Notes: generated by a model from the letters alone, not told the origin. A DNA stretch of 63,746 bases, filler included, from Octopus bimaculoides (GCF_001194135.2; 6 parts of 5 records of this genome joined end to end with filler, not necessarily neighbours in it), one strand, 5' to 3'. Shown: positions 1 through 63,746, numbered from the whole stretch's first letter. Translations and numbers: made by a program.

Positions 1-958
1 ATATATATATATATATAAATCAAAGTGTACAGTATTATATGTCCATTATGGTTATCTTACCATTTGGTTTCGTACTAGGGATTCAACAGTGTTAGGTAAC
101 AATCCAATTATGTAACCCTGCACTCTTCAGAGATGGCAGTTATAGAATGAAATATGGAAACTGCTCTCTATTGTTAGAGGTGGACAGGCACATCCTATTT
201 ATGGTTGCTGCATAAAAGACAATGAAACAAACAAACCAAGGATTAAGTTAAGAGTTATGTCCATTGGCACCAAGACATCTCTGGGGTGTTGCAAGGCAAC
301 AAGAGTTTTCTGGAAAAGAATATCTGGAAAATGTATGCATTTTTAAGGTTGGTGTTCTTGAAGAAATGGAATGTGTAGAAGCGTGCAGCGTTTTCAGGGA
401 TGGGAGGTTTACCCAAAAGCCACATACATAACTCTTAACTTAACCCTTGCTTGCTTCTTTTCGTCATCTTTATCACAGCAACCACAAGCCAGATATGTCT
501 GTCCACCTCCAACAATAGTGAGCAGTCACCATATTTCATTCCATAACTGCCATCTCTGTAAAATGGTTGGCATTAAGAAGGGCATCCAGCTGTAGACGCC
601 ATGTCACAACAGACAACTGGAGTCTGGACAGCACCCCAGCTCACCAGCTCCATGTCAAACCATCCAGCCCATACCAGCATGGAAAACGGACATTGAATGA
701 TGATGATGATGCTACACACGCACACAATGAGAGAATCTGACATCTTCACTATCATCATTTTTATGTTCATTTTTACCATCCTTGCATGGGTCGGCTGAGT
801 CCTCTTCAACACAGCATCTTACCCCTTGTTGCAACCTTTGCCATCCCTTTTATGAGGCTCAACTTCTTGAGATCTGCTCCCACTGCTAATCTCAGATAAA
901 TGGTCCATCCCTATCCCGAATTCTTCAGAATCCTCTTGTCCTCTTACATAACTACTTA

Positions 959-1002
<44 letters not shown>

Positions 1003-1041
1003 GCACGCACGCACACACACACGCACACACACACATACACA

Positions 1042-1079
<38 letters not shown>

Positions 1080-1298
1080 CACACACATACATGCACACAC
1101 ACTGTTCCATTGTTGGTAAAATCAAGTAGTTGAAGCAGTCCATATAGTGAGAGATAAGAATCATTAAATAATGACAAGATTAAATTGTGAACTCCACTAA
1201 GTTTCACGCTCTGATAGTACAATAATCAGACAAACTTGTATGGTGTGCCATGAATTGTCCTGCAATCATTCAAGCTCAAAATAAATAAACCACACACA

Positions 1299-1704
1299 GG
1301 CATAGGAGTGGCTGTGTGGTAAGTAGCTTACTTACCAACCACATGGTTCCGGGTTCAGTCCCACTGCGTGGCATCTTGGGCAAGTGTTTTCTACTATAGC
1401 CTCGGGCCGACCAAAGCCTTGTGAGTGGATTTGGTAAACGGAAACTGAAAGAAGCCTGTCGTATATATGTATGTATATGTATGTGTGTGTGTTTGTGTGT
1501 CTGTGTTTGTCCCCCTAGCATTGCTTGACAACCAATGCTGGTATGTTTATGTCCCCATCACTTAGCGGTTCGGCAAAAGAGACCGATAGAATAAGTACTA
1601 GGCTTACAAAGAATAAGTCCTGGGGTCGATATGCTCGACTAAAAGGCGGTGCTCCAGCATGGCCGCAGTCAAATGACTGAAACAAGTAAAAGAGTAAAAG
1701 AGTA
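1299..1704 (+). mobile_element. tRNA-derived SINE, family 1, full length
   Basis: Head GGAGTGGCTGTGTGGTAAG...GGGTTCAGTCCC (A/B-box-like), internal (TG)n, tail GACTGAAACAAGTAAAAGAG; many further copies in the window. Confidence 0.85.
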
Positions 1705-2241
1705 CTTCATTAGTTTTTTTTTACCTCTCTGTCTTTCTCTATCTATTTCTCTGTCATTATCTACTAATCTATCTATATTACCTATCTCAATTGTCTCTGT
1801 CAACCTTCTACTTTCACTACTTTATCTCTTTATCTCTCTATCTAAAACAGTCCTGTCCATCAATCTATCTACCTATTTGTATATCTATTTCCTTATCAGC
1901 TAGCAATCCACATCTCTCTCCCTCTCTCTCTTTTATTATCTACGTCATTATGTTTTCCTGCTTGTTCAACCCATCCTTTATCTTTCCTTCTCTTTATCTC
2001 TCCATCCTTCTCTCATTTTCTCTTTTATATACATACATATGCATCAGGTGAGTGGCTTTGATAGCAATGCCACTCACTTGATGACATGTCAGCACACAGC
2101 TGCTCCTGGGTTACATTTATTTACATAACTAGCATATCCATGTCATGAAAAATGCCAACAGTTTTATTGATGACAGAAAGTGGTGCATCAACACAATGGG
2201 AAAACCACTAATAAATGTCATCACTCTAGCAATCTCGTGAT

Positions 2242-2457
2242 GATCTCATGTACCCTGATACAAAAGTACTGCAGTTGGCAAAATTGATGAGGATCAAGTC
2301 CATAATTATGAAACACCTGCTTAGATGGTCAAGTCATCTTGTCCATTTAGAGGGCATCTACATGCCAAAACAGGTGTTATATGATGAACGGAAGCAAGGA
2401 AAATGACCCCAGTACATGCCAAAGAAGCATTTCAACGACAGTCTTAAAAACACACTT
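2242..2457 (+). mobile_element. RTE-clade LINE ORF2 C-terminal fragment
   Basis: TKVLQLAK...[18 protein letters not shown]...[29 protein letters not shown], resembling LRW.GHV.RM...LPK.VLYGEL..G.R..G.PKK...D.LK. Confidence 0.7.
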
Positions 2458-2858
2458 TAAAATATCCGGTACTAGCCATATATATATATATAATTGTTAA
2501 ACAGGACATCAAGCATTAAGGCAAGGTAAACATCTCAAGTCATATACAATATTATTATAGGAAGAAATTCAAAATCTTACACCTCCCATCTCTACCCTCA
2601 AGTGCCAGGGTANNNNNNNNNNNNNNNNNNNNNNNNNNNNNNNNNNNNNNNNNNNNNNNNNNNNNNNNNNNNNNNNNNNNNNNNNNNNNNNNNNNNNNNN
2701 NNNNNNNNNNNNNNNNNNNNNNNNNNNNNNNNNNNNNNNNNNNNNNNNNNNNNNNNNNNNNNNNNNNNNNNNNNNNNNNNNNNNNNNNNNNNNNNNNNNN
2801 NNNNNNNNNNNNNNNNNNNNNNNNNNNNNNNNNNNNNNNNNNNNNNNNNNNNNNNNNN

Positions 2859-3122
2859 ATAGTTCTCGGGGATATTCAGCGTGACACAGTGTGACAAGGC
2901 TGACCCTTTGAATTACAGGCACAACAGAAACAGGAAGTAAGAGTGAGAGAAAGTTGTGGTGGAAGAGTACAGCAGGGTTCGCCACCATCCCCTGCCGGAG
3001 CCTCGTGGAGCTTTAGGTGTTTTTCACTCAATAAACACTCACAACTCCCGGTCTGGGAATCGAAACCGCGATCCTATGACCGTGAGTCCGCTGCCCTACC
3101 CACTGGGCCATTGCGCCTCCAC
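2859..3122 (-). mobile_element. tRNA-derived SINE, family 2
   Basis: Minus head GTGGAGGCGCAATGGCCCAGTGGGTAGGGCAGCGGACTC...GGTTTCGATTCCC with A and B boxes. Confidence 0.85.
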
Positions 3123-3439
3123 CCAGTCTTCAAAGTAAGGAGGTTATAATATACGTGGCCAGGTATTGCTAAGAAGGCATGAGTAGGGAGGGAAGATGGA
3201 GGTTGCAGTGCCTGGTGAGAACCTGGGTATAAAGAGTAGGGAGCAGGGTAGTGAGGGTAGGAATGGGAAGTGAGCGATAATCAGAGTGTATGAAGAGGAA
3301 ATGTGCGGAAGAGAAAAGATGCAGTTTGAAAGAGGAGATGTAGTTTAGTTTGCCGGGGTAGGGTGTGGGAAAATTTTATTGTTACACGTGGGTGGGACAC
3401 AACACTTGTAGAACTCAGTTTCACTGATATGGATGGATC

Positions 3440-3612
3440 TTCTCTAGAACCTCATATCTGCTAGATATTTCAGTCCATTGCCATTTCCTCTGTGAGCCTC
3501 AATATCCTGAGATCAGTTTTCACCACTTCAGCCCATGTCTTCTTGGGTCTCCCTCTTTCATAGGAACCATCCACTTTCAGTGACTGGCACTTCTTTATAC
3601 TGCTGTCTTCAT
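3440..3612 (-). mobile_element. RTE-clade LINE 3' fragment
   Basis: Minus translation SSIKKCQSLKVDGSYERGRPKKTWAEVVKTDLRILRLTEEM. Confidence 0.7.
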
Positions 3613-3941
3613 TTAGATGTGTATATGAATACATGTGAGTATCTGTGTGTTTGTTTGCATATGTCCTTTCTCAAAATATCACACTTTGAGTGAGGAATTG
3701 CAAATGAAAGTAATGATGTTGTCATTTCTCCCGTCAACAAATCATTGACTGCTTTTGCATCTTGGAAGATGTGTAAAATAACGGCTCCATTACTTGCAAA
3801 ACAAACAAAAACAAGTGAAAGGCATTCAGCTGTAAAACAGTACCATGATAATAGACCTTTCTAAAACATCATAGGATGGTAAAACAGGATTAAAACTAAT
3901 AGATAAACCCGTGCACACACACACATAATATATATAATATA

Positions 3942-4845
3942 GAAGGGGGTACCCAAAAGTAACCGGAAATGTTATCAGTGGGACATGCACATTGTAGTTC
4001 AGATTATCTCTGCTAGCAGTCACTTGATGCAACTCTCGGGCAACAGTCTGCTGACCAGCAGTGTCCAGTGGGGGTCATACTACCATGTGATGTGTCTTTG
4101 TTTTGCAGTGCTTCTTCCCTGTTCATCGATTTTTGTGATGGCTGAAATGAAGGAACAATGTGCTTCTATGAAATTCTGTTTTCTGCTGGGGAAAACAGTG
4201 GCTGAAACAGTTGTCATGCTTCAAACAGCTTACAAGGCTGCTGCCATGAGTGAAACACAAGTCTAGGAGTGGATTTCATGCTTTAGGAATGATCTCTTGT
4301 CACTTGAGGACCAATCTCAAACAGGGTGACCGTCAACCTCCCAAATGAATGAAAACATCATGAAATTCATGAACTGATCTGGGAGGACTGTCACCAAACA
4401 ATTAACACACTTGTTATGACTGGTGTGTCCTAGAACTCCTGCCAATGAATTTTGAGTGAGGAATTGCAAATGAAAGAGCTTCAACAAAATTTGTGCCTTG
4501 CTTGCTTATGGAAGATCAAAAGCAGTTACAACTGAATGCATGTTATCAACTGAAAGAACAGTTGAAAGTTGGTCTGGACCTTTTTTCAAAGGTCATCACT
4601 GGTGACAAAAGCTGCTGCTATGGAATTTGCAGATGTGGAAGAGGTGAAGACAAAAAAACAACAGAGGCATTAAAAGGCATTATTTTGCAAGAGTTCCAGT
4701 ACTGCTCCAAATAATGGAAAACATGCCTGGACCAATGCATTGCTTCAAATGGAGAATATTTTGAAGGCGATAAAAGTATGAACATGTAAAACCAAGTGAA
4801 TAAAATGATATTGCAAAATTCCAGTTTCTGTTGGGTATCCCCTTG
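3942..4845 (+). mobile_element. Internally deleted mariner transposon
   Basis: About 30-bp imperfect TIRs (GAAGGGGGTACCCAAAAGTAACCGGAAAT / rc of right end) flanked by TA; decayed transposase MAEMKEQCASMKFCFLLGKT..., VITGDKSCCYG, CIASNGEYFEGD. Confidence 0.9.
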
Positions 4846-5232
4846 TATATGCTGTATATTGAAACCAATATTTCCTTACTTTGGGAGGGTTGTTCTGTCA
4901 AAGAATACACACACACATGTCGTAGTTCACTTCCGTTTTATTGTTACCTGAACAATTAATTATTGATTAGTTTGTCATAATTTGCATTTTTGTCATACAT
5001 CTGTGTCTATTTCAATGTAGAATGGGAAATCATTGAAAAAGCCTCAATAGAAGAACATAAAAAATAATAATTGAGGTGACACAGAAAACAATAATTGATT
5101 GATTAACTGATTCGTTAAGAATAACACTGATGTGCACTACAGCCAGAATGTGTGATTTTATTAGCATAATAATTCAATAATAACTCTCCCATTACCATAT
5201 GTATAGATGCATTTGTGTGTGTTTATGTATAT

Positions 5233-5786
5233 GTTGTTGTTGTTGGCACTCCGTCGCTTACGACGTCGAGGGTTCCAGTTGATGCGATCAACGGAACAGC
5301 TTGCTCGTGAAATTAACGTGCAAGTGGCTGAGCACTCCACAGACACGTGTACCCTTAACGTAGTTCTCGGGGACATTCAGCGTAACACAGAGTGGGACAA
5401 GGCTGACCCTTTGAANNNNNNNNNNNNNNNNNNNNNNNNNNNNNNNNNNNNNNNNNNNNNNNNNNNNNNNNNNNNNNNNNNNNNNNNNNNNNNNNNNNNN
5501 NNNNNNNNNNNNNNNNNNNNNNNNNNNNNNNNNNNNNNNNNNNNNNNNNNNNNNNNNNNNNNNNNNNNNNNNNNNNNNNNNNNNACAACAGAAACAGGAA
5601 GTAAGAGTGAGAGAAAGTTGTGATGAAAGAGTACAGCAGGGTTTCGCCACCATCCCCTGCCAGAGCCTCGTGGAGCCTTAGGTGTTTTCGCTCAATAAAC
5701 AGTCACAACGCCCTGTCTGGGAATCGAAACCACGATCCTATGACTGTGAGTCCACTGCCCTAACCACTGGGCCATTGCATCTCCAC
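5233..5786 (-). mobile_element. SINE family 2, full length with internal gap
   Basis: Matches 2859-3122; partial copies at about 14110-14380 and 30390-30545. Confidence 0.85.
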
Positions 5787-5924
5787 GGGAGATTGGTAAC
5801 CATCTGAATATTGGAAAAGAGTTACCTGTATCACAATGATTCATTGTAGGTGTCAAAATGCTCGTATCATGACTCCAGTTAAATGGTCTTTGAATGTAGT
5901 AAAGGCTTTAAGATGTGATATGGA

Positions 5925-6391
5925 CATCATGAAAATCAAGTTTCCCAAACTTCAATGGTCTTTGGTTGTGTCTCCAGTTAGGGTGATGTCATGCTTCCCT
6001 GCATCTTTGAACAGGGCCTTAGGCTCAATTCAGACATCTATGTGACGCTGCTAGAGACTGCAGTCAAACTATCACTGGAGAGGGTTGCTACTGGAAAGCC
6101 ATATGTGTGGTATCAGGATTTGACTCCTTGCCATACCTCCGGGGAATTTCTATGACTTCCCTAGCCCCAATTTCTGGCCTCCCAATTCCCCTGATTGTAA
6201 CGCCATGGATTACTATGTATGGAGCATGGTTGAGAAACACACCAATCACCTGCAACAAAAAGGCCTAGCTGGTAGCCAAGGTCAAGGAGATATTTGAAGA
6301 TCTTCCCAGGGGCACAGTGAGGAACACATGTACTAGATATCGGAGCTGTATTGAGGCCTTAGTGGAAGCTGTAAGTGGCTATGTAGAGTAA
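5925..6391 (+). mobile_element. Tc1/mariner transposase relic, maT/DD37D-like
   Basis: Frameshifted translation MVFGCVSS.GDVM...GLRLNSDIYVTLLET...GKPYVWYQD...FWPPNSPDCNAMDYYVWSMVE...VEAVSGYVE*. Confidence 0.8.
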
Positions 6392-7407
6392 ACTGTTATC
6401 TTCTAGTCATAATCTAGATGATATTTTTTTGATTCTTTTAAATACTTTCATTTTTGGATGGGATACTCTTTTACTTGTTTCAGGCATTTGAATGTGGCCA
6501 TGCTGGAGCACCACCTTTAGTTGAGCAAATCGACCCCAGGACTTATTCTTTGTAAGCCTAGTACTTATTCTATCGGTCTCTTTTGCCGAACTGCTAAGTT
6601 ACGGGGACGTAAACACACCAGCATCGGTTGTCAAGCGATGTTGGGGGGACAAACACAGACACACAAACATGCACACACACATACATATACATATNNNNNN
6701 NNNNNNNNNNNNNNNNNNNNNNNNNNNNNNNNNNNNNNNNNNNNNNNNNNNNNNNNNNNNNNNNNNNNNNNNNNNNNNNNNNNNNNNNNNNNNNNNNNNN
6801 NNNNNNNNNNNNNNNNNNNNNNNNNNNNNNNNNNNNNNNNNNNNNNNNNNNNNNNNNNNNNNNNNNNNNNNNNNNNNNNATATATATATATATATATATA
6901 TATATAGGACAGGCTTCTTTCAGTTTCCGTCTACCAAATCCACTCACAAGGCTTTGATCGGCCCAAGGCCATAGTAGAAGACACTTATCCAAGATGCCAT
7001 GCAATGGGACTGAACCCAGAACCATGTGGTTCGTAAGCAAGCTACTTACCACACAGCCACTCCTACGCCTATTGTGTTTTTTTTTTTCCTTTCAAGCAAA
7101 CCAGTAAATTTAGCCCAAACAACCTGTACATATGAAATACAGCTTCATGTGGACTCTGGTGTAGGGGAAATCCTGCATTGAGTGAGGAGATGCTGTAAGA
7201 ATGGATTGCTTCCCAACCAATTTTGTCTTAGATTTAGACCTATTGTGCAACACCTGAGGTATGTCTCTTCTGCTATAGTACCAGACAGACGGAAGCTTTG
7301 TAAATAAATATGGTAATCAAAAGCTGAAAGACCATTATGTGAGTGTGAATGTGTGTGTGTGTATGTGTGTGTGCATGTGTGTGTGTATGTGTGTGTGCAT
7401 GTGTGTC

Positions 7408-7447
<40 letters not shown>

Positions 7448-7847
7448 TGTATACAGGGTACAGTGAGTAAACTGTCCTCTAAACAAGTGGACAATGTATG
7501 GTCAGCAACTATAACAATTTATTGGTGTCAAAGGTTGCACCCTTTCTCCCATATCAAAGTTACAAGGAAATCCAATAAGCTGAAGATTTCTGTACAGCTC
7601 ACAGTTAGCAACTTAGGTTGCTACTAATGTGAATAAAAATCCAGATTGAGGGAGTGGAATGCGTAAAATGCAGTCTATGTACATTCATTTGTTACACCGG
7701 AGGATCAATTAGCTAAGAAGCATATGAAACCTAGATTTTACTTGTTCCACTTCCTCAATTTGGACATATATATATATGTATGTATGTATGTATATATATA
7801 TATNNNNNNNNNNNNNNNNNNNNNNNNNNNNNNNNNNNNNNNNNNNN

Positions 7848-7859
7848 TTAATTAATTAA
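7848..7859. other. Assembly linker TTAATTAATTAA between N runs (also 18670, 42596, 55511, 61287)
   Basis: Identical 12-mer with stops in all six frames, centred in about 100-nt N blocks five times; marks scaffold joins and is not biological. Confidence 0.9.
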
Positions 7860-8204
7860 NNNNNNNNNNNNNNNNNNNNNNNNNNNNNNNNNNNNNNNNN
7901 NNNTACATATATATATATACATATATACATATATATATACATATATACATATATATATACATATATACATATATATACATATATATACACACATATATAT
8001 ATATATATATACAAACACATACAAATACATGTGCACATGTATATGTAGATATATACATATATATATCTTGCCTGACTTTATGTGTGTGCATATGTGCATT
8101 TATAGGTATATATGTGTGTGTATGCAAATCTAATGCTCTAATACAAACTATATAAAGCAAATGTGTGAAGGTATTTGTATATGTTCATGCATACATAAGT
8201 ACTT

Positions 8205-8248
<44 letters not shown>

Positions 8249-8551
8249 TTGTGAATGAACTTGTCTGTGCACGAATAAGTGTGCTAATGTACTTGTGTGC
8301 TCGTATGAAGGTGTATAACGATTGATCTTACGTATGTGTAATATATATATATATATATATATATTTATTTATATATACATAATGTATACACGGATGTATA
8401 TGTAGGTTAGTATGTTTCTGTTTGATATGAAAATTAAAGGCAGCTGCTGTATATATTTGCGAATATTACTCTCTCGTACAAATATTCGTTTTAGCTGCGT
8501 ATGTGTGTTTGGGTGAATGATTGCAACGTAGCGTGAATACACATGATATGG

Positions 8552-8597
<46 letters not shown>

Positions 8598-9570
8598 GAC
8601 CAGACACGCATGTATTTGTACACACACTCATACCTAGACATATACCTCCATATATATGTATCAATACATATCTACACACACACACACACATATACACAGA
8701 ATTGTACATATGCATATAGGATATATACACAGATACACATGTACAAAGAAATACAGCCATATACACTTACACACACACGAATGTGTGTATCCATATATAC
8801 ACCTAGACGTGCACACGTACACATACATATATACACACGCACATACACATGTAGTAATAAACATATACATACATATGTGAGTATGCTTCGCTGTGTCCGT
8901 GTCCATATGTATATATATGTGTATATATATATATTTATATCAGCCAATGTGTGTGTGTGTGTGGGGGGGGTGTATGCATGTGTGTGTGTCTGCACATTCT
9001 ATCTACGTACCTTACAAGTAATTTATGTAAACAATGTATACACAATTTCTCTTTCTTCAATCAATAGACAGTTCTGTACACACACACATTCACATTAAAC
9101 ACAGGATAAACAGTTTCGAAAACTTCCCTCACACTGATGAAAACTGTGCAAGTCTGAAACAACAACAACAACGTCTACTGCAACAAAAAGCAACGACGAC
9201 AACAACAACAACAACAACAGAACATAAATAACTGGAAATGGGAGATAAGCTAAACAAAACGAAGCCAATATCAAAAGCTTCGTAACATCACCACCCGCCA
9301 TCTTCATCAATAACTAACAAATAAGTAAGGGAAATAGCCAAGTACATTGAGTTACATATATATGTATGTATGTAGATGTACGCATGCATGTGTGCACATG
9401 TGTGTGTGTGCATATATATATATACTCACACAAATATATCTACACTTATATATATATACATATATATACATATAACATTTGTATATACATATAGTGTGTG
9501 TATATATATATATACACTCACACAAATATATCCACACTTATATATATATACATATATAACATTTGCATAT

Positions 9571-9626
<56 letters not shown>

Positions 9627-9739
9627 TACATCTACGTATTTGTGTGTGTGTGTGAGTGTCTGTCGGTCTACACGAATATTTACCTTAGAGCCCTCTCGGT
9701 GAATAAGTGCCACAGCTATATGAATTAAGGTGGGTGCGC

Positions 9740-9774
<35 letters not shown>

Positions 9775-11148
9775 TAGTTACCACATAAACCGTTCATAGC
9801 TATTTCGAATTTCTCTTCTGTTAATTAAAAATATTTCATCGTAGAGGAATCCGCAGTTATTCTCTGCATCTGGGAAAACCAGGATATATTCTACTCTACA
9901 TAACACTCATCAAGTTCACATTGTGTGCTCCAGCTGTTTTGGCTGATATCTTAATAAATCAGCTGTTATGCGCAATAAGGCTTCGTGCGAACCTGTATCT
10001 AGTCATCGCAGAACCATCCTGATGTCCCGTACGCTTACCGTAATATAGATATATGCGTATTTTCTTTATGTTTGTATTCGAGAAGCAATCTTTCCGTTTA
10101 TATATTTCAAATAGGCATTGTTCAGCCCAAATTAGATATTAATCAGTTGCAGAGTAATTAATTAGTGAATAGCTGCCTTAGTTAAACGGATTAATTTGTA
10201 TCATGTGTGGTTAATTTGTATTTAATATCCATATATATTTGTGAGAATCGATAAATTACAGAAGTCAATACATAAATGTAGAGTATTCTTCCATACATTA
10301 TACCTCCATATTTATACATATTACAAGGAAAATGCTGGTAAAATCATCAAAGTGTTACCATATACGGCTTACCACAGTATAAATCTTTTACTTTAGCGTG
10401 CAGTTTTATAAGTTTTGGTCCAACTTGTGACAGTGGTCTAGTCAGTGCAATCTTGATGCTTTTTAATAGTGTATTTTTCGGGAAGTATAAACAATATTTC
10501 AATTGACTTGTACTGTTCTCCGTATTGTTGTTCATCCAGTCATATATATCTATGCGCATGTATATATTTATATATACGTTTATTCCTTATTTTTACATAT
10601 ACGTTTACATTTCTTTATCTTAGTACATTATTATTTATAACATTTATTGTTCCTTTACGCTACTTAGCGGTCAGATTTCCAAAATATATATCTCAGCGTC
10701 ACTCACAGTGACGTTTTGACAGAACTTTCTAGTCAAAAGTTTTATCTCACCAAACCAAGATTTACGATTTTAAAATTAATTTGATCAGTGTAACGCACGA
10801 AATTCTCGGACCTTTCTAGCTAAATGAAATGAAATATACATACATTCACACACACATATGTATGTATACACACACAACCCCAAAGTCTGATGTTTTATCT
10901 CACTGAACCAACGAGATATCTGACTAGACATATTTTGGATAACCTACATGCTTCCTGATGCTTCTTCACAACGGATCACAGCTATACGAAAATAGGGACG
11001 TTTTGACCTCTTTGCTTCTAGAATATCCGTTTACTTCGCCATTTCTCTATAAATTCAATTGTTCTGTTTTGAAAATATCACTTATTCATCATGTTACTTG
11101 TTGAATCGGTCATCATTAGGATTTTACCTTGCCTGTTTATACATGCTC

Positions 11149-11238
11149 AAAATTTCATCCGATGATGGTGGATATGTGCTATGATGAAATCTAGGAATGC
11201 ATCAATAAACGGCTACCGAAACAGCTGTAGTAAATTTT
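11149..11238 (+). ncRNA. Degenerate minimal hammerhead-like motif of Penelope-pLTR type
   Basis: AAAATTTCAT-CCGATGA-T-GGTGG...CTACC-GAAA-palindromic ACAGCTGT-A/GTAAATTTT; core position 4 is C instead of U. Confidence 0.4.
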
Positions 11239-11494
11239 AAACCCCGTCTGTGTTGTTTTTATACCTACGACACACCTGGAAGCAACTCTGAGTCGGATCT
11301 ACGGTTTATATTGGATTTGATACCTATATATATATATACACATACTTGCAGTCCACTACCAACAAACGACACCTAATACTTATTTTTTTTACCTTACTAT
11401 AATTTCAATGTTATGGTACCTATCCAGTCCTGGAATTCTAGGTGTTGATGCGCCAAGATTCTAATGAATTCTTTAACTAATCAACATACATACA

Positions 11495-11572
11495 TGTTTT
11501 TGATGTTGAAATTCCAATGAAACCAGCTCCTTTTCTATTGGAAAGAAATCTCGAAATAAAACTGAACAATGA
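11495..11572 (+). mobile_element. 3' tail of the same family A LINE
   Basis: Shares CTATTGG..AGAAATCT.GAAATAAAACTGAACAATGA with the end of the 13315 copy; followed by (CATA)n. Confidence 0.75.
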
Positions 11573-11775
11573 CATACATACATAAATACATACATACATA
11601 CATAAGAAAAAGAGATGATACTGGAAAAACAATGGCTGTGTAATAAACTTCATATGAAATGTTTCCTGTGTCATCTCATTTTCATATTACCGTTCTGTAC
11701 TCATCTAACTGTTTGTTCCGAAACACAGGTACATTGAGGTCGACATCAGGTTATTAGTCTCGCAATGCCTAAGTG

Positions 11776-11815
<40 letters not shown>

Positions 11816-13039
11816 TAATAAATTCAGCTCCATGCAACTTTTGTAGCCTCGTATAACAAATGTAAATCGAGTTATTAAAATGTAACATATATCAATATTT
11901 GTAGCCGCCACCAAATGTATTGAGTGCCGCTTTTTTCGCTTGTCCGCGCACACATACATTCTTTTATTTGTTTGTCATCTTTCGCCATCTTTTGCCGAAC
12001 CCCTAAGTTACAGGGACGTAAGCACACCAACATCGGTTGTCAAGCGATGGTGGGGGGACAAACACAGACACACAAACATATACACACACACTTATCACCT
12101 TATTAATACTATTAATAACAGTAATAATACCTCTTTATTTATATAGATATATATATAGATATATATACGATGGGCTTCTTTCAGTTTCCGCCGACCAAAT
12201 CCACTCACAAGGCTTTGGTCGGCCTGAAGCTATAGTAGAAGACACTTACCCAAGGTGCCACGCAGAGGTACTGAACCCGGAACCATGTAGCTAGTAAGTA
12301 AGCTACTTACCACACAGCCACTCCTATCACAAATAATTTTAAGGGACCTGTATACAGGATGAGTCAAAGACACCCTCTCGATGCCCTCGCTGTAGAACAA
12401 GGGTTTGAGAGCTGGTAAGGTAGTTGGGGATGTTGGGTGGGAGCAGAGTGTTAGACACTTGGCGTTTACTTTATCTCTCAACACCCGAAACGGATAAAGG
12501 TCAAAGATGAGACTTCAACACAGAGTGCAGAAAACTTTAACGAAATATTGCAACCCTTTCTATTCGACACATCGAAATGTATGTGTGTGTGTGTGTGTGC
12601 GTGCGCGTGCGTACACACACAACTATACACATACAAATGCACACACACACATACACATATATATGTATACAGATAAATGTATATACATATATACATACAT
12701 AACATATGTATATTTACACACCCACACATATACAAACACCCATACACACACATATACACACACCAATATGTATAAAATAGATTATTTCCTGCTGCTTCAT
12801 AAGCATCAAAATCTATCACATTAGCTGCATTGTTCAATGTATGAAGCCCTAAAGTCACAGCCAGTCGCTGACATAGTTTTATTGTATCGATCTGTGAAAG
12901 ATCAATACCAATCACTAACGGCACACTTACAACTGATTGTTGTTGTCACCGTTAACCTGTACCTCGTGACCATACATACAATGTATGGAGGAAAATTTCT
13001 ATGTATGCTTTATACTTACACTTTATGCGCTCACACACG

Positions 13040-13084
<45 letters not shown>

Positions 13085-13276
13085 NNNNNNNNNNNNNNNN
13101 NNNNNNNNNNNNNNNNNNNNNNNNNNNNNNNNNNNNNNNNNNNNNNNNNNNNNNNNNNNNNNNNNNNNNNNNNNNNNNNNNNNNNNNNNNNNNNNNNNNN
13201 NNNNNNNNNNNNNNNNNNNNNNNNNNNNNNNNNNNNNNNNNNNNNNNNNNNNNNNNNNNNNNNNNNNNNNNNNNNN

Positions 13277-13311
<35 letters not shown>

Positions 13312-13314
13312 ATG

Positions 13315-14017
13315 TCATTGTTCAGTTTTATTTCAAGATTTCCTGCCAATAGAGGAAGAGCCGGTTTCTAACCTAGATTCAAGGCTCCTTCACTGGAACT
13401 TCTACATCAACAACAGGGTATTTTTGTTAGTATGCATGTATGTATATATGCAGATTTCTATGTTTTACTTTATGTATGTATTCTCGTGCATATAGTTGCA
13501 TATCTAGACATGCTCATATATATTTAAATTTTAAACTTCTGGAAAGTTTTACAGATTTTTAGTTCCAATGATGGATTGGATCAGTAGACGTCGAATTAGC
13601 CTTCCCCTTTCTGGTTTTGAGAAGCCTAATTTCTCAAGATTGATATTTAGGCAGTATGTTACATATCCCAGGCCCCCCAGTAATTACAGGTATAAACCTG
13701 AACTTATAATCTGGATATAGTAACTGCAGATTTCTCAATAGTTCAGCATAGGTGTTCTCTTTTTCACTGATCTACAGCTTTATGGTAACATCCGCTGGGC
13801 AACTAGTTTCCACAACTGTGCACAGTTTCTCATTATATCAGGTCTGTTGTGCTTACATTTTATCGAGGTTGTCTCCGGGACATTCCACCACTATTCCTTT
13901 TTATTACGAGTGGCTATGGCTTCCACCATACTGTGGGTTCTTACTTCTTTGTCCTCGGGCTTATCGTTCCGATGGATTTCATTATAGTGTCCTAGCTACA
14001 ATATCATGTCTCATCGG
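13315..14017 (-). mobile_element. 3' part of an RLE-type (R4/Dong-like) non-LTR retrotransposon, family A
   Basis: Minus translation RHDIVARTL...WWNVP...CKHNRPDI...VETSCPADV...SEKENTYAELL...FIPVITGGLG with stops; 3' UTR ends GAAATAAAACTGAACAATGA next to a (TA)n tract. Confidence 0.8.
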
Positions 14018-14584
14018 TAGATAATGTAGACAGCCTAAATCGATTTTCGAACCTAATTGGGTTCCCATGATGAAGAAATATGTAAACACACAGACTGGCA
14101 CTACGTCGATTAAGACTATAAGTGTTCCAGTTGAACCGATCAAGAGAACAACCTAATTGTGAAATTAATGTGTACGTGACTGAGCGCTCCACAGACACAC
14201 GTGTACTTAACGTAGTTCCCGGGGATATTAGGCGTGACAAGGTTGGCCTTTTCAAATACAGGAACAACTCATTTTTGCCATCTGAGTGGAGGGGAGCAAT
14301 GTGAAATAAAGTGTCTTGTTCAAGGACACAACAGGCCGCCGGGTATCGAACTCACGACATTACGAACGTGAGCCGAATACTAACTATATACACACACACA
14401 TATACACACATATATATACACACTATATACACACATATAAACACGCGTGAAAGAATGTATACAGTGGTCTAGGGTTGGTAGGCAAGTTGTTAATAAATAT
14501 ACTTATGTCCGCTCAGTATTTATATATGTAACCTAGCTACACATATATACACCCTGTCATCAAAGCACAGGGATGTTTCGTGCC

Positions 14585-14644
14585 CAACAGAGTGAGGAGC
14601 ACTCCGTTCAATTTCGCCTGGTCGTTACTAGCTCATCAGCGCTG
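14585..14644 (-). ncRNA. Candidate type I hammerhead ribozyme (degenerate)
   Basis: Minus strand: CAGCG-CTGATGA-GCTAGT(AACG)ACCAGGC-GAAA-TTGAACGGAG(TG)CTCCTCAC-TC/TGTTG; one mismatch in helix III next to the core. Confidence 0.45.
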
Positions 14645-14821
14645 TTTAATTCATCGGTTCTCCTGAGAGATGCAGTAACGTACTTTTACTTATGGTAGAC
14701 TCGTAAAGCAACAAGTACTGCTCGTTTGCATATCATTTGCATATTGTTATAAGCCTTGACGATGGGAATTCATAAACTACATTTTTTTTATCAACAACCA
14801 TGTTGTCTGAAAAAGTTTAAG

Positions 14822-15228
14822 CATTGCACAATGAAGAAGAAAGGAAAATGAAAACAAAATGGAGTAGAAGAAAGAAGTAAAAGAAGTAAAAGAATAAAAA
14901 GAGGAAAGAGATGTTGGTGATAGAGGAGAGGAAGAAGTAAGAGGTATAAAGATGAGAATAAAAATAAAGAAGAAATTAAAAAGAGAAGAAGAAAAGACAA
15001 AAATAAATAAAACAATATAAACAAGTGTAAATGAAAAACAAATACTAAGAATAAACTGAGACAAACAGAACGAGAGAAAGAGAGAGGGGGAGAGATCTAA
15101 GAGAGAGAGAGAGAGAAAGAGAGAGAAGGGGAGATAAAGAGTTAAGGAGTCAGAGAGAAAGAGAAATTGTTAAAATGAGAGAAAGAGAATTAAGGAGAGT
15201 GATGCAGAGCTAAAGAGAAAGACAGAAC

Positions 15229-15262
<34 letters not shown>

Positions 15263-15384
15263 AAGAAAGTGTGTGTGTGTGAAAGAAAGAGTTAAAGAGA
15301 AAGAAAAACAGAGCTAGAGTGAGCGAAAGAGAATGAGAGTGAGAAAGAAAGAAAGAAGAATAGAGCTAGAGCAAGAGAGAGCTA

Positions 15385-15466
<82 letters not shown>

Positions 15467-15468
15467 TA
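14822..15468. repeat. Polypurine (GA/GAA) low-complexity tract
   Basis: About 650 bp almost entirely purine on + strand, ending in a long (GA)n run. Confidence 0.9.
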
Positions 15469-17329
15469 ACAGCGCGAAGCCTAACACTGATTCAATTTCC
15501 CGCCAACCTACAAGCAGACGACAGTGTCGGCTGCTTCAATCAAATGTTTCCATGGAAAGGAAACGTTTAGCGACAATAAGTCAATTGGTAGCCATTATTC
15601 GAGTACGTCAAGCAAATTATTTGTGGAGGCGACATTAATGTGTTTGGTCAGAGTAAATCTGCCATGATTAGCTAATCGATACAATATCTGTTTATTGAAT
15701 ATTGCTGATAATAGTCCTGTTATGTAGCTTTGCGCCCATTACGTGCTCAAGTATGTGCATATGTATGTATATATGTTTGTATGTATGCATGTACATATGA
15801 CGAAATGTATGTTTGTTATGTACGTATGAGTATCTATAATTATATAGCTTTGCTCGTTGTGAATCCACTTTTTTGAATATTTATAATTCTATGTATGTAT
15901 GTATTTATACATGTAGGTGTGCGACGTGTATCTGTCTATCTAAGGACGATAAAGGAAAGCATGAAAATCACACACAAGGCGTATACATGTTCACCCCGTC
16001 AGTTTGCTATTTCTCTGCTTACGTCTCGCTCTCTCTTCCTATTTTTCTATGCGTATATCTCTGTATCCTTAAACCAGAGATCTGGCCCCAAGCGAGGGAA
16101 ACGCAGTGCGTTCTGTTAACTGCAATCAAGGTGGCAAACGATGGTGTTTATCCGAACCACGTCCCAAGTCAACCACACAAGCAGGCCATGGCGGGATTTG
16201 AACTTAAATTGCAAGGAACCGGGAAAATATCAGAAAGCATCTGGTCCGACGTTCTTACAGTTCCCCCAAACCACCATCCTACTTTGGTTTGGCAATTCTT
16301 TTTATCAATCCCGAAAAGAAGGTGAAAGAGCGTGGCCAAATGGTCAGGATTTTGTACTCATGATCTTATGATAGCGTTTTCCATTTTCGGACCGGGCACT
16401 GCGTCGAGTCCTTTAGGAAAACACTTCGTTTCATTTTACTCCAATTCATGAAGACCTAAGTGAGTAAACTTGCGACAGACTGGCGGGAATGTTATGATTT
16501 CAGTCACTTATACGCCATAGAAACCGGGCAACTGAGACAGCATTGTCTATGGAATGATGACAATGATTACAAAAGGATGAAAGGCAAAGTTAGCTTGATC
16601 TTAGAGAGTACAAAGCCGAGTTCCAGCAATAAATATCCCTGCTTTGGTACTTTTTTATTGACACCAAAAAAGATGAAATGCAAAGCTGTCCCCAGTAGAA
16701 TTTAGGCGCAATGAATCGATTCCCACCCATCCATCGTCCTGGGCTGGTACTTATCCACCAAACCGGAAAAGATAATACGCAAAGTTCAAGGCTTTTATGC
16801 TGGTCTCTATTACACAGGACAGTGCAACTGTGATGAAAGGAACAAATGAAAATCTTGTACCAGAATAGAAAAAGGTGAAGGTCAAACAATATTTTATTAT
16901 AGATATTTATTTTTTGTGCAGCTTTAGAAAAGACACGGTCAAATTTGCTGTGCAATTGGCCTCTACATCAATGCATCGCTTTAGTTCTCTGTCCCATCAC
17001 CGACTTTCTTTTTGCAGCTGTAACTGATTTTGACGTTGTTCCTGTTTATTAACTAATGTTACCTAAGTGGCTAGACGTCTAGCATCCTCAGTCAGGGATG
17101 ACCTGAGGGTCATCTTGTTTTAAATAACAAGAACAATAATTATCATCATAGTCTGTATCATCACCTCACGCCATTCCTATCATCATTGTCGTCATCATCA
17201 ACAACAACATAATTGCCATATTCTAATATTGGCAACATGAAATGTAAAACAAACAAATAATTAACCTGACTTTAGTTTCACTAAGAGAATTCAATTTAGT
17301 TTTTAGTTCACCGCTGCATCATGTGTACA

Positions 17330-17386
<57 letters not shown>

Positions 17387-17929
17387 ACACATATATATGC
17401 ATACCTGTATAACGCACATATATCCATATCTCTATATTCATATAAATACATATATATACATGCATAAATAACGTGTATATATGTGTGTGTATATTTATAG
17501 ATGTACATATAAACATGTGTGTGTGTGTGTGTGTGTGTGTGCGCACACACACACATAGTCCCAGGAGTTCCGACAACGTTCGTATTTAGTGGGTAGTTAC
17601 CAGTTTGGCTGGTTTCCATTCTGACAGACAGGTTTTGCCTTTCTATAAATTCTTCGTGTCTGTTGTTGTTGCAGTTGTTACTGCTGTTGCTGTGTTATTA
17701 TTATTGTTGTTGTTGTTATTATTATTATTGCTGCTGCTGTTGTTGCTGCTCCGGTGTATTGCTATCGTCTTCTTCCCTTTCACAATGCACGAATTTAAAA
17801 TAAAACGTGTCGAAATGTTCCATGTTATGTCATCCGCCCTTCCTTGCCGATAGTCGTGGCTGTGTGATCAAAGAGGAAAAAATAAAAAGCTCGCGTGATT
17901 TCAATTTCGATACCACCGCCACCATCGAG

Positions 17930-18490
17930 TGTTACCTTCGGCTAATACCATAAAATAAACCAGTTTCTGACTAGACAAATACTCGTTGGCATCGAGTCTG
18001 CCGTAGATATAGAGTGAACCGAGTAAAAGTTTTGTGAACAAGATTTGGTCACGAGAATCTGGAAAGAATATCGCCGGTGGAACCGTTTCTGTCCTCGAGC
18101 AGCGGGCTCAACATTTCACTCTGTTTAACACCACCACCACCAGGTCCTTAGGTGCCGTTAACGAAGTTCCCTAGTCTCTTTGTATTTTCTATTGCTATTC
18201 TAATGACCTCCACACAGAAACAGGATTTGGGTTTCGATAGCAGCCCTGAGCATTACCTTCTGTTGATATCATAAAATAAATCAATTTTTAACATACATGT
18301 TTTGGCATCGAGTTCTTTCACAGACATAGGGTCAACCATGTAAAAGCTTCGTGAATGAGTTTTGATGGCGGGAATCTCTATGGAGTATCGTTGGTGGGAT
18401 CGTTTCCGTCTTCAGTAGTAGACTCAATATGTCACCCTCTTTAATACCTGGTCCCTAGGAGCCGTTGATGAAGCCAACTCTTCTCTCTGG
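17930..18490. repeat. Two diverged tandem copies of an about 250-bp repeat, about 320 bp apart
   Basis: TTACCTTC...CATAAAATAAA...TTGGCATCGAGT...GGTCC.TAGG.GCCGTT.A.GAAG recurs at about 17932 and 18253. Confidence 0.7.
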
Positions 18491-18725
18491 CTTTTCTGTT
18501 GCTCGTCTAATGACCTTCGTTTCTCGTAGCTGCTTCTCCAACCCATTTGTCTTACCACCCCTGGTCACACTTGCTGATTCCACAACTCTCGACCCCTCGC
18601 TAAACATAATACCTAGCACTTCCACNNNNNNNNNNNNNNNNNNNNNNNNNNNNNNNNNNNNNNNNNNNNTTAATTAATTAANNNNNNNNNNNNNNNNNNN
18701 NNNNNNNNNNNNNNNNNNNNNNNNN

Positions 18726-18878
18726 CAGCATATCTCTAAAGGTCCTAGTCTCCTACCATTGCCTCTGTGAGGCCCAGTATTCAAAAGTCATGCTTCACCA
18801 CCTCATCCCATGTCTTCCTGGGTCTACCTCTTCCACAGGTTCCCTCCACTGTTAGGGAGTGGCACTCCCTTACACAGC
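18726..18878 (-). mobile_element. RTE-clade LINE 3' fragment (same family as 3440)
   Basis: Minus translation CVRECHSLTVEGTCGRGRPRKTWDEVVKHDF. Confidence 0.7.
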
Positions 18879-18882
18879 TTTG

Positions 18883-18920
<38 letters not shown>

Positions 18921-18926
18921 TATATA

Positions 18927-19162
18927 CAGGGTGGCCCAAAAGTAGGTTTACAGTTATCATGCAGGCACTTAAAATTTCTTTTAAAACATTTAATTACATT
19001 TAAATTTCTATCTTACAAACTGAAAAGAAAGCTTGACAAAATTAACTAAATTAACATAGAATAATAGTTTCATATTTTTTTTATAATTAAGATCTAAACT
19101 ATTAATATATGAATGCAACAAAGATAATTGAATAACTGTAAACCTACTTTCGGGCCAGCCTG
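18927..19162. mobile_element. Tc1/mariner-type MITE (236 bp)
   Basis: TIR CAGGGTGGCCCAAAAGTAGGTTTACAGTT / AACTGTAAACCTACTTTCGGGCCAGCCTG, TA on both sides, AT-rich interior. Confidence 0.9.
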
Positions 19163-19842
19163 TATATTATATTTACAAATGAAATTGAGGTAAGCTTTAA
19201 ATTGATATTAGTAGAGGGTGTACCCACTTCTGGCTTAGTATAAGCATAAACTACACACCTTTGAGTATAAGCAAATCTGTGTACAAACATCTATATATAC
19301 ATACATGCATAAACAAATGTATGTATAAACATAACCTAAAGGAATGCTCTTATGCAAATGAAGACATTTACATAATGCAGGTGTAGTAGTGTGAGGGGAG
19401 GTAATGAGAGAAGTCTTGATGTTAGCAGGGGAAAGCTCATTTTTCAAGTATGGAGGAGGGTGTATTTCTTGGGGTGGGGTTGAAGTAGGGGAGAAAATTA
19501 TACACATTAATGTGTGGCTGTATGGTTTTGAGAAGGTTGCTTCCCAACCATGTGGTCTTGAGTTCAGTTCCACTGTTGTGGTACTTTGAGCGAATGTAAT
19601 CTTCTATAGCATCAAGCTGACCAAAGCTTTGTCAGTGGATTTGGTGGATGGAAACTGAAAGAAGCCCATTGTGGTTGTGTGATAAGAAGCTTGCTTCCCA
19701 ACCACATAGTTCTGGATTCAGTCCCACTGTGTGGCACCTCTTCTGCTATAGCCTTAGGCTGACCAAAGCCTGTGAGTGGATTTAGTAGACGGAAACTGAA
19801 CCTCTTTAGCATTCAGATAACCCTGTCAAATGTAATACTTAT

Positions 19843-20307
19843 TTATTACCTCCATCTTAGCGAAAGCGGAGGTATTGTTTTCAGTAATGTTTGTTTGTTT
19901 CTTTGTCCATGGACAGAGATATCTCAAGAACTGCTGGATGGATTTGGATGAAACTTATTGACTGCCAGCGCAAACCTCTGTCAAGGCATCACCAACGTCC
20001 TCTCAATGATTAGCTAGAAATGATTTTTAAAACGAGAATATCTGAAATAAACTCGAGTGTTCTCACAAGCGAGATTACTAAAAATGAACCTGACTGCTCT
20101 CAAAGATTAAATTAAAAAAACCGGAAAATAATCCAGAATCCATGTCCGGTACCTGATCGATCCCAAAATCTAATCAGTTTGTGCCAGTCAGGAGGCCAAA
20201 TATCCCTGAAAGTTTCATCCGAATCCATCTAGCGGTTCTTGAGATACCTTGTCCACGAACAAACAAACAAACAAACGAACTTGACTTAACAAAGGCGGAG
20301 GTAATAA
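19843..20307. mobile_element. Non-autonomous TIR element (TTATTACCTCC...GGAGGTAATAA); superfamily uncertain
   Basis: Terminal inverted repeats plus subterminal inverted segment (ATCTCAAGAACTGCTGGATGGATTTGGATGAAACTT vs AAGTTTCATCCGAATCCATCTAGCGGTTCTTGAGAT). Confidence 0.8.
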
Positions 20308-21301
20308 AAATGCATTAGATTTGATAGAAAAATTTGAATACTAGAGGATCAAACAATGAGCAAAATCATGGGGCCATGCTACCAAGTTGTACTTGTAAGG
20401 GAAGGTTGTATTGGTGTTTCAGACATGTGAAAATGACCAGCAATTTTTCCTTAGTCATGTGTCTGTAGGTCACAGCTATTTTATGTAATGTTTTTTTTTT
20501 AGGTCAGTAATTGATAATCGTTTTTGTGTTTGTCATTCTTGTTTGTACAACTGGGAGATGTTTATCTGGATTTGTTTGTTCGTTAAGAGAGAATATGGGG
20601 GTGGAAGTGTCATCAGTATACATTCTTTTATTTTACTCGCTTCAGTCGTTTGACTGCAGCCATGCTGGAGCACCGCCTTTAGTCGAACAAATCAACCCCA
20701 GGACTTGTTCTTTTGTAAGGCTAGTACTTATTCTGTCGGTCTCTTTTTGCTGAACTGCTAAGTTACGGGGGTTGTAAACGCACTAACATCGGCTGTCAAG
20801 CGATTGTATGTATGTGTGCTGGGAGACAAACACAGACACACAAATATCATCATCATCATCGTTTAACGTCCACTTTCCATGCGAGCATGGGTTGGATGAT
20901 TTGTCTGGGGACTGGCGAACCGGATGGCTACACCAGACTCCAATCTGATCTGGCAGAGTTTCTACAGCTGGATGCCCTTCCTAATGCCAACCACTGAGAG
21001 TGTAGTGGGTGCTTTTTATGTGCCACTTGCACATACATGCATATATATACATGACAGGCTTCTTTCAGTTTCTGTCTACCAAATCCACTCACAAGGCTTT
21101 GGTCAGCCCAAGGTTATTATAGTAGAAAAATACTTACCCAAGGTGCTACACACACAGTGGGACTGAACCTGGAAGCATGTGGTTGGGAAGCAAGCTTCTT
21201 ACCACACAGCCACTCCGATGCCTAACTAAGGTACGGGATGCTTAACAACCAGCATCGGTTTTCAAGCGATGGTGGGAGGACAAACACAGACACACAAACA
21301 T

Positions 21302-21343
<42 letters not shown>

Positions 21344-22062
21344 GAAGTATATATATACATATATACATATACATATATTCGACAGGCTTCTTTCATTTTC
21401 CATTTACCAAATCCACTCAAGAGGCTTTGGTCGGCCTGAGGCTATAGTAGAAGTCACTTGCCCAAGGTGCCATGCAGTGGGAACGAACCCGGAACTCTGT
21501 GGTTTGTAAGCAAGCTACTTACCACATAGCCACTCCCACACAATCATTTGCCTGCATTTTTTCTTTTGTGTGTGTGTGTGTGTGTGTGGATGTGTAATAA
21601 AATAAATTCTTGGTGTTGAAGACATTTTCACTGCACTGCTGTACATGCCTTTGGTTATCTAATGCAAAAGAAAAAAGACAAAGCCAAACCAAACAGACCT
21701 ATCATGGTATTTAACTTGGCTGAACATGGTACTGCAATAGAAAAAAAAAGTGTTTATATGACCTTGTGAGGTATTCAGTAATTACGTCATTTATTGTACT
21801 TTTTTGGAGAAAAAAAACATTCAGTGGGACATTTTGTAAAATGCAATTAAGTTGTGAATGGTGGCTTAATGAATGAGGCTGTTCTAATTAGTCTTATCAT
21901 TTCTCATTTGTTGAATGTAATTGTTTACCATGTTTTTATATTTGAAACACTTTAATGTTACAATTTTTGCATTGTTTTTCATTTTTTCCTTTTTTTTTGT
22001 TTTGTATTTTTAATTCAGCCATTAATTAAAACTGGTGCTTCTTGCGTTCCATATTTTTTACC

Positions 22063-22492
22063 TTTTACTTGTTTCAGTCATTTGACTACGGCCATGTTGG
22101 AGCATCACCTCAAACGGTTTTTAGTTGAACAGATTGAACCCCCCCACCAAACATATACCATTTTTTTAAAAGCCTGGTATTTATTCTATTAGTCCCTTTT
22201 GCTGAACTGCTAAGTTACCAGGATGTCAACAAACCAACACTGGTTAAGTGGGTGGGGGTGGGGGTGAACACACACACACACACTCTATCTCTCACTCACT
22301 CTCTCACACTTACACATACTGTCTCTCTCACTCACTCACACACACACACACACACACACACACATGGGCTTCTTTCAGATTCCATCCATCAAATCCACTC
22401 ACAAGGCTTCGGTTGGCCCAAGGTGCCATGGAGTGGGACTGAACCCAAAACCATGTGATTGGGAAACAAGCTTCTTACCACATAGCCACGCC
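22063..22492 (-). mobile_element. SINE family 1 copy (diverged)
   Basis: Reverse complement of family 1; other minus copies at about 6470-7070, 11960-12325, 20630-21540 (two) and 31120-31635; plus copy at about 51540-51950. Confidence 0.8.
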
Positions 22493-23250
22493 TATGAACT
22501 TATATTTCTCTTTTCCTTCCATATTAGTGTGGGTTATCTATCTGTCTGTCTGACTGACTGTTTGTCTGTTTGACTGTCTGTCTGTCTGTCTCTGTTTGAC
22601 AGTCTCTGTCTGTCTGTCTGTCCATTTTCTCCACTCACTATTCCTGGGAGGAACTTGGGGGTAGGGTCATTAGGTACCTCCTCCATAGGGTCCTATCAAA
22701 ATCAGCCATCATTAAACATGCTGGTTGGATTCACAAACATGTCCACCTAAGACTATGCATATTAACCAACCCTTCTTGTTCTTGGCCTACTCTTAGGTTT
22801 CCTGCTGATTCACTTAGATTGGTGAAGCCATTTTATGATTCTTTCCTGTGAGATTCTAACCAAATGTCCGTAGAACGAAAGCTGTGACCTCTTTAAAACT
22901 GGCTCCACCTGGAGAAGACTCCCTGATCTTTTGAGTTACACATCCTGTTGAATAACATTAATGCAAAGAATTAAGGCACTGAGTTGGCGGAACCATTAGC
23001 ATGCCATGCACAATGCTTAGCAGCTTTATTTATGTCTGTCTTTATGTTCTGAGTTCAAATTCCACCGAGGTCAACTTTGCTTTTTATCCTTTCAGGGTTG
23101 ATGAATCACCAGTTGAAGAGGGGTAGGGGTGATCTCCAACCAAAATCGTTTCCTATATATTCACTATCTCTGTTTTACCCATCTTTTTTGTTTTGTTTTT
23201 GTACCACAAGGTTTAAGAATGTTTTTATTTTTTTACATTTTTTTTTTTAG

Positions 23251-23368
23251 CCATCCTTCATCATGCAGTTCAGCAGCAGAAATTATGTCCGTTTTGTTCT
23301 TCCATACTATGAAGTATGACATCAAGAATCCACGAGGAGCTTCAAACGACAGATTTATCCTCTCAAAA
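23251..23368 (+). CDS. TKT: Transketolase coding exon (first visible; equivalent to vertebrate exon 2)
   Basis: AG acceptor 23249-50, GT donor 23369; 118 nt, 1 nt + 39 codons: [39 protein letters not shown], matching transketolase HPTSC..AEIM.VLFFHTM...NDRF.LSK. Confidence 0.96.
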
Positions 23369-24399
23369 GTAATTAAAAATTTAACTTTTTTTTTTTTGTT
23401 GTATTTTTTAAAATTTTAATTAATTACTTGATTTATCATAAGTGGGACAATTTCACTGAACACAATCATTTCTAATACCCTGAAGCCAAATAATTGTCAA
23501 TGTATGGATACTTCTGATTAATTATAAAATGTAGCATTTAAATTGACAACATTGTAGAGGGTTTGCTAACATGCTACAAGACTCTCTTCTATTCAAACCA
23601 GTCTGCTTTCCTTGCTGGTTTGGGTTGGAGAGTTTGACAAGAGCTGGCATGTCAGGAACTGCACCTGGTTCTATTGTTTGTTTTTGGCATGGTTTTTACT
23701 ACCGGATGCCCTTCCTAATGCCAAGGATGCTGTTTATGCAGTACCAGCCTGGGTGTTTTTTATGTGGTGTCAAAGGATCGCAACAAACGGTTAGGTGCTG
23801 TGCTAGGAAAGACTCCTCTACCCCAGACAAGTGTGCAAATGTGGTAGTAATTAATGATGCTGAGGTTAATATCGGAAAATCTATGGTGATAACTTTTATA
23901 TAAAGGATGGCACAATAATTAAATCTTGTGACTGACTGCCACTGAGTATGTTTTTCTTCCATGATTTTTCTAAAAAGTGCAGTGTTAATTAGTTCTAACG
24001 AGCCGTATTCAAAGCTTTTTTGTGTAAAACATTTCAGACAATTTGTTTATCCATGCCTACCTGGTGTTCTTTGATACCAAAGACCACTCATTAAAATGCT
24101 CCACCATAGTTTTAGAAAAGAATCTTCCATTAAGATGTTCCAAAATATCAACTGAATTATTGAGGGAAGCTGGATTAGCTTTGATGAGTTTATATAATTT
24201 CTTTATTTTCAAAATTGAAACAAGACGATGCATCGTATTAGAAATATGAATCATGAAATTGTTGAAGATGAAATGGATTTTTAAAGAATTATTTCTCCTC
24301 TTATACACAAGTGAGACTCGAGCTACTACGAAAAAAGAGGAGCATCAGTTGGTTATGATGCAAGGGGCTATGGAAAGATTTATGATAAGAATATCCATA

Positions 24400-24778
24400 G
24401 GCGCTTGAGTGGCTGTGTGGTAAGTAGCTTGCTTACCAACCACATGGTTCCTGGTTCAGTCCAACTGCGTGGCACCTTGGGCAAGTGCCTTCTACTTTAG
24501 CCTCGGGCTGACCAAAGCCTTGAGTGGATTTGGTAGACGAAAATGAAAGAAGCCCGTCGTATATATGTATATGTTTGTGTGTCTGTGTTTGTCCCCCCAC
24601 CATCGCTTGACAACCGATGTTGGTGTGTTTATGTCCCCGTAAATTAGCAGTTCGGCAAAAAGAGACCGATAGAATAAGGACTAGGCTTCCAAAGAATAAG
24701 TCCTGGGGTCGATTTGCCCGACTAAAGATGGTGCTCCAGCATGGCCGCAGTCAAATGACTGAAACAAGTAAAAGCGAG
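24400..24778 (+). mobile_element. SINE family 1 copy in TKT intron
   Basis: Near-identical to 1299-1704. Confidence 0.85.
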
Positions 24779-25119
24779 AGTATGACGACATATTCAAAAT
24801 GAGGTACTTTGAGAACGGAATGAAGTGAACATAATTGCAGAATACCAGAAGCACCAATTCTACTGGGCTGGTACCACATTTTGCAAGGTTCACAGACAAG
24901 TGGACCCATGTAGTTCTGAGTTGTACCCAAGAGACTGGAAAACAGGTTATTTAGAAAGCTTCCAATGATGGGAAGATGATTTGATTAGATGATTTGGGCA
25001 AAGATGGGGTTTATTTCAATTTATAATTAAAAAACGTTTAAATTAAACAGAAAAAAAGAATAAAACAAAAAATGATCAGTCGTTGCTTGTATTAAGTGTG
25101 CTTATAAAATTATTATCAG

Positions 25120-25233
25120 GGTCATGCCGCTCCCATTTTGTATGCTGCTTGGGCAGAGGCTGGACTTTTCCCTACGGAGGACTTGTTGAATTTGCGTAAA
25201 ATTACAAGTGATCTGGAAGGCCATCCCACACCG
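25120..25233 (+). CDS. TKT: Transketolase coding exon
   Basis: AG/GT flanks; 114 nt; [38 protein letters not shown] (conserved GHAAP and GHP histidines). Confidence 0.97.
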
Positions 25234-26242
25234 GTAAGTTAAAACTTTTTTACATGTTTATAAGCAAAACCTCTGATGGGGGTCCAAGATGTAGCCTAAT
25301 GATGTATGTAGAGCTGATCAGCTGTAGCTGAAGCCAGATTATCAGCATATATGAAATCACTTCTGTTTTGTTTTGGCTGGGGTCCAGCCCTAAGATGTTG
25401 TCCACTGTCACGACAAAGAGGAAAGGTTCTAGAGAGAAATTCTTACTGTTTGGTTGGTTTGTCTGTACTTTGTCTGCAGCAGTGTTCATCATCATCATCA
25501 CTGAATGTCCATTTTCCATGCATGCATGGGTAGGACGGTTGACAGGAGCTAGCCAGGTAGAAAAACTACCCCAGGCTACTGTGTCTGTTTTGGCAGGGAT
25601 TTTACAGCTGAATGCTCTTCCTAACACCAACCACCCTGCTGAGTGGACTCTGTGCTTTTTACATGGCACTAGCAGAGGCGAGGTTAGTTTTGGCATTATT
25701 TTTACAGCTGGATGCTCTTCCAAATGCCAACCACATTGCAGTGTGGACTGGATGCTTTTAACGTGGCACCAGCACTGCCAGGGTAACCAAGTAACTTACA
25801 AGAAAAGGAATTATGAGAGGGATAGGGGCATTTGAGGAGGGAAACTGGAGTCAGAGGATGTAAAGCGAGAGTGACAAAGAGACAGTTAGAATTGCAAAAT
25901 ATATTCATCATAATCTTATGTACAAGAGTTCTAATTTTTTTCTTTTTTGCTTCATAAACTTTTTCTAGAACAATAATCTTGATATTAAAGTTAATGTATT
26001 GTTTAATAGTGTATATAATTGAGAGACAAGGGATGGTGAGAAAACTGTGAACGGATGAAAGGCAAAGTCGACCTTGGTGGAATTTGAACTTAGAACATAA
26101 CGGGCAGACGAAATACCGCTAAGTATTTCTCCCAGTGTGCTAACGTTTCTGCCAGCTCGCTGCCCTAAGCAGAAGGAATATTGTTTAACAAAAAACTTGG
26201 TTGTATGGATTTTAAGAATTGTTCCTTTTTTATCTGTTGTAG

Positions 26243-26340
26243 CGTCTGAATTTCATTGATGTTGGAACAGGCTCTCTTGGACAAGGTTTGAGCATTGCTG
26301 CTGGAATGGCATACACTGGCAAATATTTTGACAAGGCTGA
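26243..26340 (+). CDS. TKT: Transketolase coding exon
   Basis: AG/GTAAGT flanks; 98 nt; [32 protein letters not shown] + 2 nt (TGSLGQG motif). Confidence 0.97.
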
Positions 26341-26617
26341 GTAAGTATGGTCCTTCTTTCACTTTTTATACAGCAGTCTTTATTTAACCTCATTTTTTTT
26401 TTTCCATCTTTTCCTTGTTTCTGTCATTAGACTGTGGCCATGCTGGGGCACCACAGAGAAGGTTTTAGTTGAAGGGATCGATCCCAGTACTTATTTTCTT
26501 TCTTTTAAGTTGATAATCCACCACTGTGATTATTTTATTGACATTGGAAGGACAGTTGACATAAGCGTAAAAGGAAGTAACCAGGAGCAAAGGGCTATAA
26601 TTTACTCAAAGTATATA

Positions 26618-26744
26618 CAGGGTGTCCACAAAGTCTGGGTACATGGAGTAAATAAAATCGTAACATAAACAATTAAATATAAGAAATAATAATTTCTTAA
26701 AGTATGTATTAATCCTCATGTACCCAAACTTTGTGGACACCTTG
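26618..26744. mobile_element. Tc1/mariner-type MITE (127 bp) in TKT intron
   Basis: TIR CAGGGTGTCCACAAAGTCTGGGTACATG / CATGTACCCAAACTTTGTGGACACCTTG, TA flanks. Confidence 0.9.
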
Positions 26745-26762
26745 TATAGTTTTTTTTATTGT

Positions 26763-26996
26763 GTCTGGGGAGAGTCATTCTCTTTTAGTGTGTTATTACT
26801 TAACACACACGCTGGTTCGATTTCCACTCATTTACTTATTTATTTTTTCTAAAATTTCCCTTGTGTCTTGCAACCTCTTCAATAGTCTGCAAGGCACAAT
26901 GAAAATTTTAGACAAATAAATAAGTAAATGAGTGGAAATTGAGCCAGTGTGTGTGTTAAGTAATAAGGCACTAAAAGAGAACGACTCTCTCCAGAC
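26763..26996. repeat. Near-perfect foldback (about 110-bp arms, about 15-nt loop) in TKT intron
   Basis: GTCTGGGGAGAGTCATTCTCTTTTAGTG...TTAACACACACGCTGG... is the reverse complement of ...CCAGTGTGTGTGTTAAG...CACTAAAAGAGAACGACTCTCTCCAGAC. Confidence 0.88.
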
Positions 26997-27506
26997 TCAA
27001 CAAAATATGCTTCAACACACGAATTCACATAAAGAATCTTGCAAACCAAATAGAAAAGTGAAATATTTTTTTAGTTTGCAGCTTTAGACTTCTTAATTCT
27101 CTCTCTCTACATACACACACGTGCATGCATGCACGTGCGCACACACACACACACACCCTGGCTTTTGCACAGTTTGTGTAGCAAATTGCATTATTCCATT
27201 CACAAGACCATAGCCAGTCTGAGACTGGTAAAGAATCATTTGACAGAAGCAATTTTGCAGTGAGATGGAATTTGGAAACACGTGGTTGTACAATGATCTA
27301 ATTAATTACATGACTATCATTATCTTCATCATAATATCCATTTTTCTATGTTTGGATGGGTCAGACAGATTTTATATGGCCGGATGCCCCTGCTTGTTGT
27401 CAACCCTTGTCTGTTTCCAAGTAAGCTGTTATTCCTTTGATGCCAAACCTGTTTTTGCAGAATATTGGAAATAAATGGTCGTCATTTACAAGTAGTGTCC
27501 AGACAA

Positions 27507-27545
<39 letters not shown>

Positions 27546-28250
27546 TGAGCTTCTTTCAGTTGCCTGGAAGTAATTATCATCATCATCGTTTAATGTCCGT
27601 TTTTCATGCTGGCATGGGTTGGACGGTTTCACAGGTTTGGGGAGCCAGTGGCTGCACCAGGCTCCATTTTTTGATCTGGCAATGTTCCTACAGCTGGATG
27701 CCCTTCCTAATGGCAATCACTCTGAGTGTAGTGGGTACTTTTTACATGCCACCAGCACTGGAGCTAATTGGGGTACTGGCATCGATCTTGTTCGGATGGT
27801 GCTTTTTATGTGCCACTGGCACGGGAGCCAGTCACAAGGGTCACTGGTCACAGCTACGATATTGGTTTTACTCGACTCAACATGTCTTCTCAAGCATATC
27901 ATATCTTAACTGGGCTGGACATGCATGGCTGCAATCTCACTTTAGTTGCTGGGTCTTCTCAATCAGAGCATGTCCCCAAAGGTCTTGGTCTCCTGTCATT
28001 GCCTCTGTGAAGGAAACAATTATCGAAGATGTCATGCATTGGAACTGAACCTGAAACCATGTGATTGGGAAGCAGACTTATTAACCACACCTGTTCCTGT
28101 AATTTTCTATGTAATTTTTTATTGTAATGAAAAAATTTAGTTTATCATTATGTCTATAGTTTTTAATATTTCTGAATAATCTTCAATTTTCATTCTATGT
28201 AAAATATTATTAGATGCATTGGGTATATTCTGAAATTTTTCTATTTGTAG

Positions 28251-28442
28251 TTATCGCGTCTACTGTTTGATTGGAGATGGTGAGAGTGCAGAAGGTTCTA
28301 TTTGGGAAGCCATGGCATTTGCTAGCTACTACAAGCTGGATAACTTAGTTGCCATTCTGGATGTCAACCGATTGGGCCAGAGTGATCCTACACCATTGCA
28401 GCATGATGTAGAAGTGTATAAAAAACGATGTGAAGCATTTGG
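28251..28442 (+). CDS. TKT: Transketolase coding exon (ThDP-binding GDG...N motif)
   Basis: AG/GT flanks; 192 nt; [63 protein letters not shown]. Confidence 0.98.
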
Positions 28443-28532
28443 GTATGTATAAAACATAACTGTTCTTTTACCGAAAATGAATTCTTCTCAATATTCTTCG
28501 TTACCAACATAATACATATTAATATTTTTCAG

Positions 28533-28660
28533 CTGGAATACTTGTATCACTGATGGCCATGATGTTGATTCCCTGTGCAAGGTTTTCCACCAGGCTTCAT
28601 TAGTTGAGGGTAAACCGACCTGCATAGTTGCTAAGACGTTAAAGGGCAAATACATTCCTG
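28533..28660 (+). CDS. TKT: Transketolase coding exon
   Basis: After a 90-nt intron; 128 nt; WNTCITDGHDVDSLCKVFHQASLVEGKPTCIVAKTLKGKYIP; GTAAGT donor. Confidence 0.96.
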
Positions 28661-28707
28661 GTAAGTTGTACTTCATAACAGATTCAATGATATTACTAAT
28701 GACATTT

Positions 28708-29345
28708 AAGGTGGCGACCTGGCAGAATCGTTGGCACGCTGAACAAAAGGCTAAGATCTGAGTTCAAATTCCTGCAAGGTCGACTTTGCCTTTCATCCTT
28801 TTGGAGTCGATGAATTAAGTTCCAGTGAATCCTGGGGTCGATGTAATTGATTAGACCCCTCCCCTCAAATTTCAGGCCTTGTACCTGTAGTAGAAAGGAT
28901 TTACAAATTGTAAGGTGGCGAGCTGGCAGAAACGTTAGCACGCCGGGCGGAATGCTTACTGGTATTTCGTCTGCCACTACGATCTGAGTTCAAATTCTGC
29001 TGAGGTTGACTTTGCCTTTCATCCTTTCGGGGTCAATAAATTAAGTACAAGTTATGCACTGGGGTCGATGTAATCAACTTAACCCATTTGTCTGTCCTTG
29101 TTTGTCCTCTCTTTGTGTAGCCCCTTGTGGGCAATAAAGAAATAAGAATCGTTAGCATGCTGGACGAAACGCTTAGTGGTATTTCTCCCATTGCTACGTT
29201 CTGGGTTTAAATTCCAGCGAGGTTGACTTTTCCTTTCATCCTTTTAGGGTCAATAAATTAAGTTTCAGTGAATCACTGGGGTCGATGTAATCGACTAGTC
29301 CCCTCTCCTCAAATTTTAGGCCTTGTGCCTATAATAGAAAGGATA
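28708..29345 (+). mobile_element. Three tandem copies of SINE family 3
   Basis: AAGGTGGCGAGCTGGCAGAAACGTTAGCACGCC...GAGTTCAAATTC...GACTTTGCCTTTCATCC repeated; further copies at about 26050, 33745, 46100-46450, 55215, 60170-60440 and 60790. Confidence 0.8.
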
Positions 29346-29609
29346 TTATTAATAACATTGTGGAGGGGTTTTACAAACATTGGATGGTATGTAGAGGCTT
29401 GTCCAGCCCTTACCAGTATGGAACAAAAGTCTATGTACTTCAAGCTAATCTTATACAATAATCTCCTATACCAGAGTACAATGAATTCCAAGTAGCGTAA
29501 TGGGGACAAATGACAAGTTATTTATACATTGCTACTAATCTGTGAGCCTAATCTTTCCATTTTAATTAATAAGGGTAGCTTTATTTTAATTTACTGTTTT
29601 CCTAATTAG

Positions 29610-29806
29610 GTGTTGAAGATCTGGAGAACTGGCACGGTAAACCATTGACTAAGAATAGTGAGGGTGCTTTAACACATTTGAAGAATTTGCTGAACAATCC
29701 TGGGCCTCATCAGCTGACCATAAAGTCTCCGGAGAAAACTATTCCTGAGACTGACTTGTCCCAGGTCAAACTGTCTGAACTTCCAGCATATGAATTAGGC
29801 CAACAA
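29610..29806 (+). CDS. TKT: Transketolase coding exon
   Basis: 197 nt; VEDLENWHGKPLTKNSEGALTHLKNLLNNPGPHQLTIKSPEKTIPETDLSQVKLSELPAYELGQQ (WHGKPL motif); AG/GT flanks. Confidence 0.96.
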
Positions 29807-30948
29807 GTAAGACCATTGAATTTTCGTTTTTCATAATTGATATCAATTTTTTTTATTCATTTAGAAACCCTGTACTTCAAGTTTGTGCTTAATGGAAACG
29901 TCCACTCCTTAATTCTTGCAAACCCCATCCACTTCTGTCTCCTCTCCTTCTACATGTCCCTTAAACTTGAGGTGCCACCTGCTGGCTTCATCATCATTCA
30001 TTTCTTTGCAGCTACTATTTACTCATTTGTCAACCCTTTCCCCTAAATGTGAGTAACCTATGTAGCTTCCCTACAAGAACCTGCTCTACCTCACACCCAC
30101 TTCTCTTGTACCTTAACCCTCAAAGCCCCTCTCCTCGGGTTTCATAGATTTACAAGCTGCACAGCAACCTTATTAGTGCAGGTGGCATGATACTCTTTTA
30201 TTTGTTTCAGTCATTTGACTGCGGCCATGCTGGAGCACCGCCTTTTATTTGAGCAAATCTACCCAGGATTTATTCTTTGTAAGCCTAGTACTTATTTTTC
30301 AGAGGTACCTTAAGCTAAGGTTTAGGTTTTTCAGAGGTACAGCCCCCTAAAAATCCCCTGCGTATTATACTCAAGGGCAGACTATACTCGAGGATTTACG
30401 GTATTTCAAAGAGACCAGCCTTATCACATTCTGTATCACGCTGAATCTCCTTGAGAACTACGTTATGGGTACACGTACCTGTGGAGTGCTCAGCTACTTG
30501 CACGTTAATTTCACGAGCAGGTTGTTCCGTTGATTGGATCAACCTTATCATTGCAACCAGTAAAGCACCAGTTTTCAATTACCCATTCATATATCAATTA
30601 ACCATTCATATTCCTGTGCATGTGGTATGTAAAAAACACCATTTTGAGCGTGGCCGTTGCCAGTACTGTCTGACTGGCCTTCGTGCCGGTGGCACGTAAA
30701 AGCATTCAGTACACTCTCGGAGTGGTTTGCGTTAGGAAGGGCATCCAGCTGTAGAAACTCTGCCAAATCAGATTGGAGCCTGGTGTAGCCATCTGGTTCG
30801 CCAGTCCTCAGTCAAATCGTCCAACCCATGCCAGCATGGAAAGCGGACATTAAACGATGATGATGATGATGATAATGCCAAGTTGATAATGTTGAAATAC
30901 TTCATTCATTTTCTTGACCTCTTTTCTTTGCTTTCTCTTTTCTTCTAG

Positions 30949-31062
30949 GTTGCCACCCGAGCAGCTTATGGTACGGCACTGGTGAAGATAGGCAAAAGCT
31001 GCAAATATGTGGTGGCCATGGATGGAGACACAAAGAACTCAACTTTCTCCCAGACTTTCATG
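30949..31062 (+). CDS. TKT: Transketolase coding exon
   Basis: 114 nt; VATRAAYGTALVKIGKSCKYVVAMDGDTKNSTFSQTFM (ATR.AYG and DGDTKNSTFS motifs); AG/GT flanks. Confidence 0.97.
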
Positions 31063-33330
31063 GTAAATATCCAAACAAAAATAAAACATGTTCTTTTATT
31101 CTTTCATTTGTTTCAGTCATTTGACTATGGCCATACTGGAGCACCACCTTTAGTCGATCCCAGGACTTAATCTCTGTAAGCCTAGTACTTATTCTATTGG
31201 TCACTTTTGCTGAACCGCTAGATTACGGTTATGTAAGCAAACGAATATTGGTTGTCAAGCGATGTTGTGAGAACACAGACACACACACACATATACATTG
31301 ACTGCGGCTATGCTTGAGCACCACCTTTATAGTCGAGCAAATCGACCGCAGAATGTATTCTTTCTAAGCCCAGTACTTATTCCATCAGTCTTTTTTGCCA
31401 AACCGCTAAGTTATGGGGACACAAACACACCAGCATCGGTTGTCGGACACACAAACACACACACACATGAGATGGGCTTCTTTCAGTTTCCGTCTACCAA
31501 ATCCACTCACAAGGCTTTGGTCGGCCCTAGGCTATAGCAGAAGACACGTGCTCAAGGTGCCACACAGTGGGACTGAACCTGGGATCATGTAGTTGGGAAG
31601 CAAGTTACTTACCACACAGCCACTCCTGCGCCTGGCTACTTATGTATTTACATATTTTCAAGGATTTCAAGTCCAAGGTACCTTGACCCTTTATTGTAAA
31701 GTAGCAGTCGAGTAACTGCTTCAAAATATATTTAGGGGTGATGCATGAATTGTATCTATCCTGTTATTTGTACAATGTTTTATTGGGTTTTCAGGTTTAA
31801 CCTTTTAAGGTTCAGATTACTTAGTTAAGTGAAGGGTGCATGGCTCAACGGAAGTGTCATTCTCACAATCATGAGGTTGTGAGTTCGATTCCTGGACCAG
31901 GCTGTATGTTGTGTTCTTGAGCAAGACACTTTATTTTCACGTTGCTCCAGTTGACTCAGCTATTGAAATACGTTGTGATTCACTTGTACCAAAGCTGTAT
32001 CAGCCCCTTTGCCTTTCCCTTGGATAACATTGACGGCATGGAGACGGGAGGCTGGTATACATGGGCAACTGTTAGTCTTCTATAAACAACCTTGCCTGGA
32101 CTTGTGCCTCGGAGGGGAACTTTCTAGATGCAGTCCCATGGACATTTATGACCAAAGGGTCTCTTTACCCTTAGTTTGTCAAATGCAATACTTATTTATT
32201 CACATTGTTTTGAATGAATCAAGAATTATCTTGAAACTTCGAAATTTTGATGATGTGATTCTTTATTTCTAAAATGACATTGTAGGGTCTGTGTGAGAGG
32301 TTGGATCTAGCCCAGTTGGAACATAAAATGGGTAGAATATTTGGGCTGAATTTCACTGGGTTAAATGCTAAAGGGTTTAGGTGGGTTCAAAATGTATTTA
32401 CAGGTGTGTTTGACTCGGTTATGGTGAGTGGGCCTCAGCACTCTTAAAATCAGAGAACGTTGCTAGCATGTTCAGAGCAAAGGTGATATGGATCTCCTAT
32501 ATGGTACACCCAATGCTCTTCTCAGGCTTGTATCACTGACCAAAGTTGTTGTTAGTCGAAAGTTACATCCCAGGAACTGTCTGATATGGTTCCTGTTCAG
32601 GGGCTTGTCCTGTGAGAAAGTAAGGGTTGAAATTTTTTCATAGGCTGGTCATGTGTCTTGGCTTTGAAAGTAGTTTTCAAAATATAAGGGTTTTTACCGT
32701 GTGTGCTTAGGAAACCTGTTTCTCAGCCATGTAGTTTTGGGTTCAGTCCCACTGTATGGCACCTTAGGCAAATGTCTTCTACTGAAGCCCTGGGCTGACC
32801 AAAGCCATGTGAGTGGATTTGGTGGACAAAACCTGAAGAAAAGCCTTTTGTGTGTGTGTGTGAGTGTACCCTTGTGTTGACATCTCATGATGGCTATAAA
32901 TGAGCATCGCTGTCATACGAGCAAACTTGTTCGTTTCCAGTCTTCTGTAGAAGAATATCTCTGGCTACGGGAAATATTATTTTGATTGTAAATAGATTGT
33001 CGTTGGAATTGTACTCTTTTAGTCATTATCCAACATTCCTGACCCATAGGTGAGGAAAAGCATGAAAATTAAATTGAAGATAATAAGTTTGGGTTTTTTT
33101 TTTTTTTTTTTTTTACCAACATCTCCTCCTCTCCTGACGATCAAATTCTGGGTCTAATGCATTACTGTTCCAGCACCTGCAATTCTAGCACCCAATCCAG
33201 CTTCCTGGTTCCCATCACCCAAAGAATACAGTCTCAAGATACTTAAACTTTTTCGTTTGCTGCCCTTTGTTCCTCCTTGTCCTGGTTTTTGTAGCAATTA
33301 ATTTAATGTCTTTTTCTTTGTTATTTGCAG

Positions 33331-33538
33331 AAAGCCTTCCCAGATAGATTTATTGAGTGCTACATTGCTGAACAGAATCTTGTGGGTGTCGGCATTGGAT
33401 GTGCCTGTCGCAATCGTGCTATTCCTTTCATTAGCACATTCGCTTGCTTCCTTTCAAGAGCTTTTGACCAAATCCGGATGGGAGCAATCTCTCAGACTAA
33501 TGCTAATTTCTGTGGTTCCCATGCTGGCATATCTATTG
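33331..33538 (+). CDS. TKT: Transketolase coding exon (pyrimidine-binding domain)
   Basis: 208 nt; [69 protein letters not shown]; AG/GTAAGT flanks. Confidence 0.98.
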
Positions 33539-34641
33539 GTAAGTCCCTATTTTTGTCCATGTTTATTTGACTGACTAGATTCCTTTATCTGACTGATTTC
33601 ATTTTATTACTGTATCAGTGACTGTATCGATAGGGATATCATAACAGTATTGATTGGGGCTCTTTCTTCCACTTTGAGGCACTTTGGGCAAGTGTTTTCT
33701 TCCATACTCATATGGGTGGAATTGGTAAATAGAAACTGGAAGAAGCGGCGAGCTGGCAGAAACGTTAGCATGCCGGGTTGACTTTGCCTTTCATCCTTTC
33801 GGGGTCGATTAAATAAATACCAATTACGCACTGGGGTCGATATAATCGACTTAATCCGTTTGTCTGTCCTTGTTTGTCCCCTCTATGTTTAGCCCCTTGT
33901 GGGCAATAAAGAAATAAGAAACTGGAAGAAGCCCATATGAGTTGAATTAATAAATGGAAACTGAAAGAAGCCCATAATATGTGTGTAAGACTTCGTATCC
34001 TTATCTGGATATCACTTAATGGTTGTAAATGAGCATCGCTATCATACTAGCAGTGTTGTTCATTTTCAGTCTTCCTAGAAAAGCATGTTTGGCCATAAGG
34101 AAATATGTATGTCCAAAATAGGATAATTTGGACAATGTACGGAGCAATAAAGAAGATAGTTGTCTTTGAGATGTTGATCTTTTGCAGATTGGGCAGAATA
34201 AACTGGAATGGTAGGGAGATACATTGATGTTATTAATTCATTATTTATCGATGTTTGTAGTGATTTGGACTTTTATAAATTTGAATATTTTATTGAATAC
34301 TCCAGTTTTTGTTGGATTTGTCATCATCATTTAATGGCCATTTTCCATGCTGGTATGAGTTGGACGGTTTGACAAAAGCTGGTAAACTGAAGAGTTTCAC
34401 TAGGCTCCAGTTGTCTGCCTTGGCATGTCTTCTATGGTAGGATGCCTTTTCTATTGCCAACCATTATGCAGAGTGTAGTGGGTGCTTTTTACATGGTATC
34501 AGCAAGGGTGCCTTTTACGTAGCGCCAATATTCATTTGAAAACTGATGGGGACAGATGTTGTAAACTAATCAACTAAGATTTAGTTCACAAGATTTAATA
34601 TAAATGCTTTAATTTCGTTTCCTTTTCACTCTTCTGAACAG

Positions 34642-34856
34642 GTGAAGATGGTCCATCACAGATGGCACTTGAAGATATTGCAATGTTTCGTAGTATTCCT
34701 GGTTCCACCGTCTTTTATCCCAGTGATGCTGTCTCTTGTGAACGTGCCATAGAATTGGCAGCAAGAACAAAAGGAATTTGCTTTATTAGAACCAGCCGAC
34801 CAAGTGTTCCTGTCATCTATAAAAACGATGAACAGTTTAATGTTGGACAAGCCAAG
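34642..34856 (+). CDS. TKT: Transketolase coding exon (last visible)
   Basis: 215 nt; [71 protein letters not shown]; GT donor 34857. All nine exons join in phase with no stop (1384 nt). Confidence 0.98.
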
Positions 34857-35439
34857 GTCAGTGCCATTTAAAATCTCAATTGAGGCCCTCTCCACTTCCA
34901 AATTATTAATATGTCATATCTCTCAAGGGACATTAAGCCATTAATAAACATGTTTTATTTGACTTGTATTATTTATTAATTGGTTAACCATTTAACCAAT
35001 CAACTAATTGATTTCTTAATTGTTTGGTGACTCAGTCATTCAGTTAGGTTTGTCATTGTTCTTCCATTGCCATTTGTGACCTCATTAATGACATACCCCT
35101 CTCTATTCCGGGCCTGCTTCAAGGCTGCTTTTGTTCTTAGTATAATCACACCTTCCCCCAGATAAAACAATGAACTTTATTGTATACAGTGCTCAAATGC
35201 GCTACAGCTTATGAGAAAAGGTAACCAAAAGTGCATGTACGGTACATAGAAAATGAACAGTGAATGAGTCATTAAAAAAGGTGAAAGGTGGGCATCAGGT
35301 GCAGTGTAGGTAAATTTCATGAAAAACGGTAGTTTTGAAGAACATAGTACTCTGACTGCTAACAATTAATGTTGGTAGTTTATTCCGTGTTTCAGCAATT
35401 TTAAGCATGAGAATATGTTTCTGAAAGTCTGGAACCCAT

Positions 35440-35945
35440 GCCAACCTTCCCTCATTGGACACTAAACAGCTTGCAAAGACCTGTTGGGGCAAGTGAGATC
35501 GAAACTGAACGAAATTTGATGACTGGCACCCGTGTTAGTGGAGCGCTAACAGCACCATCCGAGCGGGATCACTGCCAGAGCAGTGGTCTCGTTCCCGTGC
35601 TGGTGGCACGTAAAAAGCACCATTTGAGCATGATTGTTACCAGCTTCACCTTACTGGCACAGTGGCATGTGAACAAAACATTGGACTGACTCCTGTGCAG
35701 GTGGCACATAAAAAACACGATTTGAGCGTGGCCGTTGCCAGTACTGCCGGACTGGCCCTTGTGCCGGTGGCACGTAAAAAGCACCCACTACACACTCGGA
35801 GTGGTTGGCATTAGGAAGGGCATCCAGCTGTAGAAACTCTGCCAGATCAGATTGGAGTCTGGTGTAACCATCCGCTTTGCCAGTCCCCAGTCAAATCGTC
35901 TAACCCATGCTAGCATGGAAAGTGGACGTTAAATGATGATGATGG
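35440..35945 (-). mobile_element. Interspersed repeat family 4 (CATCATCGTTTAACGTCC...CTACAGCTGGATGCCCTTCC tail)
   Basis: Same tail at about 560-700, 20850-21030, 25490-25800, 27580-27850, 30630-30870 and 34320-34520. Confidence 0.75.
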
Positions 35946-36201
35946 GTTCTGTGTTTATGCATGTGCGTTAAATGATGCAAAGCAAGCAATTTCGAAAGAA
36001 AGGTGTTTATTGAATTGACCAAGAGAGAGGATACATTTTCGTCCAGAGATGTAGATTCAGATGAAAACCGTCTGAACTCTTAATCTATCAGGACAAATAT
36101 AAACCTGTTTTAATTAGGGTGGCTCTCTGAAGTCAGTGAAGCTACTAAAAGGCAAAACAGAACATATCATTGAGCATTGCCTGAAATTTTTTTTATGTTT
36201 G

Positions 36202-36247
<46 letters not shown>

Positions 36248-37590
36248 TGTAAAAAATCAATATCCAGCAGAAGCAACAGAATGACTCAAGGGCTGAGATC
36301 TTTCATAAGTGCTAATGCAGTACCACCAGATTTCAGGAGCAGAGGCCATTATAGTAGTGGTAGAAATGCCAGGAAACAGCACACTTGTGAACTAGGGGCC
36401 TGGAGGACGTCTGAGGGACTTCATGGCAAACACTCTGGTGGACCTTTTCTGGATGCATTCTTTGATGTCTGTGTGTATGTAGCAAACCAGATGTGAGTAC
36501 AATACTATTATGGGACTCAGCTGAGTTTTATGCTGTATCAATAATTCTTGGAGGCTACAGTTTTTCCTGATTTTGAAGTGAAGAGCCAGTCATTGAAATG
36601 CGGTTCTAGCTATGTTAAGATAGAATTTTGTTATCATCAACTCTCGGCTCTTAAGTGTCACTCAGTTGCTTTTGCTAAATATTAAATTTCTCTCTCTCTC
36701 TCTCTGGCACCTGTGCCAGTGGAGCGCTGAGAGCACCATCCAAGCGTGATCATTGCCAGAACAGCTGTCTGGCTTCCATGCCAGTGGCACGTNNNNNNNN
36801 NNGTGGTAGAAATGCCAGGAAACAGCACACTTGTGAACTAGGGGCCTGGAGGACGTCTGAGGGACTTCATGGCAAACACTCTGGTGGACCTTTTCTGGAT
36901 GCATTCTTTGATGTCTGTGTGTATGTAGCAAACCAGATGTGAGTACAATACTATTATGGGACTCAGCTGAGTTTTATGCTGTATCAATAATTCTTGGAGG
37001 CTACAGTTTTTCCTGATTTTGAAGTGAAGAGCCAGTCATTGAAATGCGGTTCTAGCTATGTTAAGATAGNNNNNNNNNNNNNNNNNNNNNNNNNNNNNNN
37101 NNNNNNNNNNNNNNNNNNNNNNNNNNNNNNNNNNNNNNNNNNNNNNNNNNNNNNNNNNNNNNNNNNNNNATAATTGGTCAACCAGAGCCTATACTAGAAG
37201 CCATATCACCAAGTAACCTCACAGTGAAATATAACCCGGAACCATGGAGATTTCGAACCAAACTTCTGAAGCATACAACTACGTCCGCGTCTATGATGTT
37301 TGCCTTTCCCGTTCTTTGTTAATTCTTATAATATGTTGTATAAAAGGACTGATTGCTAGCGCCATCATTTGAACTGAGACATCAAAAGCAGCAACGAGTT
37401 ACATTAAAACATAAACGTTTAACATGTCTCCCTGGTGTTTCAAACCCAAATGCCACCAGCGAATGTAAATAAAAGCAGGGCATTTGCGGCAGTCTTTGCT
37501 TTCTTGTTTTAACAGGAGAACGTAACAGTTTTTAAAAGTGCAAACAGCTCGGGTTTTGTGCGATTCTGGATGCGCTGTTTCAAGAATGTA

Positions 37591-37680
<90 letters not shown>

Positions 37681-37715
37681 ATGTATGTATATGTGTACGT
37701 ATGTAATACGTTTGA

Positions 37716-37748
<33 letters not shown>

Positions 37749-38246
37749 TGTATGTATGTATGTATGTAGCTATCTCTCCTTATCTCCCACTATCTCTCTC
37801 TAGAAATACACGTATGTATCTATGTATGTATGTACGTATGCATATATGCATTTATGTGCATGTATGCGTGTATGTATGTATGTATCTATCTATAGATCTA
37901 TATCTATCTATCTATCTATGTATCTATCTATCTATCTATTTTTATGTCTGCTTTAAGAAGATAACGAAAATGAAAGAGAGGGAGAGATAGAGATAGAGAT
38001 AAATAGATAGATAGAGAGAGAGAAAGAGAGAAAGAGGAAAGCAGAATAGCTAGTATAGAGCAAAAGAATAAAGTATAGCTTGGAAACATATCTAATATAA
38101 TCTTGTCTAATTGGCCTACAGTAATATCAGAATATAAATTGGTCGATATAAAATTCAATGAGAGTTTATTTCTCTTGAAAAATCTCAAGAAGAAAACGTA
38201 TACGATAGAGAAATGCGCACATACCTCCAGTTATATACATACATAC

Positions 38247-38357
<111 letters not shown>

Positions 38358-38840
38358 GAGGGAGAAGTGTATAGCATGTATATATGTATGTACTTACAGA
38401 CATGTTTACATATAGACATAAACATACACAAACATACTGAAATGTATACACGCGATATAATATGGATATACATACCCCATGCATACAAATACATACACAT
38501 ACGAACACACATTACGAACATACATACCTACATATATACATACATACACATACATATATACTTATATATATATATATATACATACATACATACATATATA
38601 NNNNNNNNNNNNNNNNNNNNNNNNNNNNNNNNNNNNNNNNNNNNNNNNNNNNNNNNNNNNNNNNNNNNNNNNNNNNNNNNNNNNNNNNNNNNNNNNNNNN
38701 NNNNNNNNNNNNNNNNNNNNNNNNNNNNNNNNNNNNNNNNNNNNNNNNNNNNNNNNNNNNNNNNNNNNNNNNNNNNNNNNNNNNNNNNNNNNNNNNNNNN
38801 NNNNNNNNNNNNNNNNNNNNNNNNNNNNNNNNNNNNNNNN

Positions 38841-38886
<46 letters not shown>

Positions 38887-39313
38887 TGTATTTGAATTGC
38901 GCTGTATTAAATCAAAAGTTGCACATCAAAATTTGAAGAGGAGAAGCATAGATATATGTCAGAAAAATCCAATCTTGTCGTATTGATTGGAACGATCGAT
39001 AGGTGGGTGGATATTGCAATTGATGGAAAGAACGGAAACTATCTTTTATTTTTACATGCTTCAGTCATTTCACTGCGGCCATGCTGGAGTAACAGCCATG
39101 AAGAATTTTTTGTCCAATGAAAAAAAAGGATAAAAAAGTGAAGTTCCTTCTCGAGTCATTTAGACTCACAAGGTCATATAGACTCACAAGGTCATATAGA
39201 CTCACTTCCCGGGTTCCATGGTGTATACATTCTCCACCTGGACAGGACGCCAGTCTTTTGCAGGGTTACTCATTTTTGCCAGCTGAGTGAACTGGAGCAA
39301 CATGAAATGAAGT

Positions 39314-39749
39314 AATAATACATTTCTAAATCTCTCAGAGTGATTTATGCAGTAGTGATACGATGAAGTAGTTGTATGCTGTCAACTTAATGTGACAGTC
39401 CTCTGATGGGAATAATACTACGTTTGGTTAGACCTAGGAAGCTGCACCGCTTCCTGTCGGCCGTGACACATTTTCTGAGTCCTTATGTTTATAAGGGGGA
39501 GACAAGTACCTCCACCCAGCTAAGCCTGCATTCAGAGACATGTTTTTGATGATGAGCAACGACTCAGAAACATGTCTCTGGATGCAGGCTTAGCTGGGTG
39601 GAGGTGCTTGTCTCCCCCTTATGTAAACATAAGGACACAGGAAATGTGTCAAGGTCGACAGGAAGCGGTGCAGCTTCCTAGGTCTAACCAACAGTAGTAT
39701 TATTCCTTTCAGGGGACTGTCACATTAAGTTGACAGCATACAACTACTT
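39314..39749. mobile_element. Insertion with 13-bp TSD containing a 390-bp inverted repeat (possible Penelope-like remnant), nested in a SINE
   Basis: CATGAAATGAAGT at 39301-13 and 39750-62; arms about 39363-39549 and 39564-39752 differ by about 12 substitutions and one 2-bp indel (hand alignment); host SINE resumes on both sides. Confidence 0.85.
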
Positions 39750-40548
39750 CATGAAATGAAGTGTTTTGCTCAAGAACACAACTCCGGATCCAGGAATACG
39801 AGCCACTGTCTTACGAACATGTGTCTAACACCCTCACCACTAAGCCATCCGTGTCTAATATTTATTTTTTCTTAAAGCCTGGTACTTAGTCAATCAGTAT
39901 CTCTTACCGAAGGTTGTAAACACACTAACATATATATATATAACGTGAATGAATAAGAATTTGAAATCCAGGCAGGTACATTTTGAGCACTCTGATGGAA
40001 TCCAGACTTGGCTAACCATATCGAATGATAGGAAACGTTTAGAATCGTTTAAGATAAGCGTTTAAACTGTAAATCCGGAGTTCGCTTCAGTGGATTTCAT
40101 TACAGCATACAAAGGATATAAATAAGACGTTACAAAGAAGATTGGAGAATTATACACCTTCAAAATGAACGAAAGCTTCGGGGGAGATCTGGTCAACTAC
40201 ACCCCTTCGAGGCGATACCCAGGCATGGCCGTCGTCCAATGAATGAAACAAGTAGAAGATAAACAATTATTATCTGTAATCATTTGATCGTGTGATTTTG
40301 TTATGAAGTGTTGACAGAAAATATTTGCAGAAAAACATCGCGAACGCCATTTGCAAATCCAAAATTTAAGGGAAGCAAAATCATGCAAGATTTTTGTAAC
40401 TTCAACATTTAACTCTTTATTGTTCTGTAAATCGAAATCCTAATAACGGAGAGTTGTTTCTTAAAAACAAGCATTTCCTTTTGAAGAAGATTTTAAAGAA
40501 AATGGAAGGAAAATACACTCATATATACATATACACATGCATAGACAC

Positions 40549-40579
<31 letters not shown>

Positions 40580-40680
40580 TGTATGTATGTATGTATCTGT
40601 CTGTCTGTCTGTCTGTCTGTCTGTCAGTCTGTCTGCCTACCTACCTACCTACCTACCTACCTACCTACCTACCTACCTAC

Positions 40681-40724
<44 letters not shown>

Positions 40725-41158
40725 GAAGGCGTTTATGAGCTAGTTTTATACATACATACATATATATATATACATATATATGTATATATTTGCACGTATC
40801 TTTTAACTTATTACTGTTACTATTTTATTTTATTTTCAATAATTAAAAACTTCTTTATAAATTTCTATTTTCTCCCTATCTTACATTTCATGCCATTTAA
40901 CTTTGCTTTTCGCTATTCAATCGTAATTGCTATTTTTCTTTCATGAAACAATGTTCTGGAAGACAGCTTACACTAAAAAAAAAACAAAAAAAAAAACGTT
41001 GCCTTCTTGAATGTTTAATACTCTTTTAGCTTGTATATGTGCTCTGTATCTTATTAATGTAGACAGTCAAATAAAACATCAACAAGTTTTCTGAGAGCGG
41101 ATTTTATTCCTAAAAGCATCAGTCATTAAAGAAAACGTTGACACACCATTACAACAAG

Positions 41159-41208
<50 letters not shown>

Positions 41209-42383
41209 NNNNNNNNNNNNNNNNNNNNNNNNNNNNNNNNNNNNNNNNNNNNNNNNNNNNNNNNNNNNNNNNNNNNNNNNNNNNNNNNNNNNNNNNNNNN
41301 NNNNNNNNNNNNNNNNNNNNNNNNNNNNNNNNNNNNNNNNNNNNNNNNNNNNNNNNNNNNNNNNNNNNNNNNNNNNNNNNNNNNNNNNNNNNNNNNNNNN
41401 NNNNNNNNNNNNNNNNNNNNNNNNNNNNNNNNNNNNNNNNNNNNNNNNNNNNNNNNNNNNNNNNNNNNNNNNNNNNNNNNNNNNNNNNNNNNNNNNNNNN
41501 NNNNNNNNNNNNNNNNNNNNNNNNNNNNNNNNNNNNNNNNNNNNNNNNNNNNNNNNNNNNNNNNNNNNNNNNNNNNNNNNNNNNNNNNNNNNNNNNNNNN
41601 NNNNNNNNNNNNNNNNNNNNNNNNNNNNNNNNNNNNNNNNNNNNNNNNNNNNNNNNNNNNNNNNNNNNNNNNNNNNNNNNNNNNNNNNNNNNNNNNNNNN
41701 NNNNNNNNNNNNNNNNNNNNNNNNNNNNNNNNNNNNNNNNNNNNNNNNNNNNNNNNNNNNNNNNNNNNNNNNNNNNNNNNNNNNNNNNNNNNNNNNNNNN
41801 NNNNNNNNNNNNNNNNNNNNNNNNNNNNNNNNNNNNNNNNNNNNNNNNNNNNNNNNNNNNNNNNNNNNNNNNNNNNNNNNNNNNNNNNNNNNNNNNNNNN
41901 NNNNNNNNNNNNNNNNNNNNNNNNNNNNNNNNNNNNNNNNNNNNNTTATGAGCTAGTTTTATACATACATACATATATATATATACATATATATGTATAT
42001 ATATACATTTACATACACACACACACACACATTTCATCTTCTCTATGTTAAAGAAATACACGTGCTGGTGTACATATTTCTAACGTGACAGATATTTAAA
42101 ATCCAACATTCACATCGAAATGTTGGACTTTTTGGGAACTAACATTGCAGATGCAACAATAACAAAAAGAAAAGAAAAAAACCTTGAAGTAAACACAATA
42201 CAAGGCTGACTGGGAAGGAGATGAATAATGGAGGAGGCGCTAATGTAATGGAAACTTCAGGAGAGGCTAGAAAATCGAAATTGTTTCCCTGAGTATATGA
42301 GAGCGTTTGGGTTTTCGACGATATGTGTGTGTGGATGTGTGTTTTCAGTTCTATGTGTGTATGTTTTGATTTCATCATGCTTA

Positions 42384-42424
<41 letters not shown>

Positions 42425-42651
42425 ACACACAGACGTCGTGTGAGCGCTTATTTCCTTTGAGCAGACAGAATTTCCTGAGTGGACAGATAGATAGATTTTG
42501 ACAGTTACATGTCAACTATTAAAGTAGTGTGTGTGTGTGTGTGTGTGTGTGNNNNNNNNNNNNNNNNNNNNNNNNNNNNNNNNNNNNNNNNNNNNTTAAT
42601 TAATTAANNNNNNNNNNNNNNNNNNNNNNNNNNNNNNNNNNNNNNNNNNNN

Positions 42652-42692
<41 letters not shown>

Positions 42693-43176
42693 TTACCTAC
42701 CTACATACGTACATGTATACAGACGTAAAGAGGTATATAGATATACGGACATACATATAAGATTTGTACAACACATGCTTATACCTCGACCATACAGTCA
42801 TACACAGTATATATGATGTTAAATGCATATTTCATTCTTATCTACACACATCAGATGTTCGTCAATGCACACATGCATACTTACATACAATGTATGCACA
42901 CACACACACGCATACAGACATACATACACACACACTCGATACTTATGCTGGTCCTGGTACTGATGGAACAATATCTTTCGATAAACAATTGCTGAGATAA
43001 ATACGAATATTGGACAAATCGAAGAAAACTACAAAAGAGCGACAAAGCTGTTCGTTAAAAAAAAAAGAACAAAACAGAAATTCCAGTTTGAAAGGAAACA
43101 TTTATTTTTGATTTTGGATTGTGGAGTCCATTTAAAAAAGAGAAAAACGAAGATCATTCAAGCATATATATACAAA

Positions 43177-43208
43177 TGTTTATATATTTGTGTTTGTAAA
43201 TATAAAAA
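43177..43208 (+). promoter_or_regulatory. Putative TATA box with adjacent forkhead-consensus sites upstream of the Fox gene
   Basis: TATAAAAA at 43201, about 85 nt before the ATG; TGTTTAT 43177, TGTTTGT 43191, GTAAATA 43196. The AT-rich background makes chance matches likely. Confidence 0.3.
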
Positions 43209-43286
43209 TAATCGGGGGAAAAAACACAGATAGAAAGAAAAAAAGGAGAAGAAAGAAGAAAAAAATCTCTTGATATCTGTTACTCG

Positions 43287-44813
43287 ATGGAGAGCCAGAC
43301 ACTTCACGTTCCATCCGGTTACAACCAGCACGATATCTTTCGATTAACGAGACGTGATGTTGAGAATCCTTCACCTATTTACCAACATTCCCAACCTCTC
43401 GACGTTACAATCTATTGTTCAAGATACGCCGCCGGCTTACAATCAGGAGAGGATCAGTTTTTAAGACAAGAACATACTCCAACTTACGTGGAATCGGTCC
43501 TGTCACGTCATCCTCAGACACCTTCTGAAACAACAATCCCGTTTTATCGAAGCTCCGATCTGAACTGCTCTTACGGAAGTTACGAATCTCTATCATCGGT
43601 CGATGAAATCGTGTTTCCTAAAAATACGGAAATAAACTTCAATCCGGAACTTTGTACATTTCCAAAATACGACATACAAAGCGATTCGCAAGGCATGGAG
43701 GATTTATTGACTTCCAGAGATACTCATTCGACTTTCATACCTAATACGGTAACATGCGATGAGAACAGGTTCCCACCAAGTTTTCTGTACCCGACAAGTA
43801 GCAACTTAACTACACCGTCTGGAAATTACCCGAACAAAGCTGTAGTGTTTTTAACAGATCAAAAACAAGCTTTCCCTTATACACCGGAAACTAGGTTTAA
43901 ATTGAACTCTCACTGTAGTTCTCCAGTTTTCGATCCTGATTCGGATTGCACGGCGAAATCTGACGAACTTATTCCAGACCTTACTCAACACAATGATACA
44001 AATATTACCGATGGGATTGAACCTCCAACGTCTGGGTCCGACCTAGACTTGTTCAAAGATAATGCAATATCTACGGGTAACTGTGCAGAGTCTTTAAGCA
44101 AAGATGCCAAACAAAATGCAAATAATAGTAATGACGGTGGAGAAAACGACAAACAATTGACTGTGAAAAGTGCTTCCAGTGAAAATGTCAAACCGGCACT
44201 ATCATACATTGCGTTAATAGCAACCGCTATTCTAGAATCTACACAGCAGAGATTAAGTCTTGGATCAATTTATTCTTGGATCGAAACCAACTACCCATTT
44301 TACCGAAATCGGAGTCAAGGTTGGCGGAACAGTGTTCGTCATAATTTATCCCTCAACGATTGTTTTGTAAAAGCAGGCAGATGTGAAGACGGCAAAGGCA
44401 ATTATTGGGCCATCCATCCGGCTAATGTGCAGGACTTTATGAGAGGGGACTTCCGTCAACGACGCCGCTCGCGAAGGAGAGGCCGAAAGGCGTCATGTGA
44501 CATAAACGTATATCCAATGTCCGCTAAATATTTAACTAATCATTCCAGCTTAACAATGTCTCCGTTCGCTCCCAACCTGAATCCGATTTACTCACCATAC
44601 ACCGAGGCCGAAAGGCAAGCTTATCGTCTTGACGAAGCTCTCTTGCGTCAGACAATCAACAGTCCCTTTGTGAAATGGTTTCACGGTTCCATGCCCCATG
44701 CTTCCTTCTCTACAGGTGGAACAGATTACAAGACTCCTTCTGCTCATTGGCAAACCTATTCCGATAAAGCATCTCCTTCTACGCATCAACTTGGTCATAA
44801 CTTCTCAAGGTAA
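43287..44813 (+). CDS. FoxQ2: Intronless forkhead-box transcription factor, FoxQ2-like (508 aa)
   Basis: Single long ORF; forkhead domain at about 44190-44460 (KPALSYIALIATAIL...WRNSVRHNLSLNDCFVKAGRCEDGKGNYWAIHPANVQDFMRGDFRQRRRSRRR). KGNYWAIHPAN..DF..GDFR.RR wing is typical of FoxQ2. Family assignment by recognition; subfamily needs a tree. Confidence 0.9.
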   Translation: MESQTLHVPSGYNQHDIFRLTRRDVENPSPIYQHSQPLDVTIYCSRYAAGLQSGEDQFLRQEHTPTYVESVLSRHPQTPSETTIPFYRSSDLNCSYGSYESLSSVDEIVFPKNTEINFNPELCTFPKYDIQSDSQGMEDLLTSRDTHSTFIPNTVTCDENRFPPSFLYPTSSNLTTPSGNYPNKAVVFLTDQKQAFPYTPETRFKLNSHCSSPVFDPDSDCTAKSDELIPDLTQHNDTNITDGIEPPTSGSDLDLFKDNAISTGNCAESLSKDAKQNANNSNDGGENDKQLTVKSASSENVKPALSYIALIATAILESTQQRLSLGSIYSWIETNYPFYRNRSQGWRNSVRHNLSLNDCFVKAGRCEDGKGNYWAIHPANVQDFMRGDFRQRRRSRRRGRKASCDINVYPMSAKYLTNHSSLTMSPFAPNLNPIYSPYTEAERQAYRLDEALLRQTINSPFVKWFHGSMPHASFSTGGTDYKTPSAHWQTYSDKASPSTHQLGHNFSR

Positions 44814-44996
44814 TACACAGAGAAAACTGGCATCTTAGTCTGGTAAGTCTTCCTGAATTTTTATACAATACTAAGCTTTTTCTCGTTCATTGTATTAATC
44901 GAACATGAACACACGAACAGCTTCAGAAACAAACATTCAAACGCATTTCCGCTTCCTTACGCATGATTACCGTCTCCATATTATTCTACTTACGAC

Positions 44997-45059
<63 letters not shown>

Positions 45060-45113
45060 GTCTGTCTATCTTACTATCTACCTACCTATCTCTCTATCTA
45101 TCTACCGACCGAC

Positions 45114-45197
<84 letters not shown>

Positions 45198-45249
45198 TTA
45201 ACTATATACCTACCTGCCTACTTACGTACCTACCTAACTACCTACCTAC

Positions 45250-45318
<69 letters not shown>

Positions 45319-45632
45319 GCTGTATTGAATATATGCTTGTACGTGTGTATTTCTATTAAAATTGATTTCATATGACGCACAACGAATCAGTCGGTCCCAG
45401 AAGGGTAAAAGTTTAAAGTGCAGATTAATGAATTTGAATTAAGTTGATTGTAACATAAAATGGTCGGGTATCTAATAGATATATTAAAGTATTTGGTTTG
45501 CTGCGCTTGTTTTGGCTAATATTATTGTGTCGTTTTATTACTAATTAATACCACGTAACAATGACAATTGTACAAATTACAAACTGTTATTAGTTACAAT
45601 CTTTTTCGCTCTCTTTCCCTAACTGTACATGA

Positions 45633-45734
<102 letters not shown>

Positions 45735-46758
45735 AGTGTTCATGTATTAAGTAATCAACAGAATTCATTTATTCACATTGTTTGTTGATTATTTGTCATT
45801 ATACGGCACTCACCACATCCCCTTAATTACCATAACAATGATTTGTAACACAAACACAAACGCCAGGATGTTTTCCTTTATTATCATATTAACTTGTTAA
45901 AGACGGCGAACTAGCAGAGCATCGAGAAAAAAACATGCTTTCGGGGTATTCTCCAACTCTTTACATACATCAAAACTCGCTAAATTTCCACTTTGTCTTT
46001 CATACTTTCGTATTAAGAACGGATTCAAATTTTGGCGCAAGACCAGCAATTTCGGAGTGGTGTTAAGTAACTTGTTGACTGGCAACTTATTGACTGGTAA
46101 CTTATTTATCGACTTCGAAAGAGTGAAACGCAAGGTCGACCTCGGCGGAATTCGAACTCAGAACGTAAAAATGCTAAGCATTTTGTCCGGCGTGGTAACG
46201 ATTCCGCCAGTTTGCTACCTCATACTTCCGGATTAATAATTCTTTCTACTGTTAGCACAAAGCCTGGAATTTGGGTTGGGAGAGCGCGCTAATAATTTAC
46301 ATCAACCCAGTGCTTAACTGGTACTTATTTTATCGACCCCCGAAAGGATGGAAAGCAAAGTCAACCCCGGTGGAATTCGAAATCAGAACATTAAGTCGGA
46401 ACAAATGCAGCTGAGCATTTTGTCCGACGCTGTAACGATTCTGCCGGCTTATCGCTTTATACTTCCGGATTCGTAATATAAAGTCGATAATATCGCCTTA
46501 CCTACATCCCTCAAAATTGCTGGTCTTGTGACTAAATCGGAAACAATAATTAAATAAGATAATCATATTAGGAAGGGGAAATGGCTATGGTTCTTGCAGA
46601 CCCGCATTTCCCACCCTTGCGAGATTGATGTGAAGATGATCTGCTTCATCATTTCTGCATCTTATATCTTTTATCGTTTATATTTTACTTATTTCAGTCC
46701 ATTAAGCTGCGGCCTTGCTGGGGCACCGCCTTGAAGACTTTTAGTCAGACGTGTCGAA

Positions 46759-46804
<46 letters not shown>

Positions 46805-47393
46805 GTTAAACCTGGTACTTATTCTGTCGGTTAATTTTGCCGAATCGCTATGTTACACGAAGGTAAACACACCAGCAATGGTGGTCAAACGGTGGCCAAA
46901 ACCACAACATTCTCTCTGAAAGGGACGCCGATCCGTTGCGGGATTTAAGATCAGCAATGTTTGAGGGAAGGGAACAAGTGGATTACATCGACCCCCAGAA
47001 CTTGACTGGTTCTGTATTTTATTAACCCTGCAGAGATGAAAGNNNNNNNNNNNNNNNNNNNNNNNNNNNNNNNNNNNNNNNNNNNNNNNNNNNNNNNNNN
47101 NNNNNNNNNNNNNNNNNNNNNNNNNNNNNNNNNNNNNNNNNNNNNNNNNNNNNNNNNNNNNNNNNNNNNNNNNNNNNNNNNNNNNNNNNNNNNNNNNNNN
47201 NNNNNNNNNNNNNNNNNNNNNNNNNNNNNNNNNNNNNNNNNNNNNNNNNNNNNNNNNNNNNNNNNNNNNNNNNNNNNNNNNNNNNNNNNNNNNNNNNNNN
47301 NNNNNNNNNNNNNNNNNNNNNNNNNNNNNNNNNNNNNNNNNNNNNNNNNNNNNNNNNNNNNNNNNNNNNNNNNNNNNNNNNNNNNNTATATAT

Positions 47394-47435
<42 letters not shown>

Positions 47436-48070
47436 GTTTGAAAATGCCAATAGCAATATTTATCTATTACATTATTATTGTCTCTAGAGTACCATAGCCG
47501 TCAACAATGGCGGCGGGTGTTTCACTAAACTTTCTGATTATCAGAACATTTTGGCCTGTACGTACGAATATTCGATTGAAATAATGTTTAAAAACGTACA
47601 TGACGAAAGTTGCTAATGAGTGTATGACGATGTAAGTAAAAATGCCAAAAAAAAATAAAGGAAAATAAGAAAATTATATTTATCACTCTCCGAATATTAT
47701 ACATGTATATGAATCCAAAATTACCAAAATACCTGCATATTTACACATGGTACATGATCTTACGAAGAGGTTTCATATATTTTCCAGTGATTTTCAAGGA
47801 ACAGCAGGTTTAGTCAATGCTAAAGCTTGGTACTCCAGCATGACCACAGCCACCTGACTGAAACACATTAAAGAATAAAAGCAGATTTGATACAGTCTGT
47901 GCAAAAGCTACAAATCTACATAATAAGCAATATTATTCACATTCGCTGCAAAAGGTGCTGAAGAACCATATTCCTTGTGTAGACACACACTTTGCCTTTC
48001 TAAAACTGTAATTTTAAATTATTTCTGTTTTTTTTGATTTATTAAAATAAAAAAAAACATGCATGCAGTG

Positions 48071-50772
48071 CATTATTGCCAATTTAGCATATTTTATGTT
48101 AGATCTAACATTTTTTTTCTCAGCATTTAGCAGAAAAATTTTGAATCTAGAATTTAGCAAGGAAAATAGCAGGTTTAAAATTTTATTTAGCATTTCTTTA
48201 GCATTTTTCTCTGATCATGACATTTCTATAATAGTTACCCTTTTTTCTTCTTTTTCTTCCTTTTCTACTTTCGTTAAAGTATCTTACAGCCAAATTTTAG
48301 TACTATCGGCTATTGTTGAGTTTTTCTTTCACTTTCATGAAACTTCAATTGAAATTTTATTAAAAGGAAGCTTATCAAGTTATGAACTTTTCCAGTCTCC
48401 CTCCCCTCTTGGATACAGAGTGATGCTGGTGTGGGGAGGGGGGAAAGATAGCTCATGTCAGCACTTGAACTCACTACTTAATAATGTAAATATGTTGCAA
48501 AGAATGAAAGCATGGAAATTCTTCCTAACAATGCTTTATTCTGTAGTGATGAGTTTTTATCGTGACAGGTTGACTGATTCACTTTCAATTTGACTGTTTT
48601 AAAATNNNNNNNNNNNNNNNNNNNNNNNNNNNNNNNNNNNNNNNNNNNNNNNNNNNNNNNNNNNNNNNNNNNNNNNNNNNNNNNNNNNNNNNNNNNNNNN
48701 NNNNNNNNNNNNNNNNNNNNNNNNNNNNNNNNNNNNNNNNNNNNNNNNNNNNNNNNNNNNNNNNNNNNNNNNNNNNNNNNNNNNNNNNNNNNNNNNNNNN
48801 NNNNNNNNNNNNNNNNNNNNNNNNNNNNNNNNNNNNNNNNNNNNNNNNNNNNNNNNNNNNNNNNNNNNNNNNNNNNNNNNNNNNNNNNNNNNNNNNNNNN
48901 NNNNNNNNNNNNNNNNNNNNNNNNNNNNNNNNNNNNNNNNNNNNNNNNNNNNNNNNNNNNNNNNNNNNNNNNNNNNNNNTAATAGTTACCCTTTTTTCTT
49001 CTTTTTCTTCCTTTTCTACTTTCGTTAAAGTATCTTACAGCCAAATTTTAGTACTATCGGCTATTGTTGAGTTTTTCTTTCACTTTCATGAAACTTCAAT
49101 TGAAATTTTATTAAAACCAAAAATGATAAAGACATCTATGCTTGAAGCAAATTTAGAAATGTTTATTTGTTGCCACTCATTTAATAGCTGTGATCACTTA
49201 ATAGAGTTATGTAAGAATTATATGTCTGATTGTTCCCAAAGTGAAGTTGAATCGTACAAAATGTGCAAATATTGTGAGGAGATTTGATTTCTGATCTAGG
49301 AGATAGAAAATTTAGCCTGTTATTAGATGAATCCAATGATATATCGATAATTATATAGTAACACTCACAAAAAAGTGGTACATGCATATCTCAGTTTGGT
49401 ATCTTTAGAAACATGTGATGCAGATGGTATTGTAGATGCCTTAAAAATTGAATTAGCGAAAAAGAAATTAGATATAAAAAAAATTTACTGACTATAGGAA
49501 TTGACAATGCTAGAGTCATGACAGGAGTCAACAATGGTGTTTTCCAGAAATTAAAAAAAGTTCCACCATCACTTCTATTTAGATGTCATTCTTTACAGTT
49601 GGCAGTATTCCACACTTGTGCTGAATGCCTGCCCATAAGTTTAGAATTTTTAGTATCCGAAACCTATAAATGGTCCTCTCATTCTTCAACAAGACAAAGT
49701 GCCTACAAACAACTTTACCTTGCTATCAATGATAAAGAGCCTTTGAAGATCGTGAATTCTTGCACAACTAGGTGGCTGTCAATAGAACCAGCAGTAAATA
49801 GAATTTTAAGCCAATGGTTTGAATCGCAAACTCACTTCCAAACTACAACTACAAAAGAAAAGTGCTTTATAGCACAAACATGACATGAAATGCTTTGTGA
49901 TTCTAGGAATGAACTTTACCTTTTATTTTTGCATCCAATTTTAAAGCATGTTCAGGAAGTGAATAAACTGTTTGAATCAAACTCTGTCGACAAAACAAAA
50001 TTACTTGAAGATCTTTCAAATTTGATCAAATCTGTTGCTAATACGATTGCGTTGCCAACATGTAGAATTGATCCTCTTGATCCTGATGCTTCTATCGAAA
50101 AATTTTGGGATTCCAAAATAAATTTAAGCTACAGGTTTGAGAGAAAGATAGCAGAAATGATTATCAAGAAGGCTGAAGAAAATAATATTCGCAAAAGAGC
50201 ATAACAATGTTTACTCTGCCTTTATAAAGAGCTCAAGCACCGTTTTCCAGAAAATATTAATATACTGAGGAATATCAAATATTTTTTCAGTAGAGAATAT
50301 TTTACAGCATTTCAAAGAGCCAATTTTACCTGTCTTAGAAGCAATGCAAAACTCAAATGCAGAGGTTGAATGGCTGTTCAGGGTGTAATCAAATCAAAAT
50401 TGAAAAACAAAATGCATCTTCCTATGCTTAGACCAATACTGTCAATAAAATATGACCTGAAAAGATGTGGCAAATGTGGCAAAAACTTCGATGTTCCAAA
50501 ACACATAATTAACAAGATTGGGACCTTAAATGTATGCAGAAGTCAAGACTTAAGCACTGCAGCTGAAAGTGATCAAATCAGTGAAATTCAAGAAATTATT
50601 TCTCAAAGCTGAATACAATTGAAGAAAATAAATAAAAATGTAAATTAAAATTAAACTTTTTGATATAATTAGTCTTTAGTATTTTTTTTTCTTATTTAGC
50701 ATATTTTAGCGTTTTTTGGTATTTTTCTACTGAAATTTAGCATAAAATTGTGATTTTAAGTTAGCAACACTG
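48071..50772 (+). mobile_element. Decayed hAT-superfamily DNA transposon with 8-bp TSD
   Basis: ATGCAGTG direct repeat at 48063-70 and 50773-80; termini CATTATTGCCAA / TTAGCAACACTG (rc CAGTGTTGCTAA); frameshifted transposase at about 49140-50610 with LLDES, IDNARVMTG, CHSLQL, TTRWLS motifs; internal N gap. Confidence 0.9.
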
Positions 50773-51494
50773 ATGCAGTGTAATAAGTAAATAGGCAAAA
50801 GTTGGAATACATGAGAACTAAGAAAACTGNNNNNNNNNNNNNNNNNNNNNNNNNNNNNNNNNNNNNNNNNNNNNNNNNNNNNNNNNNNNNNNNNNNNNNN
50901 NNNNNNNNNNNNNNNNNNNNNNNNNNNNNNNNNNNNNNNNNNNNNNNNNNNNNNNNNNNNNNNNNNNNNNNNNNNNNNNNNNNNNNNNNNNNNNNNNNNN
51001 NNNNNNNNNNNNNNNNNNNNNNNNNNNNNNNNNNNNNNNNNNNNNNNNNNNNNNNNNNNNNNNNNNNNNNNNNNNNNNNNNNNNNNNNNNNNNNNNNNNN
51101 NNNNNNNNNNNNNNNNNNNNNNNNNNNNNNNNNNNNNNNNNNNNNNNNNNNNNNNNNNNNNNNNNNNNNNNNNNNNNNNNNNNNNNNNNNNNNNNNNNNN
51201 NNNNNNNNNNNNNNNNNNNNNNNNNNNNNNNNNNNNNNNNNNNNNNNNNNNNNNNNNNNNNNNNNNNNNNNNNNNNNNNNNNNNNNNNNNNNNNNNNNNN
51301 NNNNNNNNNNNNNNNNNNNNNNNNNNNNNNNNNNNNNNNNNNNNNNNNNNNNNNNNNNNNNNNNNNNNNNNNNNNNNNNNNNNNNNNNNNNNNNNNNNNN
51401 NNNNNNNNNNNNNNNNNNNNNNNNNNNNNNNNNNNNNNNNNNNNNNNNNNNNNNNNNATATATATATATATATATAGATAGATAGATATGTGTA

Positions 51495-51542
<48 letters not shown>

Positions 51543-52640
51543 GTAAGAAGCTTGCTTCTCAACGACATAGTCCTGGTTTGAGTCCCACACTGCATGGCAC
51601 CTTGGGTAAGTGTCTTCTATTATAGGCCTTGAGTCGACCAAAGCTTTGTGAGTGGATTTGGTAGACAGATACTGAAAGAAGCCCGTCGTGTATATATATG
51701 TGTGTGTATGTCTTTGTGTGTGTGTGTATTTATGTGTGTGTCTGTGTACCTGTGTTTGTACCCCGTCACCGTTTGACAACCGGTGTTGGTGTATTTACGT
51801 CCCCATAACTTAGAGGTTTAGCAAATGAGACCGATAGAATAAGAACTAGGCTTGAAAAATAAGTCCTGGGGTCGATTTGTTTGACTAAAACTCTTCAAAG
51901 TGGTGCCCCAGCATGGCCGCAGTCAAATGACTGAAGCCAATAAAAGAATATTGTGAGAAACACTTCATCACTTGGATCTTTTCTGAGAAAAATTTCAAAT
52001 TTGGTGTATTGATGTAATTTTCCATGCTGATTCTCAGGGTCTAATTCACTTTTTCCAAAAATTGTTTTAAAAATTTACAGAGGTTTAACATTTGATCCTT
52101 CACGTTTATATCAACTATAAACAAATGAAATGTCGGAATTCTGTTTTACGCACGCCATATAACTCCTCGTAACTTTTTAATCTACCGCTTTTGAACCTCT
52201 TGTGCCACCGAAAAAGTTAATCCATAAGCAATATGGAGCATTTCATAAGTTTCTCTAGCAATTTTTAACACAAAATTTTATTTCATAGCTACCTTCTGAA
52301 TGTTCCAACTACATTCTGCAAACTGGTCAGCTGTAACAAGTAGCGTTTAGTAGGGTGTGTTTAAAGTGTTGTTACAAGCGTCTTCTTGAATCTGGAAGAA
52401 AAAAAATGTTGGCCGACGCTGCTGGACGATGTTCGTCTGCTACTGATAAAACTGCTGTTTTTAAACACAGCACGCCCATAAGATATATTACCTCTGGACT
52501 ACAACCGCAGTAAATTTACCTTTTTGCGAGGTATTTACATTAAGTATGATACACAGATGGTTATTTTAATGCAATTACTTATACTGTGTGTCATTATATC
52601 CTTGTAAACAGTATGCCGTTAATTAATGTTTAACGCTTTG

Positions 52641-52692
<52 letters not shown>

Positions 52693-53147
52693 TCTTTTTT
52701 GCAGGATACCAATGTGAGAACTGAAACCGGAAACACATGAAAATGGGTGCTGTAAAAACTGGTGAAACATTACATAAATATATACAATGTTATGATGGAG
52801 AAGTAATAAAAATTTTTACTTGTAACAACGTCACGTTACGCTGTCCTTGTTTTTACCTTCATTCTTCCACACTGCTCTCTCCCATTTTTGCTTCTTTATA
52901 TATACATATATATATATATATAGGAAAATGAAAAAAAGCCAGAATGCTGAACTGGAAGCATAATTTAATAAAGATTTTTTCTAACCGGTTTTCATTGCGA
53001 AGAAGCAAATTATTTACTGACTTATATATATATATATATATATATANNNNNNNNNNATATCTATAAGCATGCACATATGTACAGAGTACATACAAAAAAT
53101 CTTCAAAGGCACGCACGCAGACAAATATTTATACACACACACACGCG

Positions 53148-53178
<31 letters not shown>

Positions 53179-53414
53179 CGCCATGATCGACCGCTAGCCA
53201 CTAAAGCTTTTTTTATTCTCTCTCTCTGTTTATTTTCTCAAGTTCCTTTCTGTTAACGAGCGTAGGCTCGAAGCGTAAAAGACTTTCTCACCTTCCCGAG
53301 CATTAAACTAATACACCTGTTTGTTGTTCACGTACCTATTTTCGTCTTTTGTTTTTTTTTTTGTTTTTTTGTACATTCCAACTATATATATATATATATA
53401 TCGAAAGCAAAAAC

Positions 53415-54103
53415 TCAGTTGTTACTAATTGTGACTGAGGGTGCTGAGTAGTACTTATATTGCTAGAAATAAGAGTTAAAACCCTTAGAGGTGCAAGGAA
53501 GCATATTTTCATGTTCTGGCATGGAAGATAACCACTTCATAAGCGAAGCCAGGTAACTAAACTTGTTTCGCCAGTAAAATTGCAGGCTTGACAGTATCGA
53601 CTACGACATCGCCTAATGGTTTGGCTAAATCTAGACTGTCAGTATATATATTTACCATATAAATTTATGGCTGCCTTAGCGATATGCTTATGTGAAAATT
53701 ACAAAATAACGAAGGTAGTTGTACGCAATATAAAACCAAAAGAAAAAAAAATTCAATTGTCAGTAGTTGTGACTGAGGATGTTGGGCAGCACTTGTATTT
53801 CTGTAGATAAGAGTTAAAAGCCTTAGAGATACAAGAAAGCACATTTTCATGTACTAACGGGGGAGATAACCGCCTTATATGCGAAGCCAGATCACTAGAC
53901 TAGACTTGTCTTACCTGTAAAATTGCAGGCTCGTCAGTAGTGACTACTCAATCGTCGAATGATATGGACTGTCAGTATATATATATATATATATTCACAA
54001 TATAAATTTATGGCTGATTTAGCGAAATGCTAACGTGAAAATTACAAAATAACGAAGCCAACTATACGCAATATAAAACCAAAAGGAAAAATTCAATTGT
54101 CAC
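53415..54103. repeat. Two diverged tandem copies of an about 340-bp unit
   Basis: GTGACTGAGG at 53431 and 53769; GTAAAATTGCAGGCT, ATAAATTTATGGCTG and GAAAATTACAAAATAACGAAG each recur about 340 bp apart. Confidence 0.85.
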
Positions 54104-54332
54104 TTAGAGCTTTCTTGCAGCTTTAAGTGCATCTATTAGCTTTTAGTTTTTCCACATATTGGCCTTTCGTGCGACCATAGTGGGACACAACCTTGAAGGG
54201 TTTAGTCGAACACAAAAGTTATCTTTTAAAGTTTGCTACTTGTTTTATCGGTTTCTTAGGGTGAACTGCTAGGTTACGAAGATGTATGCAAAGCTAGTCC
54301 GGTTGTCAAGCGATGAGCGGGAGTGCAAACAC

Positions 54333-54369
<37 letters not shown>

Positions 54370-55651
54370 TGTATGTATGTATGTATGTATGTATGTATGT
54401 ATGTATGTATGTATACGGCGGACTTCCACACAATCTCCGTCTACCAAATTCACTCACAAGAAATTGGTTCGCCTGGGGCCATTGTGCAAGACACTTGTCC
54501 ATAATGCCACTCAGTGAGATCTGAAATCCGAAACCACGTGGTTGCAAAACCGAGCTTCTTCACCGCGCCTATCATCGTCGCTATGCATCGTGCGCTTTTG
54601 CAGCATGTTGATGGTACTATAGCGAAACCTTCCTGATTAAAGGCGAGTTCTCTCATCGGAAGAAGCCTTAGCGTTACTGCGTTCTGACTTTCTCATAGTG
54701 TTTTCTTGGCAAAGATATTGGGTTGGTTTGTCATTGCTTTCTCCAACTGGATCACCGTTGGCCCTTTAGGAGATTATACGTCCTTCGACAGATTTTTGTT
54801 TTTTGTTTTGCTGGGTGTTGAGACACCCTCATTACAAGAGAAAGCAAGCGACTCAAGTTTGGCGAGAGGTAGTTTAGAAGCCGACCACCCGACCATGGAA
54901 CATGTAGCACTGGTTTACATGGTACCAGTAGCAGATATCATCGGCCTATGATGAGATTCATGAACTGACTCATAACCACATGTATACTGTACATATAATT
55001 TAATGGTCCCGGCACTGCTACGGACAGTTTTACATTAAGTCTACAAATGTATGCGGAATAATCAATCATATTTACATCATAATTCCATGAGCAAGTGGCT
55101 CTGTTAAATCAAAAGCAATCGGAATTACCGTTGTTGTAATCCGTTTCATCAACGGCAGAGATCCGAACGCTGTCGGATATGATTAATCTAATATAAATTT
55201 TGGTGGAGGGGTGGGCAGTCAATTAGATCGATCCCCAGTACGCAACTGGTACTTAACTTATCGATCCCGAAAGGATGAAAGGCAAAGTCGACCTCGGTGA
55301 AATTTGAACTCAGAACGTAAAGTGAGACGAAATGCCGCTAAGTATTCGCGGTTCAGTGCCAAAACGTGGCACCTTGGGCAAGTATCTTCTACTATAGCTT
55401 CGGGTCGACCAAAACTTTGTGAGTGGACTTGGCAGACGGAAACTGAAAGAAGCCCGTCGTGAGTGTNNNNNNNNNNNNNNNNNNNNNNNNNNNNNNNNNN
55501 NNNNNNNNNNTTAATTAATTAANNNNNNNNNNNNNNNNNNNNNNNNNNNNNNNNNNNNNNNNNNNNATATATATATATATATATGTATATATATGTATAT
55601 ATATATGTATATATATATATATCCATGTATATATATATATATGTGGATATG

Positions 55652-55735
<84 letters not shown>

Positions 55736-58348
55736 CGTGTGTGTGTGTGTGTGCGCGCGCATCAGAAATAAAATACAATACTCAATACCAGGGTAGAGTA
55801 TTCTTTAATACATTACTGTTTTACCTTTGAAATATTTGCTGTTTGCATATACTTTTTGAAATATTATTTGAGTGTTATGAAAGAAAACGTTTATTTTGAT
55901 CTTGTTTTGAAAGTTTTTTTCACAGATTTTGTTAATTTCCAGTTTGATCGAACACATTGATTAGCGTGAAAGTGAAATTTAATCGAAAATGATAATTCCT
56001 TTTAAATAACTTTCATAATTCATACCAAACCAACTCGACGAAGTAAATTATTCTAAATTTTTAGAGTACATATATTTTTTTCTCATTATTGTGATCTGAC
56101 TTTGAATCTTCTTTTCGGTAGCATTCAACAACAATGATAGTATTGTCTTCCAAATAAATTTAATACTGATTTTCGTGTAGTATTAGTTAATATTAAGCTT
56201 CTGACGGAGAGTGAGTGAAAAATATTTTATTAAATTCTAATGCTAGATATTGAACCTTACATATTAGTTGTATCACATGTTACATGCTGTGTGTTTATTT
56301 ATTGTAATATGATATCACATTCTTTTAAAATAAACCTCTTCTAATCTCTAGTTATCATTTTCAGTATTAATATTATGTAATTGCAGACAAAGGAATACAC
56401 ATCATTTCAAGAATAACTTTTACGCGGTGAGGGCATATTGAATAATGAAAATGGCGGTTTTGTTTATTATGTTTTGCTGTTCAGCCACTCAATACACGCC
56501 GGATCACGCTTAAGTTCCATCTCTAAAAATAACTACGCTTATGCTTCCTGATCAGAATTCTATCAGATGTTATGACTGTAGATCGTACTGCCAGTAGCCA
56601 TTAATTATAAACTGAACAGCCAATATTTGGGGAAACAAAATACAAAAACTTATTTCCCATCGCTTATTTCGATACCAACGATTCTTTGTTAATATCCAGC
56701 TTTTGAAAATCATTTCCACTTCCTACTCTAGTTTCTCTTTTCTCTTTCCAGACCGGGTTTCCTGTTACACAGATATCGAAATCTGAATAGAATTTTAGAA
56801 AGCACTCTTTTATCGTAACTTCCAGATATTTTGCGGCATCGATCTGGCACCAATTTTATTTATTTATTAATTTTTTTGTACTTTTTTTCCACCCATCAAT
56901 AGCAGACACTTCAAACTAATTGCTTTCAGATTACAAAATCACATTGCACTAGATTTCTGTTTGTTTGTTTTTTTATCTTTTCCTTTTTTATTTTGTAAAA
57001 TCTTTTCTCAAGCACTTTATATGGATATTTAGAAGAGTTAATACTTATGTCACAAGTAAAGTACCGAATTCCAATAATTTGATATTGATGTGTTGCTGGA
57101 AGGAATATTCCATATAACGTCCCCGAAAAGCTTAGCATTGCCGATAAATTAAAGATATAAAAAAAAAAAACGCTTTTTTTCCTTGGATATGACACAACTC
57201 AGAGCTGTTATTCTCGGTAGGCACGTTAAATCGTTAATACAGTCAATGATAAATAACCTAAAGTTAGATATTCACTTTAAATATGTTTGAATCATCGACA
57301 TTTTAAAAACAATCCTTCAAGCAAGAATGAAGATTCATAATAAGTTTAAATATGCAGTTTCGCTTATTTATAATCTTATTTTCGTTAAAAACACAGAAAC
57401 GTGAATAAAAAAAAATTACAAAAGCTAACATCAATATTATGAATACATAGATGAAGTCTGTTGGGAAATGTTTTTATAAGAAGAGCGAATTATCTTGTCT
57501 TGTAGGTTTATCACCTCTGGCAAACAACACAGTGCAATAAGATTAAACAAAGATCAACTTGAAATACTTATGTCTAACGAGTATATTGATTGAGAGGAAT
57601 TATGTATTCCTGGAGCTCATTCTACTTAAAAGCAGCTTAGTTGCTTATACTTTACAATACCTGTCGATTATGACCAAATTATTTGATTTCAGAATCGGCT
57701 GGATTCAGTTTTCTGAACGTAATTCTTCGACATTGAATATGGAATTTATTTGCCTCTACAATGGTATATACTTCAAATAAGCATTGTTTTCTTGGATGTT
57801 ATTAATATTTCAAGATACGAAGAATCTTAATTGATCGCATATCAGTTTGCAGGTCCTTATATTTACTTTAGTCACATTCCTTTACAGCCATATTTTTTAT
57901 CACCAGGAACACTTACATCTATTAGTGTACAAGTATTGTCTTCTTCTTCTTCTTCTTCTTCTTCTTCTTCTTCTTCTTCTTCTTCTTCTTCTTCTTCTTC
58001 TTCTTCTTCTTCTTCTTCTTCTTCNNNNNNNNNNNNNNNNNNNNNNNNNNNNNNNNNNNNNNNNNNNNNNNNNNNNNNNNNNNNNNNNNNNNNNNNNNNN
58101 NNNNNNNNNNNNNNNNNNNNNNNNNNNNNNNNNNNNNNNNNNNNNNNNNNNNNNNNNNNNNNNNNNNNNNNNNNNNNNNNNNNNNNNNNNNNNNNNNNNN
58201 NNNNNNNNNNNNNNNNNNNNNNNNNNNNNNNNNNNNNNNNNNNNNNNNNNNNNNNNNNNNNNNNNNNNNNNNNNNNNNNNNNNNNNNNNNNNNNNNNNNN
58301 NNNNNNNNNNNNNNNNNNNNNNNNNNNNNNNNNNNNNNNNNNNNNNNN

Positions 58349-58380
<32 letters not shown>

Positions 58381-58397
58381 GTTATTATTATTATTAT

Positions 58398-58710
58398 TGT
58401 TCAGTAGTTTTATTTTTATAACGTGCTTTCACTTCACTACCGAGCGCAGCTCTGTGCACCTTGGGTATGTGCTGTGGTTTGCTGTGATGCTCTTATGGTT
58501 ACTGTATTGAAAGTGTTTTCCGTAGGATGTGTGCAGTGCCCAGTAGTGCAATTTTCTGTATGTTATATATATTTGTAAGTCCTGGTGTTTTTGTTATGTA
58601 TTTGTCTGAATATTTTTTTATTATACCTAAGGCACCTACTATGATAGGAATTGTTTCTGTTTTTAGATTCCACATTCGAGTTACCTCTATTTCCAGGTCT
58701 TCGTATTTTT
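58398..58710 (-). mobile_element. 3' end of R4/Dong-like LINE, family B, ending in (TAA)n
   Basis: Open 70-codon C-terminus 58708-58499: KYEDLEIEVTRMWNLKTETIPIIVGALG...QKIALLGTAHILRKTLSIQ*; 3' UTR runs into a TAA microsatellite. Confidence 0.85.
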
Positions 58711-59338
58711 AAAGTGTTATAGACTGACAGTCATACCAATGTACAGAACAACTTTACTGAAAATTCGTTTCACCTGGCATCGTTAAAAAAACGCGTGAGT
58801 TATTCTACTCGCATGTTGTCGTGTTATTTTTCTTAAAAATTTGAGTAACGAGAGAGTTGTAAACAACTGAAATGGTTTTTGTCACCATATTTCGTACTGT
58901 TTACTTTGAAGTAAAAATGAACTATTCATGTATAGTTAGTACAAATTATACTGAAGTCACTGCTATTAGGCAACAGCTTTCAAAACAAATCCTGCCATAG
59001 AAATAAAAGCGGTAAAAACTGTGTGACATCTCCATAAAATTCAAACCGACTCCATTTCAAGAATATTTAATAACTGAAAAGTGTTAGTTCAATTTCTTTT
59101 TCTGATTTTTTTTTTTTTTTCTTAATGTTTTACTAAAGACTTCATAATGTCCCATTAAGAATCGGTAAAAAAAAAAATTAGTAATTCCTATTTCAGAACG
59201 AAGTAACGTTTCTGCAGAATTTCATGCTGTTTTATTTTCTTTATATATGAGAAAATTACTCCTACTCCTGTCTCTGCAGCTACTGGTGCTGCTGCAGCAA
59301 ATAATACGCCACCACCACCAACACCACCACGACTACTA

Positions 59339-59399
<61 letters not shown>

Positions 59400-60613
59400 A
59401 TGTGCTTTGTTTTGTCTTGGTATAAAAGATGGGCTACAGCAAATATTATGCCCCAGTACCACAGATTTGCTTGTCAGTTGTTTGACCTTAACTAGTTGAG
59501 CATGTCCCTTAGCGGCTGACGATATGTGCAGCTCTGATCATGAGCAGAAGTAGTGGGGGATCATCGTAGCCATGTGTTGAGAGGAATTCTTTGGGGTTTC
59601 GTTAATTCACCTTTGGAAACATGGGTGTTTCGTTCAACATCCTTAAACAACCCTTATTCATGGACCGTTTGGTGCTACTTGACCTGTAGAAAATTCTAAC
59701 TGGTCCCCACCTGCAATGTCATGCGCTGTTTATCGTGATATCAGATCACCATGTCGTGCACATATGGTTTTGATGTATGTGCCTGATGTACCCTTATCAG
59801 ATGTACTCTTATCAGACGAGTAGTCAGGATGGGTATGCTGGGCTTCGTATATTTTACCCTAGTTCACTTTGATGGCATGCACTGCTCTCTCACTTAATGA
59901 TAATAATAATAATAGTAACAGTAACAATATCAACAACGATAATAATGATAATAATAACAACAATGACAATAATAACAAAAACAACAACAGTAATAATAAT
60001 AATAATAACGATAATGATAATAAATTTCTTACAGTTATTTTTTACTTCTGCTGCTGCTGCTGCTGCTGTTATTGCTGTTAATAATCAGAATATTCCTTTT
60101 TTTGGTTACGTTTTCTCTAAACACATACGATAAAATATAAGGACTATTTCAAAGTATGTGTGGTATATTATGAGCACAAGGCCTGAAATTTGGGGGATGG
60201 AGATAGTCGATTAGATCGACCCACAGTATTCAATTGAAACTTATTTTATCGACCCCAAAACGATGGAAGGCAAAGTCAACTTCGGTGGAATTTGAACTTA
60301 GAAAGTAAAGACGGATGAAATGCCACTAAGTATTTTGCCCAGCGTGCTACCGATTCTACCGATTCCTCTGCGAAATTTGAAACCATAACGTAGCAGCAGA
60401 CGAATTACTCCTAAGCATTTCACTCGGCGTGCTACCTATTCTACCAGTGCGAAATACTTCTACGCACTCCGTCTACCGTGCGAACGATTCTACTAGTTCG
60501 CCGCCTAACAGCCAATGAGATAAGAAACCCAACACCGCATAGAATTACATGGTTAGTTCCACCGTGAAACCAACAAATTAAAAAAACGGGAAGCATCATG
60601 GAGATGATTTGAC

Positions 60614-60780
60614 AAAGGTGATCGAGAAATGAATACTGAAAGCCTAACCATAGCTGCCTAAGACCAGGCATTGAATACGAACTCAGTGCAACACAAGTGC
60701 AGAATGTGTGGGAAGAGGGTCGAAAGTGTTAGCCACATTGTTAGTGCTTATGAAACTGTTGCCTAGAAAGAGTAAAAGCG
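60614..60780 (+). mobile_element. R4/Dong-like LINE fragment (zinc knuckle region)
   Basis: TESLTIAA*DQALNTN...CRMCGKRVESVSHIVSA...KE*KR, resembling the CCHC knuckle upstream of the RLE domain; contains stops. Confidence 0.75.
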
Positions 60781-60925
60781 AACTTAATTTATCATTTCGG
60801 AAAAGATGAAAGGTGAAGTCAACCTCGGCGGAATTTCAACTCAGAACGTAGCAACGTGCGAAATACCGCTACGCATTCCGCCCAGCGTGCTAACAATTCT
60901 GTCACCTCGCCACCTTAATAATGGT

Positions 60926-60926
<1 letters not shown>

Positions 60927-61024
<98 letters not shown>

Positions 61025-61085
61025 AAGAAGAAGAAGAAGAAGAAGAAGAAGAAGAAGAAGAAGAACAAGAATATCTAATAATAAT

Positions 61086-61138
<53 letters not shown>

Positions 61139-61148
61139 TAATAATAAT

Positions 61149-61194
<46 letters not shown>

Positions 61195-61212
61195 GACATT
61201 ACTTCAGCAATG
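60927..61212. repeat. Compound (AAT)n/(AAG)n microsatellite; representative of the many (CA)n, (TA)n, (TATC)n, (TATG)n and (GA)n tracts in the window
   Basis: Direct inspection; most N gaps are bordered by such tracts. Confidence 0.95.
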
Positions 61213-61417
61213 ATAATAATAATAATAATAAGGATAGTGATGNNNNNNNNNNNNNNNNNNNNNNNNNNNNNNNNNNNNNNNNNNNNTTAATTAATTAANN
61301 NNNNNNNNNNNNNNNNNNNNNNNNNNNNNNNNNNNNNNNNNNTATATATATATATATATAAACATACATAAATGTGTACACGAACGCACACACACACAGA
61401 TAGATAGATAGATAGAC

Positions 61418-61484
<67 letters not shown>

Positions 61485-63349
61485 GTCATTTGAGCATTAG
61501 CCCTGGTGTTTAATCTACTAAGTTCATCCACAGGTATAGGCTATCAGACAAAACTGTTGTCAGGAGATTGTTTTACCAAACACGTCTGGAAATCCACAAA
61601 TATCTGTAAAATTGTTTATAAACAAGAAGAATGGACTGAACAAGTAATTTTTATACATCAATTTACAATTGTTTCATCTTAATTCGATCTCATCAACACC
61701 TTGCTATACTCTTTAATATGTGCAACTACGGGTGCGATTGAAATAGCACATGCCGAATCAGACTCATCAGAATTACGTATAAAAATCATTTGCGCATTAT
61801 ACAGATATACATAAATATATACATATATCCAAATAATAAGACAAAGAAATCCTTTAACACATCCTGAATGCTTGCAATGGCTATAGGGCACCCCGTAGAG
61901 TAAAATAAGAATTAAAGGACTCTACACGTAAAAAATAGTTGAGAACCTCTGAACTAAAACATTTTTTCCCCTGAACAAGCGCTGAATTTGGGGTACGTCT
62001 AACAAGTCACGTGTCTTTTATGCCATTAAATACAGTAATTTTGTTTTCTTTGCCTCTACTTTTAGCTCTGACTGAAACACTTACGATGCTCTTTGCATCG
62101 ATATCAACGGTTACTTCGATCTGAAGCAAGAACACATAACTCAAGGTGCCAGATGAAAGCCATCTGGCTCAAATTTTTCAAGTAAGTTGTTATCTTTGGT
62201 CATAGATTTCTCAGCCACGTGGAACTGGAAACAGCACGCCAGGATGATAGTCTGAGCAGATGTAGTGAAGGTTTAAGGTCTGTTTGGTTGAAATGGCAAG
62301 ATTTCTTTTGATTAGAATCGTCAGCAGTTTCAATACTCATGGACAGTGGGTGCTACATCAAACCGTAGCACTCTTTATGTATATGTATGTGTGTAATTGT
62401 CTGTCAGTATGTGTACCAAAGTATATATATATTCGCCATGATAGATCGCTGACCACTACACACATTTTTTCTCTCCTTGTTTCTTTCTGTGTTCCTTTCT
62501 GTTGAAGAGCGTAGGCTCGAAACGTTAAAGACTTTCTCTATTCTCGAGTGTTATACTAATACATCCATTTGTTGTTTACACCACCTGTCTTCGTCTGTTG
62601 TTTTTTTCATAAATTCTCCCATATNNNNNNNNNNNNNNNNNNNNNNNNNNNNNNNNNNNNNNNNNNNNNNNNNNNNNNNNNNNNNNNNNNNNNNNNNNNN
62701 NNNNNNNNNNNNNNNNNNNNNNNNNNNNNNNNNNNNNNNNNNNNNNNNNNNNNNNNNNNNNNNNNNNNNNNNNNNNNNNNNNNNNNNNNNNNNNNNNNNN
62801 NNNNNNNNNNNNNNNNNNNNNNNNNNNNNNNNNNNNNNNNNNNNNNNNNNNNNNNNNNNNNNNNNNNNNNNNNNNNNNNNNNNNNNNNNNNNNNNNNNNN
62901 NNNNNNNNNNNNNNNNNNNNNNNNNNNNNNNNNNNNNNNNNNNNNNNNNNNNNNNNNNNNNNNNNNNNNNNNNNNNNNNNNNNNNNNNNNNNNNNNNNNN
63001 NNNNNNNNNNNNNNNNNNNNNNNNNNNNNNNNNNNNNNNNNNNNNNNNNNNNNNNNNNNNNNNNNNNNNNNNNNNNNNNNNNNNNNNNNNNNNNNNNNNN
63101 NNNNNNNNNNNNNNNNNNNNNNNNNNNNNNNNNNNNNNNNNNNNNNNNNNNNNNNNNNNNNNNNNNNNNNNNNNNNNNNNNNNNNNNNNNNNNNNNNNNN
63201 NNNNNNNNNNNNNNNNNNNNNNNNNNNNACACACACACACACTCACTCACACACACACACAGATGCACAAACACACTAATGCACTGTTACAAACATGAAA
63301 CAGGAATGAGACATATCGAAAGAGAGAAATAAAGAAACAACTTTTCAGT

Positions 63350-63412
<63 letters not shown>

Positions 63413-63631
63413 ACCCGCGTTGCGTGCACCACTACCCACGCACCCCCACCCCCACATACACATAAACATCACACACATATACAACACACACACACGCACA
63501 CTCACATATACCTTGTATAACAGCTATATGTTATACATTGATGTGTTCTGAAAGATAGCAAGTTAGCTAGCTTGCTATTATAACATTCTAGTTAGGTAGT
63601 TTAATAAATAAATAAATAGAGAAATAAAGAG

Positions 63632-63683
<52 letters not shown>

Positions 63684-63707
63684 CGATAGACAGACAGAAA
63701 GTCAGAA

Positions 63708-63746
<39 letters not shown>

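What the first reader, a model, noticed from the sequence alone, without database searches (positions are those of the whole stretch)
39301..39762. 390-bp hairpin insertion with a hammerhead ribozyme core at its apex
Seen: a 13-bp direct repeat flanks an insertion into a SINE. The insertion is 49 unique bp plus two ~187-bp inverted arms. The apex reads TTGATGA (39546-52), TGAG-CAACGA-CTCA (helix II), GAAA (39567-70), palindromic ACATGT, then C (GTC, 39574-76). Established: minimal type I hammerheads with a palindromic helix III occur in the pseudo-LTRs of Penelope-like elements, which often show inverted pLTR arrangements. Inference: this is a Penelope/retrozyme pLTR folded back at the ribozyme, using CTGA/TCAG microhomology; the right arm implies the first T of the core was a C. 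As written, this copy lacks C3 and helix I, so it is probably inactive.
Basis: partly seen in the sequence, partly recalled or inferred. Interest (0 to 1): 0.72.

Follow-up and report, generated by a model that had tools for sequence, protein, structure and literature searches.

The report
Decayed Penelope-type inverted-repeat retroelement insertion
A 436-bp piece of mobile DNA that landed inside another repeat is built like the head-to-head insertions made by Penelope-like retrotransposons and carries a broken hammerhead-ribozyme motif at its fold; it is an inactive relic of a known kind.

Summary
A 13-bp duplication (39301-13 / 39750-62) brackets a 436-bp insertion in a tRNA-derived SINE, and a second SINE copy in the window shows the uninterrupted site. 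The insert is 49 unique bp, a 187-nt arm, a 14-nt loop and a 189-nt inverted arm.

The hammerhead-like string sits at 39546-39576: UUGAUGA, a 4-bp stem II, GAAA, palindromic ACAUGU, then C. Under a strict descriptor it is the only hit in the 24-kb piece (0.0017 expected per shuffle).

It lacks C3 and stem I, has U-A instead of G10.1-C11.1, and no Rfam hammerhead model matches it.

The anatomy fits published Penelope-like element (PLE) insertions: pLTR-sized head-to-head copies, a palindromic junction, a "tail" on one outer end only, and a variable-length duplication. As in Poseidon of Anolis, core nucleotide A9 is the A of an AUG.

There is no RT/GIY-YIG ORF in the insert or within about 5 kb. 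No other copy of the family could be retrieved, so family-level tests are open.

Best reading (about 0.6): a dead, extremely 5'-truncated PLE-type double insertion, ribozyme inactive. This is a known kind, of low to moderate interest.

The parts
39301..39313 (.). Left copy of the 13-bp target-site duplication CATGAAATGAAGT
   Evidence: Present once in the uninterrupted paralogous SINE copy.
39314..39362 (-). 49-nt one-sided extension ('tail'): the 3' continuation of the left (minus-sense) copy beyond the point where the right copy ends
   Evidence: No counterpart at the right end and no similarity to arms or flanks. G-poor (14% G), and it repeats the arm-end motif ACTACTKCAT. Interpreted by analogy with the PLE tail.
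39363..39549 (-). Left arm: element copy whose sense strand is the minus strand; 5'-truncated at UCAG
39546..39549 (.). Junction microhomology (C>T)TGA, shared by the end of the left copy (rc of TCAG 39564-67) and the start of the right copy (C3-A6 of the core)
   Evidence: Read directly from the sequence. T46 pairs with G67 as G.U.
39546..39576 (+). Hammerhead-like core remnant: U(C3 position)-UGAUGA, stem II UGAG/CUCA with loop CAACGA, GAA, A15.1-CAUG-U16.1, C17. Predicted cut site is after 39576. No stem I 5' strand.
   Evidence: Only strict-descriptor hit in the piece. No Rfam hammerhead match.
39550..39563 (+). 14-nt hairpin loop; belongs to the right (plus-sense) copy
39564..39752 (+). 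Right arm: element copy in plus sense. Its 3' end lies at 39749-39752 (CAT shared with the duplication). It contains four or five short local stem-loops.
39750..39762 (.). Right copy of the 13-bp target-site duplication
39155..39860 (-). Host tRNA-derived SINE (approximate limits): A box rc of 39837-47, decayed B box about 39787-39804, 18-bp tandem repeat at its 3' end (39155-39205)
   Evidence: ARAGORN finds no intact tRNA.
31908..31961 (-). Paralogous SINE fragment that shows the empty site
34641..34859 (+). Context: last transketolase exon seen in the piece (others at 30949-31059 and 33325-33543). The C-terminal domain exons are not in the piece, so the hairpin probably lies in the following intron, in the sense orientation of the plus strand.
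   Evidence: Absence of C-terminal exons: (inference).

Best explanation
This is a dead insertion made by the enzymes of a Penelope-like retroelement (PLE). It consists of two extremely 5'-truncated copies of the same roughly 200-nt 3'-terminal (pLTR-type) RNA segment, joined head to head. That segment came either from a PLE itself or from a PLE-dependent non-autonomous element.

Shown:
- a 13-bp staggered target duplication and an empty paralogous site;
- two inverted copies whose outer ends are the element's 3' ends;
- one copy running 49 nt further 3' than the other;
- a junction at a 4-nt self-complementary overlap, CTGA/TCAG, flanking a stem-loop.

Inferred mechanism:
1. The GIY-YIG endonuclease nicked both strands 13 bp apart.
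2. Each 3'-OH primed reverse transcription of the element RNA at one of two internal start sites 49 nt apart. The bottom strand started at ...ACUUCAU, with 0-3 nt of overlap (CAT) with the target. The top strand started at the distal site, with no homology, which left the one-sided 'tail'.
3. The two cDNAs have the same sense, so they can pair only where the RNA is locally self-complementary.
4. Their 3' ends, ...CTGA-3' and ...TCAG-3', flank hammerhead stem-loop II. They annealed there and were filled in, producing the hairpin.

Self-priming (snap-back) of a single cDNA at the same microhomology is the alternative route. It explains the tail less well.

The hammerhead motif is a passenger of the copied RNA. 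The right copy starts exactly at C3, so stem I was never included. C3 has since become T. The motif cannot cleave.

Today the locus is only a 187-bp inverted repeat, probably inside a transketolase intron. There it would fold into long double-stranded RNA in the pre-mRNA.
For: Target duplication and empty site.

Arms of 187/189 nt match the pLTR sizes of 181-218 bp reported for Adineta vaga Penelopes. [quoted passage not shown] The same anatomy is generalised in PMC8557442.

Purified Poseidon protein from Anolis cleaves and extends both strands. It starts reverse transcription at two adjacent internal sites not homologous to the target, and the tail is the stretch between them, a signature 'unique to PLEs' (PMC11167929).

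Hammerhead-like motif: 10 of 11 core nucleotides, a Watson-Crick stem II, a palindromic ACAUGU helix III and GUC. It is the only strict hit in the piece (0.0017 expected per shuffle). Its sense agrees with the right copy, and it lies upstream of the 3' ends, as in PLEs.

A9-U-G forms an ATG (39552-54) with the cut site 25 nt from its A. In Poseidon_Ac the core is nt -6..+1 of the ORF and the cut site is at about +30.

There is no poly(A) or microsatellite 3' tail and there are no terminal inverted repeats at the true termini.
Against: - No RT or GIY-YIG coding sequence in the insert or in stop-free segments of at least 45 aa between 34.6 and 42.5 kb.
- No reading frame stays open through the arms. 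The A9-UG frame closes after 14-15 codons in both copies, unlike autonomous Poseidon or A. vaga pLTRs, which include the ORF start.
- No Rfam hammerhead hit at any threshold.
- 10.1-11.1 is U-A, whereas G-C is 'highly conserved' in PLE hammerheads.
- The tail is 49 nt against 30-40 nt published.
- Core plus stem II alone arises by chance: about 12 independent metagenome matches to CTGATGATGAG-N4-8-CTCAGAAAC, all in coding DNA.
- Only one copy was available, so family membership is untested.
Confidence: 0.6

Rival explanations
1. Solo copy or inverted dimer of a non-LTR retrozyme. These are small non-autonomous hammerhead-bearing repeats, mobilised by PLE enzymes and normally tandem and expressed as circular RNA. 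On this reading the segment is not a piece of an autonomous PLE.
For: The motif looks like a canonical type I hammerhead: a 4-bp stem II with a 6-nt loop, and a 2-bp helix III with a 2-nt palindromic loop. The arms are non-coding in all frames. Cut site to distal 3' end is 225 nt, inside the 150-450 bp unit range. Retrozymes are related to PLE pLTRs and occur as dispersed monomers.
Against: No tandem direct copy here. The unit boundary and stem I cannot be closed from tail to core. Single-arm RNA is only mildly structured, z = -2.5. This rival shares the integration mechanism with the best explanation and differs only in the template.
Confidence: 0.2
2. Retrocopy made by a LINE-type reverse transcriptase, either from a hairpin transcript or by snap-back of the cDNA. 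On this reading the hammerhead-like string is a chance (TGA)n-type match.
For: A 13-bp duplication is also typical of LINE target-primed reverse transcription. Reverse transcriptases self-prime. UGAUGA is common (weak C-box snoRNA hits only). There are spurious relaxed hits in the piece and chance matches in metagenomes.
Against: No poly(A) or microsatellite 3' end. Twin priming gives inversions of adjacent, not identical, segments (established knowledge of L1). The one-sided 49-nt extension is not expected. The strict motif is improbable in 436 bp, 3e-5.
Confidence: 0.12
3. Miniature inverted-repeat (MITE) or foldback DNA transposon moved by a transposase.
For: It is a long inverted repeat. 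Real MITE-like hairpins exist in the same piece (26613-26750 and 26754-27005).
Against: The true termini (AATAATAC... / ...CAACTACTT) are not inverted repeats, because the inverted repeat starts 49 nt inside the left end. A 13-bp duplication fits no common DNA-transposon superfamily (established knowledge).
Confidence: 0.05
4. Assembly artefact or a local palindromic duplication unrelated to transposition.
For: Palindromes can be created by long-read chimeras or by fold-back repair.
Against: The arms differ at 12 sites plus an indel. The insert is precisely bounded by a duplication inside a SINE with a demonstrable empty site. There is no donor sequence nearby.
Confidence: 0.03

Closest known systems
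Penelope-like element insertions with inverted pLTRs, e.g. Pen2a_Av and relatives of Adineta vaga (PMC3846280); general PLE anatomy in PMC8557442
   Same: Head-to-head inverted copies of about 180-220 bp. A palindromic or overlapping junction (15-bp overlap there, 4 nt here). A short extension on the 3' end of only one inverted pLTR. A flanking duplication of variable length. Heavy 5' truncation.
   Different: No ORF and no direct pLTR between the inverted copies: this is the bare inverted pair. Tail 49 nt rather than about 31-40. Duplication 13 bp rather than 8-10. The arms carry no open ORF start.
Poseidon_Ac (PAc) of Anolis carolinensis, the biochemically studied PLE (PMC11167929)
   Same: Order of features along the RNA: hammerhead core, cut site, first RT start, tail, second RT start. 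A9 of the core is the A of an AUG. Both target strands are used as primers. No homology is needed between target and RT start.
   Different: Distances are longer here: cut site to 3' ends is 176 and 225 nt, against about 55 and 90 nt. There is no sequence similarity. The ORF is closed. Target nicks are not at an ATT motif. The region is G-poor but not clearly AC-rich.
Type I hammerhead ribozymes of metazoan PLEs and retrozymes (PMC4209133, PMC7229834)
   Same: UGAUGA and GAAA boxes. A 4-bp stem II. A15.1-U16.1 closing a palindromic CAUG, which allows dimeric helix III. GUC cleavage triplet.
   Different: C3 is U. No stem I. 10.1-11.1 is U-A, not G-C. No unpaired nucleotide after A9. Below every Rfam hammerhead model.
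L1 twin-priming inversions
   Same: Both target strands prime cDNA. The junction forms by microhomology. A duplication of 10-20 bp is made.
   Different: Twin priming joins adjacent, non-identical segments and keeps a poly(A). Here the two arms are the same segment, each with its own 3' end outward.

Membership tests
Penelope-like element (insertion product) | Single ORF with telomerase-like RT and GIY-YIG endonuclease | tested here: not met
   The 436-bp insert has no ORF longer than 47 aa. Pfam finds only a transketolase exon in stop-free segments of 34.6-42.5 kb. This is expected for a copy truncated to about 200 nt, so it excludes an autonomous copy, not PLE origin.
Penelope-like element (insertion product) | pLTR-type repeats in direct or inverted order; inverted copies head to head with a palindromic junction | tested here: met
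   Arms of 187/189 nt with 3' ends outward and a 4-nt overlap at the junction, compared.
Penelope-like element (insertion product) | Optional 30-40 bp 'tail' on one end only, lying between two internal RT start sites | tested here: inconclusive
   A one-sided 49-nt extension is present. Whether it is the continuation of the element's sequence needs other copies.
Penelope-like element (insertion product) | Target-site duplication of variable length | tested here: met
   13 bp, with the empty site shown.
Penelope-like element (insertion product) | Multicopy family whose full-length members carry the same terminal sequence | not testable with these tools
   No other copy in the piece. Nothing in metagenome, viral or prokaryotic collections beyond chance 20-mers. 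The source species is absent from the protein collections.
Hammerhead ribozyme, type I | Core boxes C3-U-G-A-N-G-A9 and G12-A-A14 | tested here: not met
   The GAA box is intact and UGAUGA is intact, but position 3 is U (39546). C is inferred as ancestral only from the G.U pair with 39567.
Hammerhead ribozyme, type I | Stems II and III with A15.1-U16.1 and H17 | tested here: met
   UGAG/CUCA; A-CAUG-U; C17. However, 10.1-11.1 is U-A instead of the conserved G-C.
Hammerhead ribozyme, type I | Stem I formed by the strand directly 5' of C3 and the strand 3' of the cut site | tested here: not met
   Upstream of 39546 lies the inverted arm (ACAUGUUUU), which is not complementary to UCUGGAUG.
Hammerhead ribozyme, type I | Score above the threshold of a curated covariance model | tested here: not met
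   No hammerhead family at the gathering threshold, nor at E<=10 on 701 nt or 65 nt.
Hammerhead ribozyme, type I | Self-cleavage | not testable with these tools
   Needs in vitro transcription.
Non-LTR retrozyme | Tandem direct repeats of 150-450 bp units, each with a type I hammerhead | tested here: not met
   No direct tandem copy. Solo monomers are known, however.
MITE / foldback DNA transposon | Terminal inverted repeats abutting a duplication of family-specific fixed length | tested here: not met
   The inverted repeat starts 49 nt inside the left end, and the termini are not complementary. The duplication is 13 bp.

The most novel reading that the evidence does not exclude
The locus may be a minimal natural record of double-strand-primed PLE integration. 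Each nick would have primed cDNA at one of the two RT start sites. The two like-sense cDNAs would have been joined at the only nearby self-complementary hinge, the hammerhead stem-loop II. That would give the ribozyme's stem-loop a structural role in forming inverted pLTRs, independent of cleavage.

In addition, the intronic hairpin may be tolerated or kept as double-stranded RNA in the transketolase pre-mRNA. All 7 transition differences between the arms keep G.U pairing in the plus-sense RNA (p = 0.016).
Probability: 0.12. Interest if true: 0.5.

Novelty: new member of a known kind. Interest (0 to 1): 0.27.

Why it matters
As a single decayed copy it matters little: it is an inactive transposon relic.

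Its value is as a clean, fully bounded example, with duplication, empty site, both 3' ends, tail and junction all readable. It fits the 2024 in vitro finding that a PLE protein primes on both target strands and starts at two internal sites.

A genome-wide census of such bare inverted pairs could do three things:
- map RT start sites in an invertebrate PLE family;
- show whether junctions prefer the hammerhead stem-loop;
- provide a hammerhead family for testing.

Long intronic inverted repeats are also candidate substrates for RNA editing or small-RNA production.

Tried and rejected
1. Rfam on the whole piece at gathering threshold, and on 701 nt and 65 nt at E<=10. No hammerhead. Only generic miRNA-hairpin hits (best MIR4374, 76 bits against a threshold of 105) and sub-threshold C-box snoRNA hits. 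I regard these as hairpin and UGAUGA artefacts.

2. Other copies of the arm:
- none in the 24-kb piece;
- the 20-mer CCACCCAGCTAAGCCTGCAT gave 0 hits in metagenome contigs and 0 in viral contigs;
- it gave 3 hits in prokaryotic genomes that do not extend beyond the 20-mer, so they are chance.

3. Searching the arm's longest stop-free translation in the protein collection, in the hope of ORFs called on other copies: no candidate.

4. Identifying the organism through transketolase exons. Best identity is 81-85%, to unnamed marine sequences. The nearest named hit is a crinoid at 74%. The exon ORF is not on record. The species stays unknown, and I could not verify my impression that the SINE looks cephalopod-like.

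5. The pattern CTGATGATGAG-N4-8-CTCAGAAAC in metagenomes: 20 loci, all acidic coding runs, none a ribozyme.

6. tRNA origin of the arms: ARAGORN is negative, and the A/B-box resemblance is too loose to use.

7. Closing a retrozyme circle, tail to core, to form stem I: no complementarity.

8. ADAR editing as the source of the G.U-type differences: 4 of the 7 G sites have a 5' G, which ADARs disfavour (contexts). Not supported.

Full report
OBSERVATION

CATGAAATGAAGT occurs at 39301-39313 and again at 39750-39762. Between the two copies lie:
- 49 nt found nowhere else in the insert or flanks (39314-39362);
- a 187-nt arm (39363-39549);
- a 14-nt loop (39550-39563);
- a 189-nt arm in inverse orientation (39564-39752), whose last three bases (CAT) coincide with the start of the right repeat.

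The arms differ at 12 positions and one 2-bp indel. As one strand, the insert folds into a single hairpin of -340.9 kcal/mol, z = -35.

The flanks belong to a tRNA-derived SINE on the minus strand. Its A box TGGCTTAGTGG is the reverse complement of 39837-39847. A second copy of that SINE, at 31908-31961, aligns across the insertion point with only one copy of the 13-mer. So this is a true insertion of 436 bp with a 13-bp target-site duplication.

THE APEX

On the plus strand, 39546-39576 reads U-UGAUGA / UGAG-CAACGA-CUCA / GAA / A-CAUG-U / C. All invariant hammerhead positions are present except C3. Stem II is a 4-bp Watson-Crick helix, helix III is short and palindromic, and the cleavage triplet is GUC.

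Evidence that this is more than chance:
- Under a strict descriptor this is the only match in the 24-kb piece. Dinucleotide shuffles give 0.0017 matches per piece, or 3e-5 per 436 bp.

Three caveats:
- A relaxed descriptor also hits a (TGA)n run and an AT-rich stretch (3 hits against 0.04 expected).
- The 20 specified bases of core plus stem II occur about a dozen independent times in metagenome contigs, always in acidic coding runs.
- No Rfam hammerhead model reports anything, even at E<=10 on 65 nt.

Further departures from a working ribozyme:
- The strand that should form stem I is missing. Upstream of the core lies the inverted arm.
- 10.1-11.1 is U-A, whereas G-C is called highly conserved in PLE hammerheads (PMC4209133).

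The motif is therefore a plausible relic of a hammerhead. It is not a demonstrable ribozyme, and it is certainly not an active one.

WHAT THE INSERT IS

The anatomy is independent of the motif, and it is what points to a Penelope-like element.

Published PLE insertions are heavily 5'-truncated. They often carry an inverted 5'-truncated copy head to head, and a 30-40 bp tail at one end only (PMC8557442). In Adineta vaga:
- pLTRs are 181-218 bp;
- the inverted pLTR overlaps its partner by 15 bp;
- palindromes sit at the inverted junction;
- duplications are 8-10 bp (PMC3846280).

Purified Poseidon protein from Anolis cleaves and extends both target strands. It starts reverse transcription at two adjacent internal sites that are not homologous to the target. 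The tail is the stretch between those sites, a signature said to be unique to PLEs (PMC11167929).

The present insert matches this pattern:
- two roughly 190-nt copies with their 3' ends outward;
- one copy 49 nt longer at its 3' end;
- a 4-nt overlap (CTGA/TCAG) at the junction;
- a 13-bp duplication;
- no poly(A).

In Poseidon_Ac the hammerhead core occupies nt -6 to +1 of the ORF, so A9 is the A of the start codon, and the cut site is near +30. Here A9-U-G is also an ATG (39552-54), and the cut site is 25 nt from its A.

Against a simple equation with an autonomous PLE:
- that frame closes after 14-15 codons in both arms, and no frame stays open through the arms;
- no RT or GIY-YIG domain is found in the insert or within about 5 kb.

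The template was therefore a non-coding or already degenerate pLTR-type RNA. It could have belonged to a PLE-dependent non-autonomous element (retrozyme-like). The tandem arrangement that defines retrozymes is absent here.

MECHANISM (INFERRED)

1. Two nicks 13 bp apart each primed cDNA synthesis on the same kind of RNA.
2. The bottom strand started at ...ACUUCAU, with up to 3 nt of overlap with the target.
3. The top strand started at the distal site, with no homology. This left the tail.
4. Two cDNAs of the same sense can pair only where the RNA is self-complementary. Their 3' ends, ...CTGA and ...TCAG, flank stem-loop II of the hammerhead.
5. Annealing there and fill-in give exactly the observed hairpin, with its 14-nt loop.

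Self-priming of one cDNA at the same microhomology was proposed for PLE palindromic junctions in PMC3846280. It gives the same apex but does not explain the one-sided extension.

Both copies run through the predicted cut site, so the template was uncleaved RNA. This agrees with the in vitro result that cleavage is not needed for insertion.

T46 faces G67, the hammerhead's G12, in the hairpin.

RIVALS

- A MITE is excluded by the asymmetric termini and the 13-bp duplication.
- A LINE-made snap-back retrocopy with a chance motif cannot be excluded (about 0.12). It is disfavoured by the missing 3' tail repeat, the one-sided extension and the improbability of the motif.
- An assembly artefact is unlikely, given the diverged arms and the clean duplication.

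WHAT COULD NOT BE DONE

The decisive evidence is other copies of the family, and the source genome is not in any searchable collection here. The arm occurs once in the piece. DNA scans found nothing beyond chance. The translated-ORF trick failed. The transketolase exons of the window have no relative closer than 81-85% in the protein collection, so even the species remains unknown.

CONTEXT AND SIDE OBSERVATIONS

The plus strand carries transketolase exons at 30949-31059, 33325-33543 and 34641-34859. No exon of the C-terminal domain is present in the piece. The hairpin therefore probably lies in the next intron and would be transcribed in plus sense.

All seven transition differences between the arms are of the kind that leaves a G.U pair in plus-sense RNA. 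None leaves A.C (p = 0.016). Without an outgroup copy this cannot be assigned to selection, strand-biased mutation or cDNA deamination. The sequence contexts do not favour ADAR.

VERDICT

This is most likely (about 0.6) a dead, extremely truncated head-to-head PLE-type insertion with an inactive hammerhead relic at the junction. That makes it a new member of a known kind, of low to moderate interest.

Noticed in passing
39402/39713, 39408/39707, 39460/39655, 39474/39641, 39507/39606, 39532/39581, 39546/39567: All 7 transition differences between the two arms give G.U, never A.C, when the plus strand is read as RNA. Equivalently, every one is a plus-strand C>T or A>G (two-sided p = 0.016). The plus strand is also the sense strand of the surrounding transketolase gene.
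   Followed up: partly
26613-26750: Mariner-like MITE with terminal inverted repeats TATACAGGGTGTCCACAAAGT... / ...ACTTTGTGGACACCTTGTATA. One of the spurious relaxed hammerhead hits (26718, minus strand) lies inside it.
   Followed up: no
26754-27005: A second, unrelated hairpin repeat directly next to the MITE: 105-nt arms, 87% complementary, 42-nt loop. Its boundaries and duplication were not resolved.
   Followed up: no
39155-39205: An 18-bp tandem repeat GTCATATAGACTCACAAG (2.8 copies, 96% matches) at the 3' end of the host SINE.
   Followed up: no
30949-31059, 33325-33543, 34641-34859: Three plus-strand exons of a transketolase gene (pyrimidine-binding domain). The best database identity is only 81-85%, and the exons of the C-terminal domain are not in the piece.
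   Followed up: partly
39549-39596 and 39572-39697: Two short ORFs start inside the hammerhead-like motif: ATG-ATG at A6-G8/A9, and ATG in the helix III loop. Both are closed by stop codons shared by the two arms, so the stops predate the insertion.
   Followed up: yes
38601-38840 and about 41209-41959: Runs of N (assembly gaps) flanked by TATG/TATC/CA microsatellites. The 169-nt 'inverted repeat' reported at 38554-38891 is an artefact of the N run.
   Followed up: no
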